From Candidatus Micrarchaeota archaeon (GTDB lineage Archaea; Micrarchaeota; Micrarchaeia; Anstonellales; JAHKLY01), in contig JAHKLY010000002.1 in the NCBI GenBank assembly GCA_020854825.1, positions 31,487 to 95,486 on the forward strand: a stretch of DNA of 64,000 nt, in the 5' to 3' direction. Within the stretch, counting starts at the first letter, position 1, and every line of letters begins with the position of its first letter. Of this stretch, positions 1 through 64,000 are shown one piece after another. Both the position numbers and the translations under genes were made by a program. The notes under the pieces are model-generated. The model did not search any database and was not told the origin of the DNA. It worked only from the letters and a program-made list of their open reading frames with translations.

Positions 1-598
1 AATACAATTTCATTATTGTAATATGCATCATTGAATTTTTTTAGTCTGTTGATAATTCTTTCTTTTTTGAAAAAATATATTCTCCTTTTTAAATCTGGGT
101 TATTTCCTCTGATGATTGTTTTATTAAAAGTATTACAAAATAAATAAAAAAATATTCTTGATCTAATTACTGGACCACAGGAGTTTATTTTATTACAAAT
201 ATCTTCTAATTCCTCAGTTTTAATGCTGTAGATGTAATTAGGGAGAATTTCCAATAAAATTTCTTTTTGAATTTCAAATGGGATGTTTTTATTAGATAAA
301 ATTATTATATCCTTAAAAAAATCAGAATTTTTTGAAAATGCACCTTTTTCAATATCTTTTTTAAAAATTGAATTATATTTTTTATTAATAATTTCTTTTA
401 ATACAGTAATTAAGTTATGATAAAGTGGTTTTTTTTCCTCATATTCTTTTAATATTTTATTTATTAATTTTTGTTTTGGAGTTAATTTTATTTCATGAGG
501 GGTGTGTAATGAAACGATAGATAAAAATGGATTTCTATACCCTCTTCTTTTAGATTTTTGTGTAGGCGTACAGTTATAGTTATTACCAATCCTTTTCA
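1..598 (-). CDS. hypothetical protein (partial; starts at ATG 598..596, no stop before the window edge)
   Basis: Uninterrupted minus-strand reading frame from ATG at 598 to position 1 (MKRIGNNYNCTPTQKSKRRGYRNPF...). It is absent from the ORF track because it has no in-window stop. No recognisable motif. Confidence 0.3.
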
Positions 599-791
599 TA
601 AGAATATATTTATTACAAATGATTTTTATTTGTATTGAAAGTTCATTAATTTTTGTTTTTCTAATAATATGAAAAGCTTTAAAAAGAGTTCCCTTAAATA
701 AATAAATACTCTTTATGATTTAAAGTTAAATGAATATTTAAAAGGTGTCTATTTGGGAAAACGACCAAGAAAATGGAAGAAGAAAGGAAGA

Positions 792-866
792 ATGCGTTGG
801 AAATGGCTACAAAAAAGAAGACGCAGACTTAAAAAGAGAATGAAGAGAAGAAAAGGAGAGCTTTAA
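792..866 (+). CDS. rpl41e: ribosomal protein eL41 (L41e)-like 24-aa ultra-basic peptide
   Basis: ATG..TAA ORF encoding [24 protein letters not shown]. Its length and composition closely resemble eukaryotic/archaeal L41e ([21 protein letters not shown]...). An AT-rich promoter-like sequence lies upstream. Confidence 0.45.
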
Positions 867-927
867 GTTAAAGCTAATTTTTATAAATTATTCCTTCTTA
901 GTATTAACCATAAAAGGAGGGATATTT

Positions 928-1398
928 ATGGATTATGTTAAAATATTGGCTTCAGCAATTTTTGTAATGTTTGTTAGTTTAATTATATATACTGCAGGTT
1001 CATTTGTGGATATGGAGTATTATACTAATTCAGATAATTTTGGCCTATGGAGCAAAATAATGATGCCAAATATGGGTCCTCCGGGTGTTGAATTTTATTT
1101 TGTTTCGTTAGTATTTAAATTCATAATCGGATTGATATTTACTCTATTTTATATGGTAATTGCGAAATCTATAAGACAAGAATCAATACTCAAAACAGGA
1201 ATTTTCTATGGATGTTTATTATTTGTAATATTAGGGATACCTACTACATTAAACACGTTTTTACTTTTTGCAGTTCCATTGGGATTATTGATAAGTTGGA
1301 CAATACAGGGGCTACTAGTGTTAGTAATTAGCGGAATGGGAGTAGTATATATAATGCGTTATACTTGTAAGTTCAATAATGCAGGAAGTTTAAGATAG
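928..1398 (+). CDS. small integral membrane protein (about 4 TM), 7 nt upstream of hydA
   Basis: ORF with four hydrophobic helices. GGAGG-like RBS (aaaaggaggg) before the ATG. Tightly spaced with the downstream hydrogenase gene. Confidence 0.5.
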   Translation: MDYVKILASAIFVMFVSLIIYTAGSFVDMEYYTNSDNFGLWSKIMMPNMGPPGVEFYFVSLVFKFIIGLIFTLFYMVIAKSIRQESILKTGIFYGCLLFVILGIPTTLNTFLLFAVPLGLLISWTIQGLLVLVISGMGVVYIMRYTCKFNNAGSLR

Positions 1399-1405
1399 GG
1401 ATTTT

Positions 1406-2509
1406 ATGATATCCAAGGATTCAAAGCAAGTATTGGGAATGCTTGAAAATAAAAAAACTATTATGGTGGCGCAAATAGCACCAGCAGTAAGAGTTTCTAT
1501 GGGTGAAGAGTTTGGGTATAATTTAGGAACAGAAATAACTGAAAAATTAATAAGTGCTTTAAAGCAATTAGGTTTTGATTATGTTTTTGATACCTGTTTT
1601 GGTGCAGATGTTGTTACATTGGAAGAAGCATATGAGTTAGATTTAAGAATAAAAAATAATGGGCCTTTCCCTTTAATGACTTCTTGCTGTATTGGTTGGA
1701 GAAATCATGGATTGCAATTTTATCCTCAAAAATTAAAGAAGTTATCCACTTGTATGGCACCGCAAATAACTTTGGGTGCATTGATAAATAGTTATCTTCT
1801 TAAATATTTGAAAGTTAAAGATGATAAAAAAGTGGGAGTAGTTTCAATAATGCCTTGTATATTAAAAAAACAAGAAGCAAAACAAGAAGCTACAATTGGG
1901 TTAGAAGAAGTAAATTTTGTTTTAACAACAAAAGAATGTGCTGATTTATTAAAATATAAAAACATTGATTTGAAAAAATGTGGAAAAACTGATTTTGATA
2001 AATACTTAGGTCATGCAACTCAAGCAGGCAAAAAGTTTGGTGCGACAGGGGGAGTTTTAGAAGCAGTAATAAATACATATGCAGCAATGAAAGGTGATAA
2101 AACAAGAATAACAATTGATGATGATAAACCATTAAATGAATATTCTGTTAACATAGATGGAAAAAAATTGAATATCGCAAAGGTTTGGGGATTGCAGAAT
2201 TTAGATAAAATTATAGAACAAATTAAATGCGAAAAAAAAGAAATACATTTAATTGAAGTAATGGCTTGTCCATTTGGGTGTGTTGGAGGTCCAGGACAAC
2301 CAACTCCCGTAAATAATGAGAAGAATAAAAAACGTGCAAATGCATTAAGAAAATATGCTAAACAAGAAAATATGGAAACTCCATATGATAATAAAGATAT
2401 AAGAAAAATATATAATTTATATTTAGATAAAATAGGAACTGAAAAAACAAAAGAACTTTTACATATGGGTTTTATTCATTCAAAAATTAAAAATAATTTA
2501 AAAAGGTGA
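1406..2509 (+). CDS. hydA: [FeFe]-hydrogenase catalytic H-cluster domain protein (ultraminimal, no ferredoxin-like N-terminal domains)
   Basis: All three H-cluster signature motifs are present: P1 TSCCIGW (TSCCPxW), P2 MPCILKKQE (MPCxxKxxE), P3 EVMACPFGCVGGPGQP (ExMACxxGCxxGGGQP). The 367-aa protein begins directly with the H-domain. Confidence 0.8.
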   Translation: MISKDSKQVLGMLENKKTIMVAQIAPAVRVSMGEEFGYNLGTEITEKLISALKQLGFDYVFDTCFGADVVTLEEAYELDLRIKNNGPFPLMTSCCIGWRNHGLQFYPQKLKKLSTCMAPQITLGALINSYLLKYLKVKDDKKVGVVSIMPCILKKQEAKQEATIGLEEVNFVLTTKECADLLKYKNIDLKKCGKTDFDKYLGHATQAGKKFGATGGVLEAVINTYAAMKGDKTRITIDDDKPLNEYSVNIDGKKLNIAKVWGLQNLDKIIEQIKCEKKEIHLIEVMACPFGCVGGPGQPTPVNNEKNKKRANALRKYAKQENMETPYDNKDIRKIYNLYLDKIGTEKTKELLHMGFIHSKIKNNLKR

Positions 2510-2513
2510 ATCT

Positions 2514-3098
2514 ATAGTACAAGAAATAATTTTAGCAACAGGATCAAAACATAGAATTAAAGCTTTTGAAGAACTTAATCTCTCATTTATTTATGAAAAA
2601 AGTAATGTTGATGAGTATATAGATATAAGACCAAAAAATCCAGAAGAGTTAGTTAAATTTTTAGCAAGATTAAAAACTGAAGCAGTAGCTAAGAATTATT
2701 CTGAAGGTATAGTTATTGGTTTTGATTCTGTAGGTTATTTTGATAATAAAATATTGGAAAAACCAAAATCTAAAGAAGAAGCTTTTTTAAGATTACAAAA
2801 AATGTCTGAGCAGTCTTTTTCATTTTATACTGGAATTCATATAATAGATCTAGTTAAAAATATTTCAAGAACAGAAGTTTCAATTACAAATGCAAAATTA
2901 CGAAAAATAAGTAAGGATGAAATTGATAATTATTTAAATCAAGATCAAGATTATACTACATTCGCGTTAGGTTTTGATCCATTAAATATGTATAGCTGTA
3001 CATTTATTTCATCTATAACTGGAAGTTATAATAATATACTTAAAGGAATACCTTTGGAAAGAATAATAGAACTATTGAATGAGGTTAAGAAAAAATGA
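2514..3098 (+). CDS. maf: Maf-like nucleoside triphosphate pyrophosphatase (start codon uncertain)
   Basis: The frame is open from 2502. It translates ...IILATGSKHRIKAFEELNLSF...GFDSVGYFDNKILEKPKSKEEAF...GIPLERIIELL, which matches the Maf/Ham1 fold signature (ILASxSPRR-like N-terminus). There is no ATG/GTG/TTG before the Maf-homologous N-terminus. The track ORF at 2754 is only the C-terminal part. Confidence 0.55.
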   Translation: MVQEIILATGSKHRIKAFEELNLSFIYEKSNVDEYIDIRPKNPEELVKFLARLKTEAVAKNYSEGIVIGFDSVGYFDNKILEKPKSKEEAFLRLQKMSEQSFSFYTGIHIIDLVKNISRTEVSITNAKLRKISKDEIDNYLNQDQDYTTFALGFDPLNMYSCTFISSITGSYNNILKGIPLERIIELLNEVKKK

Positions 3099-3364
3099 AA
3101 AGAGAATCTGTATTAATTGCATTTATTCTTGCAGGAATAATATTAATTGGTATTTTTATATTTGATAATAATCCTTTAACTAATGACACATTTTGTTTAA
3201 CAGATGATGATTGTCATGTATATAGAATTGATAATTGTTGTACATTTATACCGTTAAATACATTTAATTATCAAACTGTGCATAAGTATGAGATACTTTG
3301 TGATGCAGTTTGCCCAGAATATGAATCAAAATGTGCTTATTTTAGATGTGAATTAATTACCTAA
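3095..3364 (+). CDS. small secreted Cys-rich protein
   Basis: N-terminal hydrophobic signal/TM segment followed by about 9 Cys in 60 aa. Overlaps the maf stop by 4 nt. Confidence 0.4.
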   Translation: MKRESVLIAFILAGIILIGIFIFDNNPLTNDTFCLTDDDCHVYRIDNCCTFIPLNTFNYQTVHKYEILCDAVCPEYESKCAYFRCELIT

Positions 3365-3416
3365 CAATAACTAATTTATTTTTAAATATAGCTTTAATTA
3401 ATCAATAGGTGATTGT

Positions 3417-3806
3417 ATGAAAAAATATTTTTATGTATTTGGAATTGGGATATTGTTAATACTTATGGGATGTATAGAAAGACAAGAAATTGATTATACA
3501 AATAATTCCACTCTTGTTAATCCTGCATCAAAATTTTGTGTAGATAATGGCGGAAAATTAGATATACGAACAGAAACAGATGGATCTCAGATAGGCTATT
3601 GTATATTTAGAGAAAAAGAATGTGAAGAATGGGAGTTCTATAGAGGAGAATGTAGTCAAGCACATATTTGTACTAATGAAGAGAAACAGAATGAGATATG
3701 TACTATGGAATATATTCCAGTATGTGGAGATGATGGAATAATATATGGAAATAAATGCGCAGCTTGTTCAGCTAAAATTATTTCCTGGATAATAGGAGAA
3801 TGCTAA
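3417..3806 (+). CDS. lipoprotein with DUF333-like domain and C-terminal Kazal-type inhibitor-like domain
   Basis: Lipobox-like LILMGC. NPASKFCVDNGGKLDIR...GYCIF..ECEEWEFYRGEC matches the DUF333 signature. CTMEYIPVCGDDGIIYGNKCAACSA matches the Kazal motif C-x(n)-PVCG-x-DG-x-TY-x-N-x-C. Confidence 0.55.
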   Translation: MKKYFYVFGIGILLILMGCIERQEIDYTNNSTLVNPASKFCVDNGGKLDIRTETDGSQIGYCIFREKECEEWEFYRGECSQAHICTNEEKQNEICTMEYIPVCGDDGIIYGNKCAACSAKIISWIIGEC

Positions 3807-3944
3807 TCCTATATTTTTATTTTTTTTAAATTATCAGAATAAAAAATTGTAATAAATCTAATTTTAAGTTTAACATAATATTTATAAATCTATTTTACAA
3901 AGTATTTTCATCATACTAGAAAAGTATAATAAAAAGGGAGATGA

Positions 3945-6900
3945 TTGTGTATGTCTAATATTATAAAAAATATATTTTTAGTAGCATTTGTTTTAATTGT
4001 ATTTAGTTTTGGCATTGTAAATGCTTGGGTTCCTCAATGTAGTGGAAATACATATGACTTTATTTGTGGAGATATAGTAGATGAAAGCTGTATAATGAAT
4101 GGTAATTTAACTTCTATAGGAACGTGTTTTACAGTATATGCAGACAATATTGTAATAGATTGTGATGGATATACAATCACAGGAAGTCAAACTGGATATG
4201 GAGTTTTAAATGACGGGTATGATAATGTTAGTATAAATGGATGTATAATACATGATTTTACAGTTGGAATACAATTTTATGATTCTACAATTGGATTAAT
4301 TTATAATAATACTGTTTATGATAATAATAATGGAATTACATTAGATAATAGTTCCTTAATTAATGTTTCTGGTAATGATGTATATGGTCATGATTATGGT
4401 ATTTCTTTAATAGATGGATCAAATAATAACACAGTAGCAGATAATAGTGTGAATGGCAATGACTTTGGTATTTATTTAACTATTAGTCCTGGTAATAATC
4501 TAACTAATAATTTTGTATGTAGAAATTCAGAAGTAGATGTATATGATAATGAATTTCCAAATAATAATTGGGCTAGAACTATATATTCCTCATCAGACCC
4601 AAATAATTCAACTTATTTTGCACAAGTAGGGGATTGTTCTTTTGAACAAGGAGTATGTGGACAATTTATAAATGAAGATATAGTATTAACTGAAGATATA
4701 GAATGTACTGAAGAAGGAATAGGAGATTCCGGAATTGTAGTTGAAGCTGATAATATTACAATAGATTGTAATGGATATTCAATAATTGGTTTTATGGGTT
4801 CAGGGATTGGAGTTGAAGTTAGTGGTTATGATGGAATTACAATTATAAATTGCAACGTTTCAAATTTCCTGACCGGAATTTATGTTGAAGATTCTATAGG
4901 TACTGAAGTTTATGACAGTATAATATATTACAATGGTATGTTGGGGCCCGATATGACTGGAATTCATTTCTATAATGTGAATTATTCAGCCATATATAAC
5001 AACTTAGTTCATGAAAATGATATTGGAATTGTTCTTGAAGATTCATACGAAAATGAAGTTTATGAAAATGAAGTGTATGATAATCTATTCCAAGGCATAC
5101 ATCTTGTAAATTCTGAACATAATGTGATTTATGATAATCACATATACTGGAATGCTGACATTGGTTTGTACATTTTAAATTCAACTAACAACTTGTTTGA
5201 AAATAATACAGTTTGCACTAATAGGTTATCTGATATTCTTTTTAGGGGGACAAGCGAAGGAAATGAAGGAGACAATACCTGCAATGTTCTTGATGATACT
5301 GAGGAAGATATGAACATGGAAGTAACTTGTTCAATTACTTGTCCATATTATGGCAATTGCGGTGATGAAATTGACGGAGATATTGTTTTAGCAAGGGATA
5401 TTGAAGATTGCGAAGACGGTTTAATAGTAACCACAGATAACATTGTAATTGACTGTAATGGATATAGAATTTATGGTGATGGAATAAATGGCGGAATAGG
5501 AATTTTAGTTGATAGTTTGGATAATATAACAATAAAGAATTGCACTATCAAATATTTCGGGGTAGGTATTGCTTTGTTTAATTCTAATTCCAGCACACTT
5601 ATGAGCAATTATATGGATTCCAATGGTATGGGTGGAGAAACCGGAATCTATATGTTTAATAGCAATTATACAACAGTTGAAAACAATTTAGTTGAAAATG
5701 ATGACGGCACGGGCATAAACCTGGAATTTGGGTTTTTGAATACTCTTACCAATAACACTTTGTTAAACAATCTTTATGGTATCTATTTAATATCTAGCCA
5801 CAATAATACTTTGACAGATAATACTGCGAATGAAAATGTATTCGGAATTGATTTAGGTAATTCTGCAAACAATACATTATCTGGAAACACTGCAAATAAA
5901 AATATAGTAGTAGGGGTTTATTTAACTGGTACGAGTACTAACAATTACTTAATTGAGAATACTGTAAATCAAAACATAGGTGAAACTTATGGAATATTAT
6001 TATCAGAGGGAGCAGATGAAAATACCTTAATAAACAATACAATAATTGGCAATACTGCGGGTATGAACGTAGGTTCTTTAAATAATACATTAATAGACAA
6101 TTTCGCTTGTGCAAATATTGTTGATATTATTGATTATACTGATGGAAATGATTGGACAAGAACAACTTATACTTTCTCTGATCCAGTGAACACAACATAT
6201 TTTGATCAATTAGCCACTTGTCCATTTATTCAAGGTTTATGCGGACAGACAGTAACTGAAAGTGTAACTTTAACAGAAGACATTGTTTGCGAAGAAGGGG
6301 ATATATTTAGTCCCCGGCCTACTGCATTGGTAATCGGGGCAAATAACCTCACAATTGACTGTGATGGAAACTATTTAATCGGATATGCAGATTATGCAGG
6401 AATTTTATCATCTGGATACAATAATACTGAAATAATAAATTGTGATATTTCAGGATTCTTTTACGGAATCTATTTTGAGGACTCAAACAATTCAATTGTA
6501 GAGGATTCAAATCTTCATGAAAATATGTGTGAGGGAATGTATATCTACTCTTCCAGTGAGGACCCATATCATGCATACGTTTATGATACAGTTTTTGAAG
6601 ATAATTATCAAGAATGTGTACTGACTGGATTGTATTTATCTTCGTCCACATTATTTATGTGGAACAGTGAATTCATAAATAATGGAGAATATGGGTTATA
6701 CGAGGAGTTTAGGGGCATTCCAGATACTGTTTATTGGACCATAGATGATTATGCATATTGCAAGGACAACGGAATTTATATCAGCACAGCAGACGGTTAC
6801 ATAACTTTTGATGAAGGTGTTTTGGAAATAGATAACTGTACAATTGAGATATATAACAGAGAAACAGAAACATGGGCAATATGGTCTATAGAAGGTAACA

Positions 6901-7670
6901 TGACTGATTATATACCAGAAAGAGAAGTTGAAGCAAATGAATCTGAAGAATTTGTGTTTGAAAATTCAGATGCAATAATAACTTTAGAATTAAATGAAAC
7001 AACAAATATTTCATTCTTTGTTGGTTTATTAAATGCAGGTCAATTAGAAGCATTAGGAGATTCTCCAACAGGATTAATTCCATTCAAAGGAATAAATGTA
7101 GAAATTAATGAAAATGAAATAAATGGTACTATAACAATTTGTATTACCTATACTGATGATGAATTAGATGATGCAGGAATAGAAGAAGATACATTAGTTA
7201 TGTATTATTTCAATGAAACATCTGATGAATGGGAAATAATAACTCTCCAAAGGCAAGGGTCAAATAGAGTATGTGCAGAAATACCACATTTCAGTATATA
7301 TGCATTATTTGGTGAAAAAACTGAAGAAGATGGAGGCTCACCTAGAGGAAGCAGTTATACTGGTGGCGGTGCAAGACCAGTAGGACAGAGTCCAATAACA
7401 ACTGAAGAAGAAGAGGAAGAATTACAAATAGATGAAGAAGAATTAGAAGAAGAAATAATAGTACCAGAAAAACCAAGTGAAGAAATACCAGATGAAAAAC
7501 CAATAGATACAACTAAACCATATGTACCTCCAACAATTGAAGAACAACAAGAAGAAAGTGATTTTACAGGTATATATATTGTTGCAGGAATAATTATAAT
7601 TGCAGGAATAATATACTGGTGGATGACAGCAGCAAAAGCAGGTAAAAAAGGATTAATGAGATTTAAATAA
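3945..7670 (+). CDS. large cell-surface protein with parallel beta-helix (NosD/pectate-lyase-like) repeats, acidic linker and C-terminal TM anchor
   Basis: Signal peptide. Repeated I(D/E)CNGY(T/S/R)I(T/I/Y)G and N-x-(I/V)-x-x-N repeat units typical of right-handed beta-helix proteins. Two long internal module duplications (WARTIYSSSDPNNSTYFAQVGDCSFEQGVCGQ / WTRTTYTFSDPVNTTYFDQLATCPFIQGLCGQ). E/P-rich spacer. C-terminal hydrophobic helix plus basic tail (..IIYWWMTAAKAGKKGLMRFK). Confidence 0.7.
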   Translation: MCMSNIIKNIFLVAFVLIVFSFGIVNAWVPQCSGNTYDFICGDIVDESCIMNGNLTSIGTCFTVYADNIVIDCDGYTITGSQTGYGVLNDGYDNVSINGCIIHDFTVGIQFYDSTIGLIYNNTVYDNNNGITLDNSSLINVSGNDVYGHDYGISLIDGSNNNTVADNSVNGNDFGIYLTISPGNNLTNNFVCRNSEVDVYDNEFPNNNWARTIYSSSDPNNSTYFAQVGDCSFEQGVCGQFINEDIVLTEDIECTEEGIGDSGIVVEADNITIDCNGYSIIGFMGSGIGVEVSGYDGITIINCNVSNFLTGIYVEDSIGTEVYDSIIYYNGMLGPDMTGIHFYNVNYSAIYNNLVHENDIGIVLEDSYENEVYENEVYDNLFQGIHLVNSEHNVIYDNHIYWNADIGLYILNSTNNLFENNTVCTNRLSDILFRGTSEGNEGDNTCNVLDDTEEDMNMEVTCSITCPYYGNCGDEIDGDIVLARDIEDCEDGLIVTTDNIVIDCNGYRIYGDGINGGIGILVDSLDNITIKNCTIKYFGVGIALFNSNSSTLMSNYMDSNGMGGETGIYMFNSNYTTVENNLVENDDGTGINLEFGFLNTLTNNTLLNNLYGIYLISSHNNTLTDNTANENVFGIDLGNSANNTLSGNTANKNIVVGVYLTGTSTNNYLIENTVNQNIGETYGILLSEGADENTLINNTIIGNTAGMNVGSLNNTLIDNFACANIVDIIDYTDGNDWTRTTYTFSDPVNTTYFDQLATCPFIQGLCGQTVTESVTLTEDIVCEEGDIFSPRPTALVIGANNLTIDCDGNYLIGYADYAGILSSGYNNTEIINCDISGFFYGIYFEDSNNSIVEDSNLHENMCEGMYIYSSSEDPYHAYVYDTVFEDNYQECVLTGLYLSSSTLFMWNSEFINNGEYGLYEEFRGIPDTVYWTIDDYAYCKDNGIYISTADGYITFDEGVLEIDNCTIEIYNRETETWAIWSIEGNMTDYIPEREVEANESEEFVFENSDAIITLELNETTNISFFVGLLNAGQLEALGDSPTGLIPFKGINVEINENEINGTITICITYTDDELDDAGIEEDTLVMYYFNETSDEWEIITLQRQGSNRVCAEIPHFSIYALFGEKTEEDGGSPRGSSYTGGGARPVGQSPITTEEEEEELQIDEEELEEEIIVPEKPSEEIPDEKPIDTTKPYVPPTIEEQQEESDFTGIYIVAGIIIIAGIIYWWMTAAKAGKKGLMRFK

Positions 7671-7696
7671 TTTAATCCTTTTTCTTTTTTATTTTT

Positions 7697-8281
7697 TTAT
7701 CTTTTTGCATACCTTACTCTATTTTCAATAATATCTGCGCGTGTTAGTACGTCTTTATCTCCAAATGATTTATATTCATCTAAGAAAAAAATACCTTTTA
7801 TTTCTCCCAATGCTTTTTTCATTGTGACAACATCCATAGCTTTATCTTCTATTTTTTTAGAGAAATAACCTAACCCAAAATCAATAACTACTAGTCCCTT
7901 CTTTGTTTGAATTAAATTAGCAGGTGTGTAATCGCCGTGTATTATATCTAGTTTATGAAGTTTTGCCAGTATTTCAGCTGCATGTTTTATTTGTGATTTA
8001 GAAATATTTTTATGATCATAAAGCATTTTACCTTCTACTCTTTTTAGAATTATTTTATTTTCATATATATCATATATAATAGGACACAATATTCCAGATT
8101 CTTTTGCAGTTGTTAATAATTTTGCTTCTTGTCTTGTTCTTTCAGTTCTTAATCTAATATCTAATGTTTTTTCTCTATATGATTTCTCAATACGTTCTTT
8201 TACTAATACATCTAGGTCAAAATATGATATTGGATAAACAATTGCTTCAGCACCTTTAAACTCCTGCATATCTTTGACCAC
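7697..8281 (-). CDS. bud32: Bud32/PRPK-type small protein kinase (KEOPS subunit)
   Basis: About 194 aa. GAEAIVY glycine loop, catalytic IIHGDYTPANL, VIDFG (DFG) motifs. Size and motif order are typical of archaeal Bud32. Confidence 0.7.
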   Translation of the reverse strand: MVKDMQEFKGAEAIVYPISYFDLDVLVKERIEKSYREKTLDIRLRTERTRQEAKLLTTAKESGILCPIIYDIYENKIILKRVEGKMLYDHKNISKSQIKHAAEILAKLHKLDIIHGDYTPANLIQTKKGLVVIDFGLGYFSKKIEDKAMDVVTMKKALGEIKGIFFLDEYKSFGDKDVLTRADIIENRVRYAKR

Positions 8282-9089
8282 CTAAAATAGATCTAAATAA
8301 GAACCCCATCAACATCATCATTACAATAAAGGATACAGCTCCGCCACCTCCAATTAAAAATAAGATGCTTATTGAAATTAGTACAATACCTAACCAAATG
8401 CCCATATTATAACTCATTACTTTTCCACCATCTAATGGATGCATAGGTACCATATTAAATGCTGCTAAAAATGCATTAATATATGCTGAAAATATTAATA
8501 CATGGAGCCAAAATCCAGTTGAAAATAATTGTCCTGCCTGAATTCCAAACCCTTCATTAGCGCCTTCAATAATTCCTATTGACGTTAAACTTGTTAACAA
8601 AAAGAATCCAATTAACATTATAATTGCTAAGATAATATTAATAACTGCACCTGCAGATGCAATATGGCCTCGTTCTTTTTTGCTTAAATATCCTGATGCA
8701 ATATAAACTGCACCTGGCGCTGCAAATATAAACCCTGCAAAAACACCGATTATAAACATAAATGCTAAACCAAATACCCAAGCTCTAAATTCTGCATAAC
8801 ACCCATATTTTATTGCAGTAAACTTATGTCCCATTTCATGAAGAATAAATGCGGGTGAAACTGCAAACAAAAATAACATAAAATTATATGTAAATTGTTC
8901 AGGAGGCTGTAATATTCTTTGAGTTATTACTTCAATTAGCCCAGCGTTTGGGTCATTGACTACTCCTGTTGCTATTGTTAAAGCTAATGAAATAGCTAAT
9001 ACAGAAATTATTATTTCTAATATTTCTCTCGAGGTAAATGTATATTTATTTTGAATTGGAAAGGGATATGGATCCATTTTATCACCCAA
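8256..9089 (-). CDS. site-2 protease family (M50) membrane metalloprotease
   Basis: Polytopic membrane protein with HEMGHK zinc-binding motif in a TM helix, plus a downstream hydrophobic region typical of S2P/M50. Confidence 0.7.
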
Positions 9090-11235
9090 ACATATAGGAA
9101 GTGGATTCTTTAAACTTTTCTAATCTTTCCTTATATTCTTTTTTTGTGCTTGGTTTTATTATTTCTTTGGCTCTTTCAAAATGCTTTTTAGAAACTTGTT
9201 TTGTTTTAATATTTTCTCTTAATGCTTCCATTCCTGCTTCTCTGCATAAATTTTCCAAATCTGCTCCGCTAAATGAATCAGTTTCAGATGCGATTTCTTT
9301 TAAATCTACATTTTTATCCAAAGGCATTTTTGAAGTATGAACTTTCAATATTTCCAATCTTGTATCTTCTTCTGGCATAGGTATATCTAAAACTCTATCA
9401 AATCTACCTGGCCTTAATAAAGCAGGGTCTAGAATATCTGGCCTATTAGATGCAGCTATAACAACGATATCTTTTATTGAGGATAACCCATCCATTTCTG
9501 TTAATAAAGTATCTACAAGTCTTTCCATAACTCCTGAATCTCCAGAACCTCTTCCTCTTCTTGGTGCAATTGCATCAATTTCATCAATAAATATTACACA
9601 AGGTGAAGCTAATTTTGCTTTTCTAAATATTTCTCTAACCATTTTCTCGCTTTCTCCAACCCATTTAGATAATATTGCAGGGCCTTTTATAGATATAAAA
9701 TTAGATTCACTTTCATTAGCAACAGCTTTAGCTAATAATGTTTTACCAGTTCCAGGTAAACCTACTAAAAGTATTCCTTTAATTGGTCTTATTCCCATTT
9801 TTGAAAATATATCTGGATTTTTTAAAGGTAATTCAATTGCTTCTTTTAACTCTCTTTTTTCTTTTTCTAATCCCCCAATATCTTCCCATTTTACATTTGG
9901 ATGTTCAACAAAAACTTCTCTTAATGCAGAGGGAGTTATTCCTTTAATTGCTTCAAAAAAATCATCTCTTTTAACATTTAAATTTTCTATAATTTCTGGA
10001 GGTATTGTTTCACTTTCTAAATCTATTTGTGGTATTATTCTTCTTAATGCCCTCATTGCAGCTTCTCTTATTAATGAAGATATATCTGCTCCAGTATACC
10101 CATGGGTTATAGATGCTAATTCATCTAAATCAACATCTTTTTCTAAAGGCATTCCTCTTGTGTGTATCATTAAGATTTCTTTTCTATCTTTTCTATCTGG
10201 TACTCCAATTTCTAATTCTCTGTCAAATCTACCAGGTCGCCTTAGTGCAGGATCAATTGAATTTACTCTATTTGTAGCTCCGATAACAATTACTTCTCCT
10301 CTTGCTTTCAAACCATCCATAAGAGATAATAATTGGGAAACCATCCTTTTTTCTACTTCTCCACTAACTTCTTCTCTTTTAGGAGCCAATGAATCTAATT
10401 CATCCATAAATATTATTGAAGGTGCATTTTCTTCAGCTTCCCTAAATACTTCTCTTAATTTTTCTTCTGATTCTCCAACAAATTTGCTTACTAGTTCTGG
10501 TCCTGCAATAGGTATAAAATGTGCTTCACTTTCATTAGCAACAGCTTTAGCTAATAATGTTTTACCAGTTCCAGGTGAGCCATGTAATAAAACTCCTTTT
10601 GGAGGGTCTATTCCTAGTTTTTCAAATAATTCTGGATGTCTTAATGGTAATTCTACCATCTCTCTTATTTTTTGAACCTCCTCTTTTAATCCCCCAACAT
10701 CTTCATATGATATTTGTGAAATTGGAGAAGTAGATATTGGTTCTGATTTTAATGTAACTTCTGTTGAATTATTGATTATAACAATTCCTGTTGGTTGTGA
10801 GTTTGCAACAACTAATGGGAATGAAGTTCCAAAAACTCCTATAAATAAATTATCTTCTCTTGTTACTGCTCTGCCAATTAATCTTTTTTTAACATATTCT
10901 TCAAATCCTGGTGAATATTTTATAGGTTGCAATGGAGCTAATGTTATTTTTTTAGCTTCTTTTGAGTCTGCTTTTTTTAATTTTACTTTATCTCCTATAC
11001 CTGTTTTTGTATTTTGTCTAATATATCCATCCATTCTTATTATTTCTAATCCTTCATCTTGAGGTCGTGCTTGCCAAACAATTGCAGCAGTTGATTTTTT
11101 TCCTTTAATTTCAATGATGTCTCCACTAATTACTCCTAATTGTTCCCTTGTTTTTGAATCTATACGAATTATATTTCTACCCACATCTGCTTGTAGTGCT
11201 TCAGCAACTTTTAATTGTATTTCGTTTTTTTCCAT
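9082..11235 (-). CDS. cdc48: CDC48/VCP-type AAA+ ATPase (two AAA domains)
   Basis: Two Walker A motifs ([16 protein letters not shown]) and two Walker B/SRH regions. N-terminal double-psi-barrel-like region. 717 aa. Confidence 0.9.
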
Positions 11236-11304
11236 ACAATGACCTCTAATGAATAAATACCTTTTGTATAGTATAATCTTTAAAAGGTTTTTAAAAGATT
11301 TTTA

Positions 11305-12396
11305 TTATCTAGAAAAGGTTATAATTCGTTTTTTTCCTTCATTTTTTATCATTATAATTTTTAATTTCTCAAATTTATCTAAAATATTGCGCACATTCCT
11401 TTTTTCATTTTCAGTTAATTTTAATTTTTTATATAATACAATATTTTCAATTTCTTTATTTTTTTTTAATATTTTTAAAATTCGTTTCTCATTATCATTA
11501 AATATTGAATAATCTAAAGGTTTTCCTAACTCTTTTTTAATTTCTTCTTCTGTTTTTAAAGAGTTTTTGATATTTTGAACATTTTCAATTTTAACTTTAT
11601 CTTCTCCTTTTTTCTCAGCATCTTTTGCTGCTTTCCATAATGCATTTATAGCAATTCTTGCATCTCCTTTATGGTTTAATCCTATTGCTGCACAAAGAGG
11701 AATTACTTCTTCGTCTAATATATTTGGATAAAATGCTAATTTGGCCCTATTAGATAAAATATTTTTTAATGCAATTGAATCATATGATTTAAATTCTAAA
11801 CTTCTTGGATTTAATGAACTTCTGATCCTATTATCTAATTTTGCTAAAATATCTCTATTATTTGAAATTGCAATAATTGATATATTAACTCCTAAATTTT
11901 CTTTAGATCTGCTTAAATCATATAAGACTTCTTTATCTCCAGTTTTTGAAACAAATAATCTATCTATTTCATCTAAAACAACAACAATACCTTTGTATAA
12001 ACTTTTGTTAAATCCTTCAACTATTTTTTCAGTTACTTCATCTACTGATATTCCTCTTCTTGGTATTAGCATATCTAATTCACTAGCAATTAATCCTAAA
12101 ATTACAAATCTTGAGGAGTGTTCCCAGCAATTGATATATATAGGTAAAATTCTTTGGGTATGCTGTTCTAATTCAGTTAGTATGTATTTAGAACAGCAGG
12201 TTTTTCCAGTTCCTGGGTTACCAATTAAAAATAAATTTTCTCCTTTTCTTCCGTGTATTAAGACGTTTATTGAACTTACAATCTCCTTTATTTCAGTTTC
12301 TCTATGTAAAATATCCGTAGGTAGGTAATCCGGCATTAGTATAACTTCATTTTTGAAAATGCTGTGTTCAGAGGAGAATTTATCAAATAGATTCAT
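11305..12396 (-). CDS. cdc6: Orc1/Cdc6 replication initiator
   Basis: AAA+ N-terminus with GNPGTGKT. 363 aa. Charged C-terminal region consistent with a winged-helix domain. Confidence 0.85.
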   Translation of the reverse strand: MNLFDKFSSEHSIFKNEVILMPDYLPTDILHRETEIKEIVSSINVLIHGRKGENLFLIGNPGTGKTCCSKYILTELEQHTQRILPIYINCWEHSSRFVILGLIASELDMLIPRRGISVDEVTEKIVEGFNKSLYKGIVVVLDEIDRLFVSKTGDKEVLYDLSRSKENLGVNISIIAISNNRDILAKLDNRIRSSLNPRSLEFKSYDSIALKNILSNRAKLAFYPNILDEEVIPLCAAIGLNHKGDARIAINALWKAAKDAEKKGEDKVKIENVQNIKNSLKTEEEIKKELGKPLDYSIFNDNEKRILKILKKNKEIENIVLYKKLKLTENEKRNVRNILDKFEKLKIIMIKNEGKKRIITFSR

Positions 12397-12477
12397 GATT
12401 AAATATCTTTAATCAGATTTAAATTCTTTTGCAATTTTTAACTTACCTTTTTAAATGTTATTTTCGTTGCAATATGT

Positions 12478-13539
12478 ATGGTAAATGATATTTTAGAACT
12501 TACAAAAGCATTAGTAGGTATGAAAACTCCTTGTGGAGACATAAGGAGATTAAACAGATGTATAGATTTTATAATGGATTATTATCATGGTATCGCGCGT
12601 GTTAAAAGATTCCAATATAACAGATTTCCTTCACTTATGATTTCTAATTATGTAAGGCCAAATTTAATATTAAATGCACATATAGACGTAGTAGGTGCAG
12701 ATGAATCTATGTTTACTCCTAGAATTAAAGGAGATAAATTGTATGGTAGGGGTGCATTTGATTCAAAAGCCCAAGTTGCTGCGTTTATGCAGGTTATGAA
12801 AGAAAATCCAAATTCAAGTATTGGATTAATGATAACTTCAGATGGAGAAGTAGGGGGAAAATGGGGGACTGGAAGATTAGCAAAGGAATATCCATGTAAA
12901 TTTGCAATTGTAGGTGAAGCAACAAATTTAGATATTATTTATGAAACAAAAGGTGCAATGTGGATTGATGTAGAATATAGAGGTAAAAGTGCACATGCAG
13001 TTGAACCTTGGAAAGGAGTTAATGCAATAGAAGAAGGTATGAAAAGATTAGAAAAAATATTCAAAAAATACAATAATAAGAAATCAGATTTTTCACCAAC
13101 TTACAATGTTGCAGCTGTTTCAACTAGAAATACTTTTTATAATAAATTACCAGATCAAGCAGTGTTTTCATTAGATATTAGATTTATTGGATCTCCAGAA
13201 CCAATTTTAAAAGAACTTAAAAAAGAGAATTTTGTATTTAATGGAAAAAGTTATCCTGCGTTGAATAAAAAAGTTTTTCCAGCGCTTAAAACAAAACAAA
13301 ATGATAAATATTTATTAGATTTTAAAAATATTGCTGAAAAAGCAACAAAAACTAAATTAAAATTAAGAAAAGATGCAGGATTTACAGATGCGCGGTATTT
13401 TAAAAATGCAATAGAATTTGGAGCAAAAGGAGGAGATGCGCATTCAGATACTGAATATGTTGAAATTAAAAGCATAGAAAAATTATATCAAGCAGTTTCA
13501 GCATTTTCTAAAACTCAAGAAGAAAAAACAAAAAAATAA
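12478..13539 (+). CDS. M20-family metallopeptidase/deacylase (ArgE/DapE/CPG2-like)
   Basis: AHIDVV, GRGAFDSKAQ and GEATN motifs typical of M20 zinc peptidases. Confidence 0.65.
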   Translation: MVNDILELTKALVGMKTPCGDIRRLNRCIDFIMDYYHGIARVKRFQYNRFPSLMISNYVRPNLILNAHIDVVGADESMFTPRIKGDKLYGRGAFDSKAQVAAFMQVMKENPNSSIGLMITSDGEVGGKWGTGRLAKEYPCKFAIVGEATNLDIIYETKGAMWIDVEYRGKSAHAVEPWKGVNAIEEGMKRLEKIFKKYNNKKSDFSPTYNVAAVSTRNTFYNKLPDQAVFSLDIRFIGSPEPILKELKKENFVFNGKSYPALNKKVFPALKTKQNDKYLLDFKNIAEKATKTKLKLRKDAGFTDARYFKNAIEFGAKGGDAHSDTEYVEIKSIEKLYQAVSAFSKTQEEKTKK

Positions 13540-13540
13540 T

Positions 13541-14461
13541 TTATTTTATTTCAAAATTATAACCTACAACCTTTTCATATGGATTGATTTCTATATTTCC
13601 AGTTGTTTCTATGTAATTTGAGTATGTATCAGTATTTATATAAACTAAAACGTGATTTATTTCTTTAGGATCTTCTATATTATCTAAATCAACGTAAACT
13701 AAATATACTTTCCAATCTGAGTTCATTGCTTTAAGTATACTTGCAGTTAAAACAGCTGTATCTTCACAATCTCCTCCTGCACCTAATAATGTTTCTAAAG
13801 GAAGTCTTGGAGTTTCTTCAATTTCTTGTGTGTATTTATATAAACTAGTTGTTACATACCAAACAGCTTCAATTCTTTCTTCATCAGTTAAATATTTATT
13901 ATAAATATGTTTTCCAAAAGTATAAAAATATTCTTTTTCAATATAAGGTCTTAAATCAATAGCTAATTGATTGTTTATAGATAGATATTTTGTATTATTA
14001 AATTTTTTAGATAATTCAGGTAAGTATTTGTCCATTTCAGAAATTTCTTTTTCTCTCATTATTTGGCCTTTATAAAAAGAATTTTCTAAACTTTCTAATG
14101 GCCAAGACCAAACTTGTAGTTTTGTTTCATTTTTAAAATAAAAATTTAATTTTATAGTTCTGTTAGTAATATGGACGTATGGGGGATTTAAAGAATTTTC
14201 ATCAAGTATTTTATATTCATTTAATAAGTCATTATATTTATCCACAAGAAGATTATAATCATTAATTTGTTCGTTAGCAGAAGAATTGTATGTATTTAAT
14301 ATAGAATTATATTCAGTAACTAATAAGTTATGTTTATCAATACATGAAGAATATTGGACTTTATATTCATTACTCTCATTGATTAAAGAAAATGAATATA
14401 TAAAAATAATAAAAATAATTAAACAAGCGAGTATTCCATAAATTTTAGCTCCAAATTCCAT
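13541..14461 (-). CDS. secreted/membrane-anchored protein with transglutaminase-like Cys protease-like C-terminal domain
   Basis: N-terminal TM helix and a coiled-coil-like N/K-rich region. C-terminal GAGGDCEDTAVLTASILKAMN...INHVLVYIN resembles the transglutaminase-like Cys-His core. Confidence 0.35.
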   Translation of the reverse strand: MEFGAKIYGILACLIIFIIFIYSFSLINESNEYKVQYSSCIDKHNLLVTEYNSILNTYNSSANEQINDYNLLVDKYNDLLNEYKILDENSLNPPYVHITNRTIKLNFYFKNETKLQVWSWPLESLENSFYKGQIMREKEISEMDKYLPELSKKFNNTKYLSINNQLAIDLRPYIEKEYFYTFGKHIYNKYLTDEERIEAVWYVTTSLYKYTQEIEETPRLPLETLLGAGGDCEDTAVLTASILKAMNSDWKVYLVYVDLDNIEDPKEINHVLVYINTDTYSNYIETTGNIEINPYEKVVGYNFEIK

Positions 14462-14474
14462 AGTAATTACCTCT

Positions 14475-16328
14475 TTATATTACTGGTCTTAAACTTAAAT
14501 GTTTATTAGTATTTAATGGCATAAAACTTCTGTCTTTTGTTTTTTCGTGTATTTCTTTAATTAATTCTTCTTTGTTCATTTCTTTTTTATTACTATTTCT
14601 AATATTAACTGCAAGAATATTTTTTTCCATTTCTTTTTCTCCTATTACAATAACATAGGGTATCCATTCTTTTTCTGCATTTCTTATTCTTTTACCTAAT
14701 GATTCATTTGTATCATCCATATCTATTCTAATATTTTCTTTTTCTAATTCTTTTGATAGATTTACACAATATTCTTTTTGTTCTTCACTTATAGGTATTA
14801 TTCTTACTTGTGTTGGGGATAACCAAACAGGAAACATTGGTTTTCCATCCTTTCTCATAAATTCTTGTTCTAATAATGCATAAATTATTCGTTCAATTGC
14901 CCCACTTATTGAAGCATGTAATATATATGGTCTCTTTTTTGATCCATCAGAATCAATGTATGAAATATCATAAGTATCTGCATTTTCAACATCTATTTGA
15001 ACAGTAGATAATGCAGCTGCTTTTGAAAACGCATCTACAAAATTAAATTCAAATTTAGTTATGAAATATGCGTATCTAATATCAAATAATTCTAATAAAA
15101 CAGGTCTACCTAATTCTTTAACCATTGAAATATACCAGTCTTTATTTTCTTTATAAAAATCATTTTGTACTCTAAATGCTGCTTCATAATTTTCAATTCC
15201 ACTAATTTTTAAAAATTCTATTGATTTTTTAAATTGAGCATCAAATTCTTGTTTTGAAGAGTCAACTGTTTTACAGAATGTATGCATATCTGGCATTGTA
15301 AATGCTCTTAATCTTTTTAATCCGGATAATTCTCCCCGCTGTTCTCTTCTAAATGAATATCTTGTTATTTCAACCATTCTTAATGGTAGGTTTTTATAAG
15401 AAATAACTGTATCATGTGCCATTAAAAACATTCCAAAACATGCTGCAAATCTTAAAAAGAATTTTTTATTATCTGATAAAACATTATATTGTCTTGCTGG
15501 AAATCTGTTTAAATATTTTTTTAATGTTGGATGTTCAAAATCATACATTATTGGAGTTTCAACTTCCATTGCTCCATAATCAACACAAAATTTTGTTATT
15601 TCTCTTTCTAAAAGTCTTTTCATTAATGTCCCATTAGGATACCATCTCATATTACCGCTATCACTGCCTGGTTCGTAATCTGCTATTCCGTGTTCTTTCA
15701 TTAATTTAATGTGAGGAGGTTCTTTTTCATCTGTTCTATTTCCTCCTTCTTCATATTTAGCAAATTTCTTTAAATTTTGATATTTTGAAAAATTAAATGT
15801 ATTTAAATCAATTTCTTCACCTTCTGGTGTTAAAATAAAAAATTCAGATTTTTTCTTTGATTCTTGTTTTATTGATTCGTTTTCTTCTTCAATTTTATTT
15901 TCTTCTTTTTTAGTATCTGCATAAATTTCCCTAGATAATTCAGATACAGGATGTCCTTTGCAGGATATTGTAAATGCTTTATACCACCCAAAAGGTGCAT
16001 TTTCAACGATATACTTTTCTGAACTTAAAGTTTCTGAAATTTCTTTTAATATTCTTTGAGCTTCATTTGGTGAAGAGGGTTTTGAACTTAAATGGACCCA
16101 TGGATATAAAACAATATTTTTTGTTTTAACTTGTTCTGCAATCTGTTTTATTTCTTTAACTGCTTTTTCTGCAATATTTGTTTCTTCATCCTCTTTTTCT
16201 ACAGAAGTTAAAACTACTAAACATTCTTCAAATCTTTTCATTTCTTTAGGAATTTCTTTAGCTGTTTTAAGCGCTTTTGAAACAGGCTTTATTTCAATAA
16301 AATCACTGTGTAATGCAATAAATCTCAT
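14475..16328 (-). CDS. thrS: threonyl-tRNA synthetase, archaeal type with N-terminal editing domain
   Basis: MRFIALHSDFIEIKPV... archaeal ThrRS editing-domain N-terminus. Class II aaRS core motifs. 617 aa. Confidence 0.85.
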   Translation of the reverse strand: MRFIALHSDFIEIKPVSKALKTAKEIPKEMKRFEECLVVLTSVEKEDEETNIAEKAVKEIKQIAEQVKTKNIVLYPWVHLSSKPSSPNEAQRILKEISETLSSEKYIVENAPFGWYKAFTISCKGHPVSELSREIYADTKKEENKIEEENESIKQESKKKSEFFILTPEGEEIDLNTFNFSKYQNLKKFAKYEEGGNRTDEKEPPHIKLMKEHGIADYEPGSDSGNMRWYPNGTLMKRLLEREITKFCVDYGAMEVETPIMYDFEHPTLKKYLNRFPARQYNVLSDNKKFFLRFAACFGMFLMAHDTVISYKNLPLRMVEITRYSFRREQRGELSGLKRLRAFTMPDMHTFCKTVDSSKQEFDAQFKKSIEFLKISGIENYEAAFRVQNDFYKENKDWYISMVKELGRPVLLELFDIRYAYFITKFEFNFVDAFSKAAALSTVQIDVENADTYDISYIDSDGSKKRPYILHASISGAIERIIYALLEQEFMRKDGKPMFPVWLSPTQVRIIPISEEQKEYCVNLSKELEKENIRIDMDDTNESLGKRIRNAEKEWIPYVIVIGEKEMEKNILAVNIRNSNKKEMNKEELIKEIHEKTKDRSFMPLNTNKHLSLRPVI

Positions 16329-16380
16329 ATAAAATCACCTTTTAAGTAGTTATTAATATAATAGAATAACTTTTAATAGT

Positions 16381-17220
16381 TTATCTTGATGTAAACGAAA
16401 GTTTATTGCCTGAAACTTTTTCTTCTTCTTTATGTTTTTTTAGAATTCTTTCTCTTAGTTCTCTTTTAAAAAACAATTCCCTCATAATTTTTTCTAATTC
16501 TTTTGATGAACATGATTTTATTTCTCTATTCTCTGGAGGACCAGTTTTTATTTTTTCTCTTAAAGCATCCAATTCCATTATCAATCTTCTTGTTTTTTTT
16601 GGGTTTCTTTGGTTGTTGCCTTTTCTATCTGGGTTAAGTTTCCATTCTATTTTTCTTATTCTTTGTTTTATTTGTAAATATTTTTCATTTTTATTTAATC
16701 TTGTTTGCATTAAACTTAAAATAGTTAATTCAGTTAATCCTTTTTTTTGTTCACATTCAATAATTTTTTCTAATATTGATGTTTTCCAGAAGAAAATTAG
16801 ATTTTCATTAATTATACTTTGTTCAAGAATATCAAAATGTCTGTTTGGTAATTCAAGATTATCGATTACAAAGGTTTCAAATTTTTTATTTCCTGGAGGT
16901 TGTCTCATTAATCTTATTAATTTAATTTTTTCTTCTAAACTAATTTTTTCTGAAACAAATACTACAAGATCTACATCCGAATGATTATGTGTTTTTTTTG
17001 GTTCTCTTGCATTACTTCCAAAAATTGCAGCCCCTAATATATTAGGATTCCATTCTTTTTTTGCTTTTTCTAATAGAACTTTAGTAAGTTTAATTACTTC
17101 AAGAACATCTGGATGTATAGGAGTTTCTTTTTTTAGAACTATATCTAAACCTTCTGCATCTGTTGAATTTTCAACCAATGTACTTATTTGTTTAAATTGG
17201 AGTATAATATCCATATACAT
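16381..17220 (-). CDS. nucleotidyltransferase-domain protein (Pol-beta superfamily) with basic C-terminal tail
   Basis: GSNAREPKKTHNHSDVDLVVFV matches the GS-x(n)-D-x-D minimal NTase motif. Confidence 0.5.
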   Translation of the reverse strand: MYMDIILQFKQISTLVENSTDAEGLDIVLKKETPIHPDVLEVIKLTKVLLEKAKKEWNPNILGAAIFGSNAREPKKTHNHSDVDLVVFVSEKISLEEKIKLIRLMRQPPGNKKFETFVIDNLELPNRHFDILEQSIINENLIFFWKTSILEKIIECEQKKGLTELTILSLMQTRLNKNEKYLQIKQRIRKIEWKLNPDRKGNNQRNPKKTRRLIMELDALREKIKTGPPENREIKSCSSKELEKIMRELFFKRELRERILKKHKEEEKVSGNKLSFTSR

Positions 17221-17259
17221 CGCCAGTTATTTTTTTAGTAATATAAAAGTTTATATACC

Positions 17260-17919
17260 TCACTTCGTCTTTACACAAATAGCAGCAAAACTCATACACT
17301 CTTGTTCTGATTTTCTTGTTAACTCTAAAAATTCATTTTTTAAGTTAAAATCTGATTCTTTTAAGAGTATCTCTTTTTTCTCATTTTCTGCTTTTCCATT
17401 AAAGATAATTGTCTTACCAAAATTTAAATTTAATATGGTTTCTATTCTTTTATAATTAGTTTGGATGTGATCTGGATTTGCTAGTTCATAATCATCAAAT
17501 GCATATATATCAAAAGAAATAACAAATATCCCTCCTTTTTTAATTATTCTAGTAGTTTTAGGTATAATTTTTTTTAAATTATTTCCACTATGTCCTTCTC
17601 CTTCAATATTTTTATTTGTAAACATATGTATATCTACTCTATCAAAAATATTATTCCAACTCTCTGGAAATTCTTTAGTAACCAAATCTAGTTTTACAAA
17701 TTCGAAATTATTTGGATATAATATGGTATATCCTTTAGAGCTTATTTCAACTCCATTAGAAATGTCAATAGCAATATGTTTTAAATTAGGATTTCTTAAA
17801 ATTAATAAGTTAAATAATCTAAATTCACTTCCACAAGCTAAATTAGCACTTCTAGAAACGGGTTTATCCAATAGTTTCTTTGCTTCTTCAATAGTTAACT
17901 TATTTTTGCTAATATACAT
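17260..17919 (-). CDS. putative class I SAM-dependent methyltransferase (weak)
   Basis: ANLACGSEF (motif I-like) and KKGGIFVISFD (post-II-like). Otherwise unassigned. Confidence 0.3.
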   Translation of the reverse strand: MYISKNKLTIEEAKKLLDKPVSRSANLACGSEFRLFNLLILRNPNLKHIAIDISNGVEISSKGYTILYPNNFEFVKLDLVTKEFPESWNNIFDRVDIHMFTNKNIEGEGHSGNNLKKIIPKTTRIIKKGGIFVISFDIYAFDDYELANPDHIQTNYKRIETILNLNFGKTIIFNGKAENEKKEILLKESDFNLKNEFLELTRKSEQECMSFAAICVKTK

Positions 17920-18082
17920 ATAAGATTAGTGTTCTTTGGTGTTTATAAATGTTTTTATTTAAGATATTTGTATTAAAAAATAAGCACAAGCTTTTTAAAT
18001 ATACTTTTTAATAATATGTTCTAGAAAAAGAATATACACAGAAGTTATTAATTAAAATTATATAAATAAATGAGGTGAATGT

Positions 18083-18787
18083 ATGTATCCTGTTTCTCCA
18101 CAGGCTTATGATAGGGCCATAACAGTATTTAGTCCAGATGGACGTTTATTTCAAGTTGAATATGCTAAAGAAGCAGTAAAAATGGGAGCTACTGCATTTG
18201 GAATGGTATGTAAAGAAGGAGTGATTTTAGTTTCTTTTAAGAATATTCAATCTACATTATTAGTTCCAGAATCAATGAAGAAAATATTTTCAATAGATGA
18301 CCATATTGCTGCAACAGCAAGCGGGATTGTAGGAGATTCTAGAAGGTTAATTGATTATGCTAGAGTTGAAGCTCAAAAACATAGAGTTTCATATAATGAA
18401 CCTTCAAAAGTTGAAACCGTTGCAAGAGAAATTGGGGATGTTATGCAATTATATACTCAATATGGTGGAGGACGGCCGTTTGGTGTCTCGTTATTAATAG
18501 GAGGAGTAGATGACGAACCTTATTTATTTGAAACAGAACCTAGCGGTTCAGTAATTGGATTAAATGCAGGAGTAATCGGAAGAAGTAAAAAAGAAGGCGA
18601 AGAATTTTTAGAAAAAAATTACAAAAAAGGGATTTCGATAGAAGAAGGGATTAAATTATGTATTAGAGCTTTGAAAAAAACTGGGGAATCCCCAATCACT
18701 AAAGAAACTGTTGAAATTGCAGTTTGTACTACTAAAGAAGGAAAGTTTAAAGAATTGACACAAAAAGAAGTCGCTTCTTATTTATAA
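18083..18787 (+). CDS. psmA: proteasome alpha subunit
   Basis: YDRAITVFSPDGRLFQVEYA alpha-subunit signature. 234 aa. Confidence 0.9.
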   Translation: MYPVSPQAYDRAITVFSPDGRLFQVEYAKEAVKMGATAFGMVCKEGVILVSFKNIQSTLLVPESMKKIFSIDDHIAATASGIVGDSRRLIDYARVEAQKHRVSYNEPSKVETVAREIGDVMQLYTQYGGGRPFGVSLLIGGVDDEPYLFETEPSGSVIGLNAGVIGRSKKEGEEFLEKNYKKGISIEEGIKLCIRALKKTGESPITKETVEIAVCTTKEGKFKELTQKEVASYL

Positions 18788-18796
18788 GGTGATTTT

Positions 18797-19489
18797 TTGG
18801 TATCATTGGATAACGCGCTTATAGCGCATTATGATAAAGATAATGTTAGATTTGAAATATTTGTTGATGCAGAAAAAGCATATGAGTTTAAAGAAGGAAA
18901 AATAAAAGAAGTAAGACAAGTTTTAGCAACTGATGAAATATTTAAAGATGCTAAGAATGGGGAAAGGCATAAAGATGAAAGTTTGATTATTGCATTTGGA
19001 ACAACTGACCCATTACAAATAGCTAAACAAATTATAACTATGGGGGAAGTTCCATTAACTACAAACTTAAGAAGAAAATTAATTGAAGACAAAACAAATA
19101 AAATTATTGCAATAATTTTGAGAGAATCAATTGATCCGCGTACAAAAGCACCACATACTAGAGTAAGATTGGAAAATGCATTAGAACAAGTAAAAGTACA
19201 TATTGATCCTTTTAAATCTGCTGAAATACAGGTTGATTCAGTTGTTGATGCATTAAAACCTGTTTTACCAATAAAATTTAAAAGGATACAAATTGCAGTA
19301 AAAGTACCTGCAGAGTATTCTCAAAAGAGCTATGGGCTTTTAAAAGAGTTCGGTATAAAAAAAGAACAGTGGACTAATACTGGTTCTTTAGTTGTAGTAA
19401 TAGAAATTCCGGCAGGAATACAAATGGAGTTTTATGATAAAATAAATTCATTTACTCATGGTAATGTTGAAACAAAAGTTTTAGAATAA
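18797..19489 (+). CDS. sdo1: ribosome maturation protein SDO1/SBDS
   Basis: IAHYDKDNVRFEIFVD N-terminal FYSH-like signature. 230 aa. TTG start. Conserved position after psmA. Confidence 0.8.
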   Translation: MVSLDNALIAHYDKDNVRFEIFVDAEKAYEFKEGKIKEVRQVLATDEIFKDAKNGERHKDESLIIAFGTTDPLQIAKQIITMGEVPLTTNLRRKLIEDKTNKIIAIILRESIDPRTKAPHTRVRLENALEQVKVHIDPFKSAEIQVDSVVDALKPVLPIKFKRIQIAVKVPAEYSQKSYGLLKEFGIKKEQWTNTGSLVVVIEIPAGIQMEFYDKINSFTHGNVETKVLE

Positions 19490-19543
19490 AAGTAAGGAGA
19501 TAGGAAGTATAAAAATTAGATTTTATATTACAAGAATAAAAAG

Positions 19544-20152
19544 GTGAAGTTTATGGAAGATGAAATTATAATGCCTGGAACACAGATTGCAGATAAACCA
19601 TTAAGGCTTTCTTATGGGCATGTGGAAAATGAAAAAACATATTCTACAGTTTTAGGTTTAAAAAGAGAAGATAAATTAATTCCTTTAAAAGGAATATATG
19701 AACCAAGATTTGGAGATTATATAATAGGTGTTGTATCAGAAGTAAAATTTTCAGGATACGATATAGAAATGAAAACTCCATATCCTGCATTTGTACCTGA
19801 TAGAATGTTAAGAGAAAAATTAGATCATGGAGAAGTAATTTTTGCAAAAGTTATGAATGTTAATGAGATAGGGGAATTAGATTTAGGACAAGTTAAAGTA
19901 TTAAAAAAAGGCAGAATAATTGAAGTTCCTGCTGTTAAAATACCAAGAGTTATTGGTAGAGACAATTCTATGATTACGTTAATAAGAGAGTCTACTGATT
20001 GTAGTATATTTGTAGGTAAAAATGGATTTGTTTGGATAAGTGAAAAAGGGAATTCTGCATTAGCAATATCTGCAATAAGAAAAATTGTAAGAGAAGCACA
20101 TACATCGGGGTTAACAGATAAAATGCAAGAATATCTCAAGAATTCTAATTAA
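19544..20152 (+). CDS. rrp4: exosome RNA-binding subunit Rrp4 (S1 + KH)
   Basis: VMPGTQIA...G.G pattern, S1 then KH-like C-terminus. Sits in the canonical rrp4-rrp41-rrp42 order. Confidence 0.7.
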   Translation: MKFMEDEIIMPGTQIADKPLRLSYGHVENEKTYSTVLGLKREDKLIPLKGIYEPRFGDYIIGVVSEVKFSGYDIEMKTPYPAFVPDRMLREKLDHGEVIFAKVMNVNEIGELDLGQVKVLKKGRIIEVPAVKIPRVIGRDNSMITLIRESTDCSIFVGKNGFVWISEKGNSALAISAIRKIVREAHTSGLTDKMQEYLKNSN

Positions 20153-20163
20153 AAGGTGATAAA

Positions 20164-20904
20164 ATGGAAGAAGTAGAATTATTCAAAAATGGAAAAAGAT
20201 ATGATGGGAGAACAGTTGAAGAATTAAGACATGTTAAAATAAAAGCGCATGTTTTAAATGATGCAGACGGTTCAGCATATTTAGAATGGGGAAATAATAA
20301 GATTATTGTTGGAGTATATGGTCCAAAAGAATGTATACCAAGACATTTAGCAAGTCCATATGGTGCAGTAGTTAAATGTATTTATAATATGTCTCCATTT
20401 TCTTCATTAGGAGAACATGGGAGAAGCGGACCTTCAAGAAGAAGTAGAGAGCTTTCAATGGTTATTGGGCAAGTATTTGAAAATGTTATTGAAAGGGAAA
20501 AATTCCCAAAAGCAGCAATTGAAATATTTGTAGATGTTCTTCAAGGAGATGGGGGAACAAGATGTGCTGCAGTAACAGCAGCATCAGTTGCATTAGCAGA
20601 TGCAGGAATACCTATGAAAGATATGGTTTCTGCTGTTGCAGTAGGAAAAGTAAAAGATACAGTTGTTATAGATTTAGATTATGTTGAGGATAGTCAAGGT
20701 CAGGCAGATTGTGCAATTGCATTTGCAAATCGTAATAAGGAAGTATTATTATTACAAATGGAAGGAGAAATGTCTAAAGAAGATATGCAAAAAGCATTTG
20801 AATTAGCATCAATTGCCCAAGAAAGATTACATCAATTACAAGTAGAAGCACTAAAAGAAGTGTATATGCATATTAATGAAGGAGATGCATTTGTAGATAT
20901 ATAA
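20164..20904 (+). CDS. rrp41: exosome RNase PH subunit Rrp41
   Basis: KRYDGRTVEELR..GSAYLEWGNNKIIVGVYGP RNase PH signature. Confidence 0.85.
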   Translation: MEEVELFKNGKRYDGRTVEELRHVKIKAHVLNDADGSAYLEWGNNKIIVGVYGPKECIPRHLASPYGAVVKCIYNMSPFSSLGEHGRSGPSRRSRELSMVIGQVFENVIEREKFPKAAIEIFVDVLQGDGGTRCAAVTAASVALADAGIPMKDMVSAVAVGKVKDTVVIDLDYVEDSQGQADCAIAFANRNKEVLLLQMEGEMSKEDMQKAFELASIAQERLHQLQVEALKEVYMHINEGDAFVDI

Positions 20905-20917
20905 AAGGTGATTATTT

Positions 20918-21700
20918 ATGGAAATTTTAGATCAATTAAAAAGAGATACAATTCAAAGTTTAGTATCTGCAGGTAAAAGAGCAGATGACAGAGATAATTT
21001 TTCTTATAGGGATATTTCTGTTAAAAAAAATATTTTAGAATATTCAGAAGGATCAGCATTAGTTAGAGTTGGTAAATCTCAAGTTTTATGTGCAATAAAG
21101 ATTGGAATTGGAGAGCCATTTCCAGATAGATTAGATGAAGGAATTTTAACCACATCAGCAGAATTAATGCCTTTAGCTTCATATTTATTTGATCCGGGTC
21201 CTCCAAGTGATGAGGCAATTGAATTGGCAAGAATTGTAGATAGAGGAGTTCGCGCAGCAGAAATTATTGATGTTAAAAAATTGTATATAAGTGAAAATAA
21301 AGTTTTTGTTGTATATATTGATGTTTATGTTATGGACCATGATGGTAATTTAATTGATGCAGCTGGATTAGCAGCAATGGCAGCATTACAATGTACTAGA
21401 ATGCCAAAAATAGAAAATGGTCAAATTGTAAAAGGAGAATATGAAGGAAAATTAGATTTATTAAAAGATGTAACAACTCATACCTTTGCAAAAGTAGGAA
21501 ATACCTTACTTATAGACCCTTGTTTAGATGAAGAAAAAGGTATGGATGCGAGAGTTACATTAGGTATAACTGATAAGAATACTATTTGTGCAATACAAAA
21601 ATGGGGGTCTGGTTCATTTTCTCAAGATGAACTTTTTCAGGTTATAGACATAGCATTTAAAAAGAGAAAAGAACTAAAAGAATTAATAGATAATGCTTGA
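20918..21700 (+). CDS. rrp42: exosome RNase PH-like subunit Rrp42
   Basis: Second RNase PH-fold protein immediately after rrp41. 260 aa. Confidence 0.8.
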   Translation: MEILDQLKRDTIQSLVSAGKRADDRDNFSYRDISVKKNILEYSEGSALVRVGKSQVLCAIKIGIGEPFPDRLDEGILTTSAELMPLASYLFDPGPPSDEAIELARIVDRGVRAAEIIDVKKLYISENKVFVVYIDVYVMDHDGNLIDAAGLAAMAALQCTRMPKIENGQIVKGEYEGKLDLLKDVTTHTFAKVGNTLLIDPCLDEEKGMDARVTLGITDKNTICAIQKWGSGSFSQDELFQVIDIAFKKRKELKELIDNA

Positions 21701-21710
21701 GGTGTGAAAT

Positions 21711-21944
21711 ATGGTAAGTAAACAAGTTAGAGGCGGAACAAAAATTAGAAAACGTGCGAAATCAATAGATAAATTGAAAAACAGTGTTTATGAATGTCCA
21801 GAATGCAGAAAGGTGTCTCTAAAAAGAGTGTCAAATGCAATTTGGAAATGTAATTCTTGTGGTGCAGAAATAGCAGGAGGTGCATATACTCCTTCAACAA
21901 CCCCAGGAAAAGATATTAAAAGGAAATTAGAGGGTAAATCCTAA
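21711..21944 (+). CDS. rpl37ae: ribosomal protein L37Ae (eL43)
   Basis: C4 zinc ribbon CPECRK...CNSCG. 77 aa. Basic. Confidence 0.85.
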   Translation: MVSKQVRGGTKIRKRAKSIDKLKNSVYECPECRKVSLKRVSNAIWKCNSCGAEIAGGAYTPSTTPGKDIKRKLEGKS

Positions 21945-21963
21945 TCAAGGAGGAGATAGCCGT

Positions 21964-22098
21964 ATGTATATTTGTGGAAGATGTGGCAAAGAAGTGAAAT
22001 CAATTGAAGACGGAAAATTTGTTAGGTGTCCTTTTTGTGGTTATAGAATGGTATACAAAACACGTGCACCTTTAGCAAGAGAAGTCAGTACTGATTAA
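21964..22098 (+). CDS. rpoP: RNA polymerase subunit P (Rpb12/RpoP), 44 aa
   Basis: MYICGRCGKEVKSIEDGKFVRCPFCGYRMVYKTRAP CxxC..CxxC zinc ribbon. Conserved position after rpl37ae. Too short for the ORF track. Confidence 0.65.
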   Translation: MYICGRCGKEVKSIEDGKFVRCPFCGYRMVYKTRAPLAREVSTD

Positions 22099-22167
22099 TT
22101 TTTATTCTTTTTTTTATTTTTACTATAGGTTTAAAAAGTATAACTTTAATATAATCTAGGGAGTTGT

Positions 22168-22410
22168 ATGGAGTTTATTAATTCACTGAAGATAAATTGT
22201 AATGACGAATTAGAAGCAAAAAATATCTATAAGTTATTAATAGTAGAAATGCAGAATAGTGATAGATTTTTTTCAAAAATTGAAAGAATTAAAAATATAG
22301 TGGATATTAATATAACAGCAAAAGATGCAACTGCACTAAGGTCTGTACTTAATAGTTATTTACGGATTTTATCTATGACAGAAAAAGTCGAAGAAATGGA
22401 GGATGATTAA
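22168..22410 (+). CDS. pcc1: KEOPS subunit Pcc1-like
   Basis: 80 aa. ...ITAKDATALRSVLNSYLRIL matches the Pcc1 A.D..ALRA.LNSYLR signature. Canonical superoperon position. Confidence 0.6.
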   Translation: MEFINSLKINCNDELEAKNIYKLLIVEMQNSDRFFSKIERIKNIVDINITAKDATALRSVLNSYLRILSMTEKVEEMEDD

Positions 22411-22693
22411 TATGACAGAAGGGGGAAATTTACAACAACAAATACAAATTTTAAATATGCAAAAACAACAATTATCAGCACAACAAAAAGAATTTGATAA
22501 TGCATTAGAAGAATTAAAAAATGCTAAAGGATTAGTTTATAAATCTGCAGGTAATTTGTTAATTGAGGTTTCAAAAGAAGATGCTAAAAAAGAATTAGAA
22601 GAAAAACAAGAGACTATAACTAAACGATTAGAAACCCTAGAACTCCAAGAAAAAAGATTAAATTCTAAGTTAAAAAACTTAGAAAAAGAGTAG
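22403..22693 (+). CDS. pfdB: prefoldin beta subunit
   Basis: 96-aa coiled-coil protein with Q-rich heptads (QQQIQILNMQKQQLSAQQKEF). Confidence 0.7.
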   Translation: MINMTEGGNLQQQIQILNMQKQQLSAQQKEFDNALEELKNAKGLVYKSAGNLLIEVSKEDAKKELEEKQETITKRLETLELQEKRLNSKLKNLEKE

Positions 22694-22701
22694 GTGATAT
22701 A

Positions 22702-23388
22702 GTGGAAAGAGTTCCATTTGATATAGAAGGGTTGGATAGGATTTTGTTTGGTGGGCTTCCAAAATACCATGATATTTCCATTTGTGGAGGTCCAGGAACA
22801 GGTAAAACATTATTAGGTTTTGAATATATATATAGAGGGGCTCTAAGGGGAGAACCGGGAGTTTTTATTTCATTAGTTGAAAATGAAGAATCAATTCTTG
22901 AAAATATGAAAGCAACATTTAAAAATTGGAAAGATATTGATAAACTAATAGAAAATGGAAAAATATTTATTGTAAAACCAGAATCATTAGATGTTTTGGC
23001 ATTAGCAGATATTTTAGAAAAACACATTATTGATCATAAAATAAATAGAGCAGTAATTGATTCAGCTACTGTATTAAGAACAACTTTTTCAGAGCATTCT
23101 AAATATAGACAAACTATGCAGGAATTATTATCTTTAATTGGAGGATTAAAATGTACCACTTTATTAACATATGAGTATCCATCCTATGAAAGGAATAATA
23201 TGACATTTTCAGTTGAACAGTTTATTGCAGATGGAATAATTAATTTGTATAATCTACAAAGAGCAGAAAAAAGAGTAAGAGCATTAGAAGTAGTTAAGAT
23301 GAGAGGAACAAGACATGTTGAAGAACTAGTTCCATTTAAAATTAGTGCTTCTGGATTAGAAGTGTATATAGGGGAAAAAGTATTTTGA
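22702..23388 (+). CDS. single-domain KaiC/RecA-superfamily ATPase
   Basis: Walker [17 protein letters not shown]. 228 aa. KaiC-like architecture (COG0467-like). Confidence 0.65.
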   Translation: MERVPFDIEGLDRILFGGLPKYHDISICGGPGTGKTLLGFEYIYRGALRGEPGVFISLVENEESILENMKATFKNWKDIDKLIENGKIFIVKPESLDVLALADILEKHIIDHKINRAVIDSATVLRTTFSEHSKYRQTMQELLSLIGGLKCTTLLTYEYPSYERNNMTFSVEQFIADGIINLYNLQRAEKRVRALEVVKMRGTRHVEELVPFKISASGLEVYIGEKVF

Positions 23389-23397
23389 GGGAGATAA

Positions 23398-24570
23398 TTG
23401 ACAACAGATAAAAAAATAGAGTATTGGTTTAAATTAACATATGATGCAGACGCAAAAACTAGATTAAAAGCTGCAAAGGAACTATCAGAATATCCAGAAT
23501 CTCCAACAGCTGTTTTTGCTATTTATGAATTGACTTATGATAAAGATGAAAAAGTAAAACAATTAGCTAAAGATATAATTAATTCTTGGAAAGAAGAAGA
23601 CGAAGAAATAATTCCATTAGGTGAAATATTAGCTGAAAAAATGAAAAAAGTTGAAGAAGGCACAGTAAAAGATGAAGAAAGAGATGAAAGAATAAAAGAA
23701 ATTAAGAAAAAATTAATGCCTTCGTTAGAAAATTATTTCAAATCAGAGGATACTAAAAATAAATTAATGCCTTCGTTAGAAAAGCTTTTTGAAAGGTTAG
23801 TAGAATTAGAAACTAAAGGACATCAAACATTTGAAAAGAAAAGATTAGTTGAAGAAAAATCAGAACAAGAAACACAAAAGAGTTTGTTTGATGAAGATGA
23901 AGAATTAGAGATGCCTCCAGAATATAGGGAATATTTAGATACATTATCACAGATTGATAGAATTGCGTTTTCGTCAGCACCTTCTTCAAAAGGAAAGAAA
24001 AAAATAAAAATCAAAAAGATTAAAGAGCATAGAGATAAAGAGGAAGTAGAAGAAATGCTTGAAGAAGTAGAAGAAGAAACTGAAGAAGAAGAAAAAATAC
24101 CTACTGCAGATATTTTTGAAAGGACAATTTATAAAAAAGCATTTAAATTACAAACAACTCCAGGTATTACACAGAGTCTAATAAATCAAGAGATGAAACG
24201 AACAATACATGAATATTCATTGAAGATTAAGTCCGCATTTTCATTAGCTAAATTAAGATCCACACGTAATGAAATAGATAAAATATCAGATTTAGAAAAA
24301 GGTATGAAAAATATATATACTGCTGCTTTTAAAGTTGAAGAAGTTGAAAATAAAGAAATTAAAAGAGGAACCAGAACTTCAAATTATTTAAGAATAGTAT
24401 TATCTGATAAATCTGGAAAATTCCCCGTTTTTATTTGGAAAGGAAGGGGCAGAGGGATATATGAAAATGAATATATTAAATTAGAAAATGCATTTGTAGA
24501 TGAATATCCAGAAATAGGTGAAATTGCACTTTCAATAGATAAAAAAGGAAAAATAATTGTTATAAAATAA
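23398..24570 (+). CDS. hypothetical protein: N-terminal HEAT-like repeats, E/K-rich low-complexity middle, OB-fold-like C-terminus
   Basis: TTG start. KAAKELSEYPESPTAVFAIYELTYDKDEKVKQLA HEAT-like pair. Short tandem KLMPSLE repeat. C-terminal beta-rich segment. Confidence 0.35.
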   Translation: MTTDKKIEYWFKLTYDADAKTRLKAAKELSEYPESPTAVFAIYELTYDKDEKVKQLAKDIINSWKEEDEEIIPLGEILAEKMKKVEEGTVKDEERDERIKEIKKKLMPSLENYFKSEDTKNKLMPSLEKLFERLVELETKGHQTFEKKRLVEEKSEQETQKSLFDEDEELEMPPEYREYLDTLSQIDRIAFSSAPSSKGKKKIKIKKIKEHRDKEEVEEMLEEVEEETEEEEKIPTADIFERTIYKKAFKLQTTPGITQSLINQEMKRTIHEYSLKIKSAFSLAKLRSTRNEIDKISDLEKGMKNIYTAAFKVEEVENKEIKRGTRTSNYLRIVLSDKSGKFPVFIWKGRGRGIYENEYIKLENAFVDEYPEIGEIALSIDKKGKIIVIK

Positions 24571-24647
24571 CTCTCATTTTAATGTTTTCAAACGCTTTTT
24601 AAATACTACTTATCAATATATTAATACGTCAATTTTTGGTGTTTTTT

Positions 24648-26117
24648 ATGAATGAGGAGGAATTTATTAAAGGAATTTTAGATAAAGGAATGCGATTAAC
24701 CCCAGAAGCATCAAAGTTGATTTTAGAAGTAAAAGATAAAGAAAAAATTCTTGATAATTTAATAAGAGAAGGATTTACAATAATAACTAAAGAAGATTTA
24801 GAATCAATTATCGCAGAATATGAAAAAATTCCAGAGCCAGAAGTTGAAATTAAAAGAAAAAACTCTTTTGAACCAATAGCAAAAGATTATGCTTTTAATA
24901 TTAGAGTTTATCCAGATAAAGACATAACAAACAATTCAAGATGCACTGGAAAACCTGAAGATTTTGTTATGTATTTTAGAAGTAGGTTATTAATGACTAA
25001 ATCTGTTTTATCTGAGCGTATCGGTGAAACACCAATAATTAGAATTAATGAATTAAAAACAAGAAACAATTCAGATGTTAGATTAATAGGTATGGTTATT
25101 GATAAAAGAGATTCACAAAAAGGAAATTTAATAGTTGAAATTGAAGATGAACAAGAAGTATGTTTAGTTATTATGATGAAAAGTGATGAAAATGTATATG
25201 CTTTAGCAGATCAAATTGTATTAGATGATATTTTATTATTTGAAGGAAGAGTTTATAATGGAATTTTAATAGCAAAAGAAATTATTTGGCCAGATATACC
25301 TATAATGAGGAATAAAAAAACAATAGAAGAGGATCTAGCTGTTGCTTATTTATCAGATCTGCATGTTGGGAGTAAATTATTTATGGAAAAAGAATTTAAC
25401 AAATTCTTAGATTGGATAAATGGGAATGGAGAAGATAAAGAGTTAGCAGGTAAGATAAAGTATATTAGTATTTCTGGAGATATAGTTGATGGGATAGGAA
25501 TTTATCCTAGACAAGAAGATGAATTAGTAGTTAAAGATATTTATAAACAATATGGAATTTTTATGGATTTAATGGAGAAAATACCAGATTATATTAAAGT
25601 TATTGTAAGTCCAGGAAATCACGATGCAGTAAGAAGAGCACAACCTCAACCACAGTTACCTAAGGAATTACTTAATGGAAAAACATTAAATGTTGGTAGT
25701 CCTTCTTGGATTGATTTAGAAGGATTTAAACATTTAATTTACCATGGGGATTCACTTGATTCAATAATTTCTTCTTTATCAAATTGTGATCATACTCATC
25801 CGGAAGTGCCTATGATAGAACTTTTAAAAAGAAGGAATTTATCTCCAATTTATGGAAGGAATCCAATTGTTCCTGAAAAAAAAGATTATCTATTCATTGA
25901 TCAAATACCAGATGTTTTACATATGGGACATGTACATAAAAATGGATACTCTTTGTATAGAGGAACACATATAATTAATTCAGGAACATTTCAAGAACGT
26001 ACAAATTTTCAAATAAAACAAGGACATATTCCAACTCCGGGCATAGTGCCAATTTTATGTATGAAAACTGGAGAGGTAGTGCATAAAAAATTTGTAGCTG
26101 GTGTTAATTATGGTTGA
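24648..26117 (+). CDS. dp1: DNA polymerase II (PolD) small subunit DP1
   Basis: Calcineurin-like phosphoesterase motifs (SGDIVDG, GNHD, GHVH) in the C-terminal half plus an OB region. About 490 aa. Confidence 0.85.
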   Translation: MNEEEFIKGILDKGMRLTPEASKLILEVKDKEKILDNLIREGFTIITKEDLESIIAEYEKIPEPEVEIKRKNSFEPIAKDYAFNIRVYPDKDITNNSRCTGKPEDFVMYFRSRLLMTKSVLSERIGETPIIRINELKTRNNSDVRLIGMVIDKRDSQKGNLIVEIEDEQEVCLVIMMKSDENVYALADQIVLDDILLFEGRVYNGILIAKEIIWPDIPIMRNKKTIEEDLAVAYLSDLHVGSKLFMEKEFNKFLDWINGNGEDKELAGKIKYISISGDIVDGIGIYPRQEDELVVKDIYKQYGIFMDLMEKIPDYIKVIVSPGNHDAVRRAQPQPQLPKELLNGKTLNVGSPSWIDLEGFKHLIYHGDSLDSIISSLSNCDHTHPEVPMIELLKRRNLSPIYGRNPIVPEKKDYLFIDQIPDVLHMGHVHKNGYSLYRGTHIINSGTFQERTNFQIKQGHIPTPGIVPILCMKTGEVVHKKFVAGVNYG

Positions 26118-29100
26118 AATTACAAAAAAAATGGAAAATTATTTTAATATGCTTGAAATGTATTTAAATAAAGAATATACTATTGCACAAAAAGCTAGAA
26201 AAAAAGGATTAGATCCAAAAACGGAAGTAGAAACTAAATTTGCACAAGATGTTGCAGGAAGAGTTGAAGGATTAGTAGGTCCGGAAGGAATTGCAGAAGA
26301 AATTAGAATTTTAGAAAACCAAGGAATGCAAAGAACAATTATTGCATATGAAATTGTAAAAAAATTAGTGAATTTAAATAAAGAAAAAGGAGTTGAAAAA
26401 GCAATTGATCAAGCTGTAAGAACAGGAGTTGCTATTTTAACCGAAGGAGTATTAGTTGCACCAACAGAAGGAATAGGAGGATTAAAAATAAATCAAAATC
26501 CGGATGGTACTGATTATTTATCTATATATTTTTCAGGACCTATTAGAAGTGCAGGAGGGACAATTGCAGCATTAAGTGTAGTATTAGCAGATGTTGCAAG
26601 AAGAGAAGTTGGAATTAAGGATTATAGACCAACAGATACGGAATTAGATAGATATGTTGAAGAAATAACTATTTATGATGCAAGAGATTCACGATTACAA
26701 TATATGCCAACAGAACAAGAAATAAAAACAATTGTAAAAAATTGTCCTGTTTGTATTGAAGGAGATCCAACAAGTAAATTTGAAGTTGCAGTATATAGGA
26801 ATATGGAAAGAATAAAAACAAATAGATTAAGGGGAGGTATGGCATTAGTTATAGGAGAGGGAATAGCACAAAAAGCACCAAAAGTTTTTAAATATACAAA
26901 ACAAATTGGATTAGATTGGGATTGGATTGAATCAATTATGAAAGTTAAATCATCAAGCAAAGGAACTGTTGAAATAAAACCAATAAATACATATATAAGT
27001 GAAATACTTGCAGGAAGACCTATTTTTTCATATCCTATGGTAAAAGGAGGATTTAGGTTAAGATATGGAAGAACAAGAATAAGTGGTATAATGGCCAAAT
27101 GTATTCATCCTGCCACTATGGAAATTTTAGATGAATTTCCTGCAATAGGTACTCAATTAAAAATCGAAAGGCCGGGAAAAGGGTGTATTGTTTTGCCTTG
27201 TGATTCAATAGATCCACCTATTGTTAAACTTACTAATGGAGATGTAATTAGAGTTAATTCTATACAAGAAGCAAAACAATTGAAATCCCAAGTAGAAGAA
27301 GTATTATTTTTAGGAGATATGTTAATTACAATTGGGGATTTTATAAAATCAAATCATCCATTAATACCAGGAGCTTTTTGTGAAGAGTGGTGGGATGTAA
27401 TTTGTGAATCTAAAAATTGTAAAATAAAAGAGGATTTTGATGTTTATGATGCATTTGAATTTTCAAAAGAAAATGAAGTTCCTTTACATCCGAGATATCT
27501 TTATTTTTGGGGGGATATAAGTTCTACGCAATTAAAAGAATTATCAGAAGAAATAGTAAACGCAGAAATTGAATTTGAGTCATTAGGTATTTTAGGTAAA
27601 ATTTCTAATTTCAAATTATCAACAGAAAACAAAAAAGTTAAAAGAACATTAGAGGAATTAGGAGTAATACATAGAGTTAGAGAAAATAAAATAATATTAG
27701 ATCCAGAAACTGCATATTCTGTTTTAACTACATTAGGAATAAAAAATGGTAAAGACCTTTCATTAGATAAATTCAATAAAGTTTGGGATGAGGACAAAAA
27801 AGTTTTGGAAATGTTGAATGAATTATCTGGAATAGAACTTAAAAATAAAGCACCCATATATATTGGTTCAAGAATGGGCCGTCCTGAAAAAGCTAAAGAA
27901 AGAGAAATGACTCCAGATGTTAATGTTTTATTTCCATTAGGACATATAAGCAAACACAGAGATATTATTAAAACATATAATGAATTAAAAGAAAAAACAA
28001 AAGATAGGGGAATAAAAATAGAAATCTCGAGAAGAAAGTGTAAAGAATGCGGGAAAATAACTTTTTATAATTTATGTGATTGTGGGAGTGAAACAGAACC
28101 TCAAAAAATATGTTCGAAATGTGGGAGAGAAATAAAGGTAGGGGATGAATGTCCTTGTGGAGGAAAGGTTTGTATTTATGATTCAAGATCCATTAATATT
28201 GTAAATATATTGGATGAACTAAAAGAAAGAATTGGGAATAAATTACCAGATAAAATAAAAGGAGTAAAAGGATTAATTAATAGCTCAAAAATACCTGAAA
28301 GACTTGAAAAAGGAGTATTTAGATCAAAATATGGATTATCTTGTTTTAAAGATGGGACTTCTAGATTTGATTTTACAGATGCACCTATGACTCATTTTAA
28401 ACCAAATGAAATTGGAGTTTCAGTTGAAAAGATAAAAGAATTAGGATATAAACATGATTATTTAGGAAAAGAAATAACAGACGGAGATCAAGTTATTGAA
28501 ATGTTTCCTCAAGATTTTATTGTTTCTGAAGATGGAATAAAATTTTTTATTAAAACAGCCAATTTTGTAGATGAGATATTAGTATATTTATATCATTTAC
28601 CTCCATATTATAATATTAAGACGCATGAAGATGTAATTGGTCATTTGACAGTTATACAATCCCCCCATACTTCTGCTGGAATTTTATCAAGACTTATTGG
28701 GTATACAAAAGGAAGAGTTGCATATATGCACCCGTATTTAGTTTGTGGTACAAGGAGAAATTGTGATGGAGATGAAAATTGTTTTATGGTTTTAATGGAT
28801 GTGTTGTTGAATTTTTCAAGAAGCTACTTACCTGAAACAAGAGGGGGAACTATGGATATTCCAATTGTTTTAACTACAATCTTAAATCCTAAAGAAGTTG
28901 ATGATGAAGTTCATGTAATGGAAGCAATAAATAAACTTCCCTTAGAATTTTATGAAAAAACGGAATTATTTGAAAACCCAAGTAATCTTAACTTAGAATT
29001 AATTGAAAATAAGTTAGAAAAACCAGATAAGTATGAAAATATATATTTTACACATGATGTTTCTAATATAAATCTTGGACCAACAAGAACTACTTATGTT

Positions 29101-29508
29101 CAATTTAAGAGTATGAAAGATAAAGTTGGTGCACAATTTGAGTTACATAAAAAGATAAGAGCAGTTGATGCAGTTGATGCAGCTGAAAAATTAATTTTGA
29201 GTCATTTTATACCAGATCTTTATGGTAATTTAAGAAAATTTTCACAACAAACTTTTAGGTGTGTAAATTGTAATGAGAAATATAGGCGGGTTCCTTTAAT
29301 TGGTAAATGCAGAAAATGTGGTGGAAAAATTGTTTTAACTGTATATCAAGGAGGAGTAACTAAATATCTTAAATTATCTCAAGAAATGGCGCAAAAATAT
29401 GATTTGCCTATTTATCTTAAACAGCGCCTTGAATTATTAGAAAAAGATATTGCAAGTATTTTCGTAGACGAAAAAGCCCCGCAAGTCTCACTTTCTGAAT
29501 TTATGTAA
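26110..29508 (+). CDS. dp2: DNA polymerase II (PolD) large subunit DP2 (no intein)
   Basis: MVEITKKMENYFN..EYTIAQKARKKGLDP N-terminus. Multiple Cys clusters (CKECG..CDCG, CVNCNEKY..CRKCGG). About 1130 aa, overlapping the dp1 stop. Confidence 0.9.
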   Translation: MVEITKKMENYFNMLEMYLNKEYTIAQKARKKGLDPKTEVETKFAQDVAGRVEGLVGPEGIAEEIRILENQGMQRTIIAYEIVKKLVNLNKEKGVEKAIDQAVRTGVAILTEGVLVAPTEGIGGLKINQNPDGTDYLSIYFSGPIRSAGGTIAALSVVLADVARREVGIKDYRPTDTELDRYVEEITIYDARDSRLQYMPTEQEIKTIVKNCPVCIEGDPTSKFEVAVYRNMERIKTNRLRGGMALVIGEGIAQKAPKVFKYTKQIGLDWDWIESIMKVKSSSKGTVEIKPINTYISEILAGRPIFSYPMVKGGFRLRYGRTRISGIMAKCIHPATMEILDEFPAIGTQLKIERPGKGCIVLPCDSIDPPIVKLTNGDVIRVNSIQEAKQLKSQVEEVLFLGDMLITIGDFIKSNHPLIPGAFCEEWWDVICESKNCKIKEDFDVYDAFEFSKENEVPLHPRYLYFWGDISSTQLKELSEEIVNAEIEFESLGILGKISNFKLSTENKKVKRTLEELGVIHRVRENKIILDPETAYSVLTTLGIKNGKDLSLDKFNKVWDEDKKVLEMLNELSGIELKNKAPIYIGSRMGRPEKAKEREMTPDVNVLFPLGHISKHRDIIKTYNELKEKTKDRGIKIEISRRKCKECGKITFYNLCDCGSETEPQKICSKCGREIKVGDECPCGGKVCIYDSRSINIVNILDELKERIGNKLPDKIKGVKGLINSSKIPERLEKGVFRSKYGLSCFKDGTSRFDFTDAPMTHFKPNEIGVSVEKIKELGYKHDYLGKEITDGDQVIEMFPQDFIVSEDGIKFFIKTANFVDEILVYLYHLPPYYNIKTHEDVIGHLTVIQSPHTSAGILSRLIGYTKGRVAYMHPYLVCGTRRNCDGDENCFMVLMDVLLNFSRSYLPETRGGTMDIPIVLTTILNPKEVDDEVHVMEAINKLPLEFYEKTELFENPSNLNLELIENKLEKPDKYENIYFTHDVSNINLGPTRTTYVQFKSMKDKVGAQFELHKKIRAVDAVDAAEKLILSHFIPDLYGNLRKFSQQTFRCVNCNEKYRRVPLIGKCRKCGGKIVLTVYQGGVTKYLKLSQEMAQKYDLPIYLKQRLELLEKDIASIFVDEKAPQVSLSEFM

Positions 29509-29564
29509 AATTTACTTTTGTAAATTTGACATATTTACAACAGAGTTGTAAATCATGTGATAAC

Positions 29565-29620
29565 CTTTTTCTTTCTTTTTAAAAAGAAAGAAAAACGTTA
29601 ACGAAAAAGAAAAGAAACAA
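29565..29620. repeat. orphan copy of a polypyrimidine/polypurine palindromic element (TTTCTTTCTTTTT|AAAAAGAAAGAAA + ...AACGAAAAAGAAAAGAAA) also found in two tRNA introns
   Basis: Perfect 26-bp palindrome at 29568..29593. About 55 bp aligns with 43851..43905 and with the minus strand of about 30040..30112. Confidence 0.5.
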
Positions 29621-29741
29621 AAAGAAAGAAAAATAAAGGAAAAAAATAAAACTTTAATGAAAAAGAGTATTTTAGTAGAGTTATAAAAAAGAAATTAAAA
29701 GCAACAAAAGAACTTTCTGATTTAGCAAATGAGATATTAAG

Positions 29742-30014
29742 TTAATCATCGTTTTTCATGCTTTCTAATGCGCTTAAAATAGTCCAAATTTGAGTTCTTG
29801 CATGTGAAGGAATATTTATATCTTCTGCTATCTCTTCAAGAGAATAAACAACTGCGCCAATTTTTAAAGTAGCATCTTCATTTGTTTTTAATCTTTTTTT
29901 AGCATCTGTAATTGTTTTTCTAATATTTTTTGGAATAGAAGTATCTTCTTCAATTTCATCCATAATATCTATAATATCATTAAGATTAATTTCTGTCATA
30001 TTCACCACCCTCAC
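29742..30014 (-). CDS. small conserved archaeal protein (UPF0147-like)
   Basis: 90 aa, acidic/helical. IPKNIRKTITDAKKRL...IPSHARTQIWTILSALE is a pattern I associate with the UPF0147 family. Recalled from memory, not verified. Confidence 0.35.
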   Translation of the reverse strand: MRVVNMTEINLNDIIDIMDEIEEDTSIPKNIRKTITDAKKRLKTNEDATLKIGAVVYSLEEIAEDINIPSHARTQIWTILSALESMKNDD

Positions 30015-30024
30015 AATTAATAAG

Positions 30025-30233
30025 CGGGCCTGGAGAGATTTATTTGTTTATTTCTTTTCTTTTTAGTTGAGTTTTTTATTTTCTTTTTTAAAGAAAAGAA
30101 AAAAGTCATTGAACTCTCGACCATCAGCTTAGAAGGCTTACGTGATATAGTTTTCTTTTTTGGAAAACGTAGCTTTTTTCTTTTACAAAAGAAAAAAGAT
30201 CGTGCCGCTCTGTCCAAGCTGAGCTACAGGCCC
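30025..30233 (-). tRNA. intron-containing tRNA, candidate tRNA-Arg(UCU), with at least 2 introns (one in the T-loop, one 5' of the anticodon arm)
   Basis: Minus strand: GGGCCTG-TA-GCTC-AGCTTGGACA-GAGC-G ... TAAGC-CTTCTAA-GCTGA-TGGTC-GAGAG-TTCAA[69-nt intron]AT-CTCTC-CAGGCCC-G. The acceptor, D and T stems pair perfectly and the T-loop reconstitutes TTCAAAT. The anticodon arm TAAGC/CTTCTAA/GCTGA has one A.G mismatch, and the exact 5' exon junction is ambiguous because of a repeated CACG. Confidence 0.5.
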
Positions 30234-30293
30234 ATTAATTGTATAATCTTATTTGTATAACCATTTAAAAAGGTTCTTTTGCATTTATATTAT

Positions 30294-30542
30294 ATGGCAG
30301 AAGCAGGATTTGCACAAAAGAAAAAACAAGATATTATGAAAAATATAATCAAATGCCCTAAATGTAGCGCAGATAATGCAGTAGGTGCATTAAGATGTGG
30401 GAGATGTGGATATTCATTTGTAAAACCTGAAGAAGAATTCACAAAAGAGGAGGATGAGAAAAAGAAATGTCCTGTCTGCAGTGAAGATAATTTAAAAAGC
30501 GCAAAAGAATGCAAATACTGTGGTTATAAATTTCATGTTTAA
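30294..30542 (+). CDS. double zinc-ribbon protein
   Basis: CPKC..CGRCG and CPVC..CKYCG pairs. Acidic linker. Confidence 0.45.
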   Translation: MAEAGFAQKKKQDIMKNIIKCPKCSADNAVGALRCGRCGYSFVKPEEEFTKEEDEKKKCPVCSEDNLKSAKECKYCGYKFHV

Positions 30543-30543
30543 T

Positions 30544-32322
30544 TTACATTTTTTCTAATTCTGTTAAGCCTAATAAATTCATTCCTGTTTTAAGAGTTTC
30601 TGCTGTTTTTTCTAAAATTAATAATCTAAAGTTCTGTGCATCCTTATTTTCTTCTTTAAGAACAGAAACAGCGCTGTAAAAACTTGCAAATTCAGATGAA
30701 GTGCGCAATAAGTAATCACATATTTGATGTGGTTTTAATTCGTCTGCAGATTTTTCAATAATTTCTGAAAATTCTGATAGTAAAAGTAATAGTTTTTTTT
30801 CAGTATCATTTATTTTAATATTTTGTATATCTATCTTGAATGTTGGTTTTTTCTTTTTGAGAATACTTTTACATCTTACATAGGAGTACATAACATAGGG
30901 TGCAGAATCACCTTCTAAACTTAAAGCTTCCTCCCAATCAAAAGCAATTTTAGTTTCAGGTGCATATTTTAAAATGTAAAAGATCATTGAGTTAGTTGCT
31001 ATTGTTTTTGCTATTTTTTTATCTTCACAGTTTTTTTCTAATGCTTTTTCTATTCCTTGTTCAATAAAATCATCTACTGAATATCCTATCCATGTTCCTT
31101 TTCTTCCTGAAAATTTAATATTTTTTAAAGTGACTTGTTCATAAGTTAAATGATGATAATTTTCTGATTGTTTTGTATAACCCATTTGATTTAAACTATG
31201 TTTAACTACTTTTTGAGGATAAATTTGTTCATTGCCAATCACATTTACTATTTTATCTGCTTTAATTTTTTTCTTAGAACCTTTTTTATTGGTCATATAT
31301 GCAATTTTTTTAGAGGGTTGTGTCATAAATTTAGAAAAATTAAAATCACTTTTTAATAAACCAAATTTCCACATGTGAAAAATAATGTCTTTCCCAGTAT
31401 AGGTTGCAATTCCATTACTTCTTATTAAAATTTTATCTGGATTTTTCATTTTATCAAATTCTTTCCCAGACATTTTTATCACATAACATCCGTTATTCTC
31501 TCCAGTTTTTTCTAAATGAATTATTTTATTTTCTTTTAAGTGTTTGATTCCTTCATTAAAAATAGTATTCATTATATCTGATTCAAATACTAATATTTCG
31601 TGTTCAATATTGAAATTAAAACCAGTTTCCCATTGTGCTTTAACACATTTTTCACTTATTTCTCTTGCTTTTTTTGATATTTTTTCGTCTCCTTGTTCTA
31701 ATTTATGTAATAGTTCTTCTATTTCTTTTTTGATATTGGGATCTTCTGTTTTTAAAGCAACTTTAACATATTCTCTTCCCATCCATTGATCAAATTTAAG
31801 ATTACTATCTGGTTTATTATTTAAGTTTAGAATTCCCCATAAACTTTGTGCAACCTGTAATCCTAAATCATCAATATAATCCATTCTAATAACATCATAT
31901 CCTGAATATGACATTAAATTTGATACTGAATTTCCTAATACTGCATTTCTAAAGTGTCCTATATGCCATGGTTTATTTGGATTAACTGAAGGGAATTCAA
32001 TTATCACTGTTTTTTTATTTTTTTTATTTTTTTCTTTATTTTTCAAAACTTCTTCAAAAAAATTATTTGAAAAATAGATATTGATGTATGGGCCAATACA
32101 GTCTATTTTTTCAATATTTTTATCTTTTAATTCATTACTTATTTTTTTTGCTATTAAATTAGGATTTGTTTTATCTTTTTTAGCAATAGAAAAAGCGATA
32201 GTACACGCTAGATCGCCAAATGAACTTTTTGGTTTTTCTAAAGAGGAATAACATATTGGATAGTCTAAATTAGTAATTTTATTTAGTTTTATCGCTATTG
32301 TTTCCTTTATTTTAGTATACAT
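30544..32322 (-). CDS. argS: arginyl-tRNA synthetase
   Basis: HIGH motif (PNKPWHIGHFRNAVLG). N-terminal Arg-tRNA-synthetase additional domain. C-terminal DALR-like helical domain. 592 aa. Confidence 0.85.
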   Translation of the reverse strand: MYTKIKETIAIKLNKITNLDYPICYSSLEKPKSSFGDLACTIAFSIAKKDKTNPNLIAKKISNELKDKNIEKIDCIGPYINIYFSNNFFEEVLKNKEKNKKNKKTVIIEFPSVNPNKPWHIGHFRNAVLGNSVSNLMSYSGYDVIRMDYIDDLGLQVAQSLWGILNLNNKPDSNLKFDQWMGREYVKVALKTEDPNIKKEIEELLHKLEQGDEKISKKAREISEKCVKAQWETGFNFNIEHEILVFESDIMNTIFNEGIKHLKENKIIHLEKTGENNGCYVIKMSGKEFDKMKNPDKILIRSNGIATYTGKDIIFHMWKFGLLKSDFNFSKFMTQPSKKIAYMTNKKGSKKKIKADKIVNVIGNEQIYPQKVVKHSLNQMGYTKQSENYHHLTYEQVTLKNIKFSGRKGTWIGYSVDDFIEQGIEKALEKNCEDKKIAKTIATNSMIFYILKYAPETKIAFDWEEALSLEGDSAPYVMYSYVRCKSILKKKKPTFKIDIQNIKINDTEKKLLLLLSEFSEIIEKSADELKPHQICDYLLRTSSEFASFYSAVSVLKEENKDAQNFRLLILEKTAETLKTGMNLLGLTELEKM

Positions 32323-32395
32323 GTAGTAATTATAGTAATAAATACATATAAAAACATTAGTTGATATAATATATATACAATGTGGGGGTGGTTTA

Positions 32396-32800
32396 ATGGG
32401 AGATGGAGGAATCAGACCAACACATTTATCAAAAAAAAAGATTACATCTCGAAGAACTGAGCGTCAGTCAAGTTTTGGAAAGCATAGCGGAATAAAAGGA
32501 GATTCTAAGTATATTGAGAACGAGAAAGAATATCTACTTGCTAGATATATGTTAATAGATGCAGATAATATCTACAAATTATCTAGAGGAATTGATTTAA
32601 TAGAATTTTTAAAAAAGAAGTATAAGTCAGAAGCATTAAAATATTTAAAAGAAGTATCAAATATTTATGCGGATAAAATAGCAAAAGAAGGAACAGAAAA
32701 ATATCAAAAGCAATTTGAAAAATTAATTTTTCTTGCTAATTCCTTAAAATCTAAGGAAATACTTAATTTTCTTGAAAATGTGTCAGATAAATACCTTTAA
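32396..32800 (+). CDS. hypothetical protein
   Basis: ORF only. Basic N-terminus. Confidence 0.3.
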   Translation: MGDGGIRPTHLSKKKITSRRTERQSSFGKHSGIKGDSKYIENEKEYLLARYMLIDADNIYKLSRGIDLIEFLKKKYKSEALKYLKEVSNIYADKIAKEGTEKYQKQFEKLIFLANSLKSKEILNFLENVSDKYL

Positions 32801-32825
32801 ATAGGCAAAAACACTTAATAAATAG

Positions 32826-33623
32826 GTGTTGGTTATGGAGAAAAGAACTTTACCTATTGAGAAATCTAAACGCAAAAAAAATATCTTAGAAGATGAGGTA
32901 TTCCTCAGAAATATTCAGGGCCAAACAGGAGAAATAGAAGAATTAAAAGGATTATTTTTAGAATATTATATACGTGGAGAAATTAAACAATTAAATTCAT
33001 TAGCTTTTGAAATTAAAGAAAAATATAACTCTAAACTTGAAATATATAAAAATAAAGAATTTGAATATATTTCACTTTGTCTTGATGCATTAGATTTTTT
33101 TTTAAAATATTCAGATAAGTATCAAGATTTTTGTAATGAATTTTATGATCTAGTAAAAAGTAGGTTAACTCCAGAAGTATTAACTAATTTAAGTGGTTCA
33201 ATTTTAATTTTTAAAATAATAAGATTATCAAAGAAAATGGAAGATATAGGATTCTCTGATAAAGTATATGATGATTTTTTAATTATTGAAGAATCCAAAA
33301 TGGATGAGATAGTAAAACAGAGTGTAAAAACTCAAGGCCCATCTGGGAATTTATCTGTAGATTTTGATATTTCTTTATTATTATCAAGAATTAATTCAGC
33401 TTTACATTGGTTTATTTTTGCAGGGGAAAACGGAATTTTATTTTCGCAGCAAGAGCTTTGTATAGTGGGGGAATTATTTTTTAATTTACAGAATAAAAAT
33501 AAATTTCTAGAAAATGAATTAAAACGAGTATGGAAACATATTTTTAATGAAGACTTTAATGAATTTAACCTAGATAAACAACGAGAACATTTAAAAGGGA
33601 TTAAAAATGGAAGAAGAGATTAA
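32826..33623 (+). CDS. hypothetical protein
   Basis: ORF only. Confidence 0.3.
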   Translation: MLVMEKRTLPIEKSKRKKNILEDEVFLRNIQGQTGEIEELKGLFLEYYIRGEIKQLNSLAFEIKEKYNSKLEIYKNKEFEYISLCLDALDFFLKYSDKYQDFCNEFYDLVKSRLTPEVLTNLSGSILIFKIIRLSKKMEDIGFSDKVYDDFLIIEESKMDEIVKQSVKTQGPSGNLSVDFDISLLLSRINSALHWFIFAGENGILFSQQELCIVGELFFNLQNKNKFLENELKRVWKHIFNEDFNEFNLDKQREHLKGIKNGRRD

Positions 33624-33810
33624 AGTATGTCCTGTTTGTGGAAATACAAACTTTCAATGGGTTGGTGGGGGATTAGAACAAATAGGAATATCTTCTGTAT
33701 CTGGAAAATCAAGATGTATTGGATGTGGAAATGTTATTATTCCAATTTATTTTAAACAGAAGGATTACAAAAAATTTTTAGAACATTTAAAACTTTTATC
33801 TAAAAAATAA
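33607..33810 (+). CDS. small zinc-ribbon protein
   Basis: CPVCGN...CIGCGN. Overlaps the upstream ORF by 17 nt. Confidence 0.35.
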   Translation: MEEEIKVCPVCGNTNFQWVGGGLEQIGISSVSGKSRCIGCGNVIIPIYFKQKDYKKFLEHLKLLSKK

Positions 33811-33847
33811 ATCGCGCAGGGTAACACCCCCCGCTAAATTAACAATA

Positions 33848-34006
33848 TTACTTTTTCTTTGTAGTTTTTTTCTTTGTTGTTGTTTTTTTAACTGCAGTTT
33901 TTTTTGTTGCAGGTTTTTTCTTTACTGTTTTTTTCTTTGTTGTTGTTTTTTTAACTGCAGTTTTTTTTGTTGCAGTTTTCTTTTTTGCACATTTTTTTAC
34001 AACCAT
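33848..34006 (-). CDS. 52-aa Lys/Thr-rich basic repeat protein (histone H1/Hc1-tail-like), putative nucleic-acid binding
   Basis: ATG(34006)..TAA(33848) encodes MVVKKCAKKKTATKKTAVKKTTTKKKTVKKKPATKKTAVKKTTTKKKTTKKK. It contains a tandem KKTAVKKTTTKKK repeat produced by a direct DNA repeat. Confidence 0.35.
   Translation of the reverse strand: MVVKKCAKKKTATKKTAVKKTTTKKKTVKKKPATKKTAVKKTTTKKKTTKKK
33865..33975. repeat. two 48-bp direct repeats (period 63 bp), T-rich on the + strand
   Basis: tttttttctttgttgttgtttttttaactgcagttttttttgttgcag occurs at 33865..33912 and again at 33928..33975. Confidence 0.6.
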
Positions 34007-34160
34007 TTGTAAAACACCTCAAATTTTTTATAGTTTAGTCTCTGCAATAACTTTTATAAACGTTCCTTCAATTTTTAATTTTTCTAAAATTTTATTTTTT
34101 AAAATTTTTCATTAAAAAATTTAGAAAAGTTTTATAAATTAGTTTATTTAAATTTAAATC

Positions 34161-34781
34161 ATGGATCAGAAAAACAAAGCGAGTAAAGAAGAAGAATTAA
34201 AGAAAAAAGTTTATGAAGCAGCAATTGATACTGCAATCTTAATTGCTAAAAAAGGAGAAGGAGGATTAATAGTTATTGGAAAAACAAAAGATTATGAATG
34301 CCATTTTCCAAATTTTTTTGAAAATAAAAAATTTTATATAACTGATAATGGAATGACTGAAGTTTTATCTAAATTAGGTATTGTTGATGGCGCAATAGTT
34401 TTAGATCCAGATGGCAGAATTAAAGCATATGGTGCAAGAATTTTAAAACAAGAAACTGCTAAAGGGTTTGGAACAAGGCATTCTGCAGCAAAAGGAATTT
34501 CTAATTCTGGTTGTTTAGCAATTTTAGCATCAGAACAAGATAAAGTAGTTAGAATTTTTAAAGAAGGAAATAAAGTTATGGAAATAAACCCCCATACAAA
34601 AACAGTAGAAAAAAATGTATCCAAAATTGTTAAAATTTTAACAAAAACAGAAACAGCAGGATTAATTGCAGGGGCAGCAGCAGTTCCCATTATTGGGATA
34701 CCAGGAGTCATAGTTTTTGGAGGGAGTTATTTTGTTTCTAAAACTTTACTGGGAATGATTAGAGAGATAGACTTTAAATAA
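34161..34781 (+). CDS. diadenylate cyclase (DAC/DisA_N domain) with C-terminal hydrophobic segment
   Basis: DAC signature motifs DGAIVL and GTRHSAA (canonical DGA... and GTRHRAA). C-terminal GLIAGAAAVPIIGIPGVIVFGG membrane-like helix. Confidence 0.7.
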   Translation: MDQKNKASKEEELKKKVYEAAIDTAILIAKKGEGGLIVIGKTKDYECHFPNFFENKKFYITDNGMTEVLSKLGIVDGAIVLDPDGRIKAYGARILKQETAKGFGTRHSAAKGISNSGCLAILASEQDKVVRIFKEGNKVMEINPHTKTVEKNVSKIVKILTKTETAGLIAGAAAVPIIGIPGVIVFGGSYFVSKTLLGMIREIDFK

Positions 34782-34832
34782 GTTTCTTTTTATAATTAAT
34801 TACTTATTTTATATATTAAATGAGGAATTTTT

Positions 34833-35951
34833 ATGAAAATACCAAATATTTATGAACAAGATTACAAAAAACTAATGGTTCTTCCAATTCTATTAATTAT
34901 AATTTCGTTATTTTTTATACCTCAAATCAAAGTAGGAATTGATTTTAAAGGAGGCACTATAATTACATTATATTCAGATTATACAATACAAACAGAAAAT
35001 TTAGAAAATGATTTATTACAAGCAGGAATTAGTTTACATTCAGTAAAACAATTTAAAACCACATTAGGAAATGTAGTTGAAATTGAAATTGAAAATGAAG
35101 AATTAATATATGAAGCAGAACAATTAAGATCTGATTTTTCAAATATTTTTGAAAATGTTTCAAGACTTGAATCATATGTTGCACAAACAAATGGGGAAAA
35201 TCAAACTATAATTAATGAATATACTAATGAAAGAAGCAAAGCAGATAAAATTGCAAATAATTTATTTAAGTTATCTGGTTATACCGAAAAAACAGCAGAA
35301 CAAGCAGAATCAACAAATGAATTGAAAAGTTTAGTAACTAAAGCGTATCTGAATATAAAATCTGATTATGAAGATAAATTAGATAGTATATTAAAAAGTA
35401 ATGTTAATTACTCTTCTATAACAGTAGATATTGTTTCACCCTCTCTAAGTTCTAAATTTATTGAAAAAGCAACGTTTGTAACAGTAATTGCAATAGTTTT
35501 TGCTGTTATACTTTCATTTATTGTTTTTAGAGATATTATGCCAAGTTTACTTGTATTAACTGGTGCAGCAGCAGATATTATTATTTGTTTAGGTGCTATG
35601 GGGTTATTTCAAATTCCATTTACTTTGCCTTCATTTGCGGCATTATTAATGATGTTAGGGTTTTCACTAGATACAGATATGCTTTTAACTATGAGAATGT
35701 TAAAACAACATGAAGGAACACCAAAAGAAAGAGCATATGAAGCAATGAAGACAGGTGCAACAATGAGTTTAACTGATTTTATTGCATTTGTAGCATTATT
35801 TGTTCTTGCAATAATGACAAATATATCAACATATTATGAAATTTCTGCAATAGCAATTTGTGGATTAATAGGAGATATAATTGCAACATGGTTATTTAAT
35901 GCAGTTATATTACTAATATATTTAGAAAAAACAAAAAAGGTGTATATATGA
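34833..35951 (+). CDS. secF: protein-export membrane protein SecF
   Basis: GIDFKGGT motif after TM1, periplasmic domain, C-terminal 5-TM bundle. Overlaps the downstream secD-like gene. Confidence 0.65.
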   Translation: MKIPNIYEQDYKKLMVLPILLIIISLFFIPQIKVGIDFKGGTIITLYSDYTIQTENLENDLLQAGISLHSVKQFKTTLGNVVEIEIENEELIYEAEQLRSDFSNIFENVSRLESYVAQTNGENQTIINEYTNERSKADKIANNLFKLSGYTEKTAEQAESTNELKSLVTKAYLNIKSDYEDKLDSILKSNVNYSSITVDIVSPSLSSKFIEKATFVTVIAIVFAVILSFIVFRDIMPSLLVLTGAAADIIICLGAMGLFQIPFTLPSFAALLMMLGFSLDTDMLLTMRMLKQHEGTPKERAYEAMKTGATMSLTDFIAFVALFVLAIMTNISTYYEISAIAICGLIGDIIATWLFNAVILLIYLEKTKKVYI

Positions 35952-37513
35952 GTTTTTCAAGTTTAATTAGAGATAAAAGAGTAATTGCATTGTTTATATT
36001 TACATTATTAGCTATTAGCATAGCTTATTTTGGCGGATTAAAATTTGGTATTGATTTTAGTGGGGGTACAAGAATTCCTGTTATACTTGAAAGACCGGTT
36101 TCAACAGAAGTCATGGATCAAATGATTGAGACTATTAAAACAAGAGTAAGCACTTTTGGTTTAACTGAAATTAAAGTTAGGGCCAGAGGGGATGATGAAA
36201 TAATTGTAGAAATTCCAAGTTATGACGATCAGACTGTAAGACAAACAATAGAAATATTAGAAAGACAAGGAGTATTTTTAGCAGTTTTTGATGGAAAATC
36301 TGCACTCAAAGGGAGTGAAATTTATACTGGTTCCATAGTTCAAATTCCAGCAGAAAGATCCGGTTGGTGGTCTGTTAGTGTTTCTGTATCAAATGCTGCA
36401 TCAACAAAGTTTGGAGAAGTTTCAGAAGGAAAAGCAGGATACCCAATTTATATGTTTTTAGATAGGCCTTCAGACGCATCTATATTTATTACAAAAGAAC
36501 ATTTAGTACAAGATACGGAGTTATCTACTGAAGATGCAATAACAATGCTTAATGATGCATTAAGATTAGAAGGTAATTCAATTGGTTTATATTTAATTGA
36601 CGCTTTTGATAATTATAAAGAAGATTTAACTCCAATTTCAAATACTTCAAAAGCAATAATTTCTAAAGAAACATCTAATGAAATTAAACAAGAATTAAGA
36701 GATAAGGGATTTATTTTAATTGAAAAGGAGGATAAAGATTTATATCCCAAATATTCAATATCCACAACACATAATACTGTTGTTAAATGGGATGCAATTG
36801 GACTAGTATCAGTTCCTTATTTAAGTCCTTCGTTAGCAGGGGGCCCAGCATCACATAGAGGAACATATGCTATTTCTGGACCTGGAGAAGGGAATACAGT
36901 TCAAGAGATGAATTTTAATGCTCAGTTAAAAGCAAGAGAGATGCAATCAATACTCAAAGGAGGATCATTACCTGTAGGTATATCAGTTGGAAGTAAAACC
37001 TCAATTCCAGCCCCATTAGGGTCTAAGTTTTTAGAATGGAGTGCAATTGGAGGATTAGTGGCATTATTAATAATAAGTTTAGTGGTAAGTATAAGATATA
37101 TGGATTTTAAATTAGTATTTCCAATATTAATTGTTTCATTAGCACAAATAACCATTTTAGTTTGTATAATTGGGTATTTTACAATTGATTTGGGTGCATT
37201 TGCAGGTCTAATCGCAGCAGTAGGTACTAGTGTTGATGAACAAATTGTTATTACAGATGAATTAATGAAAAAAGATGGTTCTGATGTTAGGACTAAACTA
37301 AAGCGTGCTTATGCAATTGTTACAAGGTCAAGAGCAATTATTATTGTTGCAATGCTTCCTTTGTTATTATTTTCAGGATTAGTAGAAATTATTGGTTTTG
37401 CAACATCTACAATCTTAGGTGCATTTTTAGGAGTATTATTAGCAAGGTATTCATATGCAGCATTTGTTGAACATTTAATTTTGAAAAAGAAAATACCTTC
37501 TGAAAAAAAGTAA
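35948..37513 (+). CDS. secD: protein-export membrane protein SecD
   Basis: GIDFSGGT motif, large periplasmic domain, C-terminal 6-TM domain. 521 aa. Confidence 0.65.
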   Translation: MSFSSLIRDKRVIALFIFTLLAISIAYFGGLKFGIDFSGGTRIPVILERPVSTEVMDQMIETIKTRVSTFGLTEIKVRARGDDEIIVEIPSYDDQTVRQTIEILERQGVFLAVFDGKSALKGSEIYTGSIVQIPAERSGWWSVSVSVSNAASTKFGEVSEGKAGYPIYMFLDRPSDASIFITKEHLVQDTELSTEDAITMLNDALRLEGNSIGLYLIDAFDNYKEDLTPISNTSKAIISKETSNEIKQELRDKGFILIEKEDKDLYPKYSISTTHNTVVKWDAIGLVSVPYLSPSLAGGPASHRGTYAISGPGEGNTVQEMNFNAQLKAREMQSILKGGSLPVGISVGSKTSIPAPLGSKFLEWSAIGGLVALLIISLVVSIRYMDFKLVFPILIVSLAQITILVCIIGYFTIDLGAFAGLIAAVGTSVDEQIVITDELMKKDGSDVRTKLKRAYAIVTRSRAIIIVAMLPLLLFSGLVEIIGFATSTILGAFLGVLLARYSYAAFVEHLILKKKIPSEKK

Positions 37514-38254
37514 CTAAAGGTGTATATTTCTTCCTTTTATATATGTTGCTTTTTGACATAAAAATCTTATTTTTTTGTTTTTGAAATTATTAAACTGCTC
37601 TTCAAGTGTACTTCCTATGCAGTCAAGCATTTTCCAAGGTTTTCTACATATTAAATCATTTGATATTTTTGTTTTGTATGAACTTGTTATTGCCCAATAG
37701 TCTTCTTTTTTCTCTCTGTTTTCTAGAATATATTTTATAGCACCAGATCCACAACTTAGTATGAAAAGGACTTTTATTCCGTTTATCTCATCAAGCATAT
37801 CAAATAAGGTCTCATATTCTAATTTTGTATCTTCTAATCTCAAATAAGGATTGATTTTTTTTCCATTTCCATGTGCTGCAATTATTATAAAGGTTATATC
37901 ATTTTCTTTAGATATTTTAGACGTATTTGTAATCTGAGTAATAAAATCTTCGTAAGTTAAACTAATATTCTCTCCAAAAGTTTTTTTTAACTCTGAATTT
38001 ACAAATTCTTTTTTATTATCTAAGAAGTTTAATACAGGTTTAACTATTAAATATGGGATTCTATCAAAAAAAGGCATTTTGTTAATTTCTGGTAGTATCT
38101 TTGGATTTGTTCTTCTAAAACCGATTACTCGGTTTGTTCCACAAAAAGGAATACTCTCTGTATTTGATTTAGGATTAGTTAAAATAGTTGAGATTTCTCT
38201 ATTTTGTGAGGATGTAATTAAAGTTATTGGATTGTCTTGTTGTATCATGTTCAT
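37514..38254 (-). CDS. caspase/clostripain-fold (CHF-class) cysteine peptidase-like protein
   Basis: His-Cys dyad context IIAAHGNG ... LFILSCGSGA, typical of caspase/legumain/gingipain-like peptidases. Confidence 0.4.
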   Translation of the reverse strand: MNMIQQDNPITLITSSQNREISTILTNPKSNTESIPFCGTNRVIGFRRTNPKILPEINKMPFFDRIPYLIVKPVLNFLDNKKEFVNSELKKTFGENISLTYEDFITQITNTSKISKENDITFIIIAAHGNGKKINPYLRLEDTKLEYETLFDMLDEINGIKVLFILSCGSGAIKYILENREKKEDYWAITSSYKTKISNDLICRKPWKMLDCIGSTLEEQFNNFKNKKIRFLCQKATYIKGRNIHL

Positions 38255-38392
38255 AATAAACTTGTGTATTTTTATGTTTATAAATGTTTTTATATCTTGT
38301 TTTAAATATATATTTTATATTTTTATAGCAGTTATTTTTTAGAATATATTAAAATAGCATAAGAATATAAATAATATCTTCTTATTTTTTTT

Positions 38393-39043
38393 ATGAAACA
38401 ATTTTCAGTTTATCTAGATGATTTACATGCAATTTATATATTAGATCCTAAGAATAAATTTAATTTTCAGTTTTTTCAAGATAAACCAAAGGAGATTTAT
38501 ATTCACCATACAGGAAATAATTCACATAGTTTAGAAGAAGCTTATAATATAGGAATTTCAAGATTTAATCAGCCTTCATATCATTTTATAATAGATAGAA
38601 AAGGGTCAATATATCAAACTCTTCCAATAAATGTAGCAGGTGCACATGTTAGACGCCATAATGAAAACTCATTTGGGATCGCACTTTTAGATTTAATTTC
38701 ACCTTCTTCTCCTACTCTAGCGATGAAATATTCATTGGGTGCATTAATTGATTTTCTTAAATCTAATTATCCCATAGAAAAAGTCTCTACTCATGTTGAA
38801 GCAACAGTTTCTGATGTTAATGAAATAATAGAACAGACGAGAATAAAACAGGATTTACCTTTATTAGATATAAATGAGATAGGTGAATTGACATTAAGTA
38901 ATGTCGAAAAGTATAAGGAAAATGTTAAAAAAGAAATTAAATATTCAGATGTAGATAAGATTGTAAAAGATTTGTTAAACCAAAGAGTAGAATATGTTAA
39001 AAATTGTCCAGGTCCATATTTCAAAGATCTTTTAGATTTATAA
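38393..39043 (+). CDS. N-acetylmuramoyl-L-alanine amidase (Amidase_2/PGRP) domain protein
   Basis: IYIHHTGN...YHFIIDRKGSIYQ...AGAHV...NSFGIALLD matches the Amidase_2 zinc-amidase core (HHT, IDR.G, AxH, S.GI). Confidence 0.6.
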   Translation: MKQFSVYLDDLHAIYILDPKNKFNFQFFQDKPKEIYIHHTGNNSHSLEEAYNIGISRFNQPSYHFIIDRKGSIYQTLPINVAGAHVRRHNENSFGIALLDLISPSSPTLAMKYSLGALIDFLKSNYPIEKVSTHVEATVSDVNEIIEQTRIKQDLPLLDINEIGELTLSNVEKYKENVKKEIKYSDVDKIVKDLLNQRVEYVKNCPGPYFKDLLDL

Positions 39044-39185
39044 TCTAAAAATAATAGTATAAATTTAATTTATAAAGTTAAAGTTGCTATTTCTGTTAAG
39101 ACATCAAAGTATAATTATTGCACATTATCTCGAAAGATCTATATGCTTTAAAAACCTATATGTTGTAGTATTAGAGTACTTATAA

Positions 39186-39201
39186 ACACAATATATTGTG
39201 T
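39186..39201. promoter_or_regulatory. NrdR-box operator (perfect 16-bp palindrome ACACAATATATTGTGT)
   Basis: Matches the bacterial NrdR-box consensus acaCwAtATaTwGtgt. Lies 53 bp upstream of the nrdR start, inside the nrdR-nrdDG leader. Confidence 0.6.
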
Positions 39202-39253
39202 TTTAAGATATTTATCAATAGGTGTGAAAAATGATTAAAATGAGGCGTAATTT

Positions 39254-39706
39254 ATGAGATGTCCATATTGTATGTATGAAGATACTAAAGTTATTGATTC
39301 AAGGCAAGATGAGGACATTGTTAGAAGAAGAAGGGAGTGCGAAAAATGTGAAAAAAGATTCACTACTTTTGAAAGAGCAGAAATTGTCGAGTTTTATGTT
39401 ATTAAAAAAGATGGGAGAAGAGAGCTTTTTGACAGAAAAAAATTAAGATCGGGCATAATAAAAGCATGTGAAAAAAGACCAATAAGTCAAGAACAAATAG
39501 AAGAATTAGTTGATATAATAGAAAAAAAATTGAGGCAACGAAAAACATTGGAAGTTAATTCAACTTTAGTAGGAGATTGTGTTATGAAAAAACTAAAAGT
39601 AATAGACACAATTGCATATATTCGATTTGCTTCAGTTTATAAAGAATTTGATGATATTGAGTCTTTTGAAGCAACTCTTGAAAATCTTAAGAATAAAAAG
39701 GGGTGA
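39254..39706 (+). CDS. nrdR: transcriptional repressor NrdR (zinc ribbon + ATP-cone)
   Basis: MRCPYCMYEDTKVIDSRQ...RRRRECEKCEKRFTTFE is the canonical NrdR N-terminus. ATP-cone follows. 150 aa. Confidence 0.85.
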   Translation: MRCPYCMYEDTKVIDSRQDEDIVRRRRECEKCEKRFTTFERAEIVEFYVIKKDGRRELFDRKKLRSGIIKACEKRPISQEQIEELVDIIEKKLRQRKTLEVNSTLVGDCVMKKLKVIDTIAYIRFASVYKEFDDIESFEATLENLKNKKG

Positions 39707-39710
39707 AAAA

Positions 39711-41906
39711 ATGGAAGTATCGCAAATAAGAAAAAGAGATGGGACAATCGTTTTGTTTAATAAACAAAAGATTATTGATGCAATTTGGAAAGCTATGAGA
39801 ACTGTTAATGAAGGAGATAGAGATAGGGCAGAAGAAGTAGCAGATCAAGTAGTTGAATTATTAAATCATAAATTTAGGAAAACAACTTCCCCTACAGTTG
39901 AAGAAATTCAAGACGTTATTGAAGAAGTGTTAATTTTAAATAAGTATGTTAAAACTTCAAAAGCATTTATTTTATATAGAAAACAGCATTCAGATGTTAG
40001 AAGAATGGCTAGTTTAATGAATACAGTAGAAACAATAGAAAAGTATATAGACCAAGCAGACTGGAGAGTAAAAGAAAATGCTAATATGACATATTCATTA
40101 CAAGGATTAAATAATCATATTGCAAGTTTAGTTGTTGCAGAATATTGGTTAGATAAATTATATCCTTCAAAAATTGCATTTGCACATAGAAATGCAGAGA
40201 TACATATACATGATTTAAGTACTTTAGGAGCTTATTGTGTAGGTTGGGATTTACAAGATGTATTGATGACAGGGTTCACAGGAGTGGAAGGAAAGATACA
40301 ATCAAAACCACCCAAACATTTAAGAGTAGTTTTAGGACAAATAGTCAATTATATTTATACATTGCAAGGTGAGACTGCAGGTGCGCAAGCATTTAGTAAT
40401 TTTGATACGCTTTTAGCTCCATTTGTAAGATATGATAGATTAGATTACCAGCAATTAAAACAAACTTTTCAGGAATTTTTATTTAACATGAATGTACCTA
40501 CGAGAGTTGGATTTCAAACACCATTTTCTAATATAACTATGGACCTAACTCCCCATCCTAGTTATAAAAATTTACCTGTAATCATTGGGGGTAAAATGAC
40601 TGACGATGTTTATGGTGATTTTCAAGAAGAAATGAATATGATTAATCAAGTTTTTGCTGAAGCAATGATAGAAGGAGATGCACATGGAAGAATTTTTACT
40701 TTTCCAATACCTACATATAATATTACAAAAGATTTTGATTGGGATTCACCAGAAGTTAAAAAAGTATTTGAAATGACTGCAAAATATGGAATTCCTTATT
40801 TTTCAAATTTTATAAATAGTGATATGAAACCAGAAGATGCCCGCAGTATGTGTTGCCGACTTAGGCTTGACAATAGGGAATTAAGAAAAAGAGGCGGAGG
40901 ATTATTTGGTGCAAATCCGCTAACTGGCAGTATAGGAGTAGTAACGATTAATCTTCCAAGAATTGGATATTTAGCAAGAACTGAAGAAGAATATTTTGAA
41001 AAATTAGATGAAGCAATGGATTTAGCATATACTAGTTTAGAAATAAAAAGAAAAGTATTAGAAAGTTTTACAGAACGTGGATTGTACCCATATTCTAAAT
41101 TTTATTTAAGAAAAATAAAAGAAACTCATAACCAATATTGGAAAAATCATTTTAGTACAATAGGATTAATTGGTATGAATGAGTCTATGATGAATATGTT
41201 TGGTTCTGGGTTATTAGATACTGAAAGTAGAAAATTTGCAATAAAAATTTTAGATTACATGAGAAAAAAATTAGAAGACTATCAGTTAGAGTCAGGCAAT
41301 ATATTTAATTTAGAAGCAACACCTGGAGAAGGAACAACACACAGACTCGCAAAAATTGATAAAACAAATTATCCAAGCATAATTGTAGCTAATGAAGAAT
41401 CCTATCAGGAAAGAGGAGCAGCACCTTACTATACAAATTCAACCCAATTACACGTTGCATCAACAATAGATTTGTTTGACGCGTTGGATATAGAAGATGA
41501 ATTGCAAACCAAGTATACTGGGGGGACCGTATTTCATACTTTTCTAGGAGAAAAAATTCAAGATTGGAAAATGACAAGAGAGTTAGTTAAAAAAATTGCA
41601 CATAATTTTAAACTCCCGTATTTTACATTGACTCCAACTTTCAGTGTTTGTCCCGTTCATGGGTATATTGCAGGAGAATATGAAGTATGCCCTAAATGTG
41701 ATGAAGAAATAGGGTATGCAGGCATGATAAGACAACTTAATCAAGGTAAAACTATAGATCAAGAAATTTTAGAAGCAACAAAGAAAAAAAGGAATTATTG
41801 TGAAGTATATAGTAGAGTGGTTGGATATATACGACCAGTTAAACAATGGAATGCAGGAAAGGTAGAGGAATATAAGGAAAGAAAAGTTTTTGACAAATGT
41901 TTTTAA
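39711..41906 (+). CDS. nrdD: anaerobic ribonucleoside-triphosphate reductase (class III) NrdD
   Basis: N-terminal ATP-cone. C-terminal Zn ribbon CPVHG...CPKCDE. Glycyl-radical motif SRVVGY near the C-terminus. About 730 aa. Confidence 0.9.
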   Translation: MEVSQIRKRDGTIVLFNKQKIIDAIWKAMRTVNEGDRDRAEEVADQVVELLNHKFRKTTSPTVEEIQDVIEEVLILNKYVKTSKAFILYRKQHSDVRRMASLMNTVETIEKYIDQADWRVKENANMTYSLQGLNNHIASLVVAEYWLDKLYPSKIAFAHRNAEIHIHDLSTLGAYCVGWDLQDVLMTGFTGVEGKIQSKPPKHLRVVLGQIVNYIYTLQGETAGAQAFSNFDTLLAPFVRYDRLDYQQLKQTFQEFLFNMNVPTRVGFQTPFSNITMDLTPHPSYKNLPVIIGGKMTDDVYGDFQEEMNMINQVFAEAMIEGDAHGRIFTFPIPTYNITKDFDWDSPEVKKVFEMTAKYGIPYFSNFINSDMKPEDARSMCCRLRLDNRELRKRGGGLFGANPLTGSIGVVTINLPRIGYLARTEEEYFEKLDEAMDLAYTSLEIKRKVLESFTERGLYPYSKFYLRKIKETHNQYWKNHFSTIGLIGMNESMMNMFGSGLLDTESRKFAIKILDYMRKKLEDYQLESGNIFNLEATPGEGTTHRLAKIDKTNYPSIIVANEESYQERGAAPYYTNSTQLHVASTIDLFDALDIEDELQTKYTGGTVFHTFLGEKIQDWKMTRELVKKIAHNFKLPYFTLTPTFSVCPVHGYIAGEYEVCPKCDEEIGYAGMIRQLNQGKTIDQEILEATKKKRNYCEVYSRVVGYIRPVKQWNAGKVEEYKERKVFDKCF

Positions 41907-41912
41907 TTATTT

Positions 41913-42638
41913 GTGTATGAAATAAATGCGGGAGGTCAAAGGATGGAATTTGCATATATACAGAAGACTAGTCTAGTAGATTATCCAGGGAATATTTGTT
42001 CAACAGTATTTACCATAGGGTGTAATTTTAAGTGTCCTTTCTGTTATAATAAATCCTTAGTACTTCCTGAAGAGTTTCCAAGAAATCCTTTAACTGAAGA
42101 ACAAGTTTTATCAACTTTAATTAAAAGAAAAAAATTTGTTTCTGCAGTATGTATTACAGGAGGGGAACCCACAATGTATGATGAATTATATAATTTTATT
42201 AAATCTTTAAAAAATGAAGGTTTTTTAGTAAAATTAGATACTAATGGTACAAATCCTAAAATAATAAAAAAGTTAATAGAAAATAAATTAGTTGATTATA
42301 TTGCGATGGATATTAAAAATTCTTTTGAAAATTATACTCTTACTACAGGTGTAGATACCAATACTGATAATATTCAAGAGACAATTAAAATACTAAAAAA
42401 TAGTGATTTGGAATATGAATTAAGAATTACCATTGTTCCTTCAATTCATAAAATTGAGGATATCGAAAAAATAGGTATGGTATCTGGAGGAAATAATTTT
42501 TCAATACAAATTTTCAAAAGAACAAACACATTAATTGATTCTTCTTTAGTAAATGTTGCTCCTTTTTCACAAAATGAATTAAGTATGTTTAAAAAAACAG
42601 CAGAAAAATATTTTAGCAAAGTAGAGTTAAAAGGGTAA
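41913..42638 (+). CDS. nrdG: anaerobic RNR activating enzyme NrdG (radical SAM)
   Basis: CNFKCPFCYN radical-SAM CxxxCxxC cluster motif. 241 aa. Immediately downstream of nrdD. Confidence 0.8.
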   Translation: MYEINAGGQRMEFAYIQKTSLVDYPGNICSTVFTIGCNFKCPFCYNKSLVLPEEFPRNPLTEEQVLSTLIKRKKFVSAVCITGGEPTMYDELYNFIKSLKNEGFLVKLDTNGTNPKIIKKLIENKLVDYIAMDIKNSFENYTLTTGVDTNTDNIQETIKILKNSDLEYELRITIVPSIHKIEDIEKIGMVSGGNNFSIQIFKRTNTLIDSSLVNVAPFSQNELSMFKKTAEKYFSKVELKG

Positions 42639-43712
42639 ACTCTTTTCTTTGCCAATAATAGTTTTTATGTTAATTAATGCTTCACTAACAGATGAAGGTA
42701 AATCCCATCCATTTCCAACTGCATTAATCACTTTATTTTCTATTTCTAATCTTGCCATTACTGTATATCTATTGCCATATTTTTTAATATGTAAAGCAAG
42801 TTTTCCAATGTGTTTATTATGTTTTGTTAATTTATCTAAAAGTTTTTCCCCTTCATGTATTATTTCTTTTGCAAAAGGTTTGTCATATCTATCTAATCCG
42901 GAGATATTAATTCTAAGTTCTCTTTCTTTTGAGTTAATCATAGTTTCAAATATATCTTTTGTACTAACTAATCCAACAGGTTCTCCATTTAAACATACAA
43001 TTAATGAAGGAACTTTTTTATCTATCATTTTTTTAATTGCTTCTGTCAAAGTTTTTTCTGGAGTTATCATCTCAATTTTAGATTTTATAAATGGACTAAT
43101 TGGTTGTTCCCAAGGATTAATTTTTTCATGTTTTAGTTTTGGTAATCTTTCAGCTGGTTTTATTAATTGTAATCCAATGTCATAAGCACTTAATAATCCA
43201 ATTAATTTTTTATTATCATCAACAACAGCAAGTCTTCTTACTCCATATTTTCTCATTTTTGTTGTTGCTTCATTTGATAATGCGTTTTTATTTATAGTTA
43301 TTATGGGAGAAGACATAATTTCTACAACTCTTTTTTTAGGAATATCTTTTTCTCTTAATAATTCGGTTAATACATCAAATCTAGATAAAGAACCTACAAC
43401 TTTTCCTTTTTTTGTTGTGACTGCTAAGTTTTGAAATCTAACACTAAAAAATGCATTTGATATTTCTAAAATATCTGTATTTTCTTCAAAAATTGTTGGT
43501 GCTTTTTGTGTTATTCGTCCACATGGCGTATTGCTGGGATCTTTTACTATATGTTCTATTGTATGTCTTGTATCTAATATTCCATAATATTTATTATCTT
43601 TAATCACAATTATAGATTCTTTTTTCTTACCTATTTTAGCCTGGGCTTTTGTTATACTATCATTAAAATTTATCAAATTTGCTTTATTAATTCTAACCAT
43701 TTCCTCACCCAT
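42627..43712 (-). CDS. CBS-domain protein (tandem CBS pairs)
   Basis: Repeated CBS-like segments (e.g. VVEIMSSPIITINKN..., LIVCLNGEPVGLVSTKDI). No catalytic domain recognised. Confidence 0.55.
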   Translation of the reverse strand: MGEEMVRINKANLINFNDSITKAQAKIGKKKESIIVIKDNKYYGILDTRHTIEHIVKDPSNTPCGRITQKAPTIFEENTDILEISNAFFSVRFQNLAVTTKKGKVVGSLSRFDVLTELLREKDIPKKRVVEIMSSPIITINKNALSNEATTKMRKYGVRRLAVVDDNKKLIGLLSAYDIGLQLIKPAERLPKLKHEKINPWEQPISPFIKSKIEMITPEKTLTEAIKKMIDKKVPSLIVCLNGEPVGLVSTKDIFETMINSKERELRINISGLDRYDKPFAKEIIHEGEKLLDKLTKHNKHIGKLALHIKKYGNRYTVMARLEIENKVINAVGNGWDLPSSVSEALINIKTIIGKEKSLPF

Positions 43713-43790
43713 TTCTTTTTTTAAATAAAAATGTTTAAAACGGCTACATTTATAAAGGGTTTCTAACCTTAAAATAATAGTTTTGTAATT

Positions 43791-43959
43791 GCAGGGCTGA
43801 CAGATCGGCTATGTGTTCGGCTGCAGACCGAAATAGGGGGGTTCGAATGATCTTTTTCTTTCTTTTGAGAAAAGAAAGAAAAACCTCAACGAAAAAGAAA
43901 GAAAATGAGGTTTCTTAAAAAAAGGAAGAAACAGGAAAGAACAACTCCCTCGCCCTGCT
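43791..43959 (+). tRNA. tRNA-Cys(GCA) with an about 98-nt intron in the T-arm (after the T-loop)
   Basis: GCAGGGC-TG-ACAG-ATCGGCT-ATGT-G-TTCGG-CTGCAGA-CCGAA-ATAG-GGGGG-TTCGAAT[intron]CCCTC-GCCCTGC-T. Perfect 7-bp acceptor and 5-bp anticodon stems. Anticodon GCA. TATA-like TTTATAAA about 35 bp upstream and an oligo-T after the 3' end. Confidence 0.6.
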
Positions 43960-44061
43960 TTTTTAGGTATGTACTCAAAAAATCAAAGAAGAACCTTTTT
44001 AAATATTCTTATATTAAGATAAACTATAAGAGTACTTATTTTTAACCAATCAGGTGATTAT

Positions 44062-44676
44062 GTGGATGATTCTAATAAAGTAAAAACAGGAACAACAACA
44101 TTAGGTCTTGTTTGTTCTGATGGCGTTGTATTTGCTTCTGATAAAAGAGCAACTATGTGGCATTTTATTGCTGATAAAAATATACAAAAAGTATATCCTA
44201 TAACAGATTATATTGCAATAACTACTGCAGGAAGTGTAGGTGATGCACAGGCTTTAGTTAGATATATACAGTCAGATATAAAGTTATATGAAACTAGAGA
44301 AGGAAGAAAAATGACAGTTCAAGGAGCAACAACATTAATGTCAAATATATTATTTGGTTACAAAATGTTTCCATTTTTAGTTCAATTAATTATTGGGGGA
44401 GTAGATAAGGAACCAAGATTATATTCATTAGATCCTGGTGGAGGAGTTACTTCTGAAGATTTTATTTCAACAGGAAGTGGTTCTCCAATAGCATATGGTG
44501 TATTAGAAACTAACTATAAAAAAGATAAATCTATTAAAGAAAACTTACCTTTAGCAGTAAAAGCAATAGCTACTGCTATGAAAAGAGATAGTGCAACAGG
44601 AGATGGAATTGATTTAGTTTCAATTGATAAATCAGGATTTAAAAGATATACAAAAGAAGAGATCGAAAAATTTTAA
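44062..44676 (+). CDS. psmB: proteasome beta subunit (propeptide then catalytic Thr)
   Basis: MDDSNKVKTG-TTTLGLVCSDGVVFASDKRAT: short propeptide followed by the TTT active-site N-terminus. Confidence 0.9.
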   Translation: MDDSNKVKTGTTTLGLVCSDGVVFASDKRATMWHFIADKNIQKVYPITDYIAITTAGSVGDAQALVRYIQSDIKLYETREGRKMTVQGATTLMSNILFGYKMFPFLVQLIIGGVDKEPRLYSLDPGGGVTSEDFISTGSGSPIAYGVLETNYKKDKSIKENLPLAVKAIATAMKRDSATGDGIDLVSIDKSGFKRYTKEEIEKF

Positions 44677-44774
44677 TAATTCACTAACCTCTTTGTTTAG
44701 TTAACCAGGTTTATTTTCAAAATTTGAATAAATTTATAGGTGTATTTTGTTCAAAATATATAGAGAGTGATTTT

Positions 44775-46661
44775 ATGGATTTTAAAGAAATAGAGCAAAA
44801 AATAAGAGAAATTGTCCCTGAGCAATGTGGGATTACAAATATAGAAGCAGAAGGATTAGATGTAGTTATATATCTCAAAAATGTTAAATTATTTTATGAT
44901 TCAGAATATTTAATTAAACGACTTTCTGGAAGCATAAGAAAGAGAATAATAGTTAGGGTTGAGTCTAATTTATTAATGGAACCAGAAAAAGCAGAAACTA
45001 AAATAAGGGAATTAATCCCAGTAGAAGCAGAAGTTCATAAAATAAGATTTGATCCTATTTTTTCAGAAGTTTGGATTGAATCAGTTAAACCAGGATTAGT
45101 TATAGGAAAAAAAGGTATAACATTAAGGAGTATAATAGAAACAGTAGGGTGGACCCCAAAAATATTAAGAGTCCCTACTATGAAATCAGAAACTATAGAG
45201 GGGATAAGAAGTTCTTTATTTAAAGAAAGTAAGAAAAGAAAAAAATTTTTAGAAAAATTAGGTAAAAGTATTTGTAAAAATGTTGAAAAAAGTGAATGGG
45301 TCAAAGCAACTGCCTTAGGTGGATTTAAGGAAGTGGGAAGATCAAGTGTATTAATTCAAACTCAAAATACAAATGTTTTAATAGACTGTGGGATAAATCC
45401 AGTTGTATTTGAAGGATCAAAGGCATTTCCTTATTTAAAATCAATGAATTTAGAACCCTCTGATTTAGATGCAGTTATATTATCACATACTCATTTAGAC
45501 CATACTGGATTTGTTCCATATTTGTATGCTTATGGGTATAGAGGGCCAGTATATTGTACTGAACCTACAAGAGACCTTATGATAATGTTGCAAAGAGATT
45601 ATTTAAACATAGTAAATAGATATGCGGGAGTTACTGCTCCATATGCAGTTAAAGATATTCATGAAGAATTATTACATACAGTTACAATTGGATATAATGA
45701 AGTAGTAGATATATCCCCAGATGTAAAATTAACATTTTATAATGCGGGCCACGTTCTAGGAAGTTCAATGATACATTTACATATTGATAATGGGTTACAT
45801 AATTTAGTATATACTGGAGATTTTAAATTTGGGTTTACTAGATTATGTAATAATGCAAATAATCTATTTCCAAGAGTCGAATCTTTATTTATGGAAAGTA
45901 CTTATGGGGGAAAATTGGATGTTTTACCAGATAGGAGAGAAACTGATGAAAAATTAATTTCAGTAATAAAAGAAGTAACTGATAATGGAGGAAAGGTATT
46001 AATTCCTGCTTTTGCAGTTGGAAGATCACAAGAGGTCATGTTAGTTTTAGAAGATGCATTTCAAAGAGGAGAGTTAAAAGTACCAGTATATTTAGATGGA
46101 ATGATTTTGGAAGCATCAGCAGTACATACTGCATATCCAGAGTATTTAAGGAACACACTTAAAAGAAAAGTTTTATCAAACCAAAGTCCATTTGAATGTG
46201 AAATTTTTGAAATTGCTAGTGATAGACAAGCAATAATTGATGGGGGACCATGTGTTATTATATCAACATCAGGTATGCTTTCTGGAGGTCCGATAATGGA
46301 ATATTTAAGACAATTATCAGATGATCCAAAGAATTTAATGGTATTTATTGGGTATCAGTCTCCTTTGTCGTTAGGACATAAAATACAAAGGGGAGAAAAA
46401 GAGATTCCTTTACTCACTAAAGATGGAAGAAGTGAGATGGTGAAATTAAATATGCGTGTTGAAACTGTTGAAGGTTTTTCTGGACACTCAGGAAGAAGAC
46501 AATTAATGGCATTTGTACATAATATTTCTCCAAAACCTGAAAGAATATTTGTTATGCATGGGGATGAGAAAAAGTGTTTAGATTTAAGTCAATCTATAAA
46601 AAATACCTTGAAAGTTGAAGCACAATCACCGATGAACATGGATACAATTCGTTTAAGATAA
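44775..46661 (+). CDS. archaeal beta-CASP ribonuclease aCPSF1 (FttA-like; KH + metallo-beta-lactamase + beta-CASP)
   Basis: N-terminal KH-like segments. HTHLDHTG MBL motif. Beta-CASP region. Conserved position downstream of psmB. An upstream in-frame ATG at 44724 is possible. Confidence 0.8.
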   Translation: MDFKEIEQKIREIVPEQCGITNIEAEGLDVVIYLKNVKLFYDSEYLIKRLSGSIRKRIIVRVESNLLMEPEKAETKIRELIPVEAEVHKIRFDPIFSEVWIESVKPGLVIGKKGITLRSIIETVGWTPKILRVPTMKSETIEGIRSSLFKESKKRKKFLEKLGKSICKNVEKSEWVKATALGGFKEVGRSSVLIQTQNTNVLIDCGINPVVFEGSKAFPYLKSMNLEPSDLDAVILSHTHLDHTGFVPYLYAYGYRGPVYCTEPTRDLMIMLQRDYLNIVNRYAGVTAPYAVKDIHEELLHTVTIGYNEVVDISPDVKLTFYNAGHVLGSSMIHLHIDNGLHNLVYTGDFKFGFTRLCNNANNLFPRVESLFMESTYGGKLDVLPDRRETDEKLISVIKEVTDNGGKVLIPAFAVGRSQEVMLVLEDAFQRGELKVPVYLDGMILEASAVHTAYPEYLRNTLKRKVLSNQSPFECEIFEIASDRQAIIDGGPCVIISTSGMLSGGPIMEYLRQLSDDPKNLMVFIGYQSPLSLGHKIQRGEKEIPLLTKDGRSEMVKLNMRVETVEGFSGHSGRRQLMAFVHNISPKPERIFVMHGDEKKCLDLSQSIKNTLKVEAQSPMNMDTIRLR

Positions 46662-46702
46662 TCACATAAAGATAGTTTTTTAAACACTTAGTTATTTATT
46701 TA

Positions 46703-47011
46703 TTGCTGGTGATTAATTTGGCTAAAAAAAAGAAAACTAGTGAAGTTGAAGATAAGTTAAAGGCATTAGTTCCAGAACTATTTGATACCTCTGAGGTTTT
46801 TGTTAATTCAGATGATTTATCTGAGGAATCTAAAAGTAAAGTAAGAGAATGGGGCGATAAATTTATGACTAATTGTGAATCAGCTAATACTCCGTTTAAT
46901 ATTATGACAGAAGATGAAAAAAGGGCGTATTTATCGAAAATCAGAAATATAATGAGAGCAACAGAAGCAAAAGAAATAGCTGAAGGTAAACACAAAAAAG
47001 TATCTATCTAA
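46703..47011 (+). CDS. hypothetical charged protein (non-ATG start: TTG 46703 or GTG 46709)
   Basis: ORF with charged, helical-looking composition. Preferred over the antisense ORF 46696..46995. Confidence 0.3.
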   Translation: MLVINLAKKKKTSEVEDKLKALVPELFDTSEVFVNSDDLSEESKSKVREWGDKFMTNCESANTPFNIMTEDEKRAYLSKIRNIMRATEAKEIAEGKHKKVSI

Positions 47012-47756
47012 TAAATTTAGCAGTTAATAATGCAAACAGGCCTCCTAAAATAGGAAAAGTTATTATTGTTATACCTAATCTTGTGATTATTCCATTTAAA
47101 TTTAAAGCAACGTTTCCACCAGATAGTGCTATAATAAGATTTAATAAATTTGTATCTAAGAATCCAAATATACTTGAGACTATTCCATATATTTGAGCGC
47201 CCAAAAATACTTCTAAGGATATAATTAAAATTAAAGACACTAAAGCAGCAACAATTCCGGTTAATGCTCCGGTTATAAATCCTGTTTTAGCACTAATATA
47301 TACTTTATAATCATGTTCTGCTCTTAAGTAAATGATAGAAACTATACCTCCAATTGGGAGAATTATAAAAAATAATAAACTTAGGATAGGAATCCCACAT
47401 AATATTCCAGTTATTGTTCCGACAAATAATACAGGGGTTAAAAGTTCTGCATTAATCTTGTTTGTTTCATTTAGATCTTTTTTTTCATTAAATAATTTTT
47501 GAAATAATCCAGATCCTGCAGGTTTTGAAGAATATGAAGAACTAATTTGTGAGGGAATTCTTTGTTCTGGTTCGTTTTTAGTGCCTGTATTAATTAAAGG
47601 TCTTCTATCTTGTTTAAGCATTTGTATTCCTTTTCTCATGCAATTTTTACATATGAGTTCAGGTGTATCATCTCCAACGCAATCTTTACATATAGCTTTA
47701 TAGCATACTGAGCAAAGACCAACTGCATCTTTTTTTGGATGAAAATAACATTTCAA
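47004..47756 (-). CDS. membrane protein with N-terminal B-box-like zinc finger
   Basis: CYFHP...CSVCYKAICKDC...CKNC N-terminus, then S/P-rich linker and 4-5 TM helices. Confidence 0.35.
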   Translation of the reverse strand: MKCYFHPKKDAVGLCSVCYKAICKDCVGDDTPELICKNCMRKGIQMLKQDRRPLINTGTKNEPEQRIPSQISSSYSSKPAGSGLFQKLFNEKKDLNETNKINAELLTPVLFVGTITGILCGIPILSLLFFIILPIGGIVSIIYLRAEHDYKVYISAKTGFITGALTGIVAALVSLILIISLEVFLGAQIYGIVSSIFGFLDTNLLNLIIALSGGNVALNLNGIITRLGITIITFPILGGLFALLTAKFIR

Positions 47757-47761
47757 ATTAA

Positions 47762-48337
47762 TTACCTCTTAGTTTTCTTTGTACTTTTTCTTTTTACATG
47801 TATCTTTTTATTGCTTTCGTTTTTTTTATTTAATAAACCAATTAAAAAAAAAGGCATAATAAATCCAGCGAGCATACCAGTAATTATTCTTAATATGTTA
47901 TTGCTCTGTCTTATTCCGAGTATTTGAGTAATCCCATCTATTGCTAACGGAGTTATAAAAAGTATAAAAACCCATAACGGAGGAACATATGAATAAGGTT
48001 TTCCTTTATATAAATAAATGATCATCCCCCCAATTAACATAAATAAGAAAAAAGAAACATCTCTCGCACAAACTGGAAGTTTATATCCTATTCCTTGTGA
48101 ATTTTCAACAAATATTTTAGTAGTTAAGTTATTATACATAATTGTTTGATCATAACAATCTCCTATTGTGTTTTCATACATACAAAGCGATCTTTGAGTT
48201 ATTTGATGACAAAAAGGACTAAATATTGAATAAATTAATGGATTTTCAAAAGTTTGGTATATAAATGGAGTTGCCCAAATAAGCAGATTAAATATTACTA
48301 GAATTAAAATATACATCTCTAACACATTGATTTTCAT
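47762..48337 (-). CDS. DUF2085-like membrane protein
   Basis: FCHQITQRSLCMY...PVCARD Cys/His pattern between TM helices. Confidence 0.35.
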   Translation of the reverse strand: MKINVLEMYILILVIFNLLIWATPFIYQTFENPLIYSIFSPFCHQITQRSLCMYENTIGDCYDQTIMYNNLTTKIFVENSQGIGYKLPVCARDVSFFLFMLIGGMIIYLYKGKPYSYVPPLWVFILFITPLAIDGITQILGIRQSNNILRIITGMLAGFIMPFFLIGLLNKKNESNKKIHVKRKSTKKTKR

Positions 48338-48382
48338 AGTTTCTTTATTTCCCTTAAGTTTTTAAATACGTATATATAAAGA

Positions 48383-48793
48383 ATGTATATGGAAAACTAT
48401 GAGTCATTATTAGATAAGGCATATGAAGAAATTCCAAAAAAAGCAAAGACCAGTGAAAGGTTTGAAGTGCCAAAACCAGAAATTTTAGTTGAAGGATCAA
48501 AAACAATAATCAAAAATTTTGATCAAATTTTAATAACTTTGAGATCTAATAAGGATTTGATGATAAAATATTTTAGTAAAGAATTAGCAGTGCCTGTTGC
48601 GATAGAAGGTAAAAGATTAGTATTATATGGTAAGGTTCAGCCAAGATTATTTGTAGAGAAATTAAATACGTTTGTTAAAAAATTTGTAGTTTGCAGAGAA
48701 TGTAATAGGCCAGATACTTCTATTAAAGAAATGGATAAAGGAATTAAAGTAATGATTTGTGAAGCTTGTGGTGCTAGAACTCCTATAAGGTGA
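48383..48793 (+). CDS. eif2b: translation initiation factor aIF2 beta subunit
   Basis: ILITLRSNKDLMIKYFSKELA...VVCRECNRPDT...CEACG zinc-ribbon C-terminus characteristic of a/eIF2beta. Confidence 0.8.
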   Translation: MYMENYESLLDKAYEEIPKKAKTSERFEVPKPEILVEGSKTIIKNFDQILITLRSNKDLMIKYFSKELAVPVAIEGKRLVLYGKVQPRLFVEKLNTFVKKFVVCRECNRPDTSIKEMDKGIKVMICEACGARTPIR

Positions 48794-48797
48794 ATAA

Positions 48798-49106
48798 ATG
48801 GAAGATGATGAAAAAAAAGTAATGCGTGTTAGACTCCCAAATGAAAAAGATGGTGAAATGTTTGGATTAGTAATAAGTTTATTAGGTGCAGGAAGATTAT
48901 TAGTTTCTTGCGAAGATGGCAATGAAAGAGTTTGTAGGATACCTGGGAAAATGAAAAGGTTTATCTGGGTTAGAGAAAGTAATTATGTTATTGTTAAACC
49001 TTGGGAAATTGAGAGAGATAAAAAAGGAGATGTAATCTGGAGATATAATAAATTTCAAGAAGATTGGTTAAAGGCAAAAGGGCATTTAAAAAATATCGAA
49101 TTGTAA
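48798..49106 (+). CDS. eif1a: translation initiation factor aIF1A
   Basis: S1-like OB with RIPGKMKRFIWVRESNYVIV. About 100 aa. Confidence 0.85.
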   Translation: MEDDEKKVMRVRLPNEKDGEMFGLVISLLGAGRLLVSCEDGNERVCRIPGKMKRFIWVRESNYVIVKPWEIERDKKGDVIWRYNKFQEDWLKAKGHLKNIEL

Positions 49107-50102
49107 ATTTATTATTGTTTTAAATCTAATTTTTAATCCTTCATCTATCTCTGAATATTTTTCGCCGTCATATAGTATTAATGTTTTTGCATGTCTTTTA
49201 TGTAACACTTTTGAATATAATCCAGGAGTTGTAATTAAGATATCCTCACCAAATAATGGGGGTTTTGTATTATTTGTAATTGAGGTGCAGAATATATCAG
49301 AATTATTTAAATAATGTGAGATATATTCAATCTGTTTTTTATCAGAAACTAATATTATTGTTTTTCCAGAATTTTCTAAAGTTTTTAATAAGTAATTTAA
49401 TTTTGGATCTTCTTTTTCATTATTTAAAATCTTTAAAATTGAGATGATAATCTGTTTTTTAAATAAGATATTTGTTTTTGAACAAATAGATAGTTCTTTA
49501 GTTAAAAGGTCTTTTACACTATATCCCTCAAAGTATTTTTCATTTAAGGTTTCAAAAAATGTTTTTATTCTTTTATTTTTTTCCATATTTTTTAAATCTT
49601 CTATATATTCAGTTAATTTCATTCCGTTATTTAAATTTAAATTTAAATTGGTATAACTGTTTTTTAATTCATCTAAAAAGCTACAAATTTTTTCATCAAC
49701 ATAATCCAAAAATCTTTGGATTCCATAAAAAGTTAGAAATTGTTCCATGTTCTTTATTTCTAAAATATGTTTTATTGCTCCAAAAAATTTCCTTTTTTGT
49801 GGGCCACTTACTTTTTTTTCTATGTAGTTACTTATTGTATTTAATTCATTATATGATAAATCTTTTTTATTTGTTAAGTCTTTAAATACTAGATATAATA
49901 TAGAATTAGACAACCCTTCAATTTGTTTTATTTTAAATTCTTGTAAAACGGTTAAAATATCTGTTAGTTTGGAATTTTTTAATTTTATTTTTTTAATTAA
50001 TGTTTCATCTATTTCTGGATTAATTCCTTTAATTGATCTATGTATTTCTGTATTAGTAGGAGTAAAAAGATCTCCAACCCAGTCTCCGTTATTAAATTCC
50101 AT
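49086..50102 (-). CDS. hypothetical protein
   Basis: ORF only. N/K-rich. Confidence 0.3.
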   Translation of the reverse strand: MEFNNGDWVGDLFTPTNTEIHRSIKGINPEIDETLIKKIKLKNSKLTDILTVLQEFKIKQIEGLSNSILYLVFKDLTNKKDLSYNELNTISNYIEKKVSGPQKRKFFGAIKHILEIKNMEQFLTFYGIQRFLDYVDEKICSFLDELKNSYTNLNLNLNNGMKLTEYIEDLKNMEKNKRIKTFFETLNEKYFEGYSVKDLLTKELSICSKTNILFKKQIIISILKILNNEKEDPKLNYLLKTLENSGKTIILVSDKKQIEYISHYLNNSDIFCTSITNNTKPPLFGEDILITTPGLYSKVLHKRHAKTLILYDGEKYSEIDEGLKIRFKTIINLQFDIF

Positions 50103-50174
50103 TATGAATTAATGCATTTCTTGCTTTTTAAATCTTTTGTACCTATTTAAATACTTTCTTGTTATAATAAATAA

Positions 50175-50936
50175 ATGGCAATTAGAAAATCTAAGACAAA
50201 AGCACCTGCGCGTGAGAAAAAGCAATATAAACAAAAAAGAATGATTGAATCGCAGGTATTTGATATTCCTACTCTTAAAGAGCTTTCTCGTTTAATTGGA
50301 AAAAGAATATTTGATACTTTAGATCACCCAATAGCTATTGGAAAAGAAGCGAAAGTATTCAGAGCAACAAAAGAATCAGTTAATGGAAAAAAAACATACT
50401 TAGCAGTTAAAATATATAGAATTGAAACTTCTTCATTTGATAAAATGATGGATTATTTAAAAGGAGATGCAAGGTTTAACAAAGTTAAAAATAAAAAATT
50501 AGATATTATCAAAACTTGGACAAGAAAAGAATACACAAATTTAAGACTTGCTTATGGTGCAAAAATACATGTTCCTAAACCAATTGGGTATGCAAGAAAT
50601 GTTTTAATAATGCATTTTCTTGGGGAAAAAGGCAAACCATATCCAACCTTACATGATTATGGGCCAATAAATCCAAAAGAAGATTTTAATCAACTATTGG
50701 TAGATATCAGAAAGTTATATACGCTTGGATTAGTTCACGGTGATCTAAGTCCATTTAATATTTTACAAACTCCAAAAGGACTTTATATGATTGATATGGG
50801 GCAAGCAGTAATATTAAAACATCCAAAGGCCCAAGAGTTTTTAGAGCGGGATGTTAGAAATATATTAAAATATTTTAAAAAATATGGTATTAAAAAATCA
50901 GAAGAAGAAATGATTAAGTACATAAAACAGAAGTAA
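50175..50936 (+). CDS. rio1: RIO-type serine/threonine kinase (Rio1-like)
   Basis: IAIGKEAKVFRA...LAVKIYRI and LVHGDLSPFNIL RIO motifs. Conserved position after eif1a. Confidence 0.8.
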   Translation: MAIRKSKTKAPAREKKQYKQKRMIESQVFDIPTLKELSRLIGKRIFDTLDHPIAIGKEAKVFRATKESVNGKKTYLAVKIYRIETSSFDKMMDYLKGDARFNKVKNKKLDIIKTWTRKEYTNLRLAYGAKIHVPKPIGYARNVLIMHFLGEKGKPYPTLHDYGPINPKEDFNQLLVDIRKLYTLGLVHGDLSPFNILQTPKGLYMIDMGQAVILKHPKAQEFLERDVRNILKYFKKYGIKKSEEEMIKYIKQK

Positions 50937-50944
50937 TCCTTTCT

Positions 50945-51691
50945 TTAATCTTCTTCTTTTCTTGGTGCTAAATAGTATGTTAGATCTGCGTCTTCAATAT
51001 TATATTTTACTTTAATAGGCATATCTGATTTTAAAAATAAATTTATAATATTGGCATCTGGGCATGCTTTTATTATATTTTCTAAATATTGAAGTGAAAA
51101 GCTGGCCCTTGCTTTTTTATCTGCTTTTACTTCTCTTATAATATTTCCATCTTTTTGATTTTCAATCCTTAATTTTCCAGAGTCTCCTTTAACATCAAAT
51201 GTTAGAGTTTCTCCATTTACTTCTAATGCTAGATATGAACTAACTAATCCTGCGTCTTTTAAAGATTCTTTAATACTTCCAGATAACATTTTAATTTCAG
51301 CATCTGCATCAATATTTAATTCTTTTTGAACCATATCTTTTGTTTCTAATAAGGGTATTTTGAAAGTTCTTTTACTTTTTTCTGAAGAGAATTCTATTAT
51401 TAATGTATTTTCATCTAAATTTAATGTTAAATTTTCTTTTGGTCTTGCTCTCGCAAGTATTTTATCTAGATTTACAAAATTAAGTCCAAGCGTTGTAGGT
51501 GAATCAACAGTATATTCCACAAAAGCTTCTTTTGGAACATTTAAGGTTATCATTGCAATCTGTGATGGATCTATAGCTCTTAAAAATAATCCATCTTTTT
51601 TAATTTCTAAGGGTCCTTCATCTATTAAATTAACGACAGCATCAATTATATTCTTTAACGATTTTGCGTTTTGCATTACAATTTTAAACAT
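50945..51691 (-). CDS. pcn: DNA polymerase sliding clamp PCNA
   Basis: MFKIVMQNAKSLKNIIDAVVNLIDEGPLEIKKDGLFLRAIDPS matches the PCNA N-terminal pattern. About 249 aa. Confidence 0.8.
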   Translation of the reverse strand: MFKIVMQNAKSLKNIIDAVVNLIDEGPLEIKKDGLFLRAIDPSQIAMITLNVPKEAFVEYTVDSPTTLGLNFVNLDKILARARPKENLTLNLDENTLIIEFSSEKSKRTFKIPLLETKDMVQKELNIDADAEIKMLSGSIKESLKDAGLVSSYLALEVNGETLTFDVKGDSGKLRIENQKDGNIIREVKADKKARASFSLQYLENIIKACPDANIINLFLKSDMPIKVKYNIEDADLTYYLAPRKEED

Positions 51692-51753
51692 TAATAGCAC
51701 CTCCTATTGAATATATTTACTTATGAAATGTTTATAATCATTTGTTTTATACT

Positions 51754-52710
51754 TCAATATTCAACAATAAAGCTTTCACATCCTTGTGGTTCTACCCACA
51801 TCCCAAATAAAAATAGTTTTGCATACCCAACATATGGAATTCTTAATATCACAATTCCCTTTGATTGTTGTTTTGATACAAGTGAATTACCCCTTTGATA
51901 TGTGGAAGAATGCATTTGTAAGTCAAAAATAGCATTATTATCTCCTTTTATTAAATAGTATTCACCTTGCGGTGAATTTATTTTTAAATAGACTCTATGG
52001 ATTATATCTCCAGTTAAAGCAAATAAATCCTCTTTTTTTGGTTCATAAACCATTATATCATTAGTTTTATTTAATTCATATATTTTTTCTTTGAATTCTA
52101 TATTTTTTACACAAATAGTATTAATATTAGATTTGTCTTGATACTCTCTTTTACAAGTTCCATAATTAAATTTTAATGGCCCATGCATTTCGTAATATTT
52201 TTCAGGATATATTTTAAAGTCTGTACAAAAATCAGTATTTTTATCTAAACAATATACAAATATTGATCCATTTAGGCCATATGTATTTCCTTCAATTTCT
52301 ATGATTGCTGTATTATTTATGTCATTTATATTTTCAACATATATGCTGGGAGCATTAATTTCTTGTTCTCCTTTTAATATGATCAGATCTCCTCTTTCAT
52401 AGTCAGGTAACATACTACAAGATACTATTGCATTTATAGGAATAGAAGTACCTAATAAAAATACAAGTCCAAACCATATACTTAAAGCTAATACAATGGC
52501 TATGACAATTTCTTTTATTTCATTTTTCATTCCTTTTTTAATTGTTCCTTTAACAATATCCATACCTACTATTAACAGAATGGATGATCCTCCTAAAACC
52601 GCAAAAATAACATGTCTAGTAAGTAGATATAATAAAAAAGAAATAATAAGCAGGATATAATGTAAATAATATTTTTCAATAACATCTATTTTTTTTAATA
52701 TTTTTTTCAT
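51754..52710 (-). CDS. signal peptidase I (S26/Sec11-like) with extended C-terminal domain
   Basis: SCSMLPDYERGDLIIL resembles the catalytic-Ser box SGSMEP...GDL. N-terminal TM helices. Confidence 0.5.
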   Translation of the reverse strand: MKKILKKIDVIEKYYLHYILLIISFLLYLLTRHVIFAVLGGSSILLIVGMDIVKGTIKKGMKNEIKEIVIAIVLALSIWFGLVFLLGTSIPINAIVSCSMLPDYERGDLIILKGEQEINAPSIYVENINDINNTAIIEIEGNTYGLNGSIFVYCLDKNTDFCTDFKIYPEKYYEMHGPLKFNYGTCKREYQDKSNINTICVKNIEFKEKIYELNKTNDIMVYEPKKEDLFALTGDIIHRVYLKINSPQGEYYLIKGDNNAIFDLQMHSSTYQRGNSLVSKQQSKGIVILRIPYVGYAKLFLFGMWVEPQGCESFIVEY

Positions 52711-52719
52711 TAATTATCC

Positions 52720-52986
52720 CTATTTTTTAAGTTGTGATTCTATTTTATCAAGGTCTTTTTGAAATTCTTCAACAGCATTTTTAATTAAACCTAATGCATC
52801 TTTTTTAGTAGTTCGTACATACAATATGTGATTATCCTTTAAAAAATGTCCTCTTTTAACTGCAGTAAATTCTACATCTTTATCTTTTAGAAGTTTTTCT
52901 TTAATAGAATTTAATAAACCAATATCTAAATCTTCAACTTCAATTTCTATATAATTTTTTTCTTTTTTAAGAAATTTAAATTTCAT
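52720..52986 (-). CDS. rpoL: RNA polymerase subunit L (Rpb11-like)
   Basis: 88 aa. NYIEIEVEDLDIGLLNSIKEKLLKDKDVEF pattern. Sits at the conserved csl4-rpoL locus. Confidence 0.6.
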   Translation of the reverse strand: MKFKFLKKEKNYIEIEVEDLDIGLLNSIKEKLLKDKDVEFTAVKRGHFLKDNHILYVRTTKKDALGLIKNAVEEFQKDLDKIESQLKK

Positions 52987-53004
52987 TTTTATCCCCCCTT
53001 ATTT

Positions 53005-53574
53005 TTATTTTAAAGCCAGGTTTCTATAATCATTACTAATCACTCTATTATCTTTAAATCCACATTGTTCACAAACAAGTGTGTTGTCTTCTTTTTTTAG
53101 TATATTTCTACATTTTGAACAAAATGCTTTTACCACTCCTAAATTAGGTTTATCTGTTGCTATTTCTATTTGTCCTTTTCTGATATCCACATTGATTACT
53201 ATTGCTTTAATTATATCTCCTATTTTTACTTCATTTTTTAAACTATCTACAAAACCTTGTTTTACATTTGAAACATGTAAACTGGCATAGTCATTCGTTT
53301 TTGGGTATCTCCCAATTTTTTGATCTATGGGTATAATTGAAGCTAAAGCCATTTGATCACTAACTTTTTCTATTCTTCCAAAAACCAATACTCCCCTATG
53401 GAGATTTCTATACCTATAAGGTCGGTCTACAGTCATTTTTCTATCCTCTATTTTTTTCTCTCCTAGTAATAGAGAACATATTTTTTCATTTTCTAGATAA
53501 GTTCCAGTTCCTTTAAGGAATTCTTCTTCTGTGCCTAATTCTTCTCCAGGTTTGGTTAAATCCATATTTATCAC
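53005..53574 (-). CDS. csl4: exosome subunit Csl4 (S1 + C-terminal zinc ribbon)
   Basis: S1-like middle domain. C-terminal CSKCRN...CEQCG ribbon. 189 aa. Confidence 0.65.
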   Translation of the reverse strand: MINMDLTKPGEELGTEEEFLKGTGTYLENEKICSLLLGEKKIEDRKMTVDRPYRYRNLHRGVLVFGRIEKVSDQMALASIIPIDQKIGRYPKTNDYASLHVSNVKQGFVDSLKNEVKIGDIIKAIVINVDIRKGQIEIATDKPNLGVVKAFCSKCRNILKKEDNTLVCEQCGFKDNRVISNDYRNLALK

Positions 53575-53647
53575 TAAAAATAGCTTTTATTTGTATATTA
53601 TTGTTAAATACCAATATTTAAATATGTTGCCTATGCTTTTATAATAC

Positions 53648-54871
53648 ATGAAAGGAATTCTTATACTATCTGTAGATAGGGATAATGATTTATTTGAGAA
53701 AGCTAAGATATCCGGTCCAATTATAGGCAGGGAAGCAAACTTAAATGCAGCGAATAAATTAGCGTTAGCAGATCCTCAGGATACAGATGCAAATGCTATT
53801 TTTCAAGCAGTTAAAAAGTATGATGAATTAGGAAAAGATTATGAAGTTCAAATAGTTACTTTAACTGGGAATAAGAAACTAGGGTATGAAGCAGATAAAA
53901 CAATTGCTAATCAATTAGATAAAATATTGCAAGGGTCTTCTTTTACTTCTTGTGTTTTAGTTACAGATGGTCAACATGATGAAGAGATTATTCCAATTCT
54001 TAAATCTAGAATTAAAATAGATTCAGCTCAAATTGTAGTTATGAAACAAGCAAAAGAATTAGAGAAAACATATGTAGTTTTATTAGAAAAATTAAAGGAT
54101 CCATATTACGCAAGAATTATTTTAGGAATTCCTGCGTTATTACTTATAATGTTTGCTTTAAGTAGTTATATGAATTGGGGATGGGAACCAGTAGCAATTG
54201 TTATTGCATTATTTCTTTTAATGAGATTATTTGGGATTGATGAATATATAGTTTCAACTTCAAGACATTTTAATTTTTCAGTAGAGAATAGTAGTTTTGT
54301 GATATATTTATCTGCATTTGCAATAATACTTGTTTCATTTTGGACAACCTATCAAACATATTCAATAAATTTTATGGAGTTTGATGCAGTTAAAATTCTA
54401 GGTATGAGTTTACAATCTTTAATGAGATTATTACCTTGGGGATTATTATTATTAGTTATAGGAAAAGTATTTGATGCATATAAAGAAGGAAAAAAGATAA
54501 AAATAACAAAATACGGGGCATATATGACTTCAATTATGTTATTTTGGTTAATATTTTCAGTAGGTGCAGATTGGGTTGTTAATATTTCTCCACCTTATGT
54601 TTCATTTGGAGATTTTATTTTAGTAATTTTGATAAGTTTAATTTTGGGGTATATATGTATTTATGTAATACATAAGATAAAAGTAGATATTGTATCAAGA
54701 CTTAAACTTGAAGATAAAGAAGTTATAAATGAATATGGATCTTTTATAGGAACTGTAGTTGGGGTAGATAAGAAGAAATCTATATTAATAGTTCAATCTC
54801 CTTTTGGACAAAAGAAAAAACTTAATTTTGATTTGATATCTGAAGTTAATGAAAGAATAATAGTCAAATGA
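53648..54871 (+). CDS. archaeal membrane protein (DUF373-like: soluble N-domain + multi-TM C-domain)
   Basis: ILILSVDRDNDL N-terminus then about 7 TM helices. The family assignment is from memory. Confidence 0.4.
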   Translation: MKGILILSVDRDNDLFEKAKISGPIIGREANLNAANKLALADPQDTDANAIFQAVKKYDELGKDYEVQIVTLTGNKKLGYEADKTIANQLDKILQGSSFTSCVLVTDGQHDEEIIPILKSRIKIDSAQIVVMKQAKELEKTYVVLLEKLKDPYYARIILGIPALLLIMFALSSYMNWGWEPVAIVIALFLLMRLFGIDEYIVSTSRHFNFSVENSSFVIYLSAFAIILVSFWTTYQTYSINFMEFDAVKILGMSLQSLMRLLPWGLLLLVIGKVFDAYKEGKKIKITKYGAYMTSIMLFWLIFSVGADWVVNISPPYVSFGDFILVILISLILGYICIYVIHKIKVDIVSRLKLEDKEVINEYGSFIGTVVGVDKKKSILIVQSPFGQKKKLNFDLISEVNERIIVK

Positions 54872-54877
54872 TTTATT

Positions 54878-55858
54878 TTAAATTAATTTTATTAATCCCC
54901 TGCCTATTTCTGCTAAATCCGCACCTAACATCATAGCAAATGAACGTATAAAGGTATAAGTAATAATTAATGCTATTACTGGTGAAATAAATATTCTCAA
55001 TAATATTGCAAAAAAACTACTTTCAAAAAACATTCCAAGTATTGTTTGATAATCAATACTCATTGCCATGTTCTTAATTAAACTTGCAGTTGCTATATTA
55101 TTACCAATACATAATTCTTCTAACATTTTATTATACTCATCTAGATTTTCAATTTCAAATGCTTCTAAGGATTCTGATGTACTACCTGATACAAAAAGAG
55201 TCATTAAAAAAGCAGAGGGAAGCACAATTGCAAAACCTAATCCCATAGCAATAAACATTGCTCCTACACCCCTAGTTGGAGGAAATGCTCTTAATATAAT
55301 ACCCATGGGTAATATTATTACTGCTAGATAATCTCCAAATTTCATTACCTCAACAAAAAAATACATCCACATTACAAATATCCCTAATACGTTTATTATC
55401 CAAGTGAATGTTCCGATAATTGTATTTGGGAGTGAGGCTGCACCAGGAATAAATGTTTTACTTAATAATCCTCCCATATCAGTTCCTATTATTGAAATTT
55501 CTTTACCAAATGCAAAAAAGAAACCTGCACTAAATACATTTCTATATGTTTTTTTAATTGGCCCCAATATTTTATAAACTTCAAAAACTGCGGCATTAAC
55601 AGGGTCTGAACCAAGTACTGGTGCAGTTGAAGTTGTATGTGTTAATTCATTTGAAACTTCTTGGGTTAAATAAAGCATACCTTGAATAAATCCTATAATT
55701 GCTAAAATTATAAATGCAGTTATTAAAATTTCCATATACTCACTTTTACACCATTTTTCTAATCCTTTTAAAGAAAATGCTCTCGCCATCATATAGAATA
55801 TAGTAATTCCCCCCAAGCAAAAAATTGCCAATATTAGAGTTAATATTATCCAATCCAT
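54878..55858 (-). CDS. paralog 6 of tandem polytopic membrane protein family (R-x-F-P-x-T-R motif)
   Basis: LPMGIILRAFPPTRGVGAMFIAMG motif. C-terminal MLGADLAEIGRGLIKLI. Its start overlaps the upstream gene's stop. Confidence 0.6.
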   Translation of the reverse strand: MDWIILTLILAIFCLGGITIFYMMARAFSLKGLEKWCKSEYMEILITAFIILAIIGFIQGMLYLTQEVSNELTHTTSTAPVLGSDPVNAAVFEVYKILGPIKKTYRNVFSAGFFFAFGKEISIIGTDMGGLLSKTFIPGAASLPNTIIGTFTWIINVLGIFVMWMYFFVEVMKFGDYLAVIILPMGIILRAFPPTRGVGAMFIAMGLGFAIVLPSAFLMTLFVSGSTSESLEAFEIENLDEYNKMLEELCIGNNIATASLIKNMAMSIDYQTILGMFFESSFFAILLRIFISPVIALIITYTFIRSFAMMLGADLAEIGRGLIKLI

Positions 55859-56979
55859 TATATCATCCGTGTTAGATTTGATAAATCTATTTGTTCACCA
55901 AAGAACCTTGAAAATTCTCTCATTGATGTTGCCAATATAGCAAAATTTAATAGGGGTAAAAATAAACTACCCAAAATATTAATTGCCAACATTTTCCAAG
56001 TTGCCATAGATAATGCACTAAACATTATTTTCATAGGTTCAATTATACCAATCTTAAAAGTTATTGGTGCACTTGTATGTATATTTCCATCAAACATATC
56101 TGCAGGACTATTAATATGTAGATTAATAAATTGATTTGCTTGCATTTGTTCTGCAACAAATTCAATAATTCCTTCCCACATTCCAAATACTCCAATACCT
56201 TGTAATGCGACACTATTAATAACTAAGAGCATAGGCCAAAATAAACCCAATGCAATTGTTAATCCAATAAGTGTTCCCCCAAACCTTCTTGTAGGTTCAA
56301 AGCATCTTAGTAATATGCCAATAGGCAGGTATATAGTAAACATTCCAGCATATACATAATTAAATAACATAAGTTGGGTTATAGATGTTACAAGCATTGT
56401 TATTATTCCTATTTGTGCTATTTCAAATACTCTATTTAAACTATTTAATCCCTTTCCAGGAGTAATGCCAATACCCAAACCTATAATATCCACTGAAAAT
56501 TTAAAATTTCCAATAGTTTCTCTTTGAATATTAAAGAAAAGTATGCTTGTTAAAGAAATAGTATTCATTCTCATAAGTGTGGTTAAATAATCTTTTGCTT
56601 CTACGACCATTGAGTCATCGCCAGCACCTAGAACATTACCAAAAATCATTTTAGGAGTTAAACCTCCAGAACATAAAATAAATTCTGAAAATCCAACAAT
56701 AACGAGCAATATTAATACAGTTGCACCAACTTGTAGCATTTCATATTTTGCCCATGTTTCACCTTTTTGTATTTGCATCCCCCTACATATAAGAAATATA
56801 ATTAATAGAATTAAAAGAGAAATCATTATTGCTATATAGCAAGTGACAGCCCATGAAGACATAAATGCATTCAAATCTCCCCCACAAACATCATCTGGAA
56901 ATATATCAAATAATGCAGAATGCGACAGATTAAATAGTAGAATTATGCATAGGATAAATAAGGGAATTTTTTTGATCAT
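55858..56979 (-). CDS. paralog 5 of tandem membrane protein family
   Basis: LPIGILLRCFEPTRRFGGTLIGLT. C-terminal FFGEQIDLSNLTRMI. Signal-peptide-like N-terminus. Confidence 0.6.
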   Translation of the reverse strand: MIKKIPLFILCIILLFNLSHSALFDIFPDDVCGGDLNAFMSSWAVTCYIAIMISLLILLIIFLICRGMQIQKGETWAKYEMLQVGATVLILLVIVGFSEFILCSGGLTPKMIFGNVLGAGDDSMVVEAKDYLTTLMRMNTISLTSILFFNIQRETIGNFKFSVDIIGLGIGITPGKGLNSLNRVFEIAQIGIITMLVTSITQLMLFNYVYAGMFTIYLPIGILLRCFEPTRRFGGTLIGLTIALGLFWPMLLVINSVALQGIGVFGMWEGIIEFVAEQMQANQFINLHINSPADMFDGNIHTSAPITFKIGIIEPMKIMFSALSMATWKMLAINILGSLFLPLLNFAILATSMREFSRFFGEQIDLSNLTRMI

Positions 56980-58181
56980 ATTAATTTCACCAATTCTGCT
57001 ACATTCATATCTGAACCTAAGAATTTTCCCATTTCTTGTATAAATGTAAATGTAATGAATATATTTAATGAAGGCAATATAAAACTACCTATCATTACTA
57101 GAAAAATACCTTCTTGGAGCATAATATAAAAGGCGTCCATATATAAATCACTAATTGCTCCAGCAACCATTGGATAAAGAAGCTGCCGATTTTTAAATAT
57201 AGTGGGAGTTCCACTTGTCATAAATTCTTTAAATGATTTATATAATGGATCTATTATGGCATTTGTAATTTCTCTACCTGGCCTATTAAGAGTAGGAGGG
57301 AAAGCATAGAAATGGTCTTGTGCATAATTTATCATTTCATAAGGATATACTCCAATATATGCAGACATTATTAAATTATTGAGATTAAGCATAATTGGAT
57401 AAACAAAATATAGGCCTAGTGCAAGGGCAATTAATCCCCCCCCTACAGAACGAGTAGTTGGAAAACTTCGCAATATTAATCCCAATGGTAAAAATAAAGC
57501 AAGCATTTTATCTGAAGTAAAACATAGAATAAACATATTACCAATCCAGCTTGTTATTGCAGGTAATAAAATAACCAAAGACCAATCAGTTAGTTTAGAC
57601 ACAATGCCAAACATTGAACCAAAATCATAATTAATTCCAATCATATTAAATGGAGTGAAATTAATTTCTATTGAGAATAACCCTTCTAAAAACATATTTA
57701 TAGTTAACATATGGTATCCTAAATGCATTAGTTCTGCAGCCATTGCTTCTGAATAATAATATGCAGTTTGTAATAAAGTGCACCCCGCATTTGGATCGCT
57801 TGGGTCAGAGTATCCACATAAAGTTACATCACAATCACCTACATTTTGACAAGAAGGGTTATTTAATTTTCCAATTTGATCTAAAGGCCCTATCAATGCA
57901 AGCAATAAAACAATAAGTATGAAGGATGCACTAACTTGCCAAATTTCATTTTTTCCCCATGCACTAATATTTGGAAGGTCCACTGCTTTTCCGATTAAAA
58001 ACACACAAACAGCAATCATAAATACAAGAAAAACTCCAGTAATAGATAGTACTAACCAGTTTAATGATGAATCTTGTAGTCCAATTGTTGGGCATGTTTG
58101 AGTCGGTTGTACTAAACTAAATCCTGTGATATTATTAATACAAAGGAAAAACATAATTACTAAAATTAATTTATTATTCAT
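56976..58181 (-). CDS. paralog 4 of tandem membrane protein family
   Basis: LPLGLILRSFPTTRSVGGGLIALA. C-terminal FLGSDMNVAELVKLI. Confidence 0.6.
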   Translation of the reverse strand: MNNKLILVIMFFLCINNITGFSLVQPTQTCPTIGLQDSSLNWLVLSITGVFLVFMIAVCVFLIGKAVDLPNISAWGKNEIWQVSASFILIVLLLALIGPLDQIGKLNNPSCQNVGDCDVTLCGYSDPSDPNAGCTLLQTAYYYSEAMAAELMHLGYHMLTINMFLEGLFSIEINFTPFNMIGINYDFGSMFGIVSKLTDWSLVILLPAITSWIGNMFILCFTSDKMLALFLPLGLILRSFPTTRSVGGGLIALALGLYFVYPIMLNLNNLIMSAYIGVYPYEMINYAQDHFYAFPPTLNRPGREITNAIIDPLYKSFKEFMTSGTPTIFKNRQLLYPMVAGAISDLYMDAFYIMLQEGIFLVMIGSFILPSLNIFITFTFIQEMGKFLGSDMNVAELVKLI

Positions 58182-58189
58182 TTTTTCAC

Positions 58190-59437
58190 CTATAAGAAAT
58201 GTGATAATCCTGCAATTGATGCATCTCCTCCAAAAAATGGAGCCATTGTTTTTATTGAAGCTAAAATAGCGAATAATACAAGTAAAGGTATAATAACAGT
58301 TAGCATAGCAATTTTACCAATCATATGTAAGATACCGTCTATTTCAAGAGCCATATTCTGTCCTTTAAGATGCATAAGAAGATATGCATCAGAAATCGAA
58401 AAAACTCTATTATAATATTCAGTAAATCCTTTACCTATATTTTTAAGCGATTCAAGAGGATGAAGAAAATCAAAATGTGCATTTTCAAAATCAAATTGAG
58501 GTAACAAACTTGCACTTCCTTCAGTCATAAAATCAGCATAAGGCAGTAGTTTTTGTCCAGTCAAAGAGGTCTGTAATCCTATAAAGTTTCCTGATTCAAA
58601 CATTGCCCTATGGCCAATAATATATGGTAATGGAGCAATATAATACAGGCTAAGAGATGTAGCTATTAAAAACCCCCCCAATTTTCTAGTAAATTCAAAA
58701 CTTCTAAATACAAATCCACTAATTAATAAAACTGGAAATAAAACTTGTGCTACTATATCTACTGCATTTTTTTGAATTATATTAATAATTAAAGAATGTG
58801 ATAAAAGTTTGAATGCTTTAGCATACATTCCAAATTCTACTGAATATCCTACTCCCGGCATAATTTTTAGTATTTCTGGAAGCAACAAGAAAGGAGGTTT
58901 AGGCGCAATTACGTATCCTTGTAATAAAAATTTAAAAGATGAAAAAAAGCTTAATTGTTGGTATAATAATAACATTTGTGTCATTGTTTCTGATATCAAC
59001 CATTCTGTTCTATCTAAAAATGATAGTGTTACACATATATGAGGAGCGTAATTTCTGCCTACTACTTCAAATCCTTTTTTTGTATATAAACACTTTCCAT
59101 CTGGATTTAATGCAACACCTGCCTCTTGCATAGTCAAAGTATTGGATAATATTAAATCAATATTTGGAGTTGTATCTATTGAAGAATATGGATCTAATTG
59201 CACAATTCCTTTGGGGATGATTTCGTTATCTATAATTGGTATTGCAACAACGACAATCAAAAAGAAAAAGAATAGATTTAGAATGACTTGCCCATATTCA
59301 GTTTTTGCCTTTGCTCTTAAAGATTCGTCTTGTAATATAAATGAAAATAAATGTATTAGAACATAAATTCCAAGCATAATTAAAGATAGTACAAATGTAA
59401 GCAAAAGCCCCTGTGTTTGTAATTCTATAGGTATCAT
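58190..59437 (-). CDS. paralog 3 of tandem membrane protein family
   Basis: FPVLLISGFVFRSFEFTRKLGGFLIATS. C-terminal FFGGDASIAGLSHFL. Confidence 0.6.
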   Translation of the reverse strand: MIPIELQTQGLLLTFVLSLIMLGIYVLIHLFSFILQDESLRAKAKTEYGQVILNLFFFFLIVVVAIPIIDNEIIPKGIVQLDPYSSIDTTPNIDLILSNTLTMQEAGVALNPDGKCLYTKKGFEVVGRNYAPHICVTLSFLDRTEWLISETMTQMLLLYQQLSFFSSFKFLLQGYVIAPKPPFLLLPEILKIMPGVGYSVEFGMYAKAFKLLSHSLIINIIQKNAVDIVAQVLFPVLLISGFVFRSFEFTRKLGGFLIATSLSLYYIAPLPYIIGHRAMFESGNFIGLQTSLTGQKLLPYADFMTEGSASLLPQFDFENAHFDFLHPLESLKNIGKGFTEYYNRVFSISDAYLLMHLKGQNMALEIDGILHMIGKIAMLTVIIPLLVLFAILASIKTMAPFFGGDASIAGLSHFL

Positions 59438-60390
59438 TAATCAAACCTCTGTATTAAGAATTTTTGAAAACTATTTATAAAAGATACTGTTATTGCCATA
59501 CTTATTGTAGGTAAAAATAATCCCTGCATTAAAACAACTGACAGCATTATAAATCCATTAAATATTTCATATAGTTTTGGCTCTATTACTTGAAATGTTT
59601 TTCCCCAAGCACCTGTAAATGCATCAAATGTTGTGCTATTTGGTATTTCATCAAATATTATTTGAGTTATTGAAATCATGAAGTTATCTTGTATATCTGA
59701 AACAATATTTTCAACTATTGCTGCGTGGATTACATATGAAAATGGAAAAACAATATAAAATCCAATTGCAACTGCGATTAAAAATGAACCTGAATTTCTT
59801 GTAGTTGGAAATATTCTTAAGAAAATTCCGATTGGCAATACAAAAGGAATCATTATTGCTTTTATAATTGATAATGCAAATTGTTGTATTGCTAAACTTG
59901 CATAAAATGGACTCATTAAAGCAAATACTTTATCTAATGCTTTTGTTAAAGTACTTAAATCAAACGGAGGAAAGGTAACGTCTGCTCTTATTGGAATTCC
60001 TATCAAGGCTACTCCAGGTATGTCATTTAATCCTATCTTTATATTTATTTTAGTTAATATATCCATTCCCACCCTCCCATAGAATACAGATTTCATAGTT
60101 CCAAATGTATCAACAAGTAGGTTTTCTAAATATTCTAAAGATATAGTAAATGGGTCATTTCCAATTAATTGAGTGCTTATTTCAAATAATCCTTGTATTC
60201 CAAATATAATAAATAACAAAATAGCAATAGATACCAATATCTGATATAATTCCATTCTTGCAAAAATTTCAAATTCTTTATTATTTAATAATTTAGAAAG
60301 CAAATAAGAAATTGCAGTTAATGCTACCATAATCATTAAAGGTACGATAGAAAGTTGCAATGCAGTTATAAATGCTTGATCAAATGCCAT
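59437..60390 (-). CDS. paralog 2 of tandem membrane protein family
   Basis: LPIGIFLRIFPTTRNSGSFLIAVA. Stop/start overlap with neighbours. Confidence 0.6.
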   Translation of the reverse strand: MAFDQAFITALQLSIVPLMIMVALTAISYLLSKLLNNKEFEIFARMELYQILVSIAILLFIIFGIQGLFEISTQLIGNDPFTISLEYLENLLVDTFGTMKSVFYGRVGMDILTKINIKIGLNDIPGVALIGIPIRADVTFPPFDLSTLTKALDKVFALMSPFYASLAIQQFALSIIKAIMIPFVLPIGIFLRIFPTTRNSGSFLIAVAIGFYIVFPFSYVIHAAIVENIVSDIQDNFMISITQIIFDEIPNSTTFDAFTGAWGKTFQVIEPKLYEIFNGFIMLSVVLMQGLFLPTISMAITVSFINSFQKFLIQRFD

Positions 60391-60391
60391 A

Positions 60392-61663
60392 TTATCCCAA
60401 CTTTAATTTTTCAATTCCAAATATTTTTGTTTCTCCTCCTAAAATTCCAGAGATATTTGCAAATAAGGTTAAACAAATAATAACATCCATAAAAAAACAA
60501 ATAGCAATAAAAATAAACTTCTGTAAAACTTGATTTGCTAAAGCGGCTGTGTAATGAATTGGTTCAGCTGCAAATTCACTTAAATTAATGCCTAATGCAG
60601 CACCAGCAAGTGCAGTTGTTAATTTGGATAATTTACTTAAGGTTCCAAATAATAAATTGTTTATTGTATTGCTAATTACTTCTCCTGCTCTTATCACAGA
60701 TCTTCCAATATATGCAAAAAAGTTTTTTATTTTATCACCTAAATTTGAATTCCAATTAGTTTCTTCGTTTATATCATTTATATTATCTGTTAATGAACCA
60801 AATTCATCAATTAATATATCTCCCCCTTCAGGATAATGTTCATCCATTTTTTCCTGCATTTTTGTTTCATCTTCAAGTTTTTGTTCTAATCTTTCTTCTA
60901 ATAATGCAACAGAAATTGGATCCTCATTATCATATGATAAACCACCTAAGAACATATTGACATATATATATTGATTAAATAAAATAGTCATTGGAAAAAT
61001 GAAATAAAAAGTAATTGCTAATGCAATTAATGTAGAACCTAATCTTCTTGTTATGGGTAATGCGCGTAATATTATCCCCAATGGGAAAAATATTGTGAAT
61101 GAAGTTATTTTAATAAAATCCAATATGGAATCCATTACAGATACTAAAAAGTTTGTCATAATAACAGTTTTAGTTATATCTCCAATCATATCTGCAACTA
61201 TATTCAATCCTGCTAATGGTTGCATGCTTACACTCACTACAAAACCAACAAGACCCCCCATAGGTATGGGAACTCCAAATGTTATTCCATATTTAGAATA
61301 ACCAGATAAAATTGCACTAGTTCGTACTCCTCTTTCCGCAATATTTTGTAGATTTAAATCCAGTACTTTTAGAAACACTTTTCCTTGTGTAAAATATACG
61401 GGATCGTTTATATCTAAAGGTCCTGAATAACCTATTAATGCATAACATACTAATAATACCACATAATGAAGTAAAAACATCCCAAGAAAAACTATTAATA
61501 CAGAATAAATCAATTCTTTAAATTCTTTTTGTGCCCAGCCTTTTAATTGAGGAAATCCTCCCAAAGTAGATATTAAATATGCAAATAAAGCACCGCCTAG
61601 ACTTATCATTAATCCTATAAATACTAGTACATATGCTTGTGAACTAAATACCATATAATTCAT
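60392..61663 (-). CDS. paralog 1 (first gene) of tandem membrane protein family, with acidic insertion
   Basis: FPLGIILRALPITRRLGSTLIALA motif. E/D-rich insertion (EERLEQKLEDETKMQEKMDEH). C-terminal FGIEKLKLG. Confidence 0.6.
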   Translation of the reverse strand: MNYMVFSSQAYVLVFIGLMISLGGALFAYLISTLGGFPQLKGWAQKEFKELIYSVLIVFLGMFLLHYVVLLVCYALIGYSGPLDINDPVYFTQGKVFLKVLDLNLQNIAERGVRTSAILSGYSKYGITFGVPIPMGGLVGFVVSVSMQPLAGLNIVADMIGDITKTVIMTNFLVSVMDSILDFIKITSFTIFFPLGIILRALPITRRLGSTLIALAITFYFIFPMTILFNQYIYVNMFLGGLSYDNEDPISVALLEERLEQKLEDETKMQEKMDEHYPEGGDILIDEFGSLTDNINDINEETNWNSNLGDKIKNFFAYIGRSVIRAGEVISNTINNLLFGTLSKLSKLTTALAGAALGINLSEFAAEPIHYTAALANQVLQKFIFIAICFFMDVIICLTLFANISGILGGETKIFGIEKLKLG

Positions 61664-61724
61664 TTAATTGTGTTAAATATATAAAGGTTTATTTATCGGG
61701 CATTTATAAAGAAATAGTATAAAT

Positions 61725-61790
61725 CGCTCAGTCCGCTCGTCAATCCTCATTGGCTTGCGCCTTAGTGATCACCTTCGTCCTCATTGCGAT
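61725..61790 (-). ncRNA. candidate box C/D-like sRNA or structured 5' leader, upstream of the membrane-paralog operon
   Basis: Minus strand: AUCGC-AAUGAGGA-[12 nt CGAAGGUGAUCA]-CUAA-GGCGCAAGCC-AAUGAGGA-[12 nt UUGACGAGCGGA]-CUGA-GCG. Two C-like boxes (UGAGGA variant of UGAUGA), D'/D boxes, two 12-nt spacers, terminal CGC/GCG stem. It is the only GC-rich intergenic island in the window. Confidence 0.3.
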
Positions 61791-61827
61791 ATAAATATTA
61801 TTGGGTTTTCCTTTATAAATATGTGTA

Positions 61828-62526
61828 TTAATTTATAGTTCTTTTCTTTAAATGTTTAGGCATTTTTTCAATAGCATATCTTAAAGCGGTTCTTGGCATC
61901 TTATGTTTATTTTTCATTACATATTCAAAAACTTGTTTTTGATCTTGATCTGCGCCTACTTTAAGCGCCCAGCCATATGCTTTTTGTACTAGATATTCTT
62001 TGTCCTGCAATAAAATATCAGATATTTCAAAAATAGTTTTTAAGAATTTTTTATCTTTTCTTACAGGAAGAATAAGAGAAACAGCTGATGCTCTTTTCAT
62101 CCACATATTTTTATGTTTTGCCCATTTTTTTAAATGTTTTACATATTTCGGATATTCTAAAATAAAATAACCCATTGTATGACAGCAGAAATCATCACAT
62201 TTTGCCCAATTATTTACATATTTATTTATCCATCTTTCAAATATTTTAAAATCTTGTTCTGTTATTTGTTTTTTTCTTTTATATATCCATTGAAAAACGA
62301 TAAATGTTTCTTCAATTGATTTTGTTTTTAATAGTTCTTCACATTTCTTATAAAATTCCTTTTTATCTAATTCTTTAATATCTTTAAAATATCCATTAGC
62401 TATTTTTCTTACAATAGGAACTCTAACTCCGTGTGCTTTTATTTTATGTCCAAATGCACGATGTAAATTATTTCTATATTTTATATCAATATTTTTTCCT
62501 AATTCTTTTTGTATTTGTTTTAACAT
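61828..62526 (-). CDS. DNA alkylation repair protein (AlkD/AlkC-like HEAT-repeat glycosylase family)
   Basis: All-helical. W..KRASAVSL and KAYGWALK motifs resemble the DNA_alkylation family. Confidence 0.55.
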   Translation of the reverse strand: MLKQIQKELGKNIDIKYRNNLHRAFGHKIKAHGVRVPIVRKIANGYFKDIKELDKKEFYKKCEELLKTKSIEETFIVFQWIYKRKKQITEQDFKIFERWINKYVNNWAKCDDFCCHTMGYFILEYPKYVKHLKKWAKHKNMWMKRASAVSLILPVRKDKKFLKTIFEISDILLQDKEYLVQKAYGWALKVGADQDQKQVFEYVMKNKHKMPRTALRYAIEKMPKHLKKRTIN

Positions 62527-62644
62527 ACTTTATACCTCATGTTATACTTATCCAGTATATACTAGAATGCATAACCTTTATATACTCTACGATACATTGG
62601 ATATATATAAATAATAGAAATATTATAAAATATGAGGTGATTTT

Positions 62645-62884
62645 GTGGTTAATATAAATTTAGGAGCCCCATACGAAGCAATAATTAAAAGAATAATTGA
62701 AAAAGAATATGCAGGAAACCAAACAGAAGTTATAAGACAAGCACTTGTAGAATATGAGAATAAGATACAAGATGATGAAGCAGAAGTAATTAATCGATTT
62801 ATTGAAGATAGAAGAAGAAAAATAAATTCTGGAGAATTAAAACTAATCTCAGCAGAAGAAATTAAAAAGAAATATAAGTTGTGA
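62645..62884 (+). CDS. parD: type II antitoxin, ParD-like
   Basis: YAGNQTEVIRQALVEYEN matches ParD (GRYGSASEVIRAALRLLE). 79 aa. GTG start. Confidence 0.6.
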   Translation: MVNINLGAPYEAIIKRIIEKEYAGNQTEVIRQALVEYENKIQDDEAEVINRFIEDRRRKINSGELKLISAEEIKKKYKL

Positions 62885-62888
62885 TTTC

Positions 62889-63149
62889 ATGGAATTATTA
62901 TTTACTGAAGAAGCTAAAGAAGATCTTCTAAAACTTGATAAATATGAACAAAAAATATTTATGAAACACGCTGAAAAAATTTTAATTTATGAAAATCGAA
63001 AACATTTGAAACATGGTGTTCCACTTTATGTTGAAAAAGTTTCAAAACAAGCTAGGATAATTTACGATATTCAAAAAGAAAAATTAATAATATTAAAAAT
63101 TTGTGCAACACATAAAGAGTATGAAAAGATATATAATGAATTTAGATAA
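62889..63149 (+). CDS. parE: type II toxin, ParE/RelE family
   Basis: 86 aa. ARIIYDIQKEKLIILKICATHKEYEKIY matches the RelE/ParE C-terminal YRI.Y....I.I..I.HR..Y pattern. 4 nt after parD. Confidence 0.6.
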   Translation: MELLFTEEAKEDLLKLDKYEQKIFMKHAEKILIYENRKHLKHGVPLYVEKVSKQARIIYDIQKEKLIILKICATHKEYEKIYNEFR

Positions 63150-63993
63150 TCTGGATATCTAAACATATTTGAAAAACATTGGGTGCATAAGGCCTAACTA
63201 GTTTTTTATTTAATAATTTAGTTTTAAATCCATATTTTTTAGCTATTATTTCAACTTTTTTTATTTTTCTTTCAAATGGGTATTCTTTAGAATCAAACGC
63301 ATTTAAATGCTGTGCATTTAAATATTCGCCAGCTTTGCTGTCGAAAGCATAGATATGTAAAATAGTTCCTGTTTTAGCGCATTTTAAAACATAAGGTAAA
63401 AAATCTAGTGCATTTTTAGGTAAAGGCATAATTATTCTGTCTGCCCATTTTTTAAATTCAGGATATTTTTCAACTATTTTTGAAGCATCTCCTAAAAGCG
63501 CTTTACAATTATTTAATTTATTTAATTTTATATTTTCTTCAAAATATTTTACTGCTTCAGGATTTAATTCAATACCCACTACTTTTGTTTTTGGATTTTT
63601 TTTTGCAATTGTAATTGCAAACGGACCGTATCCTGCAAATGGTACTAAAATGTTTTCATTTCGCCCAGATTGTTCTGCAATACGTTTTCTATCTGTTGAT
63701 AATTTAGTTGAATAAAACATATTAGAAATATCTAATTTAAATAAACAGCTATTTTCTTTATAAGTAGTAACAAAATTTTTTTCTCCAGTAATAACTTTTA
63801 CTTTTCTTATTCTAAATTTACCAGACATCCCTGTTTCTTTTTTTAATACTGTTTTAATATTTTTATGCATCTGCATTACTGCATTACCAATTTGTTGTTC
63901 ATATTTTTCTAATGAGTTGGGTATTTCTATAATTGCAATAGTATTTAAAACTTCAAAAGATGAAACTAATTCATTTAATTCTTTTTCATTCAT
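63142..63993 (-). CDS. trm5: tRNA (guanine37-N1)-methyltransferase Trm5/Taw2-like (Met-10+ family); may extend beyond the window end
   Basis: VPFAGYGPFAITIAKKN...VVGIELNPEAVKYF...GDASKI...DRIIMPLP class-I MTase motifs typical of Trm5/TYW2. The upstream frame is still open at the window edge. Confidence 0.6.
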   Translation of the reverse strand: MNEKELNELVSSFEVLNTIAIIEIPNSLEKYEQQIGNAVMQMHKNIKTVLKKETGMSGKFRIRKVKVITGEKNFVTTYKENSCLFKLDISNMFYSTKLSTDRKRIAEQSGRNENILVPFAGYGPFAITIAKKNPKTKVVGIELNPEAVKYFEENIKLNKLNNCKALLGDASKIVEKYPEFKKWADRIIMPLPKNALDFLPYVLKCAKTGTILHIYAFDSKAGEYLNAQHLNAFDSKEYPFERKIKKVEIIAKKYGFKTKLLNKKLVRPYAPNVFQICLDIQII

Positions 63994-64000
63994 TAAATTT

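What the first reader, a model, noticed from the sequence alone, without database searches (positions are those of the whole stretch)
54878..61663. Operon of six tandem, translationally coupled paralogous polytopic membrane proteins with a shared R-x-F-P-x-T-R-x-x-G-G motif
Six consecutive minus-strand genes (423, 317, 415, 401, 373 and 326 aa) are clear paralogs. Each has an N-terminal TM helix followed by a conserved (K/N)-x-E-(W/Y) segment, a variable exposed region, and a hydrophobic core carrying the nearly invariant LP(I/L/M)GI(I/L)LR-x-F-(P/E)-x-TR-x-x-G(G/S)-x-LIA motif at a helix-loop boundary. Each also ends in a conserved C-terminal F-x-G-x-D...L...(L/M)I. Stops and starts overlap (shared nucleotides at 55858 and 59437, a 4-nt overlap at 56976..56979, and a 1-nt gap at 60390/60392), implying stoichiometric co-translation into one hetero-oligomeric membrane complex. 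I cannot place the family. I suspect it resembles VirB6/TrbL-type channel components, which occur as tandem paralog arrays in obligate symbionts such as Rickettsia. In a reduced, probably host-associated archaeon, a six-paralog membrane machine could be a cell-cell contact or transfer channel, or a transporter.
Basis: seen in the sequence. Interest (0 to 1): 0.85.

Follow-up and report, generated by a model that had tools for sequence, protein, structure and literature searches.

The report
Six-paralog membrane module of archaeal secretion machine
Six neighbouring genes in a tiny symbiotic archaeon (Micrarchaeota) encode six related but distinct membrane proteins of an undescribed family; in related genomes the same six genes sit inside a gene cluster resembling bacterial DNA/protein-transfer (type IV secretion) machinery, so they probably form its membrane platform.

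Summary
Six tightly packed minus-strand genes (54878-61663) encode paralogous 5-TM proteins that share the R-x-F-P-x-T-R-x-x-G loop. The family matches nothing in Pfam, NCBIfam, PADLOC, PHROGs, PDB sequences or PDB folds, yet it is large (3,211 clusters at 50% identity). Every named member is from Micrarchaeota or a closely allied DPANN MAG.

Across 41 arrays the number (six) and order of the genes are fixed, and each position forms its own clade. Whole hexads are duplicated as sets, which fits one hetero-oligomer.

Profile comparison with true VirB6/TrwI fails (hhalign probability 0.26%). In other Micrarchaeota, however, orthologous hexads in the same 1-6 order lie between VirB2-like pilin genes and a VirB4/HerA-like ATPase. 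Solitary family members occupy the same slot. In one clade two pilin repeats are fused to paralog 2. The family's first two helices weakly resemble the pilin, as reported for CedA/CedA1.

Best reading: the hexad is the VirB6/CedA-slot membrane platform of a previously undescribed Micrarchaeota T4SS/Ced-like apparatus. None of the partner genes lies within this 64-kb window, and whether this genome encodes them elsewhere is untested.

The parts
60392..61663 (-). g1, position-1 paralog (423 aa). 5-TM core with an acidic ~100-aa insertion in the TM4-TM5 outside loop.
   Evidence: ORF; alignment A1; orthologs P0002/4/5/8; position-1 clade holds 40 of 41 arrays.
59437..60390 (-). g2, position-2 paralog (317 aa), the minimal form of the fold. 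In another clade this position carries two fused N-terminal pilin-like repeats.
   Evidence: AF2 model pLDDT 78.6, pTM 0.71; pilin fusion at position 2 in L029-L035, L042, L043, L045, L047 and L049.
58190..59437 (-). g3, position-3 paralog (415 aa). Long TM2-TM3 outside loop and a variant core motif, RSFEFTRKLGG.
56976..58181 (-). g4, position-4 paralog (401 aa). Extra N-terminal signal-peptide-like segment and a Cys-rich outside loop.
   Evidence: AF2 model pLDDT 68.8.
55858..56979 (-). g5, position-5 paralog (373 aa). Signal-peptide-like N-terminus and core motif RCFEPTRRFGG.
54878..55858 (-). g6, position-6 paralog (326 aa), last gene of the operon.
61678..61685 (-). TATA box (TTTATATA) of the operon promoter, about 15-24 nt upstream of the g1 ATG.
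   Evidence: Read directly from the sequence. The stretch CCTTTATATATTTAACACAATTAA is conserved upstream of g1 in L001 and L004, and nearly so in L002, while the surrounding spacer diverges.

Best explanation
The six genes form one operon. They encode six non-redundant paralogs of a Micrarchaeota-specific family of 5-TM proteins.

Topology: N-terminus outside, C-terminus inside. The cytoplasmic loops are short, basic and highly conserved. The helical ectodomains are long and variable.

The paralogs most likely assemble 1:1:1:1:1:1 into a single hetero-oligomer, probably a pseudo-sixfold ring. This complex would be the polytopic membrane platform or channel of a T4SS/Ced-like apparatus, that is, the slot filled by VirB6 in bacteria and by CedA/TedA in Crenarchaeota.

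The other parts of the apparatus are:
- VirB2-like pilins
- a 2-TM protein (tm2)
- a VirB4/HerA-like ATPase
- a zinc-ribbon 2-TM protein
- a wHTH protein
- a membrane-anchored protein of about 800 aa

Proposed mechanism:
- The conserved cytoplasmic face (the K-x-E loop, the R-x-F-P-x-T-R-x-x-G loop and the C-terminal tail) would dock tm2 and the hexameric ATPase, or hold the ring together.
- The pilin-like N-terminal hairpin of each paralog would recruit or template pilin assembly.
- The variable ectodomains would form the base of the extracellular structure.

Shown: operon structure, paralogy, positional orthology, topology signals, and physical linkage of orthologous hexads to the pilin/ATPase genes in other genomes.

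Inferred: complex formation and stoichiometry, the VirB6-like role, the transported substrate (DNA, protein or other), and that this genome encodes the partner genes elsewhere.
For: (1) Operon. The starts and stops overlap or abut, there is a single TATA box, and the internal genes have SD-like motifs. Of 225 intra-array junctions in other loci, 162 range from a 4-nt overlap to a 20-nt gap.

(2) The hexad is the functional unit.
- 41 arrays have exactly six genes.
- Each position forms a pure clade holding 38-40 of the 41 arrays.
- When a MAG has two arrays, both are complete sets, 30-35% identical position by position.
- There are no fusions or copy-number drift.

(3) Topology. The predicted inside loops have 10-21.5% K+R and 81-91% identity among close orthologs. 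The predicted outside regions have 2.4-5.7% K+R and 42-59% identity. g4 and g5 have signal-peptide-like N-termini followed by Cys. Both AF2 models are all-helical with long helices.

(4) Genomic context.
- Solitary members in L048 and L052 lie between a 123/125-aa protein (signal peptide plus two TM helices) and a tm2-ATPase pair.
- L020 and L051 read pilin x2 - hexad - tm2 x2 - ATPase - p99.
- Among 80 metagenomic ATPase loci, 14 have family genes directly upstream of tm2 x2. Seven of these show a complete hexad; the rest are truncated at the contig or locus edge or have one member unresolved.
- The embedded hexads of L020, L051, L057 and L060 keep the order 1-6, and L065 shows positions 2-6, with 16-116-bit class margins (typically 40-110).

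(5) Partner identities.
- ATPase: hits Pfam AAA_10, DUF87, TrwB_AAD_bind and P-loop_TraG. It aligns to the solved VirB4 ATPase domain 4ag5 over residues 58-333, E 8e-8. JGI names cluster members 'type IV secretory pathway VirB4 component'.
- Pilin: Pfam TrbC/VirB2 E 0.0024, near full length. TrwL is the only PDB hit apart from noise. hhalign to TrwL gives 61% probability.

(6) The pilin aligns to TM1-loop-TM2 of the family (hhalign E 7e-4, probability 26%), and two pilin repeats are naturally fused to paralog 2. Beltran et al. report the same relationship for CedA/CedA1 and VirB6/VirB2 (PMC9905601).

(7) TrwI/VirB6 has a comparable layout: about five TM segments with a large loop before the third. 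It carries a P-x9-P-T-x-R element at the end of TM3, where this family has P-x8-P-x-T-R.
Against: - There is no detectable homology to VirB6/TrbL: Pfam, hhalign 0.26%, PDB sequence profiles, Foldseek.
- In the window, and in its closest relatives L001, L002 and L004, no pilin, tm2, ATPase, s2tm, p250 or p800 homolog lies nearby.
- Most of the 41 genome arrays are also detached from these genes.
- 36 Micrarchaeota ATPase clusters ('class B') have no adjacent family member, so the core machine may work without the hexad.
- I could not show a detached hexad and an ATPase cluster in one genome.
- The pilin assignments are individually sub-threshold.
- VirB6 is a pentamer (PMC12624023), not a hexamer.
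- No multimer prediction or experiment supports a ring.
Confidence: 0.6

Rival explanations
1. The hexad is a self-sufficient hetero-oligomeric membrane complex with its own function, such as a large-pore channel, a lipid or metabolite conduit, or an envelope scaffold. Its adjacency to the pilin/ATPase cluster in some lineages would reflect co-regulation or accretion of envelope genes, not a shared machine.
For: - Most arrays, including the window's, stand alone in housekeeping neighbourhoods that differ between clades.
- 36 ATPase clusters lack any adjacent family member.
- There is no homology to VirB6.
- Mce1A-F offers a precedent: a six-gene paralog module forms a heterohexameric lipid conduit whose ATPase is encoded elsewhere (PMC9882608).
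- Micrarchaeota are reported to have few transporters and to depend on their hosts (PMC8975820).
Against: - When the hexad is adjacent, it is always inserted at the same place, between the pilin genes and tm2, on the same strand with short gaps.
- Solitary members occupy the same slot.
- Pilin repeats are fused to paralog 2, and the family's N-terminal hairpin resembles the pilin. Both are hard to explain without a physical relationship.
- The TM helices lack conserved charged or polar pore-lining residues apart from the E-x-x-Q stripe at the cytoplasmic end of TM2.
Confidence: 0.22
2. The six proteins act independently as a paralogous family of surface-exposed receptors or adhesins for host recognition. 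They are co-transcribed but do not form one complex.
For: - The outside loops are the fastest-evolving parts (42-59% identity, against 81-91% inside).
- They tolerate insertions of up to about 1,180 aa and N-terminal extensions of up to about 950 aa.
- Adhesin-like giant proteins lie near some clusters.
Against: - Adhesin and antigen families normally vary in copy number. Here the number (six), the order and the positional orthology are fixed across 41 arrays, and whole sets are duplicated.
- The most conserved parts are the cytoplasmic loops and tails.
- No recognisable adhesin domains were found in the giant members.
- N-glycosylation sequons are not enriched outside (5 observed against about 10.8 expected).
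Confidence: 0.08
3. The proteins are permeases of a conventional but highly diverged transporter family (for example ABC-type TMDs), and each paralog handles a different substrate.
For: Weak, non-significant similarities to type-I ABC exporter TMDs: PDB profile E about 0.14 and top Foldseek rows at E 0.2-1 with TM-score below 0.2.
Against: - None of these matches is significant.
- No Pfam or NCBIfam transporter family matches any of 37 diverse members.
- No ABC ATPase or binding protein lies nearby in any locus.
- The only ATPase ever linked to the family is of the VirB4/HerA type.
Confidence: 0.05

Closest known systems
VirB6/TrbL (PF04610) of bacterial type IV secretion systems, e.g. TrwI of R388; DotA in Dot/Icm
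   Same: - A polytopic inner-membrane protein at the centre of the machine.
- About five TM segments with a large outside loop after TM2, and a conserved Pro...Pro-Thr-Arg element at the cytoplasmic end of TM3.
- Encoded between or near VirB2-like pilin and VirB4-like ATPase genes, in related Micrarchaeota loci.
- The N-terminal hairpin resembles the cognate pilin (PMC9905601).
- Tandem paralog arrays exist in Rickettsiales (from my own knowledge; not checked here).
   Different: - No sequence, profile or reproducible structural similarity.
- VirB6 is a homopentamer (PMC12624023). Here there are six distinct paralogs in a fixed order.
- The second outside loop (TM4-TM5) is long and variable here and short in TrwI.
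- Here the operon is detached from the ATPase and pilin genes.
Archaeal Ced/Ted DNA-import systems (CedA/TedA with the CedA1/TedC pilin, CedA2 and the CedB/TedB VirB4-like ATPase)
   Same: - A minimal archaeal, chromosomally encoded T4SS-like gene set: a 2-TM pilin, a polytopic membrane protein directly downstream of the pilin gene, a further 2-TM protein, and a VirB4/HerA-like ATPase (PMC9905601; compare L048, L052, L020 and L051).
- The N-terminus of the polytopic protein is related to the pilin.
   Different: - CedA/TedA are single-copy proteins with 6-7 TM segments. Here there are 5 TM segments and six paralogs.
- Ced/Ted are known from Sulfolobales and Thermoproteales, not from DPANN.
- The extra conserved genes here (zinc-ribbon 2-TM, wHTH p250, p800, p99) are not part of Ced/Ted as described.
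- I had no CedA/TedA sequences, so direct comparison was not possible.
Mycobacterial Mce1A-F (six-gene MCE module)
   Same: Six tandem paralogs in a conserved order contribute one copy each to a single hetero-hexameric envelope-spanning assembly. Its ATPase (MceG) is encoded elsewhere in the genome (PMC9882608). This is the best organisational precedent for a detached hexad.
   Different: The fold and family are unrelated. MCE proteins have one TM plus an MCE beta-barrel domain, and no MlaD/MCE Pfam match was found here. The partner is an ABC transporter, not a VirB4-like ATPase.
Chromosomal T4SS of Patescibacteria (CPR)
   Same: A T4SS-like system (VirB4, VirB6, VirB3, VirB2-like pilins) that is chromosomal and widespread in an ultra-small, host-dependent lineage. 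The detected virB6 gene was reported essential for growth of the epibiont Ca. S. epibionticum ML1 (PMC12102498). It is an ecological and organisational parallel for a DPANN phylum.
   Different: It is bacterial. Its VirB6 homologs are detectable with standard profiles and are not arranged as six-paralog arrays.

Membership tests
VirB6/TrbL (Pfam PF04610) | Sequence or profile match to the TrbL/VirB6 family | tested here: not met
   No PF04610 hit at E <= 1 for the six proteins or for any of 37 diverse members. True TrwI homologs all carry PF04610. hhalign of the family profile A3 against the TrwI profile A5 gives 0.26% probability, and the global mode finds nothing either.
VirB6/TrbL (Pfam PF04610) | Polytopic cytoplasmic-membrane protein with about 5 or more TM segments and a large extracytoplasmic loop | tested here: met
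   Five hydrophobic segments. The positive-inside and conservation statistics support an N-out/C-in topology with large P2 and P3 loops. AF2 helix layout.
VirB6/TrbL (Pfam PF04610) | Structural similarity to solved VirB6 or DotA | tested here: inconclusive
VirB6/TrbL (Pfam PF04610) | Encoded with a VirB4-type ATPase and a VirB2-type pilin (in this window) | tested here: not met
   The window has no homolog of the pilin, tm2, ATPase, s2tm, p250 or p800. The Pfam survey of the window's large ORFs shows only housekeeping genes.
VirB6/TrbL (Pfam PF04610) | Encoded with a VirB4-type ATPase and a VirB2-type pilin (orthologous hexads and solitary members in other Micrarchaeota) | tested here: met
   L020, L051, L048 and L052. 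14 metagenomic loci. Positional orthology to g1-g6.
VirB6/TrbL (Pfam PF04610) | Homopentameric assembly in the T4SS stalk | not testable with these tools
   The pentamer is described in PMC12624023. Six distinct paralogs suggest a different stoichiometry. No multimer prediction was available.
CedA/TedA (archaeal VirB6-like) | N-terminal region homologous to the cognate pilin | tested here: inconclusive
   hhalign of the pilin profile A8 against the family profile A3: E 7.4e-4, probability 25.6%. The pilin helix-loop-helix aligns to TM1-loop-TM2. Two pilin repeats are naturally fused to paralog 2 in about 12 arrays.
CedA/TedA (archaeal VirB6-like) | Profile similarity to CedA/TedA sequences | not tested
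   No CedA/TedA sequences were available in the accessible collections. The features were taken from PMC9905601.
T4SS/Ced-like system (for the linked cluster in related loci) | VirB4-family signature ATPase | tested here: met
   Pfam AAA_10, DUF87, TrwB_AAD_bind and P-loop_TraG. PDB 4ag5 VirB4 domain over residues 58-333, E 8e-8, plus HerA hits. hhalign to TrwK 69%. Source names 'type IV secretory pathway VirB4 component'. It is in the VirB4/HerA clade; finer placement was not resolved.
TrbC/VirB2 pilin (PF04956) (for the linked small proteins) | Match to the pilin family, plus a signal peptide, two hydrophobic helices and a basic loop | tested here: inconclusive
   The architecture is clear from the sequences. 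Pfam TrbC E 0.0024, 18.5 bits against a cutoff of 27.9. PDB TrwL E 0.21. hhalign to TrwL 61%.
   No Pfam or NCBIfam family at E <= 0.1 apart from isolated noise. The PDB ABC TMD match is only E 0.14.
MCE (MlaD/Mce) heterohexamers | MCE domain | tested here: not met
   No Pfam MlaD/MCE match. The resemblance is organisational only.

The most novel reading that the evidence does not exclude
The six paralogs assemble, in gene order, into a pseudo-sixfold (possibly lock-washer) heterohexamer. Its pilin-like N-terminal hairpins would template a conjugative-type pilus, and its conserved cytoplasmic loops would dock a hexameric VirB4-like ATPase. This would be a symmetry-matched alternative to the 5:6 VirB6/VirB4 mismatch of bacterial T4SS. 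On this reading the apparatus is the DPANN counterpart of the CPR T4SS and is required for episymbiotic uptake or exchange of DNA or other macromolecules with the host. It would operate even where the hexad and the ATPase cluster are unlinked, as in this genome.
Probability: 0.2. Interest if true: 0.92.

Novelty: new variant of a known kind. Interest (0 to 1): 0.8.

Why it matters
How DPANN archaea attach to and exchange material with their hosts is an open question, and Micrarchaeota are reported to have few transporters (PMC8975820). This work does three things:
- It defines a large protein family with no annotation (more than 3,000 clusters at 50% identity).
- It shows the family always comes as a fixed set of six.
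- It ties the family by gene context to a VirB4-ATPase/VirB2-pilin cluster that is widespread in the phylum and apparently unreported in the searchable literature.

The result is a concrete candidate machine for cell-cell transfer in Micrarchaeota, testable in the existing Ca. Micrarchaeum harzensis co-culture. It would also extend the Ced/Ted/T4SS lineage into DPANN, in parallel with the CPR T4SS, whose virB6 gene was reported essential in an epibiont. Finally, it offers a natural experiment in how a homo-oligomeric platform becomes an ordered hetero-oligomer.

Tried and rejected
- Known families: Pfam, NCBIfam, PADLOC and PHROGs scans of the six proteins gave nothing. A Pfam scan of 37 diverse members gave nothing recurrent.
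- PDB sequence profiles found nothing.
- TTYH/prominin-like pentaspan resemblance: TM-scores were below 0.2, so rejected as evidence.
- VirB6 homology by hhalign was rejected.
- Mobile element, virus or defence origin was rejected. The arrays sit in housekeeping synteny, and there are no viral contigs or PADLOC hits.
- The first search for conserved neighbours, run on genome loci, found only clade-specific housekeeping genes, including SecDF. The informative context emerged only from the two solitary-member loci.
- Giant members contain no Pfam domains and no double cores.
- N-glycosylation sequons are not enriched in the outside loops.
- tm2 and p800 have no PDB relatives, and tm2 shows no similarity to VirB3 or VirB8.
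- Attempts to link the window's genome, or any single genome, to both a detached hexad and an ATPase cluster failed.
- The literature searches found no prior description.

Full report
**1. Observation**

The region 54878-61663 holds six consecutive minus-strand ORFs of 423, 317, 415, 401, 373 and 326 aa, at exactly the coordinates reported. The junctions are TAATG single-base overlaps at 55858 and 59437, an ATGA overlap at 56976-56979, a 1-nt gap at 60391 and an 8-nt gap between g3 and g4. Only g1 has a TATA box upstream (61678-61685). The internal genes have GGTGA/GAGGT-type Shine-Dalgarno-like motifs instead. This is a single operon with translational coupling.

The six proteins align with eight invariant columns: E47, G196, R200, T205, R206, G209, I213 and P224 in g1 numbering. 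Pairwise BLASTP E-values reach 2e-7 at a nominal database size of 1e8 residues.
- Two TM helices, not one, precede the variable region.
- Only the Glu of the K-x-E segment is invariant.
- g2 lacks the C-terminal F-x-G-x-D tail, and g3 has a variant core motif.

**2. Organism and family**

The proteins are identical to hypothetical proteins of a Candidatus Micrarchaeota MAG (KO317_02100-02110). The window is ordinary archaeal chromosome: PolD, Cdc48, Orc1/Cdc6, ThrRS, ArgRS, NrdD, SecDF, exosome, aCPSF1/FttA, PCNA, RIO kinase.

None of the six proteins matches anything in Pfam, NCBIfam, PADLOC or PHROGs. Nor do any of 37 diverse relatives match a Pfam family recurrently. Profile searches of all PDB sequences find nothing.

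An exhaustive HMMER search of 1.84 billion representatives finds 3,211 clusters at E <= 1e-3, of which 2,812 are at E <= 1e-10. Every member that carries a name is from Micrarchaeota. A scan of GTDB species representatives gives 45 loci, all from Micrarchaeota or closely allied DPANN MAGs. No viral contig carries a relative.

**3. The hexad is the unit**

- Almost every locus with enough flanking sequence has exactly six same-strand family genes.
- In a neighbour-joining tree of 246 proteins from 41 arrays, each array position forms a pure clade holding 38-40 of the 41 members with no intruders. The best window match of position i is g_i even in distant arrays. The sixfold duplication therefore predates the radiation sampled here, and the gene order has been frozen since.
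- Three MAGs carry two arrays. Both are complete sets, only 30-35% identical position by position.
- No protein contains two cores.
- 162 of 225 internal junctions range from a 4-nt overlap to a 20-nt gap.

This pattern is what is expected of an obligate hetero-oligomer with one copy of each paralog. The mycobacterial Mce1A-F six-gene module is a precedent: it forms a heterohexamer whose ATPase is encoded elsewhere (PMC9882608). Assembly of this hexad is inferred, not shown.

**4. Anatomy of a subunit**

Hydropathy gives five TM segments. The three short regions predicted to be cytoplasmic are the TM1-TM2 loop (K-x-E), the TM3-TM4 loop (R-x-F-P-x-T-R-x-x-G) and the C-terminal tail. They contain 15%, 21.5% and 10% K+R and are 81%, 85% and 91% identical among close orthologs. 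The N-tail and the two long loops contain 2.4-5.7% K+R and are only 42-59% identical.

g4 and g5 add a signal-peptide-like segment followed by cysteines. Distant g2 orthologs gain a Cys in the N-tail and another just after TM2 together. Both features fit an N-out, C-in topology.

AF2 models of g2 (pLDDT 78.6, pTM 0.71) and g4 (pLDDT 68.8) are all-helical. Long helices continue the TM segments into an outside helical bundle. Giant family members arise in two ways: N-terminal extensions of up to about 950 aa, or insertions of up to about 1,180 aa in the TM4-TM5 loop. Neither contains a Pfam domain. The conserved face is therefore cytoplasmic and the variable face is external.

**5. Fold and direct homology tests**

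I built a TrwI/VirB6 profile from R388 and 20 homologs, all of which carry PF04610. hhalign against the family profile gives 0.26% probability. Membership of VirB6/TrbL is not supported.

TrwI does share a layout of about five TM segments. It also carries P181-x9-P-T-x-R194 at the cytoplasmic end of TM3, where g2 has P186-x8-P-x-T-R198. I treat this as a resemblance only.

**6. The decisive context**

The first neighbour analysis found only clade-specific housekeeping genes. Two loci with solitary family members, L048 and L052, changed the picture. In both, the gene order is:
- a 123/125-aa protein with a signal peptide, two hydrophobic helices and a basic loop;
- the family member;
- a 2-TM protein (tm2);
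- an ATPase that hits AAA_10, DUF87/HerA, TrwB_AAD_bind, P-loop_TraG and FtsK;
- a wHTH protein.

The small protein gives a near-full-length hit to Pfam TrbC/VirB2 that is below threshold (E 0.0024). A profile of ten such sequences finds TrwL (the VirB2 pilin) as its only PDB hit apart from noise, and aligns to TrwL with 61% hhalign probability. The full-length ATPase aligns to the solved VirB4 ATPase domain 4ag5 over residues 58-333 (E 8e-8), alongside HerA hits.

Iterative searches over all held loci showed three things:
- L020 and L051 read pilin x2 - six family genes - tm2 x2 - ATPase - p99. L055 has tm2 after its hexad.
- In about 12 arrays the position-2 protein carries two pilin-like repeats fused to its N-terminus.
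- The window and its close relatives have none of these partner genes.

**7. Breadth**

A metagenome scan with the ATPase profile returned 80 loci, the best of 234.
- 14 loci ('class A') have family genes directly upstream of tm2 x2 - ATPase - p99. Seven of them show a complete hexad. The others are truncated at the contig or locus edge or have one member unresolved.
- 36 loci ('class B') have pilin x1-4 - tm2 - ATPase and no family member.
- Two loci have tm2 x2 without a hexad.

Both classes share three downstream genes: a zinc-ribbon 2-TM protein, a protein of about 250 aa with a coiled coil and wHTH, and a membrane-anchored protein of about 800-900 aa.

Class B ATPases also come from Micrarchaeota (Micrarchaeia, Anstonellales), and JGI names some of them 'type IV secretory pathway VirB4 component'. 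They sit in housekeeping context.

Class-specific HMMs show that the embedded hexads of L020, L051, L057 and L060 keep the order 1-2-3-4-5-6, and L065 shows positions 2-6, with 16-116-bit margins (typically 40-110). They are therefore orthologous to g1-g6. More divergent hexads still have six genes but ambiguous classes. The solitary members fall in no class.

**8. Pilin relationship**

hhalign of the pilin profile against the family profile aligns the pilin's helix-loop-helix to TM1-loop-TM2 of the family (E 7.4e-4, probability 26%). Beltran et al. reported the same relationship between CedA1 and the CedA N-terminus, and between VirB2 and VirB6 (PMC9905601). Together with the natural pilin-paralog 2 fusions, this argues for a physical and evolutionary link between the family and the pilin.

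**9. Interpretation**

The best-supported reading is that the hexad is the polytopic membrane platform or channel of a Micrarchaeota T4SS/Ced-like apparatus, filling the VirB6/CedA slot. Its conserved cytoplasmic loops and tails are candidate docking sites for tm2 and the hexameric ATPase, or ring interfaces. Its pilin-like hairpins and variable ectodomains face outward.

Caveats:
- Homology to VirB6 is not demonstrable.
- Most hexads, including this one, are unlinked from the ATPase cluster.
- Class B clusters have no adjacent family member.
- I could not show a detached hexad and an ATPase cluster in one genome, or the cluster's presence in this genome.
- The transported substrate is unknown.

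Rival readings are listed with their probabilities: an autonomous channel or conduit, independent surface receptors, and diverged permeases.

**10. Novelty**

Within the searchable literature I found no description of this family or of a VirB4/pilin system in Micrarchaeota. Nanohaloarchaeal SPEARE proteins with VirB4-like domains have a different architecture. Archaeal T4SS-like systems are described there as Ced, Ted and conjugative plasmids.

The Patescibacteria chromosomal T4SS, whose detected virB6 gene was reported essential for growth of an epibiont, is the closest ecological parallel. I rate this a new variant of a known kind of system. It is built around a new protein family with an unprecedented fixed six-paralog organisation.

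Noticed in passing
window 61725-61788 (minus strand), between the DNA-alkylation-repair gene and g1: A 64-nt GC-rich element in a 28%-GC genome: CGCAATGAGGACGAAGGTGATCACTAAGGCGCAAGCCAATGAGGATTGACGAGCGGACTGAGCG. It is identical in L001 and L004 and has one mismatch in L002, although the flanking spacer diverges and the neighbouring proteins are only about 53-72% identical. The layout looks like an archaeal C/D-box sRNA: ATGAGGA / 12 nt / CTAA / GGC-GCAA-GCC hairpin / ATGAGGA / 12 nt / CTGA, with a terminal CGC..GCG stem. It has no Rfam match at E <= 1.
   Followed up: partly
window 1406-2509 (+): A 367-aa ORF with the [FeFe]-hydrogenase large-subunit C-terminal domain and the small-subunit domain (PF02906 E 1e-74, PF02256). 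It is a very short hydrogenase-like protein in a DPANN genome. A 2024 Cell paper on minimal archaeal [FeFe] hydrogenases appeared among the search hits (PMC11216029) but I did not read it.
   Followed up: no
window 3945-7670 (+): A 1,241-aa protein with repeated right-handed beta-helix/NosD domains, probably a surface protein.
   Followed up: no
window 1-64000: ARAGORN finds no tRNA gene anywhere in the 64 kb.
   Followed up: no
L048:9574-16108 and L052:2550-6935: Solitary (single-copy) family members sit in a compact cluster next to ribosomal protein L10e: pilin-like - family member - tm2 - ATPase - wHTH - 159 aa. L048 also has a second, 725-aa HerA-like ATPase. These members belong to none of the six positional classes, so they may represent the pre-duplication state.
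   Followed up: partly
L061-L136 (36 'class B' loci), L143, L144: A conserved cluster is widespread in Micrarchaeota without an adjacent hexad: pilin x1-4 - tm2 - VirB4/HerA-like ATPase - zinc-ribbon 2-TM - ~250-aa wHTH - ~850-aa membrane protein. It sits in housekeeping context on contigs of up to 1.37 Mb. What fills its polytopic-membrane slot is unknown.
   Followed up: partly
L065 and L066 (ATPase ORFs of 1,055-1,057 aa); cluster member P0348 (1,047 aa): Some copies of the VirB4/HerA-like ATPase are twice the normal length. A 90%-identity cluster mate is named 'LAGLIDADG family homing endonuclease', which suggests an intein inserted in the ATPase.
   Followed up: no
L053:738-9436 and L054:1717-6528: These are variant arrays with giant members of 1,102-1,603 aa. 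The extra sequence is an insertion of about 1,100-1,180 aa in the TM4-TM5 outside loop or a ~760-aa N-terminal extension, and contains no Pfam domain.
   Followed up: partly
L009, L011, L013, L016, L017, L021 (downstream of the hexad); window 34833-37513: In one clade SecF and SecD lie directly downstream of the hexad on the same strand. In the window SecF/SecD are about 17 kb away. In nine loci a ~920-aa protein (TM plus coiled coil) is transcribed divergently upstream of the hexad.
   Followed up: no
L001:16816-17379, L002:9363-9938, L004:16820-17395 versus window 54872-54877: The close relatives have a 187-191-aa gene on the opposite strand between g6 and the DUF373 gene. The window has only a 6-nt gap there, so that gene has been lost or was never present.
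   Followed up: no

What the first reader, a model, noticed from the sequence alone, without database searches (positions are those of the whole stretch)
54878..61663. Operon of six tandem, translationally coupled paralogous polytopic membrane proteins with a shared R-x-F-P-x-T-R-x-x-G-G motif
Six consecutive minus-strand genes (423, 317, 415, 401, 373 and 326 aa) are clear paralogs. Each has an N-terminal TM helix followed by a conserved (K/N)-x-E-(W/Y) segment, a variable exposed region, and a hydrophobic core carrying the nearly invariant LP(I/L/M)GI(I/L)LR-x-F-(P/E)-x-TR-x-x-G(G/S)-x-LIA motif at a helix-loop boundary. Each also ends in a conserved C-terminal F-x-G-x-D...L...(L/M)I. Stops and starts overlap (shared nucleotides at 55858 and 59437, a 4-nt overlap at 56976..56979, and a 1-nt gap at 60390/60392), implying stoichiometric co-translation into one hetero-oligomeric membrane complex. 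I cannot place the family. I suspect it resembles VirB6/TrbL-type channel components, which occur as tandem paralog arrays in obligate symbionts such as Rickettsia. In a reduced, probably host-associated archaeon, a six-paralog membrane machine could be a cell-cell contact or transfer channel, or a transporter.
Basis: seen in the sequence. Interest (0 to 1): 0.85.

Follow-up and report, generated by a model that had tools for sequence, protein, structure and literature searches.

The report
Six-part VirB6-like membrane machine in Micrarchaeota
A tiny, host-dependent archaeon carries a tightly packed operon of six related membrane proteins. Each has a fixed, conserved role across its whole phylum, and their predicted shape resembles the membrane pore proteins (VirB6, DotA) of bacterial type IV secretion machines, so they may build a single surface channel or platform that the archaeon uses to deal with its host.

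The parts
60392..61663 (-). subunit type 1 (first transcribed), 423 aa polytopic membrane protein
   Evidence: ORF; family profile hit E 8e-118; position-clade p1 in tree
59437..60390 (-). subunit type 2, 317 aa
   Evidence: 1-nt gap to type 1
58190..59437 (-). subunit type 3, 415 aa (core motif diverged: FVFRSFEFTRKLGG)
   Evidence: shares nt 59437 with type 2
56976..58181 (-). subunit type 4, 401 aa, N-terminal signal-peptide-like extension; possible in-frame GTG start at 58187
55858..56979 (-). subunit type 5, 373 aa, N-terminal signal-peptide-like extension; ATGA overlap with type 4
54878..55858 (-). subunit type 6, 326 aa; modelled by AlphaFold (pLDDT 86)
55244..55312 (-). core motif LPMGIILRAFPPTRGVGAMFIA in subunit 6 (residues 183-205), at the turn between two long hydrophobic helices (H140-190 / H193-223)
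   Evidence: alignment invariants; model secondary structure
61664..61827 (-). intergenic region upstream of subunit 1, with an AT-rich TATA-like stretch (TTTATAAA near 61710-61703); putative promoter
   Evidence: sequence; inference only, archaeal promoter not tested

Best explanation
The six genes form a conserved Micrarchaeota operon encoding six distinct, non-interchangeable subunits of one membrane complex. Each subunit has a VirB6/DotA-like architecture: two N-terminal transmembrane helices, a non-hydrophobic helix, then long hydrophobic helices, with an invariant Arg-containing turn (LPxGIxLRxFPxTRxxGG) between two of them. Most likely the six proteins are co-translated in equal amounts and co-assemble into a hetero-oligomeric ring or cone in the membrane. 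By analogy with the homo-pentameric VirB6 stalk base and the DotA pore, this would be a channel or assembly platform at the cell surface. In these host-dependent archaea it is most plausibly used in contact-dependent exchange with the host: uptake of metabolites, lipids or macromolecules, or anchoring an attachment structure. Shown: the genes, their conservation, the six fixed subunit types, the coupling, and the predicted fold. Inferred: the co-assembly, the channel or platform role, and the host-contact function.
Confidence: 0.4

Rival explanations
1. Six independent membrane transporters or channels with different substrates: a paralog expansion typical of uptake in nutrient-dependent symbionts. 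The VirB6-like fold match would then be a chance resemblance between long-helix membrane proteins.
For: Polytopic paralogs with conserved intramembrane-boundary Arg/Glu; DPANN depend on imported nutrients (PMC8975820); Foldseek weak hits include transporters.
Against: No transporter family profile hit. Strict position-specific orthology and conserved translational coupling across genera are hard to explain for independent transporters. The ESM Atlas puts MFS-like models far below (TM 0.29).
Confidence: 0.2
2. A Ced/Ted-like, archaeal T4SS-derived DNA-import pore specific to Micrarchaeota, importing DNA from kin or host, with a partner ATPase encoded elsewhere.
For: Archaeal Ced/Ted systems use VirB6-like CedA/TedA pores (PMC9905601). 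The embedding search gives a CedA1-domain lead within Microcaldota. The genome has a HerA/DUF87 ATPase.
Against: No VirB4/CedB-family ATPase; HerA lies on another contig and is the near-universal archaeal repair helicase. There is no pilin gene in the operon, and Ced systems are single-copy, whereas here there are six fixed paralogs.
Confidence: 0.15
3. A structural membrane scaffold, for example for S-layer anchoring or membrane remodelling at attachment sites, with no transport role.
For: Long amphipathic and hydrophobic helices; the model also resembles BAR-domain and helical-repeat proteins at lower Z. Cys-rich extracellular extensions in some members.
Against: The top hits are specifically T4SS membrane pore proteins in both models, and the invariant charged motif suggests an active site or gate rather than a pure scaffold.
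Confidence: 0.15

Closest known systems
VirB6/TrwI of the R388 conjugative T4SS (PDB 7O3V, 8RT9, 8RTD)
   Different: No detectable sequence homology. Six distinct paralogous subunits instead of a homo-pentamer. No VirB2/VirB4/VirB5/VirB8 partners in the genome or operon. Archaeal, and chromosomal rather than on a mobile element.
DotA of the Legionella Dot/Icm T4BSS protochannel (PDB 9NGY)
   Different: DotA is about 1000 aa, homo-pentameric and partners IcmX; here the proteins are 300-450 aa (a few up to about 1270) and there are six paralogs. No T4BSS context.
Archaeal Ced/Ted DNA-import pores CedA/TedA (Sulfolobales, Thermoproteales)
   Same: Archaeal membrane pores of VirB6-like fold, detectable only by profile or structure (PMC9905601). 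Embedding lead to a CedA1-domain cluster in Micrarchaeota.
   Different: Ced/Ted are single-copy and co-encoded with a VirB4-like ATPase and a pilin; none of these is present here.
Rickettsiales rvh T4SS VirB6 paralog arrays (recalled from memory, not tested)
   Different: Those sit inside a complete T4SS with VirB4/8/9/10/11 and VirD4; here there is no T4SS and no sequence homology.

Membership tests
VirB6/TrbL (PF04610, TrbL_2, TrbL_3) | Sequence homology detectable by the family HMM | tested here: not met
   No PF04610 in the own genome or in any of the 115 family members at E<=10; family HMM vs PDB sequences finds nothing
VirB6/TrbL (PF04610, TrbL_2, TrbL_3) | Fold: two N-terminal membrane helices plus long hydrophobic helices (seven long helices) | tested here: met
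VirB6/TrbL (PF04610, TrbL_2, TrbL_3) | Pentameric or oligomeric assembly in the membrane | tested here: inconclusive
   Heterodimer prediction of subunits 5+6 gave no verdict
VirB6/TrbL (PF04610, TrbL_2, TrbL_3) | Part of a T4SS with VirB4 ATPase, VirB2 pilin, VirB8/VirB5 | tested here: not met
   No PF03135 VirB4 in the genome; neighbours are PCNA, RIO kinase, exosome subunit, DUF373, DNA alkylation repair and TRM5
DotA (Dot/Icm T4BSS) | Signal peptide + TMI/TMII + five hydrophobic helices | tested here: met
   Wide structure search top hit for model 1, third for model 2; signal-peptide-like N-termini in subunits 4 and 5 (and sequences)
DotA (Dot/Icm T4BSS) | Co-encoded IcmX and other Dot/Icm components | tested here: not met
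   No such genes near the operon; archaeal genome
Ced/Ted archaeal DNA import (CedA/TedA pore) | Co-encoded VirB4/HerA-like ATPase CedB/TedB and CedA1/TedC pilin | tested here: not met
   No VirB4-family gene; the only HerA (DUF87) is on another contig; no pilin gene in the operon
Ced/Ted archaeal DNA import (CedA/TedA pore) | Profile-level homology of the N-terminal region to CedA1/VirB2 | tested here: inconclusive
ABC-2 / FtsX-type permeases and other known transporter families | Pfam/NCBIfam profile match | tested here: not met
   No significant hit in Pfam, NCBIfam or PHROGs

The most novel reading that the evidence does not exclude
Micrarchaeota carry a domesticated, ATPase-independent derivative of the T4SS inner-membrane pore, built as a hetero-hexamer of six distinct VirB6-like subunits (sometimes duplicated as a second operon). 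It forms a conduit at host attachment sites through which the symbiont takes up host material, an archaeal counterpart of the T4SS-based contact machinery of bacterial epibionts.
Probability: 0.2. Interest if true: 0.85.

Novelty: new variant of a known kind. Interest (0 to 1): 0.65.

Why it matters
How DPANN archaea, with small genomes and few transporters, get nutrients and lipids from their hosts is a long-standing open question (PMC8975820). This operon is nearly universal in one major DPANN phylum, is conserved subunit by subunit, and has a predicted fold like the pores of bacterial secretion machines. That makes it a concrete candidate for the contact machinery. If the six proteins form one VirB6-like pore, it would be the first hetero-oligomeric VirB6-type assembly and a T4SS-derived channel working without the T4SS motor in archaea. 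Either result can be tested directly in the cultured Micrarchaeum–Thermoplasmatales co-culture, by localising the proteins at contact sites and by cryo-EM.

Tried and rejected
Pfam, NCBIfam and PHROGs scans of the six proteins and of 10 diverse family members (including fused forms of 759-1270 aa) gave no significant family. Scanning all 115 members of alignment A2 gave only scattered noise. An HMM of the family against PDB sequences gave one noise hit to an ABC transporter, E 0.22. Attempts to fetch VirB6 or PrgH sequences from the plasmid collection by recalled accession numbers (R388, pCF10) failed, so a direct profile-profile (hhalign) test against VirB6/TrbL could not be run. PF27251 (CedA1) is absent from the session's Pfam. 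Sequencing runs: only DNA metagenome runs hold the operon, and no RNA holder is listed; contigs of three sludge metagenomes cover it with no variants or joints. The sigma-70 promoter and terminator scan was below shuffle expectation and is not applicable to archaea. Considered and set aside: a sequence-level VirB6 membership (not met), and an ABC-2/FtsX permease identity (not met).

Full report
What is in the window. One search checks the junctions. Stop and start share one nucleotide at 55858 and at 59437; there is an ATGA 4-nt overlap at 56976-56979; there is a 1-nt gap before 60392. Subunits 4 and 5 (401 and 373 aa) have N-terminal signal-peptide-like extensions; the others begin directly with a hydrophobic helix. 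The six share about 22% pairwise identity. The window is a low-GC (about 28%) part of an 828-kb, 97.6%-complete genome. The operon's neighbours are housekeeping genes: PCNA, RIO kinase, RRP4-like exosome subunit, a DUF373 membrane protein, a DNA-alkylation repair enzyme and TRM5.

Family and distribution. No Pfam, NCBIfam or PHROGs family matches. A profile built from the six paralogs finds 34 close relatives in the 90% clustered database and 2,946 clusters at 50% identity with E<=1e-3. None of the diverse representatives, including fused forms of 759-1270 aa with large Cys-rich extensions, has a Pfam domain. Source names place the hits in Micrarchaeota: Micrarchaeia MAG WC356, Ca. Anstonella stagnisolia, Ca. 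Gugararchaeum, and several Micrarchaeota MAGs. NCBI calls this phylum Microcaldota, and ESM-Atlas clusters of the family are Microcaldota-dominated. In a sample of 201 genomes of the window's phylum, 178 carry the family, typically 8 to 13 members, in tandem arrays. Some families of the class lack it. The window's own genome has 12 members in two operons. The second, divergent operon sits on contig C3 (locus L011, genome C3:77390-84672, plus strand); one of its members is 664 aa with a 45-cysteine insertion.

Six fixed subunit types. I extracted 66 members from 12 arrays in 10 genomes and built a maximum-likelihood tree. Members group by their position in the array, not by genome. Each window gene falls into a well-supported clade (SH-aLRT 91-99) together with the genes at the same position in G051 (same genus), G005, G155, G177, G135, G004/G090, G092/G167 and G115. 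Members of the window genome's second operon fall into the same position clades, so it is a duplicate of the whole operon. The overlap pattern (shared nucleotide, ATGA overlap, 8-nt gap, adjacent, 1-2 nt gap) is reproduced in G051 and nearly so in G135. Six non-interchangeable subunit types, kept in one order with translational coupling across families, are the signature of a stoichiometric hetero-oligomer.

Context. The genome has no VirB4-family ATPase. It has one HerA/DUF87 protein on another contig and two type IV pilus/archaellum-type ATPases elsewhere. So the putative VirB6-like complex is not part of a recognisable T4SS, Ced or Ted system. Micrarchaeota attach to their Thermoplasmatales hosts, remodel the surface at contact sites, and have few transporters (PMC8975820). 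Bacterial epibionts (Patescibacteria) depend on VirB6-containing T4SS for epibiotic growth (PMC12102498). Contigs from three sludge metagenomes cover the operon with no variants; no RNA data were found.

Interpretation. The best-supported reading is an ancient, Micrarchaeota-specific operon encoding six distinct subunits of one membrane complex with a VirB6/DotA-like architecture. It most likely forms a ring or cone in the membrane that acts as a channel or assembly platform. In these host-dependent archaea, the most plausible role is contact-dependent exchange with the host: import of metabolites, lipids or macromolecules, or anchoring of an attachment structure. The complex would have to work without the T4SS ATPase motor, or with a partner encoded elsewhere. 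The invariant Arg pair at the turn of the hydrophobic hairpin, together with the conserved Glu near the N-terminal helices, is a candidate gate or active site. Rivals are: six independent transporters (weakened by the position-specific orthology and conserved coupling); a Ced/Ted-like DNA-import pore (no ATPase or pilin partner); and a purely structural scaffold. The paralogy, coupling, host-associated setting and VirB6 resemblance hold, the last only at the fold level. The hetero-oligomer is a strong inference, not a result, and the function is untested.

Noticed in passing
genome G000 contig C3:77390-84672 (+), locus L011 3390-10672: A second, divergent copy of the whole six-gene operon in the same genome. 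Its 664-aa member (L011 5464-7458) carries a ~45-cysteine insertion between the hydrophobic core and the C-terminal helix, reminiscent of DotA's disulfide-rich extended domain.
   Followed up: partly
   Followed up: partly
window 55068-55331 (+), 60588-60836 (+), 61053-61301 (+): Small antisense ORFs inside the operon; no support, probably spurious.
   Followed up: no
P0006 (Micrarchaeia MAG WC356_03120): A close homolog of the 415-aa subunit is named 'voltage-gated potassium channel' by a JGI pipeline; no profile evidence supports this name.
   Followed up: no
window 50175-54871 and 61828-63993: The operon sits among housekeeping genes: RIO kinase, PCNA, RRP4-like exosome subunit, DUF373 membrane protein, DNA-alkylation repair enzyme, TRM5/TYW2 methyltransferase.
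   Followed up: yes
genome G000 C4:76960-77832 and C3:25276-25842; C4:62003-62653: Two type IV pilus/archaellum-type secretion ATPases (T2SSE) and one HerA/DUF87 ATPase elsewhere in the genome; none is near the operon.
   Followed up: partly
window, whole: The GC skew changes sign near 8-10 kb, 17-19 kb and about 50 kb of the window.
   Followed up: no
phylum sample: The family is absent from several families of the same class (f13, f14, f17 and others) while present in nearly all others. Loss or gain could be mapped against host association.
   Followed up: no
ESM Atlas: A Microcaldota protein cluster carries the Pfam CedA1 domain (archaeal Ced pilin) in 23% of its members. This hints that some Micrarchaeota proteins are recognised by the CedA1 model.
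   Followed up: partly

What the first reader, a model, noticed from the sequence alone, without database searches (positions are those of the whole stretch)
54878..61663. Operon of six tandem, translationally coupled paralogous polytopic membrane proteins with a shared R-x-F-P-x-T-R-x-x-G-G motif
Six consecutive minus-strand genes (423, 317, 415, 401, 373 and 326 aa) are clear paralogs. Each has an N-terminal TM helix followed by a conserved (K/N)-x-E-(W/Y) segment, a variable exposed region, and a hydrophobic core carrying the nearly invariant LP(I/L/M)GI(I/L)LR-x-F-(P/E)-x-TR-x-x-G(G/S)-x-LIA motif at a helix-loop boundary. Each also ends in a conserved C-terminal F-x-G-x-D...L...(L/M)I. 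Stops and starts overlap (shared nucleotides at 55858 and 59437, a 4-nt overlap at 56976..56979, and a 1-nt gap at 60390/60392), implying stoichiometric co-translation into one hetero-oligomeric membrane complex. I cannot place the family. I suspect it resembles VirB6/TrbL-type channel components, which occur as tandem paralog arrays in obligate symbionts such as Rickettsia. In a reduced, probably host-associated archaeon, a six-paralog membrane machine could be a cell-cell contact or transfer channel, or a transporter.
Basis: seen in the sequence. Interest (0 to 1): 0.85.

Follow-up and report, generated by a model that had tools for sequence, protein, structure and literature searches.

The report
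Six VirB6-like subunits of archaeal secretion machine
The six tandem membrane-protein genes are real, ancient paralogs that most likely form the membrane channel of a conjugation-type (type IV secretion-like) machine, with its own pilin and split VirB4 motor, which nearly all Micrarchaeota (tiny, probably host-dependent archaea) carry and which I found described in no paper.

Summary
Six overlapping or near-abutting minus-strand genes (54878-61663) encode paralogous 5-TM proteins that share an invariant G..R.F..TR..G...P turn. No Pfam, NCBIfam or PDB sequence match exists, yet the family is large: 2946 cluster representatives, found in 135 of 151 sampled genomes of the phylum.

Structure searches with an AlphaFold model (pLDDT 83) put TrwI/VirB6 and DotA on top in PDB, and TraJ/TrbL_3 clusters in the ESM Atlas. 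The scores are modest (Z 7.0-7.8).

Gene context is the stronger evidence. In five other Micrarchaeota genomes, an array of exactly six paralogs sits between VirB2-type pilin genes and a module of two proteins. One is a TM hairpin plus a VirB4 N-domain fold (Z 9.1). The other is a CedB/VirB4-like ATPase. In this genome that module lies on another contig, and a second six-gene array lies on a third.

Family and ATPase co-occur almost perfectly: 134 genomes have both, 16 neither, 1 the family only, 0 the ATPase only. Gene positions 1-6 form separate orthologous clades, so the six-fold paralogy is old.

The best reading is a chromosomal, T4SS/Ced-like apparatus whose VirB6 component is a six-paralog hetero-oligomer. 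The assembly and the substrate are inferred, not shown.

The parts
60392..61663 (-). Paralog 1 (423 aa), first gene of the array. VirB6-like 5-TM protein with a long acidic second external region.
   Evidence: ORF; alignment; family profile E 6e-72; motif RALPITRRLG at residue 200.
59437..60390 (-). Paralog 2 (317 aa). It groups with position-2 genes of other genomes.
   Evidence: In the tree, A2 and B2 sit with the p2 clade (support 91/86).
58190..59437 (-). Paralog 3 (415 aa), with a large first external loop.
56976..58181 (-). Paralog 4 (401 aa), with an N-terminal signal-like segment and a Cys-rich first external loop.
   Evidence: The Atlas holds the sequence, and its nearest clusters are Micrarchaeota hypotheticals.
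55858..56979 (-). Paralog 5 (373 aa), with an N-terminal signal-like segment. It groups with position-5 genes of other genomes.
   Evidence: In the tree, A5 and B5 sit with the p5 clade.
54878..55858 (-). Paralog 6 (326 aa), the minimal member and the one modelled. It has five TM helices, two external helical regions and a C-terminal amphipathic helix.
   Evidence: AlphaFold model: pLDDT 83.1, pTM 0.76. Fold hits to TrwI/VirB6, DotA and TraJ.
61664..61700 (-). Likely promoter of the array: a TATA-like TTTATATA about 24 nt upstream of the first ATG.
   Evidence: Read directly from the sequence. This is an inference; no transcript data were available.

Best explanation
The six genes encode the VirB6-equivalent (polytopic inner-membrane channel/platform) subunits of a chromosomal machine derived from type IV secretion. 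This machine is a core feature of most Micrarchaeota.

Each protein has five TM helices with the N-terminus outside and the C-terminus inside. Two variable external regions face out. An invariant, positively charged R-x-F-x-x-T-R-x-x-G turn between TM3 and TM4, and a conserved C-terminal tail, face the cytoplasm.

The six diverged long ago and have kept their gene order. They are therefore most likely six non-redundant subunits of one hetero-oligomeric ring or platform, possibly pseudo-six-fold to match a hexameric motor. They are less likely to be interchangeable variants.

The platform would work with three partners: VirB2-type pilins, a split VirB4 (a membrane-anchored protein with a VirB4 N-domain, plus a CedB/VirB4-like ATPase), and small accessory proteins. 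Together they would build a conjugative-type pilus or conduit and move a macromolecule across the envelope. The cargo would be DNA, as in the archaeal Ced/Ted systems, or other cargo exchanged with a host cell.

Shown by computation: the paralogy, the motif, the topology signal, the fold neighbours, the gene neighbourhoods, the co-occurrence and the position-wise orthology. Inferred: assembly of the six into one complex, contact with the ATPase, pilus formation, the substrate and its direction.
For: 1. Fold. The model of paralog 6 has pLDDT 83.
- VIA re-alignment of the Foldseek hits ranks four T4SS chains first: TrwI/VirB6 8rtd_I (Z 7.8), 8rt9_F (Z 7.8, 234 of 272 residues aligned, model residues 1-309), DotA 9ngy (Z 7.4) and 7o3v_F (Z 7.0).
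- The Foldseek-independent scan of 48,161 chains puts DotA and TrwI at ranks 2 and 3. They are the only near-full-length matches among the top rows.
- In Foldseek, TrwI chains are the natural proteins with the highest probability, 0.72.
- The Atlas shape search returns CTnDOT_TraJ (TM 0.52/0.54) and TrbL_3 + T4SS_pilin clusters.

2. Context. In genomes G102, G015, G037, G041 and G107, an array of exactly six paralogs is followed by two ~275-aa paralogs and a ~510-aa ATPase. In G102 and G015 it is preceded by small pilin-like genes.
- The ATPase hits DUF87, AAA_10 and P-loop_TraG above their cut-offs.
- Its best NCBIfam models are CedB (8e-20), VirB4-like CD1110, CedD and TraC.
- The ~275-aa protein is a TM hairpin plus a domain whose top 14 Foldseek hits are all TrwK/VirB4 (probability 1.00). 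VIA ranks 7o42_A first at Z 9.1, rmsd 3.4 over 162 residues. Atlas neighbours are the N-termini of TraC/VirB4/HerA-like ATPases.
- For the pilins, this genome's C7 copy scores 27.4 bits on PF18895 (cut-off 26.6). Nine of 15 hit T4SS_pilin and 7 of 15 hit TrbC/VirB2. The best PDB profile hit is the TrwL pilin, E 0.0017.

3. Co-occurrence. Across the same 151 genomes, 134 have both family and ATPase, 16 neither, 1 the family only and 0 the ATPase only.

4. A solo seventh paralog in G015 and G041 sits in a mini-locus of pilin, paralog, ~250-aa protein and a second ATPase paralog.

5. Positions p1-p6 form 100/100 clades across two families.

6. Topology. The TM3-TM4 loop has net charge +2.4 and the external regions -2.0 and -2.5. 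N-out, five TM, C-in is the topology reported for A. tumefaciens VirB6 (from my own knowledge, not checked here).

7. The pilin profile aligns to the TM1-loop-TM2 hairpin of the family (hhalign E 8e-4). This is the relation reported for CedA/CedA1 and VirB6/VirB2 (PMC9905601).
Against: - There is no sequence-level link to known VirB6 families. No Pfam or NCBIfam hit was found for the six or for 98 relatives. No PDB sequence hit was found. hhalign against a TrwI/VirB6 alignment gave probability 0.2%.
- The fold Z-scores (7.0-7.8) lie in the range the tool warns can arise for helical bundles.
- The Atlas structure search with the Atlas's own low-confidence model of paralog 4 found only family members and unrelated lyases.
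- In this genome the array is not next to the ATPase or the pilins. They lie on other contigs, and the window neighbours are housekeeping genes.
- The pilin-hairpin hhalign match is weak (probability 25%) and could reflect TM composition.
- Co-occurrence follows taxonomic families, so it amounts to few independent events.
- There are no expression or protein data.
Confidence: 0.78

Rival explanations
1. The six are VirB6-like but are used as alternatives rather than together. Under this reading they are a set of interchangeable channel or adhesion variants, whose variable external loops fit different hosts or evade host defences. This has been discussed for the VirB6 paralog arrays of Rickettsiales.
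For: The external regions differ greatly in length and composition between paralogs, and some are Cys-rich. Some relatives carry very long insertions, up to 1270 aa. This genome has two arrays, one followed by two giant secreted proteins. Tandem VirB6 paralogs are known in Rickettsiales (PMC7648143, listed).
Against: Stop/start overlaps and 1-8 nt gaps argue for joint translation from one transcript. Each gene position forms its own 100/100 clade, and gene order is kept across families; this pattern suggests fixed, non-redundant roles rather than a diversifying repertoire. The number six recurs in all seven arrays examined.
Confidence: 0.12
2. The family is not a VirB6 homolog. Under this reading it is a lineage-specific polytopic membrane protein, such as a transporter, an envelope or S-layer biogenesis factor, or a membrane-remodelling factor. 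It would merely be co-regulated with a HerA/VirB4-like ATPase module, and the fold hits would be generic helical-bundle resemblance.
For: There is no sequence similarity to any known family. Z is below 8 for an all-helical model. Designed helical repeats and BAR domains score only a little lower. The window neighbours are housekeeping genes.
Against: All four structure searches of the paralog model converge on T4SS VirB6-type proteins, and only those cover nearly the full length. The neighbours in other genomes are independently identified as a VirB2 pilin and a split VirB4. VirB6 is the only polytopic component expected in such a system. No ABC or other transporter ATPase is adjacent.
Confidence: 0.1

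Closest known systems
VirB6/TrbL-type T4SS inner-membrane subunits (e.g. TrwI of plasmid R388, PDB 8rt9/7o3v; DotA of Legionella Dot/Icm; TraJ of CTnDOT)
   Same: Polytopic helical membrane protein of about 300-400 aa. These are the best structural neighbours of the model. The predicted topology is N-out/C-in with five TM segments and a large external loop. The genes are encoded with a VirB4-type ATPase and a VirB2-type pilin.
   Different: No detectable sequence similarity was found. The host is archaeal and the locus is chromosomal and non-mobile. There are six fixed paralogs instead of one gene, whereas TrwI forms a homopentamer in the R388 structure. The family has its own invariant R-x-F-x-x-T-R-x-x-G turn.
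Archaeal Ced (Sulfolobales) and Ted (Thermoproteales) DNA-import systems: CedA/TedA (VirB6-like), CedA1/TedC (VirB2-like pilin), CedB/TedB (VirB4-like) (PMC9905601)
   Same: A minimal, domesticated, chromosomal T4SS derivative in archaea, made of pilin, polytopic channel protein and VirB4-like ATPase. CedB is the best NCBIfam model for the ATPase here. The pilin profile aligns to the N-terminal hairpin of the channel protein, as reported for CedA1/CedA. An Atlas feature search gave a CedA1-domain cluster as a weak lead (score 0.86).
   Different: The phylum is different (DPANN Micrarchaeota). The channel gene is multiplied to 6, 7 or 12 copies. VirB4 is split into a membrane-anchored N-domain protein and an ATPase. 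The CedB score (71 bits) is far below the equivalog cut-off (700). A function in DNA import is untested.
Tandem VirB6 paralog arrays of the Rickettsiales vir homolog (rvh) T4SS (e.g. Anaplasma, PMC7648143)
   Same: Several tandem VirB6-like genes in a small genome of a host-dependent organism. The regions outside the TM core are variable and sometimes very large.
   Different: These are bacterial, recognisable as TrbL/VirB6 by sequence, with four to five copies and giant C-terminal extensions. I did not test them for position-wise orthology at phylum depth.
Chromosomal T4SS of Patescibacteria (CPR) (PMC12102498)
   Same: A reduced, conjugation-derived T4SS (VirB4, VirB3-like, VirB6, VirB2-like) that is widely conserved on the chromosomes of ultrasmall episymbionts. 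It is reported there as essential for epibiotic growth in one strain. Atlas neighbours of the VirB4-N-domain protein include CPR TraC proteins.
   Different: It is bacterial and of the MPF_FATA type, with a single VirB6 and an unsplit VirB4.

Membership tests
T4SS-derived minimal apparatus (VirB2 + VirB4 + VirB6 core, as in Ced/Ted and monoderm T4SS) | A VirB4-family ATPase belongs to the system | tested here: met
   The ATPase (G000 C4:61223-62797) hits AAA_10 (59.8 bits, cut-off 27.5), DUF87 and P-loop_TraG. Its best NCBIfam models are CedB, VirB4-like CD1110, CedD and TraC, all below their equivalog cut-offs. PDB hits are HerA proteins and VirB4 4ag5. It lies adjacent to the six-gene array in 4 of the 5 other genomes examined, and 1.8 kb downstream of it in G037, where the ORF was not called because of an in-frame TAA. 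It co-occurs with the family: 134 both, 16 neither, 1 family only, 0 ATPase only. In the window's own genome it is on another contig.
T4SS-derived minimal apparatus (VirB2 + VirB4 + VirB6 core, as in Ced/Ted and monoderm T4SS) | A VirB4 N-terminal domain with a membrane anchor (VirB3-like) is present | tested here: met
   The ~275-aa protein is a TM hairpin plus a domain whose top 14 Foldseek hits are all TrwK/VirB4 (probability 1.00, E 1.5e-3 to 1.6e-2). VIA gives Z 9.1 at rank 1. Atlas neighbours are the N-termini of TraC/VirB4 proteins. Here it is a separate gene, so VirB4 is split.
T4SS-derived minimal apparatus (VirB2 + VirB4 + VirB6 core, as in Ced/Ted and monoderm T4SS) | A VirB2/TrbC-type pilin is present | tested here: met
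   The G000 C7 copy scores 27.4 bits on PF18895, above the 26.6 cut-off. Nine of 15 candidates hit PF18895 and 7 of 15 hit PF04956 (best 27.3 bits, cut-off 27.9). The best PDB profile hit is the TrwL pilin 8s6h, E 0.0017. The architecture is a signal peptide plus two hydrophobic helices.
VirB6/TrbL (Pfam PF04610 and related TrbL_3, CtnDOT_TraJ) | Sequence match to the family profile | tested here: not met
   No Pfam hit was found for the six proteins at E<=1 or for 98 relatives at E<=0.01. hhalign against a 34-sequence TrwI/VirB6 alignment gave probability 0.2%. Known VirB6-like families, such as CedA versus TedA, are also undetectable to each other by BLAST (PMC9905601).
VirB6/TrbL (Pfam PF04610 and related TrbL_3, CtnDOT_TraJ) | A shared fold over the whole protein | tested here: inconclusive
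   TrwI/VirB6 and DotA are the top-ranked hits and the only near-full-length ones (Z 7.0-7.8, 224-265 residues aligned). Atlas gives TraJ at TM 0.52/0.54 and TrbL_3 at TM 0.44. The Z values lie in a range the tool says can occur by chance for helical proteins.
VirB6/TrbL (Pfam PF04610 and related TrbL_3, CtnDOT_TraJ) | Polytopic topology with an external N-terminus, a large external loop and a cytoplasmic C-terminus | tested here: met
   Five hydrophobic segments are found. The charge balance is +2.4 in the TM3-TM4 loop and -2.0/-2.5 in the two long regions. Six of the twelve G000 paralogs carry an extra signal-like N-terminal hydrophobic segment. The reference topology of VirB6 is from my own knowledge and was not checked here.
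Ced system (CedA/CedA1/CedA2/CedB) | CedB equivalog-level match, and CedA/CedA1 profile matches | tested here: not met
   CedB is the best model, but at 71 bits against a cut-off of 700. The CedA1 Pfam model PF27251 is not in the library held here, so CedA/CedA1 could not be tested beyond a weak Atlas lead. This system works like Ced/Ted but is not a member of Ced.
   No Pfam or NCBIfam match was found. The only PDB sequence rows are ABC TM regions at E 0.06, over a low-complexity TM stretch. No ABC ATPase was seen among the neighbours that were scanned or compared with this genome.

The most novel reading that the evidence does not exclude
Most Micrarchaeota carry a previously undescribed, vertically inherited T4SS-like organelle. 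Its VirB6 channel is a fixed hetero-hexamer of six ancient paralogs, symmetry-matched to a hexameric split-VirB4 motor. This machine would be the conduit through which these ultrasmall archaea take DNA, or other macromolecules they cannot make, from their hosts. It would be an archaeal counterpart of the essential T4SS of Patescibacteria.
Probability: 0.3. Interest if true: 0.9.

Novelty: new variant of a known kind. Interest (0 to 1): 0.8.

Why it matters
DPANN archaea are thought to live on other cells, but the molecular hardware of that dependence is largely unknown.

Here a genome of 828 kb spends about 14 kb (1.7%) on twelve VirB6-like genes. It also carries pilins and a split VirB4. The same kit is present in about 90% of the sampled genomes of the phylum.

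This gives a concrete, testable candidate for the cell-to-cell conduit or DNA-uptake machine of Micrarchaeota. It extends T4SS-derived systems in archaea beyond the Ced and Ted systems of Sulfolobales and Thermoproteales. It also offers a natural case in which the single VirB6 gene of known systems (a homopentamer in the R388 structure) has been replaced by six fixed paralogs. That bears on the open question of how VirB6 and VirB4 symmetries are matched in T4SS.

In addition, it names a family of thousands of 'hypothetical proteins' that has no Pfam model.

Tried and rejected
- Pfam and NCBIfam scans of the six proteins and of 98 relatives found nothing meaningful.
- A PDB sequence profile search gave only E~0.06 ABC TM stretches.
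- hhalign of the family against a TrwI/VirB6 alignment found no similarity. By eye, the TrwI consensus GP.FI.ALLWQPT.RFFE.W resembles LP.GI.LR.FP.TR at a similar relative position. I could not test whether they superpose, so I make no claim.
- Complex prediction on paralog 5 + paralog 6 gave no verdict (score 0.02). This is not evidence either way.
- The look-up of sequencing runs listed no RNA holder, only sludge metagenome DNA runs that may be the source.
- The Atlas structure search with the Atlas's own model of paralog 4 (pLDDT 0.61) returned only family members and lyases at TM~0.3.
- The search for related loci with the family alignment failed because there was no stretch conserved enough. 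I used the ATPase instead.
- PF27251 (CedA1) is not in the local library.
- The Atlas search of the 1640-aa giant protein gave no usable hit.
- Rfam gave no match for the possible C/D-box sRNA.
- Literature searches for DPANN or Micrarchaeota with VirB6, VirB4, T4SS or Ced found no description of this system. The library lacks most subscription journals, so prior description cannot be excluded.
- I could not test whether the family occurs outside the phylum. The tools give no handle on other phyla, and only the best 150 of 2946 representatives are listed.

Full report
**1. Observation**

One search lists six minus-strand ORFs at exactly the reported coordinates: 423, 317, 415, 401, 373 and 326 aa, spanning 61663 down to 54878.

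The junctions are TAAtATG, TAATG, TAGgtgaaaaaATG, ATGA and TAATG. Four of the five are overlaps or a 1-nt gap; the fifth is an 8-nt spacer with a GGTGA-like site. A TATA-like TTTATATA lies about 24 nt upstream of the first ATG.

The proteins align at 14-23% identity, with eight invariant columns. Hydropathy and the AlphaFold model give this layout: TM1, a short K/E loop (AWAKxE), TM2, a variable region of about 80-150 aa, TM3, the tight turn LPxGIxLRxFxxTRxxGG, TM4, a second variable region, TM5 and a short tail LGxD....L..LI.

In a 98-sequence alignment, G, R, R, G and P of the motif are invariant, F is kept in 84/98 and T in 83/98. Only the C-terminal tail is less universal than stated.

**2. 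The organism and the family**

The window is G000:C2:31487-95486 of an 828-kb, 97.6%-complete genome. Close relatives of its proteins come from Candidatus Micrarchaeota MAGs. The DNA is held by sludge metagenomes.

None of the six proteins, and none of 98 relatives, matches any Pfam or NCBIfam model or any PDB sequence. Yet the family is large:
- A profile of the six finds 2946 cluster representatives at E<=1e-3 and 2243 at E<=1e-10.
- The named members that I looked up are all 'hypothetical protein [Candidatus Micrarchaeota archaeon]'.
- In a sample of 151 genomes of the phylum, 135 have the family, usually in tandem arrays.

The window's own genome has a second six-gene array on contig C3 (77389-84671; 409, 281, 664, 375, 362 and 355 aa). 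It is followed by two giant secreted proteins. The two arrays together take about 14 kb, or 1.7% of the genome.

**3. Fold**

AlphaFold2 on paralog 6, with the 98-row alignment, gave pLDDT 83.1 and pTM 0.76.
- Foldseek against PDB found nothing at E<=1e-3. The natural proteins with the highest probability (0.72) were TrwI/VirB6 chains of the R388 T4SS.
- The Foldseek-independent VIA scan of 48,161 chains ranked DotA (9ngy; Z 7.4, 265 residues aligned) second and TrwI/VirB6 (7o3v_F; Z 7.0, 224 of 261 aligned, model 1-319) third. They were the only near-full-length matches among the top rows.
- The VIA re-alignment of the Foldseek hits put four T4SS chains on top: 8rtd_I Z 7.8, 8rt9_F Z 7.8 (234/272 aligned), 9ngy Z 7.4 and 7o3v_F Z 7.0.
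- The ESM Atlas shape search returned a CTnDOT_TraJ cluster (TM 0.52/0.54) and a TrbL_3 + T4SS_pilin cluster (TM 0.44).

All four structure searches converge on the VirB6-type component of T4SSs. But the scores are in the range the tool warns is common for helical proteins. On its own this would be a lead, not a proof.

**4. Context decides**

In the window, the neighbours are housekeeping genes: RpoL, Csl4-like, DUF373, PCNA, RIO kinase, Trm5 and DNA alkylation repair.

I examined five other Micrarchaeota genomes from three other families: G102, G015, G037, G041 and G107. Four of them are single-contig assemblies. In every one there is an array of exactly six paralogs, directly followed by two paralogous ~275-aa proteins. 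In four of them a ~510-aa ATPase comes next. In three of these, a ~120-160-aa Zn-ribbon membrane protein and a ~250-aa coiled-coil/wHTH protein follow. In G037 the ATPase lies 1.8 kb further downstream. A ~245-aa polytopic protein precedes the array in four of the five, and small pilin-like genes in two.

- **The ATPase.** It hits DUF87, AAA_10 and P-loop_TraG above their cut-offs. Its best NCBIfam models are CedB (8e-20), VirB4-like CD1110, CedD, VirB4_plasma and TraC, ahead of HerA.
- **The ~275-aa protein.** I modelled it at pLDDT 84.6. It is an N-terminal TM hairpin plus an alpha/beta domain whose top 14 Foldseek hits are all TrwK/VirB4 (probability 1.00). Its VIA rank-1 hit is 7o42_A at Z 9.1, rmsd 3.4 over 162 residues, and this is the only hit covering the whole domain. 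Atlas neighbours are the N-terminal parts of TraC/VirB4/HerA-like ATPases. VirB4 is therefore split into a membrane-anchored N-domain protein and the ATPase.
- **The small proteins.** They have a signal peptide followed by two hydrophobic helices. This genome's C7 copy exceeds the PF18895 T4SS_pilin cut-off (27.4 against 26.6 bits). Nine of 15 hit PF18895 and 7 of 15 hit TrbC/VirB2. The best PDB hit of their profile is the R388 pilin TrwL, E 0.0017.

In this genome the module (x275, ATPase, Zn-ribbon protein, coiled-coil protein) is on contig C4 (60030-63627). The pilin genes are at the ends of contigs C7 and C3.

The 80 closest ATPase loci in public genomes, 75 of them labelled Micrarchaeota, Micrarchaeia or one of their orders, show the same detached module. 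In some of them pilin genes lie immediately upstream.

**5. Linkage by phyletic pattern**

I searched the same 151 genomes with the ATPase profile. It was found in 134, against 135 for the family. The 16 genomes without the family also lack the ATPase. One genome (G144, 89% complete) has the family only, and none has the ATPase only. Presence follows taxonomic families, so this amounts to few independent events, but it is consistent.

Two further links:
- A solo seventh paralog in G015 and G041 sits in a mini-locus of pilin, paralog, ~250-aa protein and a second, divergent ATPase paralog.
- In three genomes of family f5, a second ATPase copy lies 0.9 kb downstream of a family hit on the same contig.

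**6. Age of the six-fold paralogy**

I built a maximum-likelihood tree of 44 paralogs. Gene positions p1 to p6 of G015, G107, G037 and G041 each form a 100/100 clade.

G102 joins p2, p4 and p5. This genome's A2/B2 and A5/B5 join p2 and p5. The G000 branches are long and their other placements are unsure.

The duplication into six, and the gene order, therefore predate the split of these families. The two arrays of this genome look like a later duplication of the whole array.

**7. Topology and relation to the pilin**

The charge balance is +2.4 for the TM3-TM4 turn and -2.0 and -2.5 for the two long regions. Together with the extra signal-like N-terminal segment seen in six of this genome's twelve paralogs, this gives N-out, five TM, C-in. 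The invariant Arg-rich turn and the C-terminal tail would then lie in the cytoplasm, where the ATPase is.

The pilin profile aligns to the TM1-loop-TM2 hairpin of the family (hhalign E 8e-4, probability 25%). This is weak. It is, however, the same relation reported for CedA1/CedA and VirB2/VirB6 (PMC9905601).

**8. What it most likely is**

It is a chromosomal, vertically inherited derivative of the conjugation/T4SS machinery. It is comparable to the archaeal Ced and Ted systems and to the chromosomal T4SS of Patescibacteria. Its single polytopic VirB6-type subunit has been replaced by six fixed paralogs.

I infer three things:
- The six assemble into one hetero-oligomeric platform, possibly a pseudo-hexamer matching the ATPase.
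- The platform extracts VirB2-like pilins into a pilus or conduit.
- It passes DNA or other cargo.

None of these assembly or transport steps is shown. The one complex prediction gave no verdict, and no RNA data were available.

**9. Rivals**

- *Alternative, interchangeable VirB6 variants, as discussed for Rickettsiales.* This is disfavoured by the translational coupling and the position-wise orthology.
- *An unrelated membrane family that merely travels with the ATPase module.* This is disfavoured by the convergence of the fold searches, and by the fact that VirB6 is the one polytopic component such a system needs.

**10. Novelty**

Full-text searches combining DPANN or Micrarchaeota with VirB6, VirB4, T4SS or Ced found no description of this system. 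The nearest are a VirB4-like domain in the giant proteins of nanohaloarchaea (PMC10266531) and the Patescibacteria T4SS (PMC12102498). The library is incomplete, so prior description elsewhere cannot be excluded.

I rate it a new variant of a known kind: a T4SS/Ced-like system in a new phylum, with six-paralog VirB6 and split VirB4.

Noticed in passing
window 61728-61784, minus strand (intergenic, just upstream of the first gene of the array): A 57-nt, GC-richer stretch with the layout of an archaeal C/D-box sRNA: ATGAGGA, 12 nt, CTAA, spacer, ATGAGGA, 12 nt, CTGA. Rfam gave no match.
   Followed up: partly
G000 contig C3:77389-84671 (L028 7390-14672): A second array of six paralogs (409, 281, 664, 375, 362 and 355 aa), on the plus strand and tightly packed. 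Five of the six have a signal-like N-terminal segment. A2/B2 and A5/B5 pair in the tree, which suggests duplication of a whole array.
   Followed up: partly
G000 contig C3:84672-93769 (L029 673-5595 and 5580-9770): Two giant predicted secreted or membrane-anchored proteins (1640 and 1396 aa) lie directly downstream of the second array. They have no Pfam hit, only a faint NCBIfam acidic double-disulfide repeat hit, and no Atlas hit. They may be adhesins or surface partners of the machine.
   Followed up: partly
G000 C7:29814-30287 (L117 1315-1788) and C3:274014-274448 (L118 1515-1949): The genome's two VirB2-type pilin genes both lie within a few hundred bases of contig ends. The two contigs may therefore join there, with the assembly broken at tandem pilin paralogs.
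   Followed up: no
L026 7602-11116 (G015) and L027 5830-9079 (G041): A separate mini-locus consisting of a pilin, a single seventh VirB6-like paralog, a ~250-aa TM-anchored protein and a divergent second HerA/VirB4-like ATPase (451 and 351 aa). It looks like a second, simpler system of the same kind.
   Followed up: partly
G058:C20:7671-10996, G088:C1:465-3756, G133:C6:10998-14112: In genomes of family f5, which carry two arrays, a second ATPase paralog lies 0.9 kb downstream of a family hit on the same contig. This genome has only one ATPase hit.
   Followed up: no
L035 5759-6484 (G000 C1:37758-38483), and the genes upstream of the arrays in L021-L023 and L025: A conserved ~245-aa polytopic protein with 4-5 hydrophobic segments precedes the six-gene array in four of five other genomes. 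In this genome it sits alone next to MgtE and GluRS genes. It has no family assignment (only a weak BPSS1780-family hit).
   Followed up: no
window 51754-52710, minus strand: A 318-aa membrane-anchored ORF with no Pfam hit at E<=0.001. Its SCSMLPDYERGDLII stretch recalls the catalytic Ser region of type I signal peptidases. If that is real, it could process the long pilin signal peptides. This was not tested.
   Followed up: no
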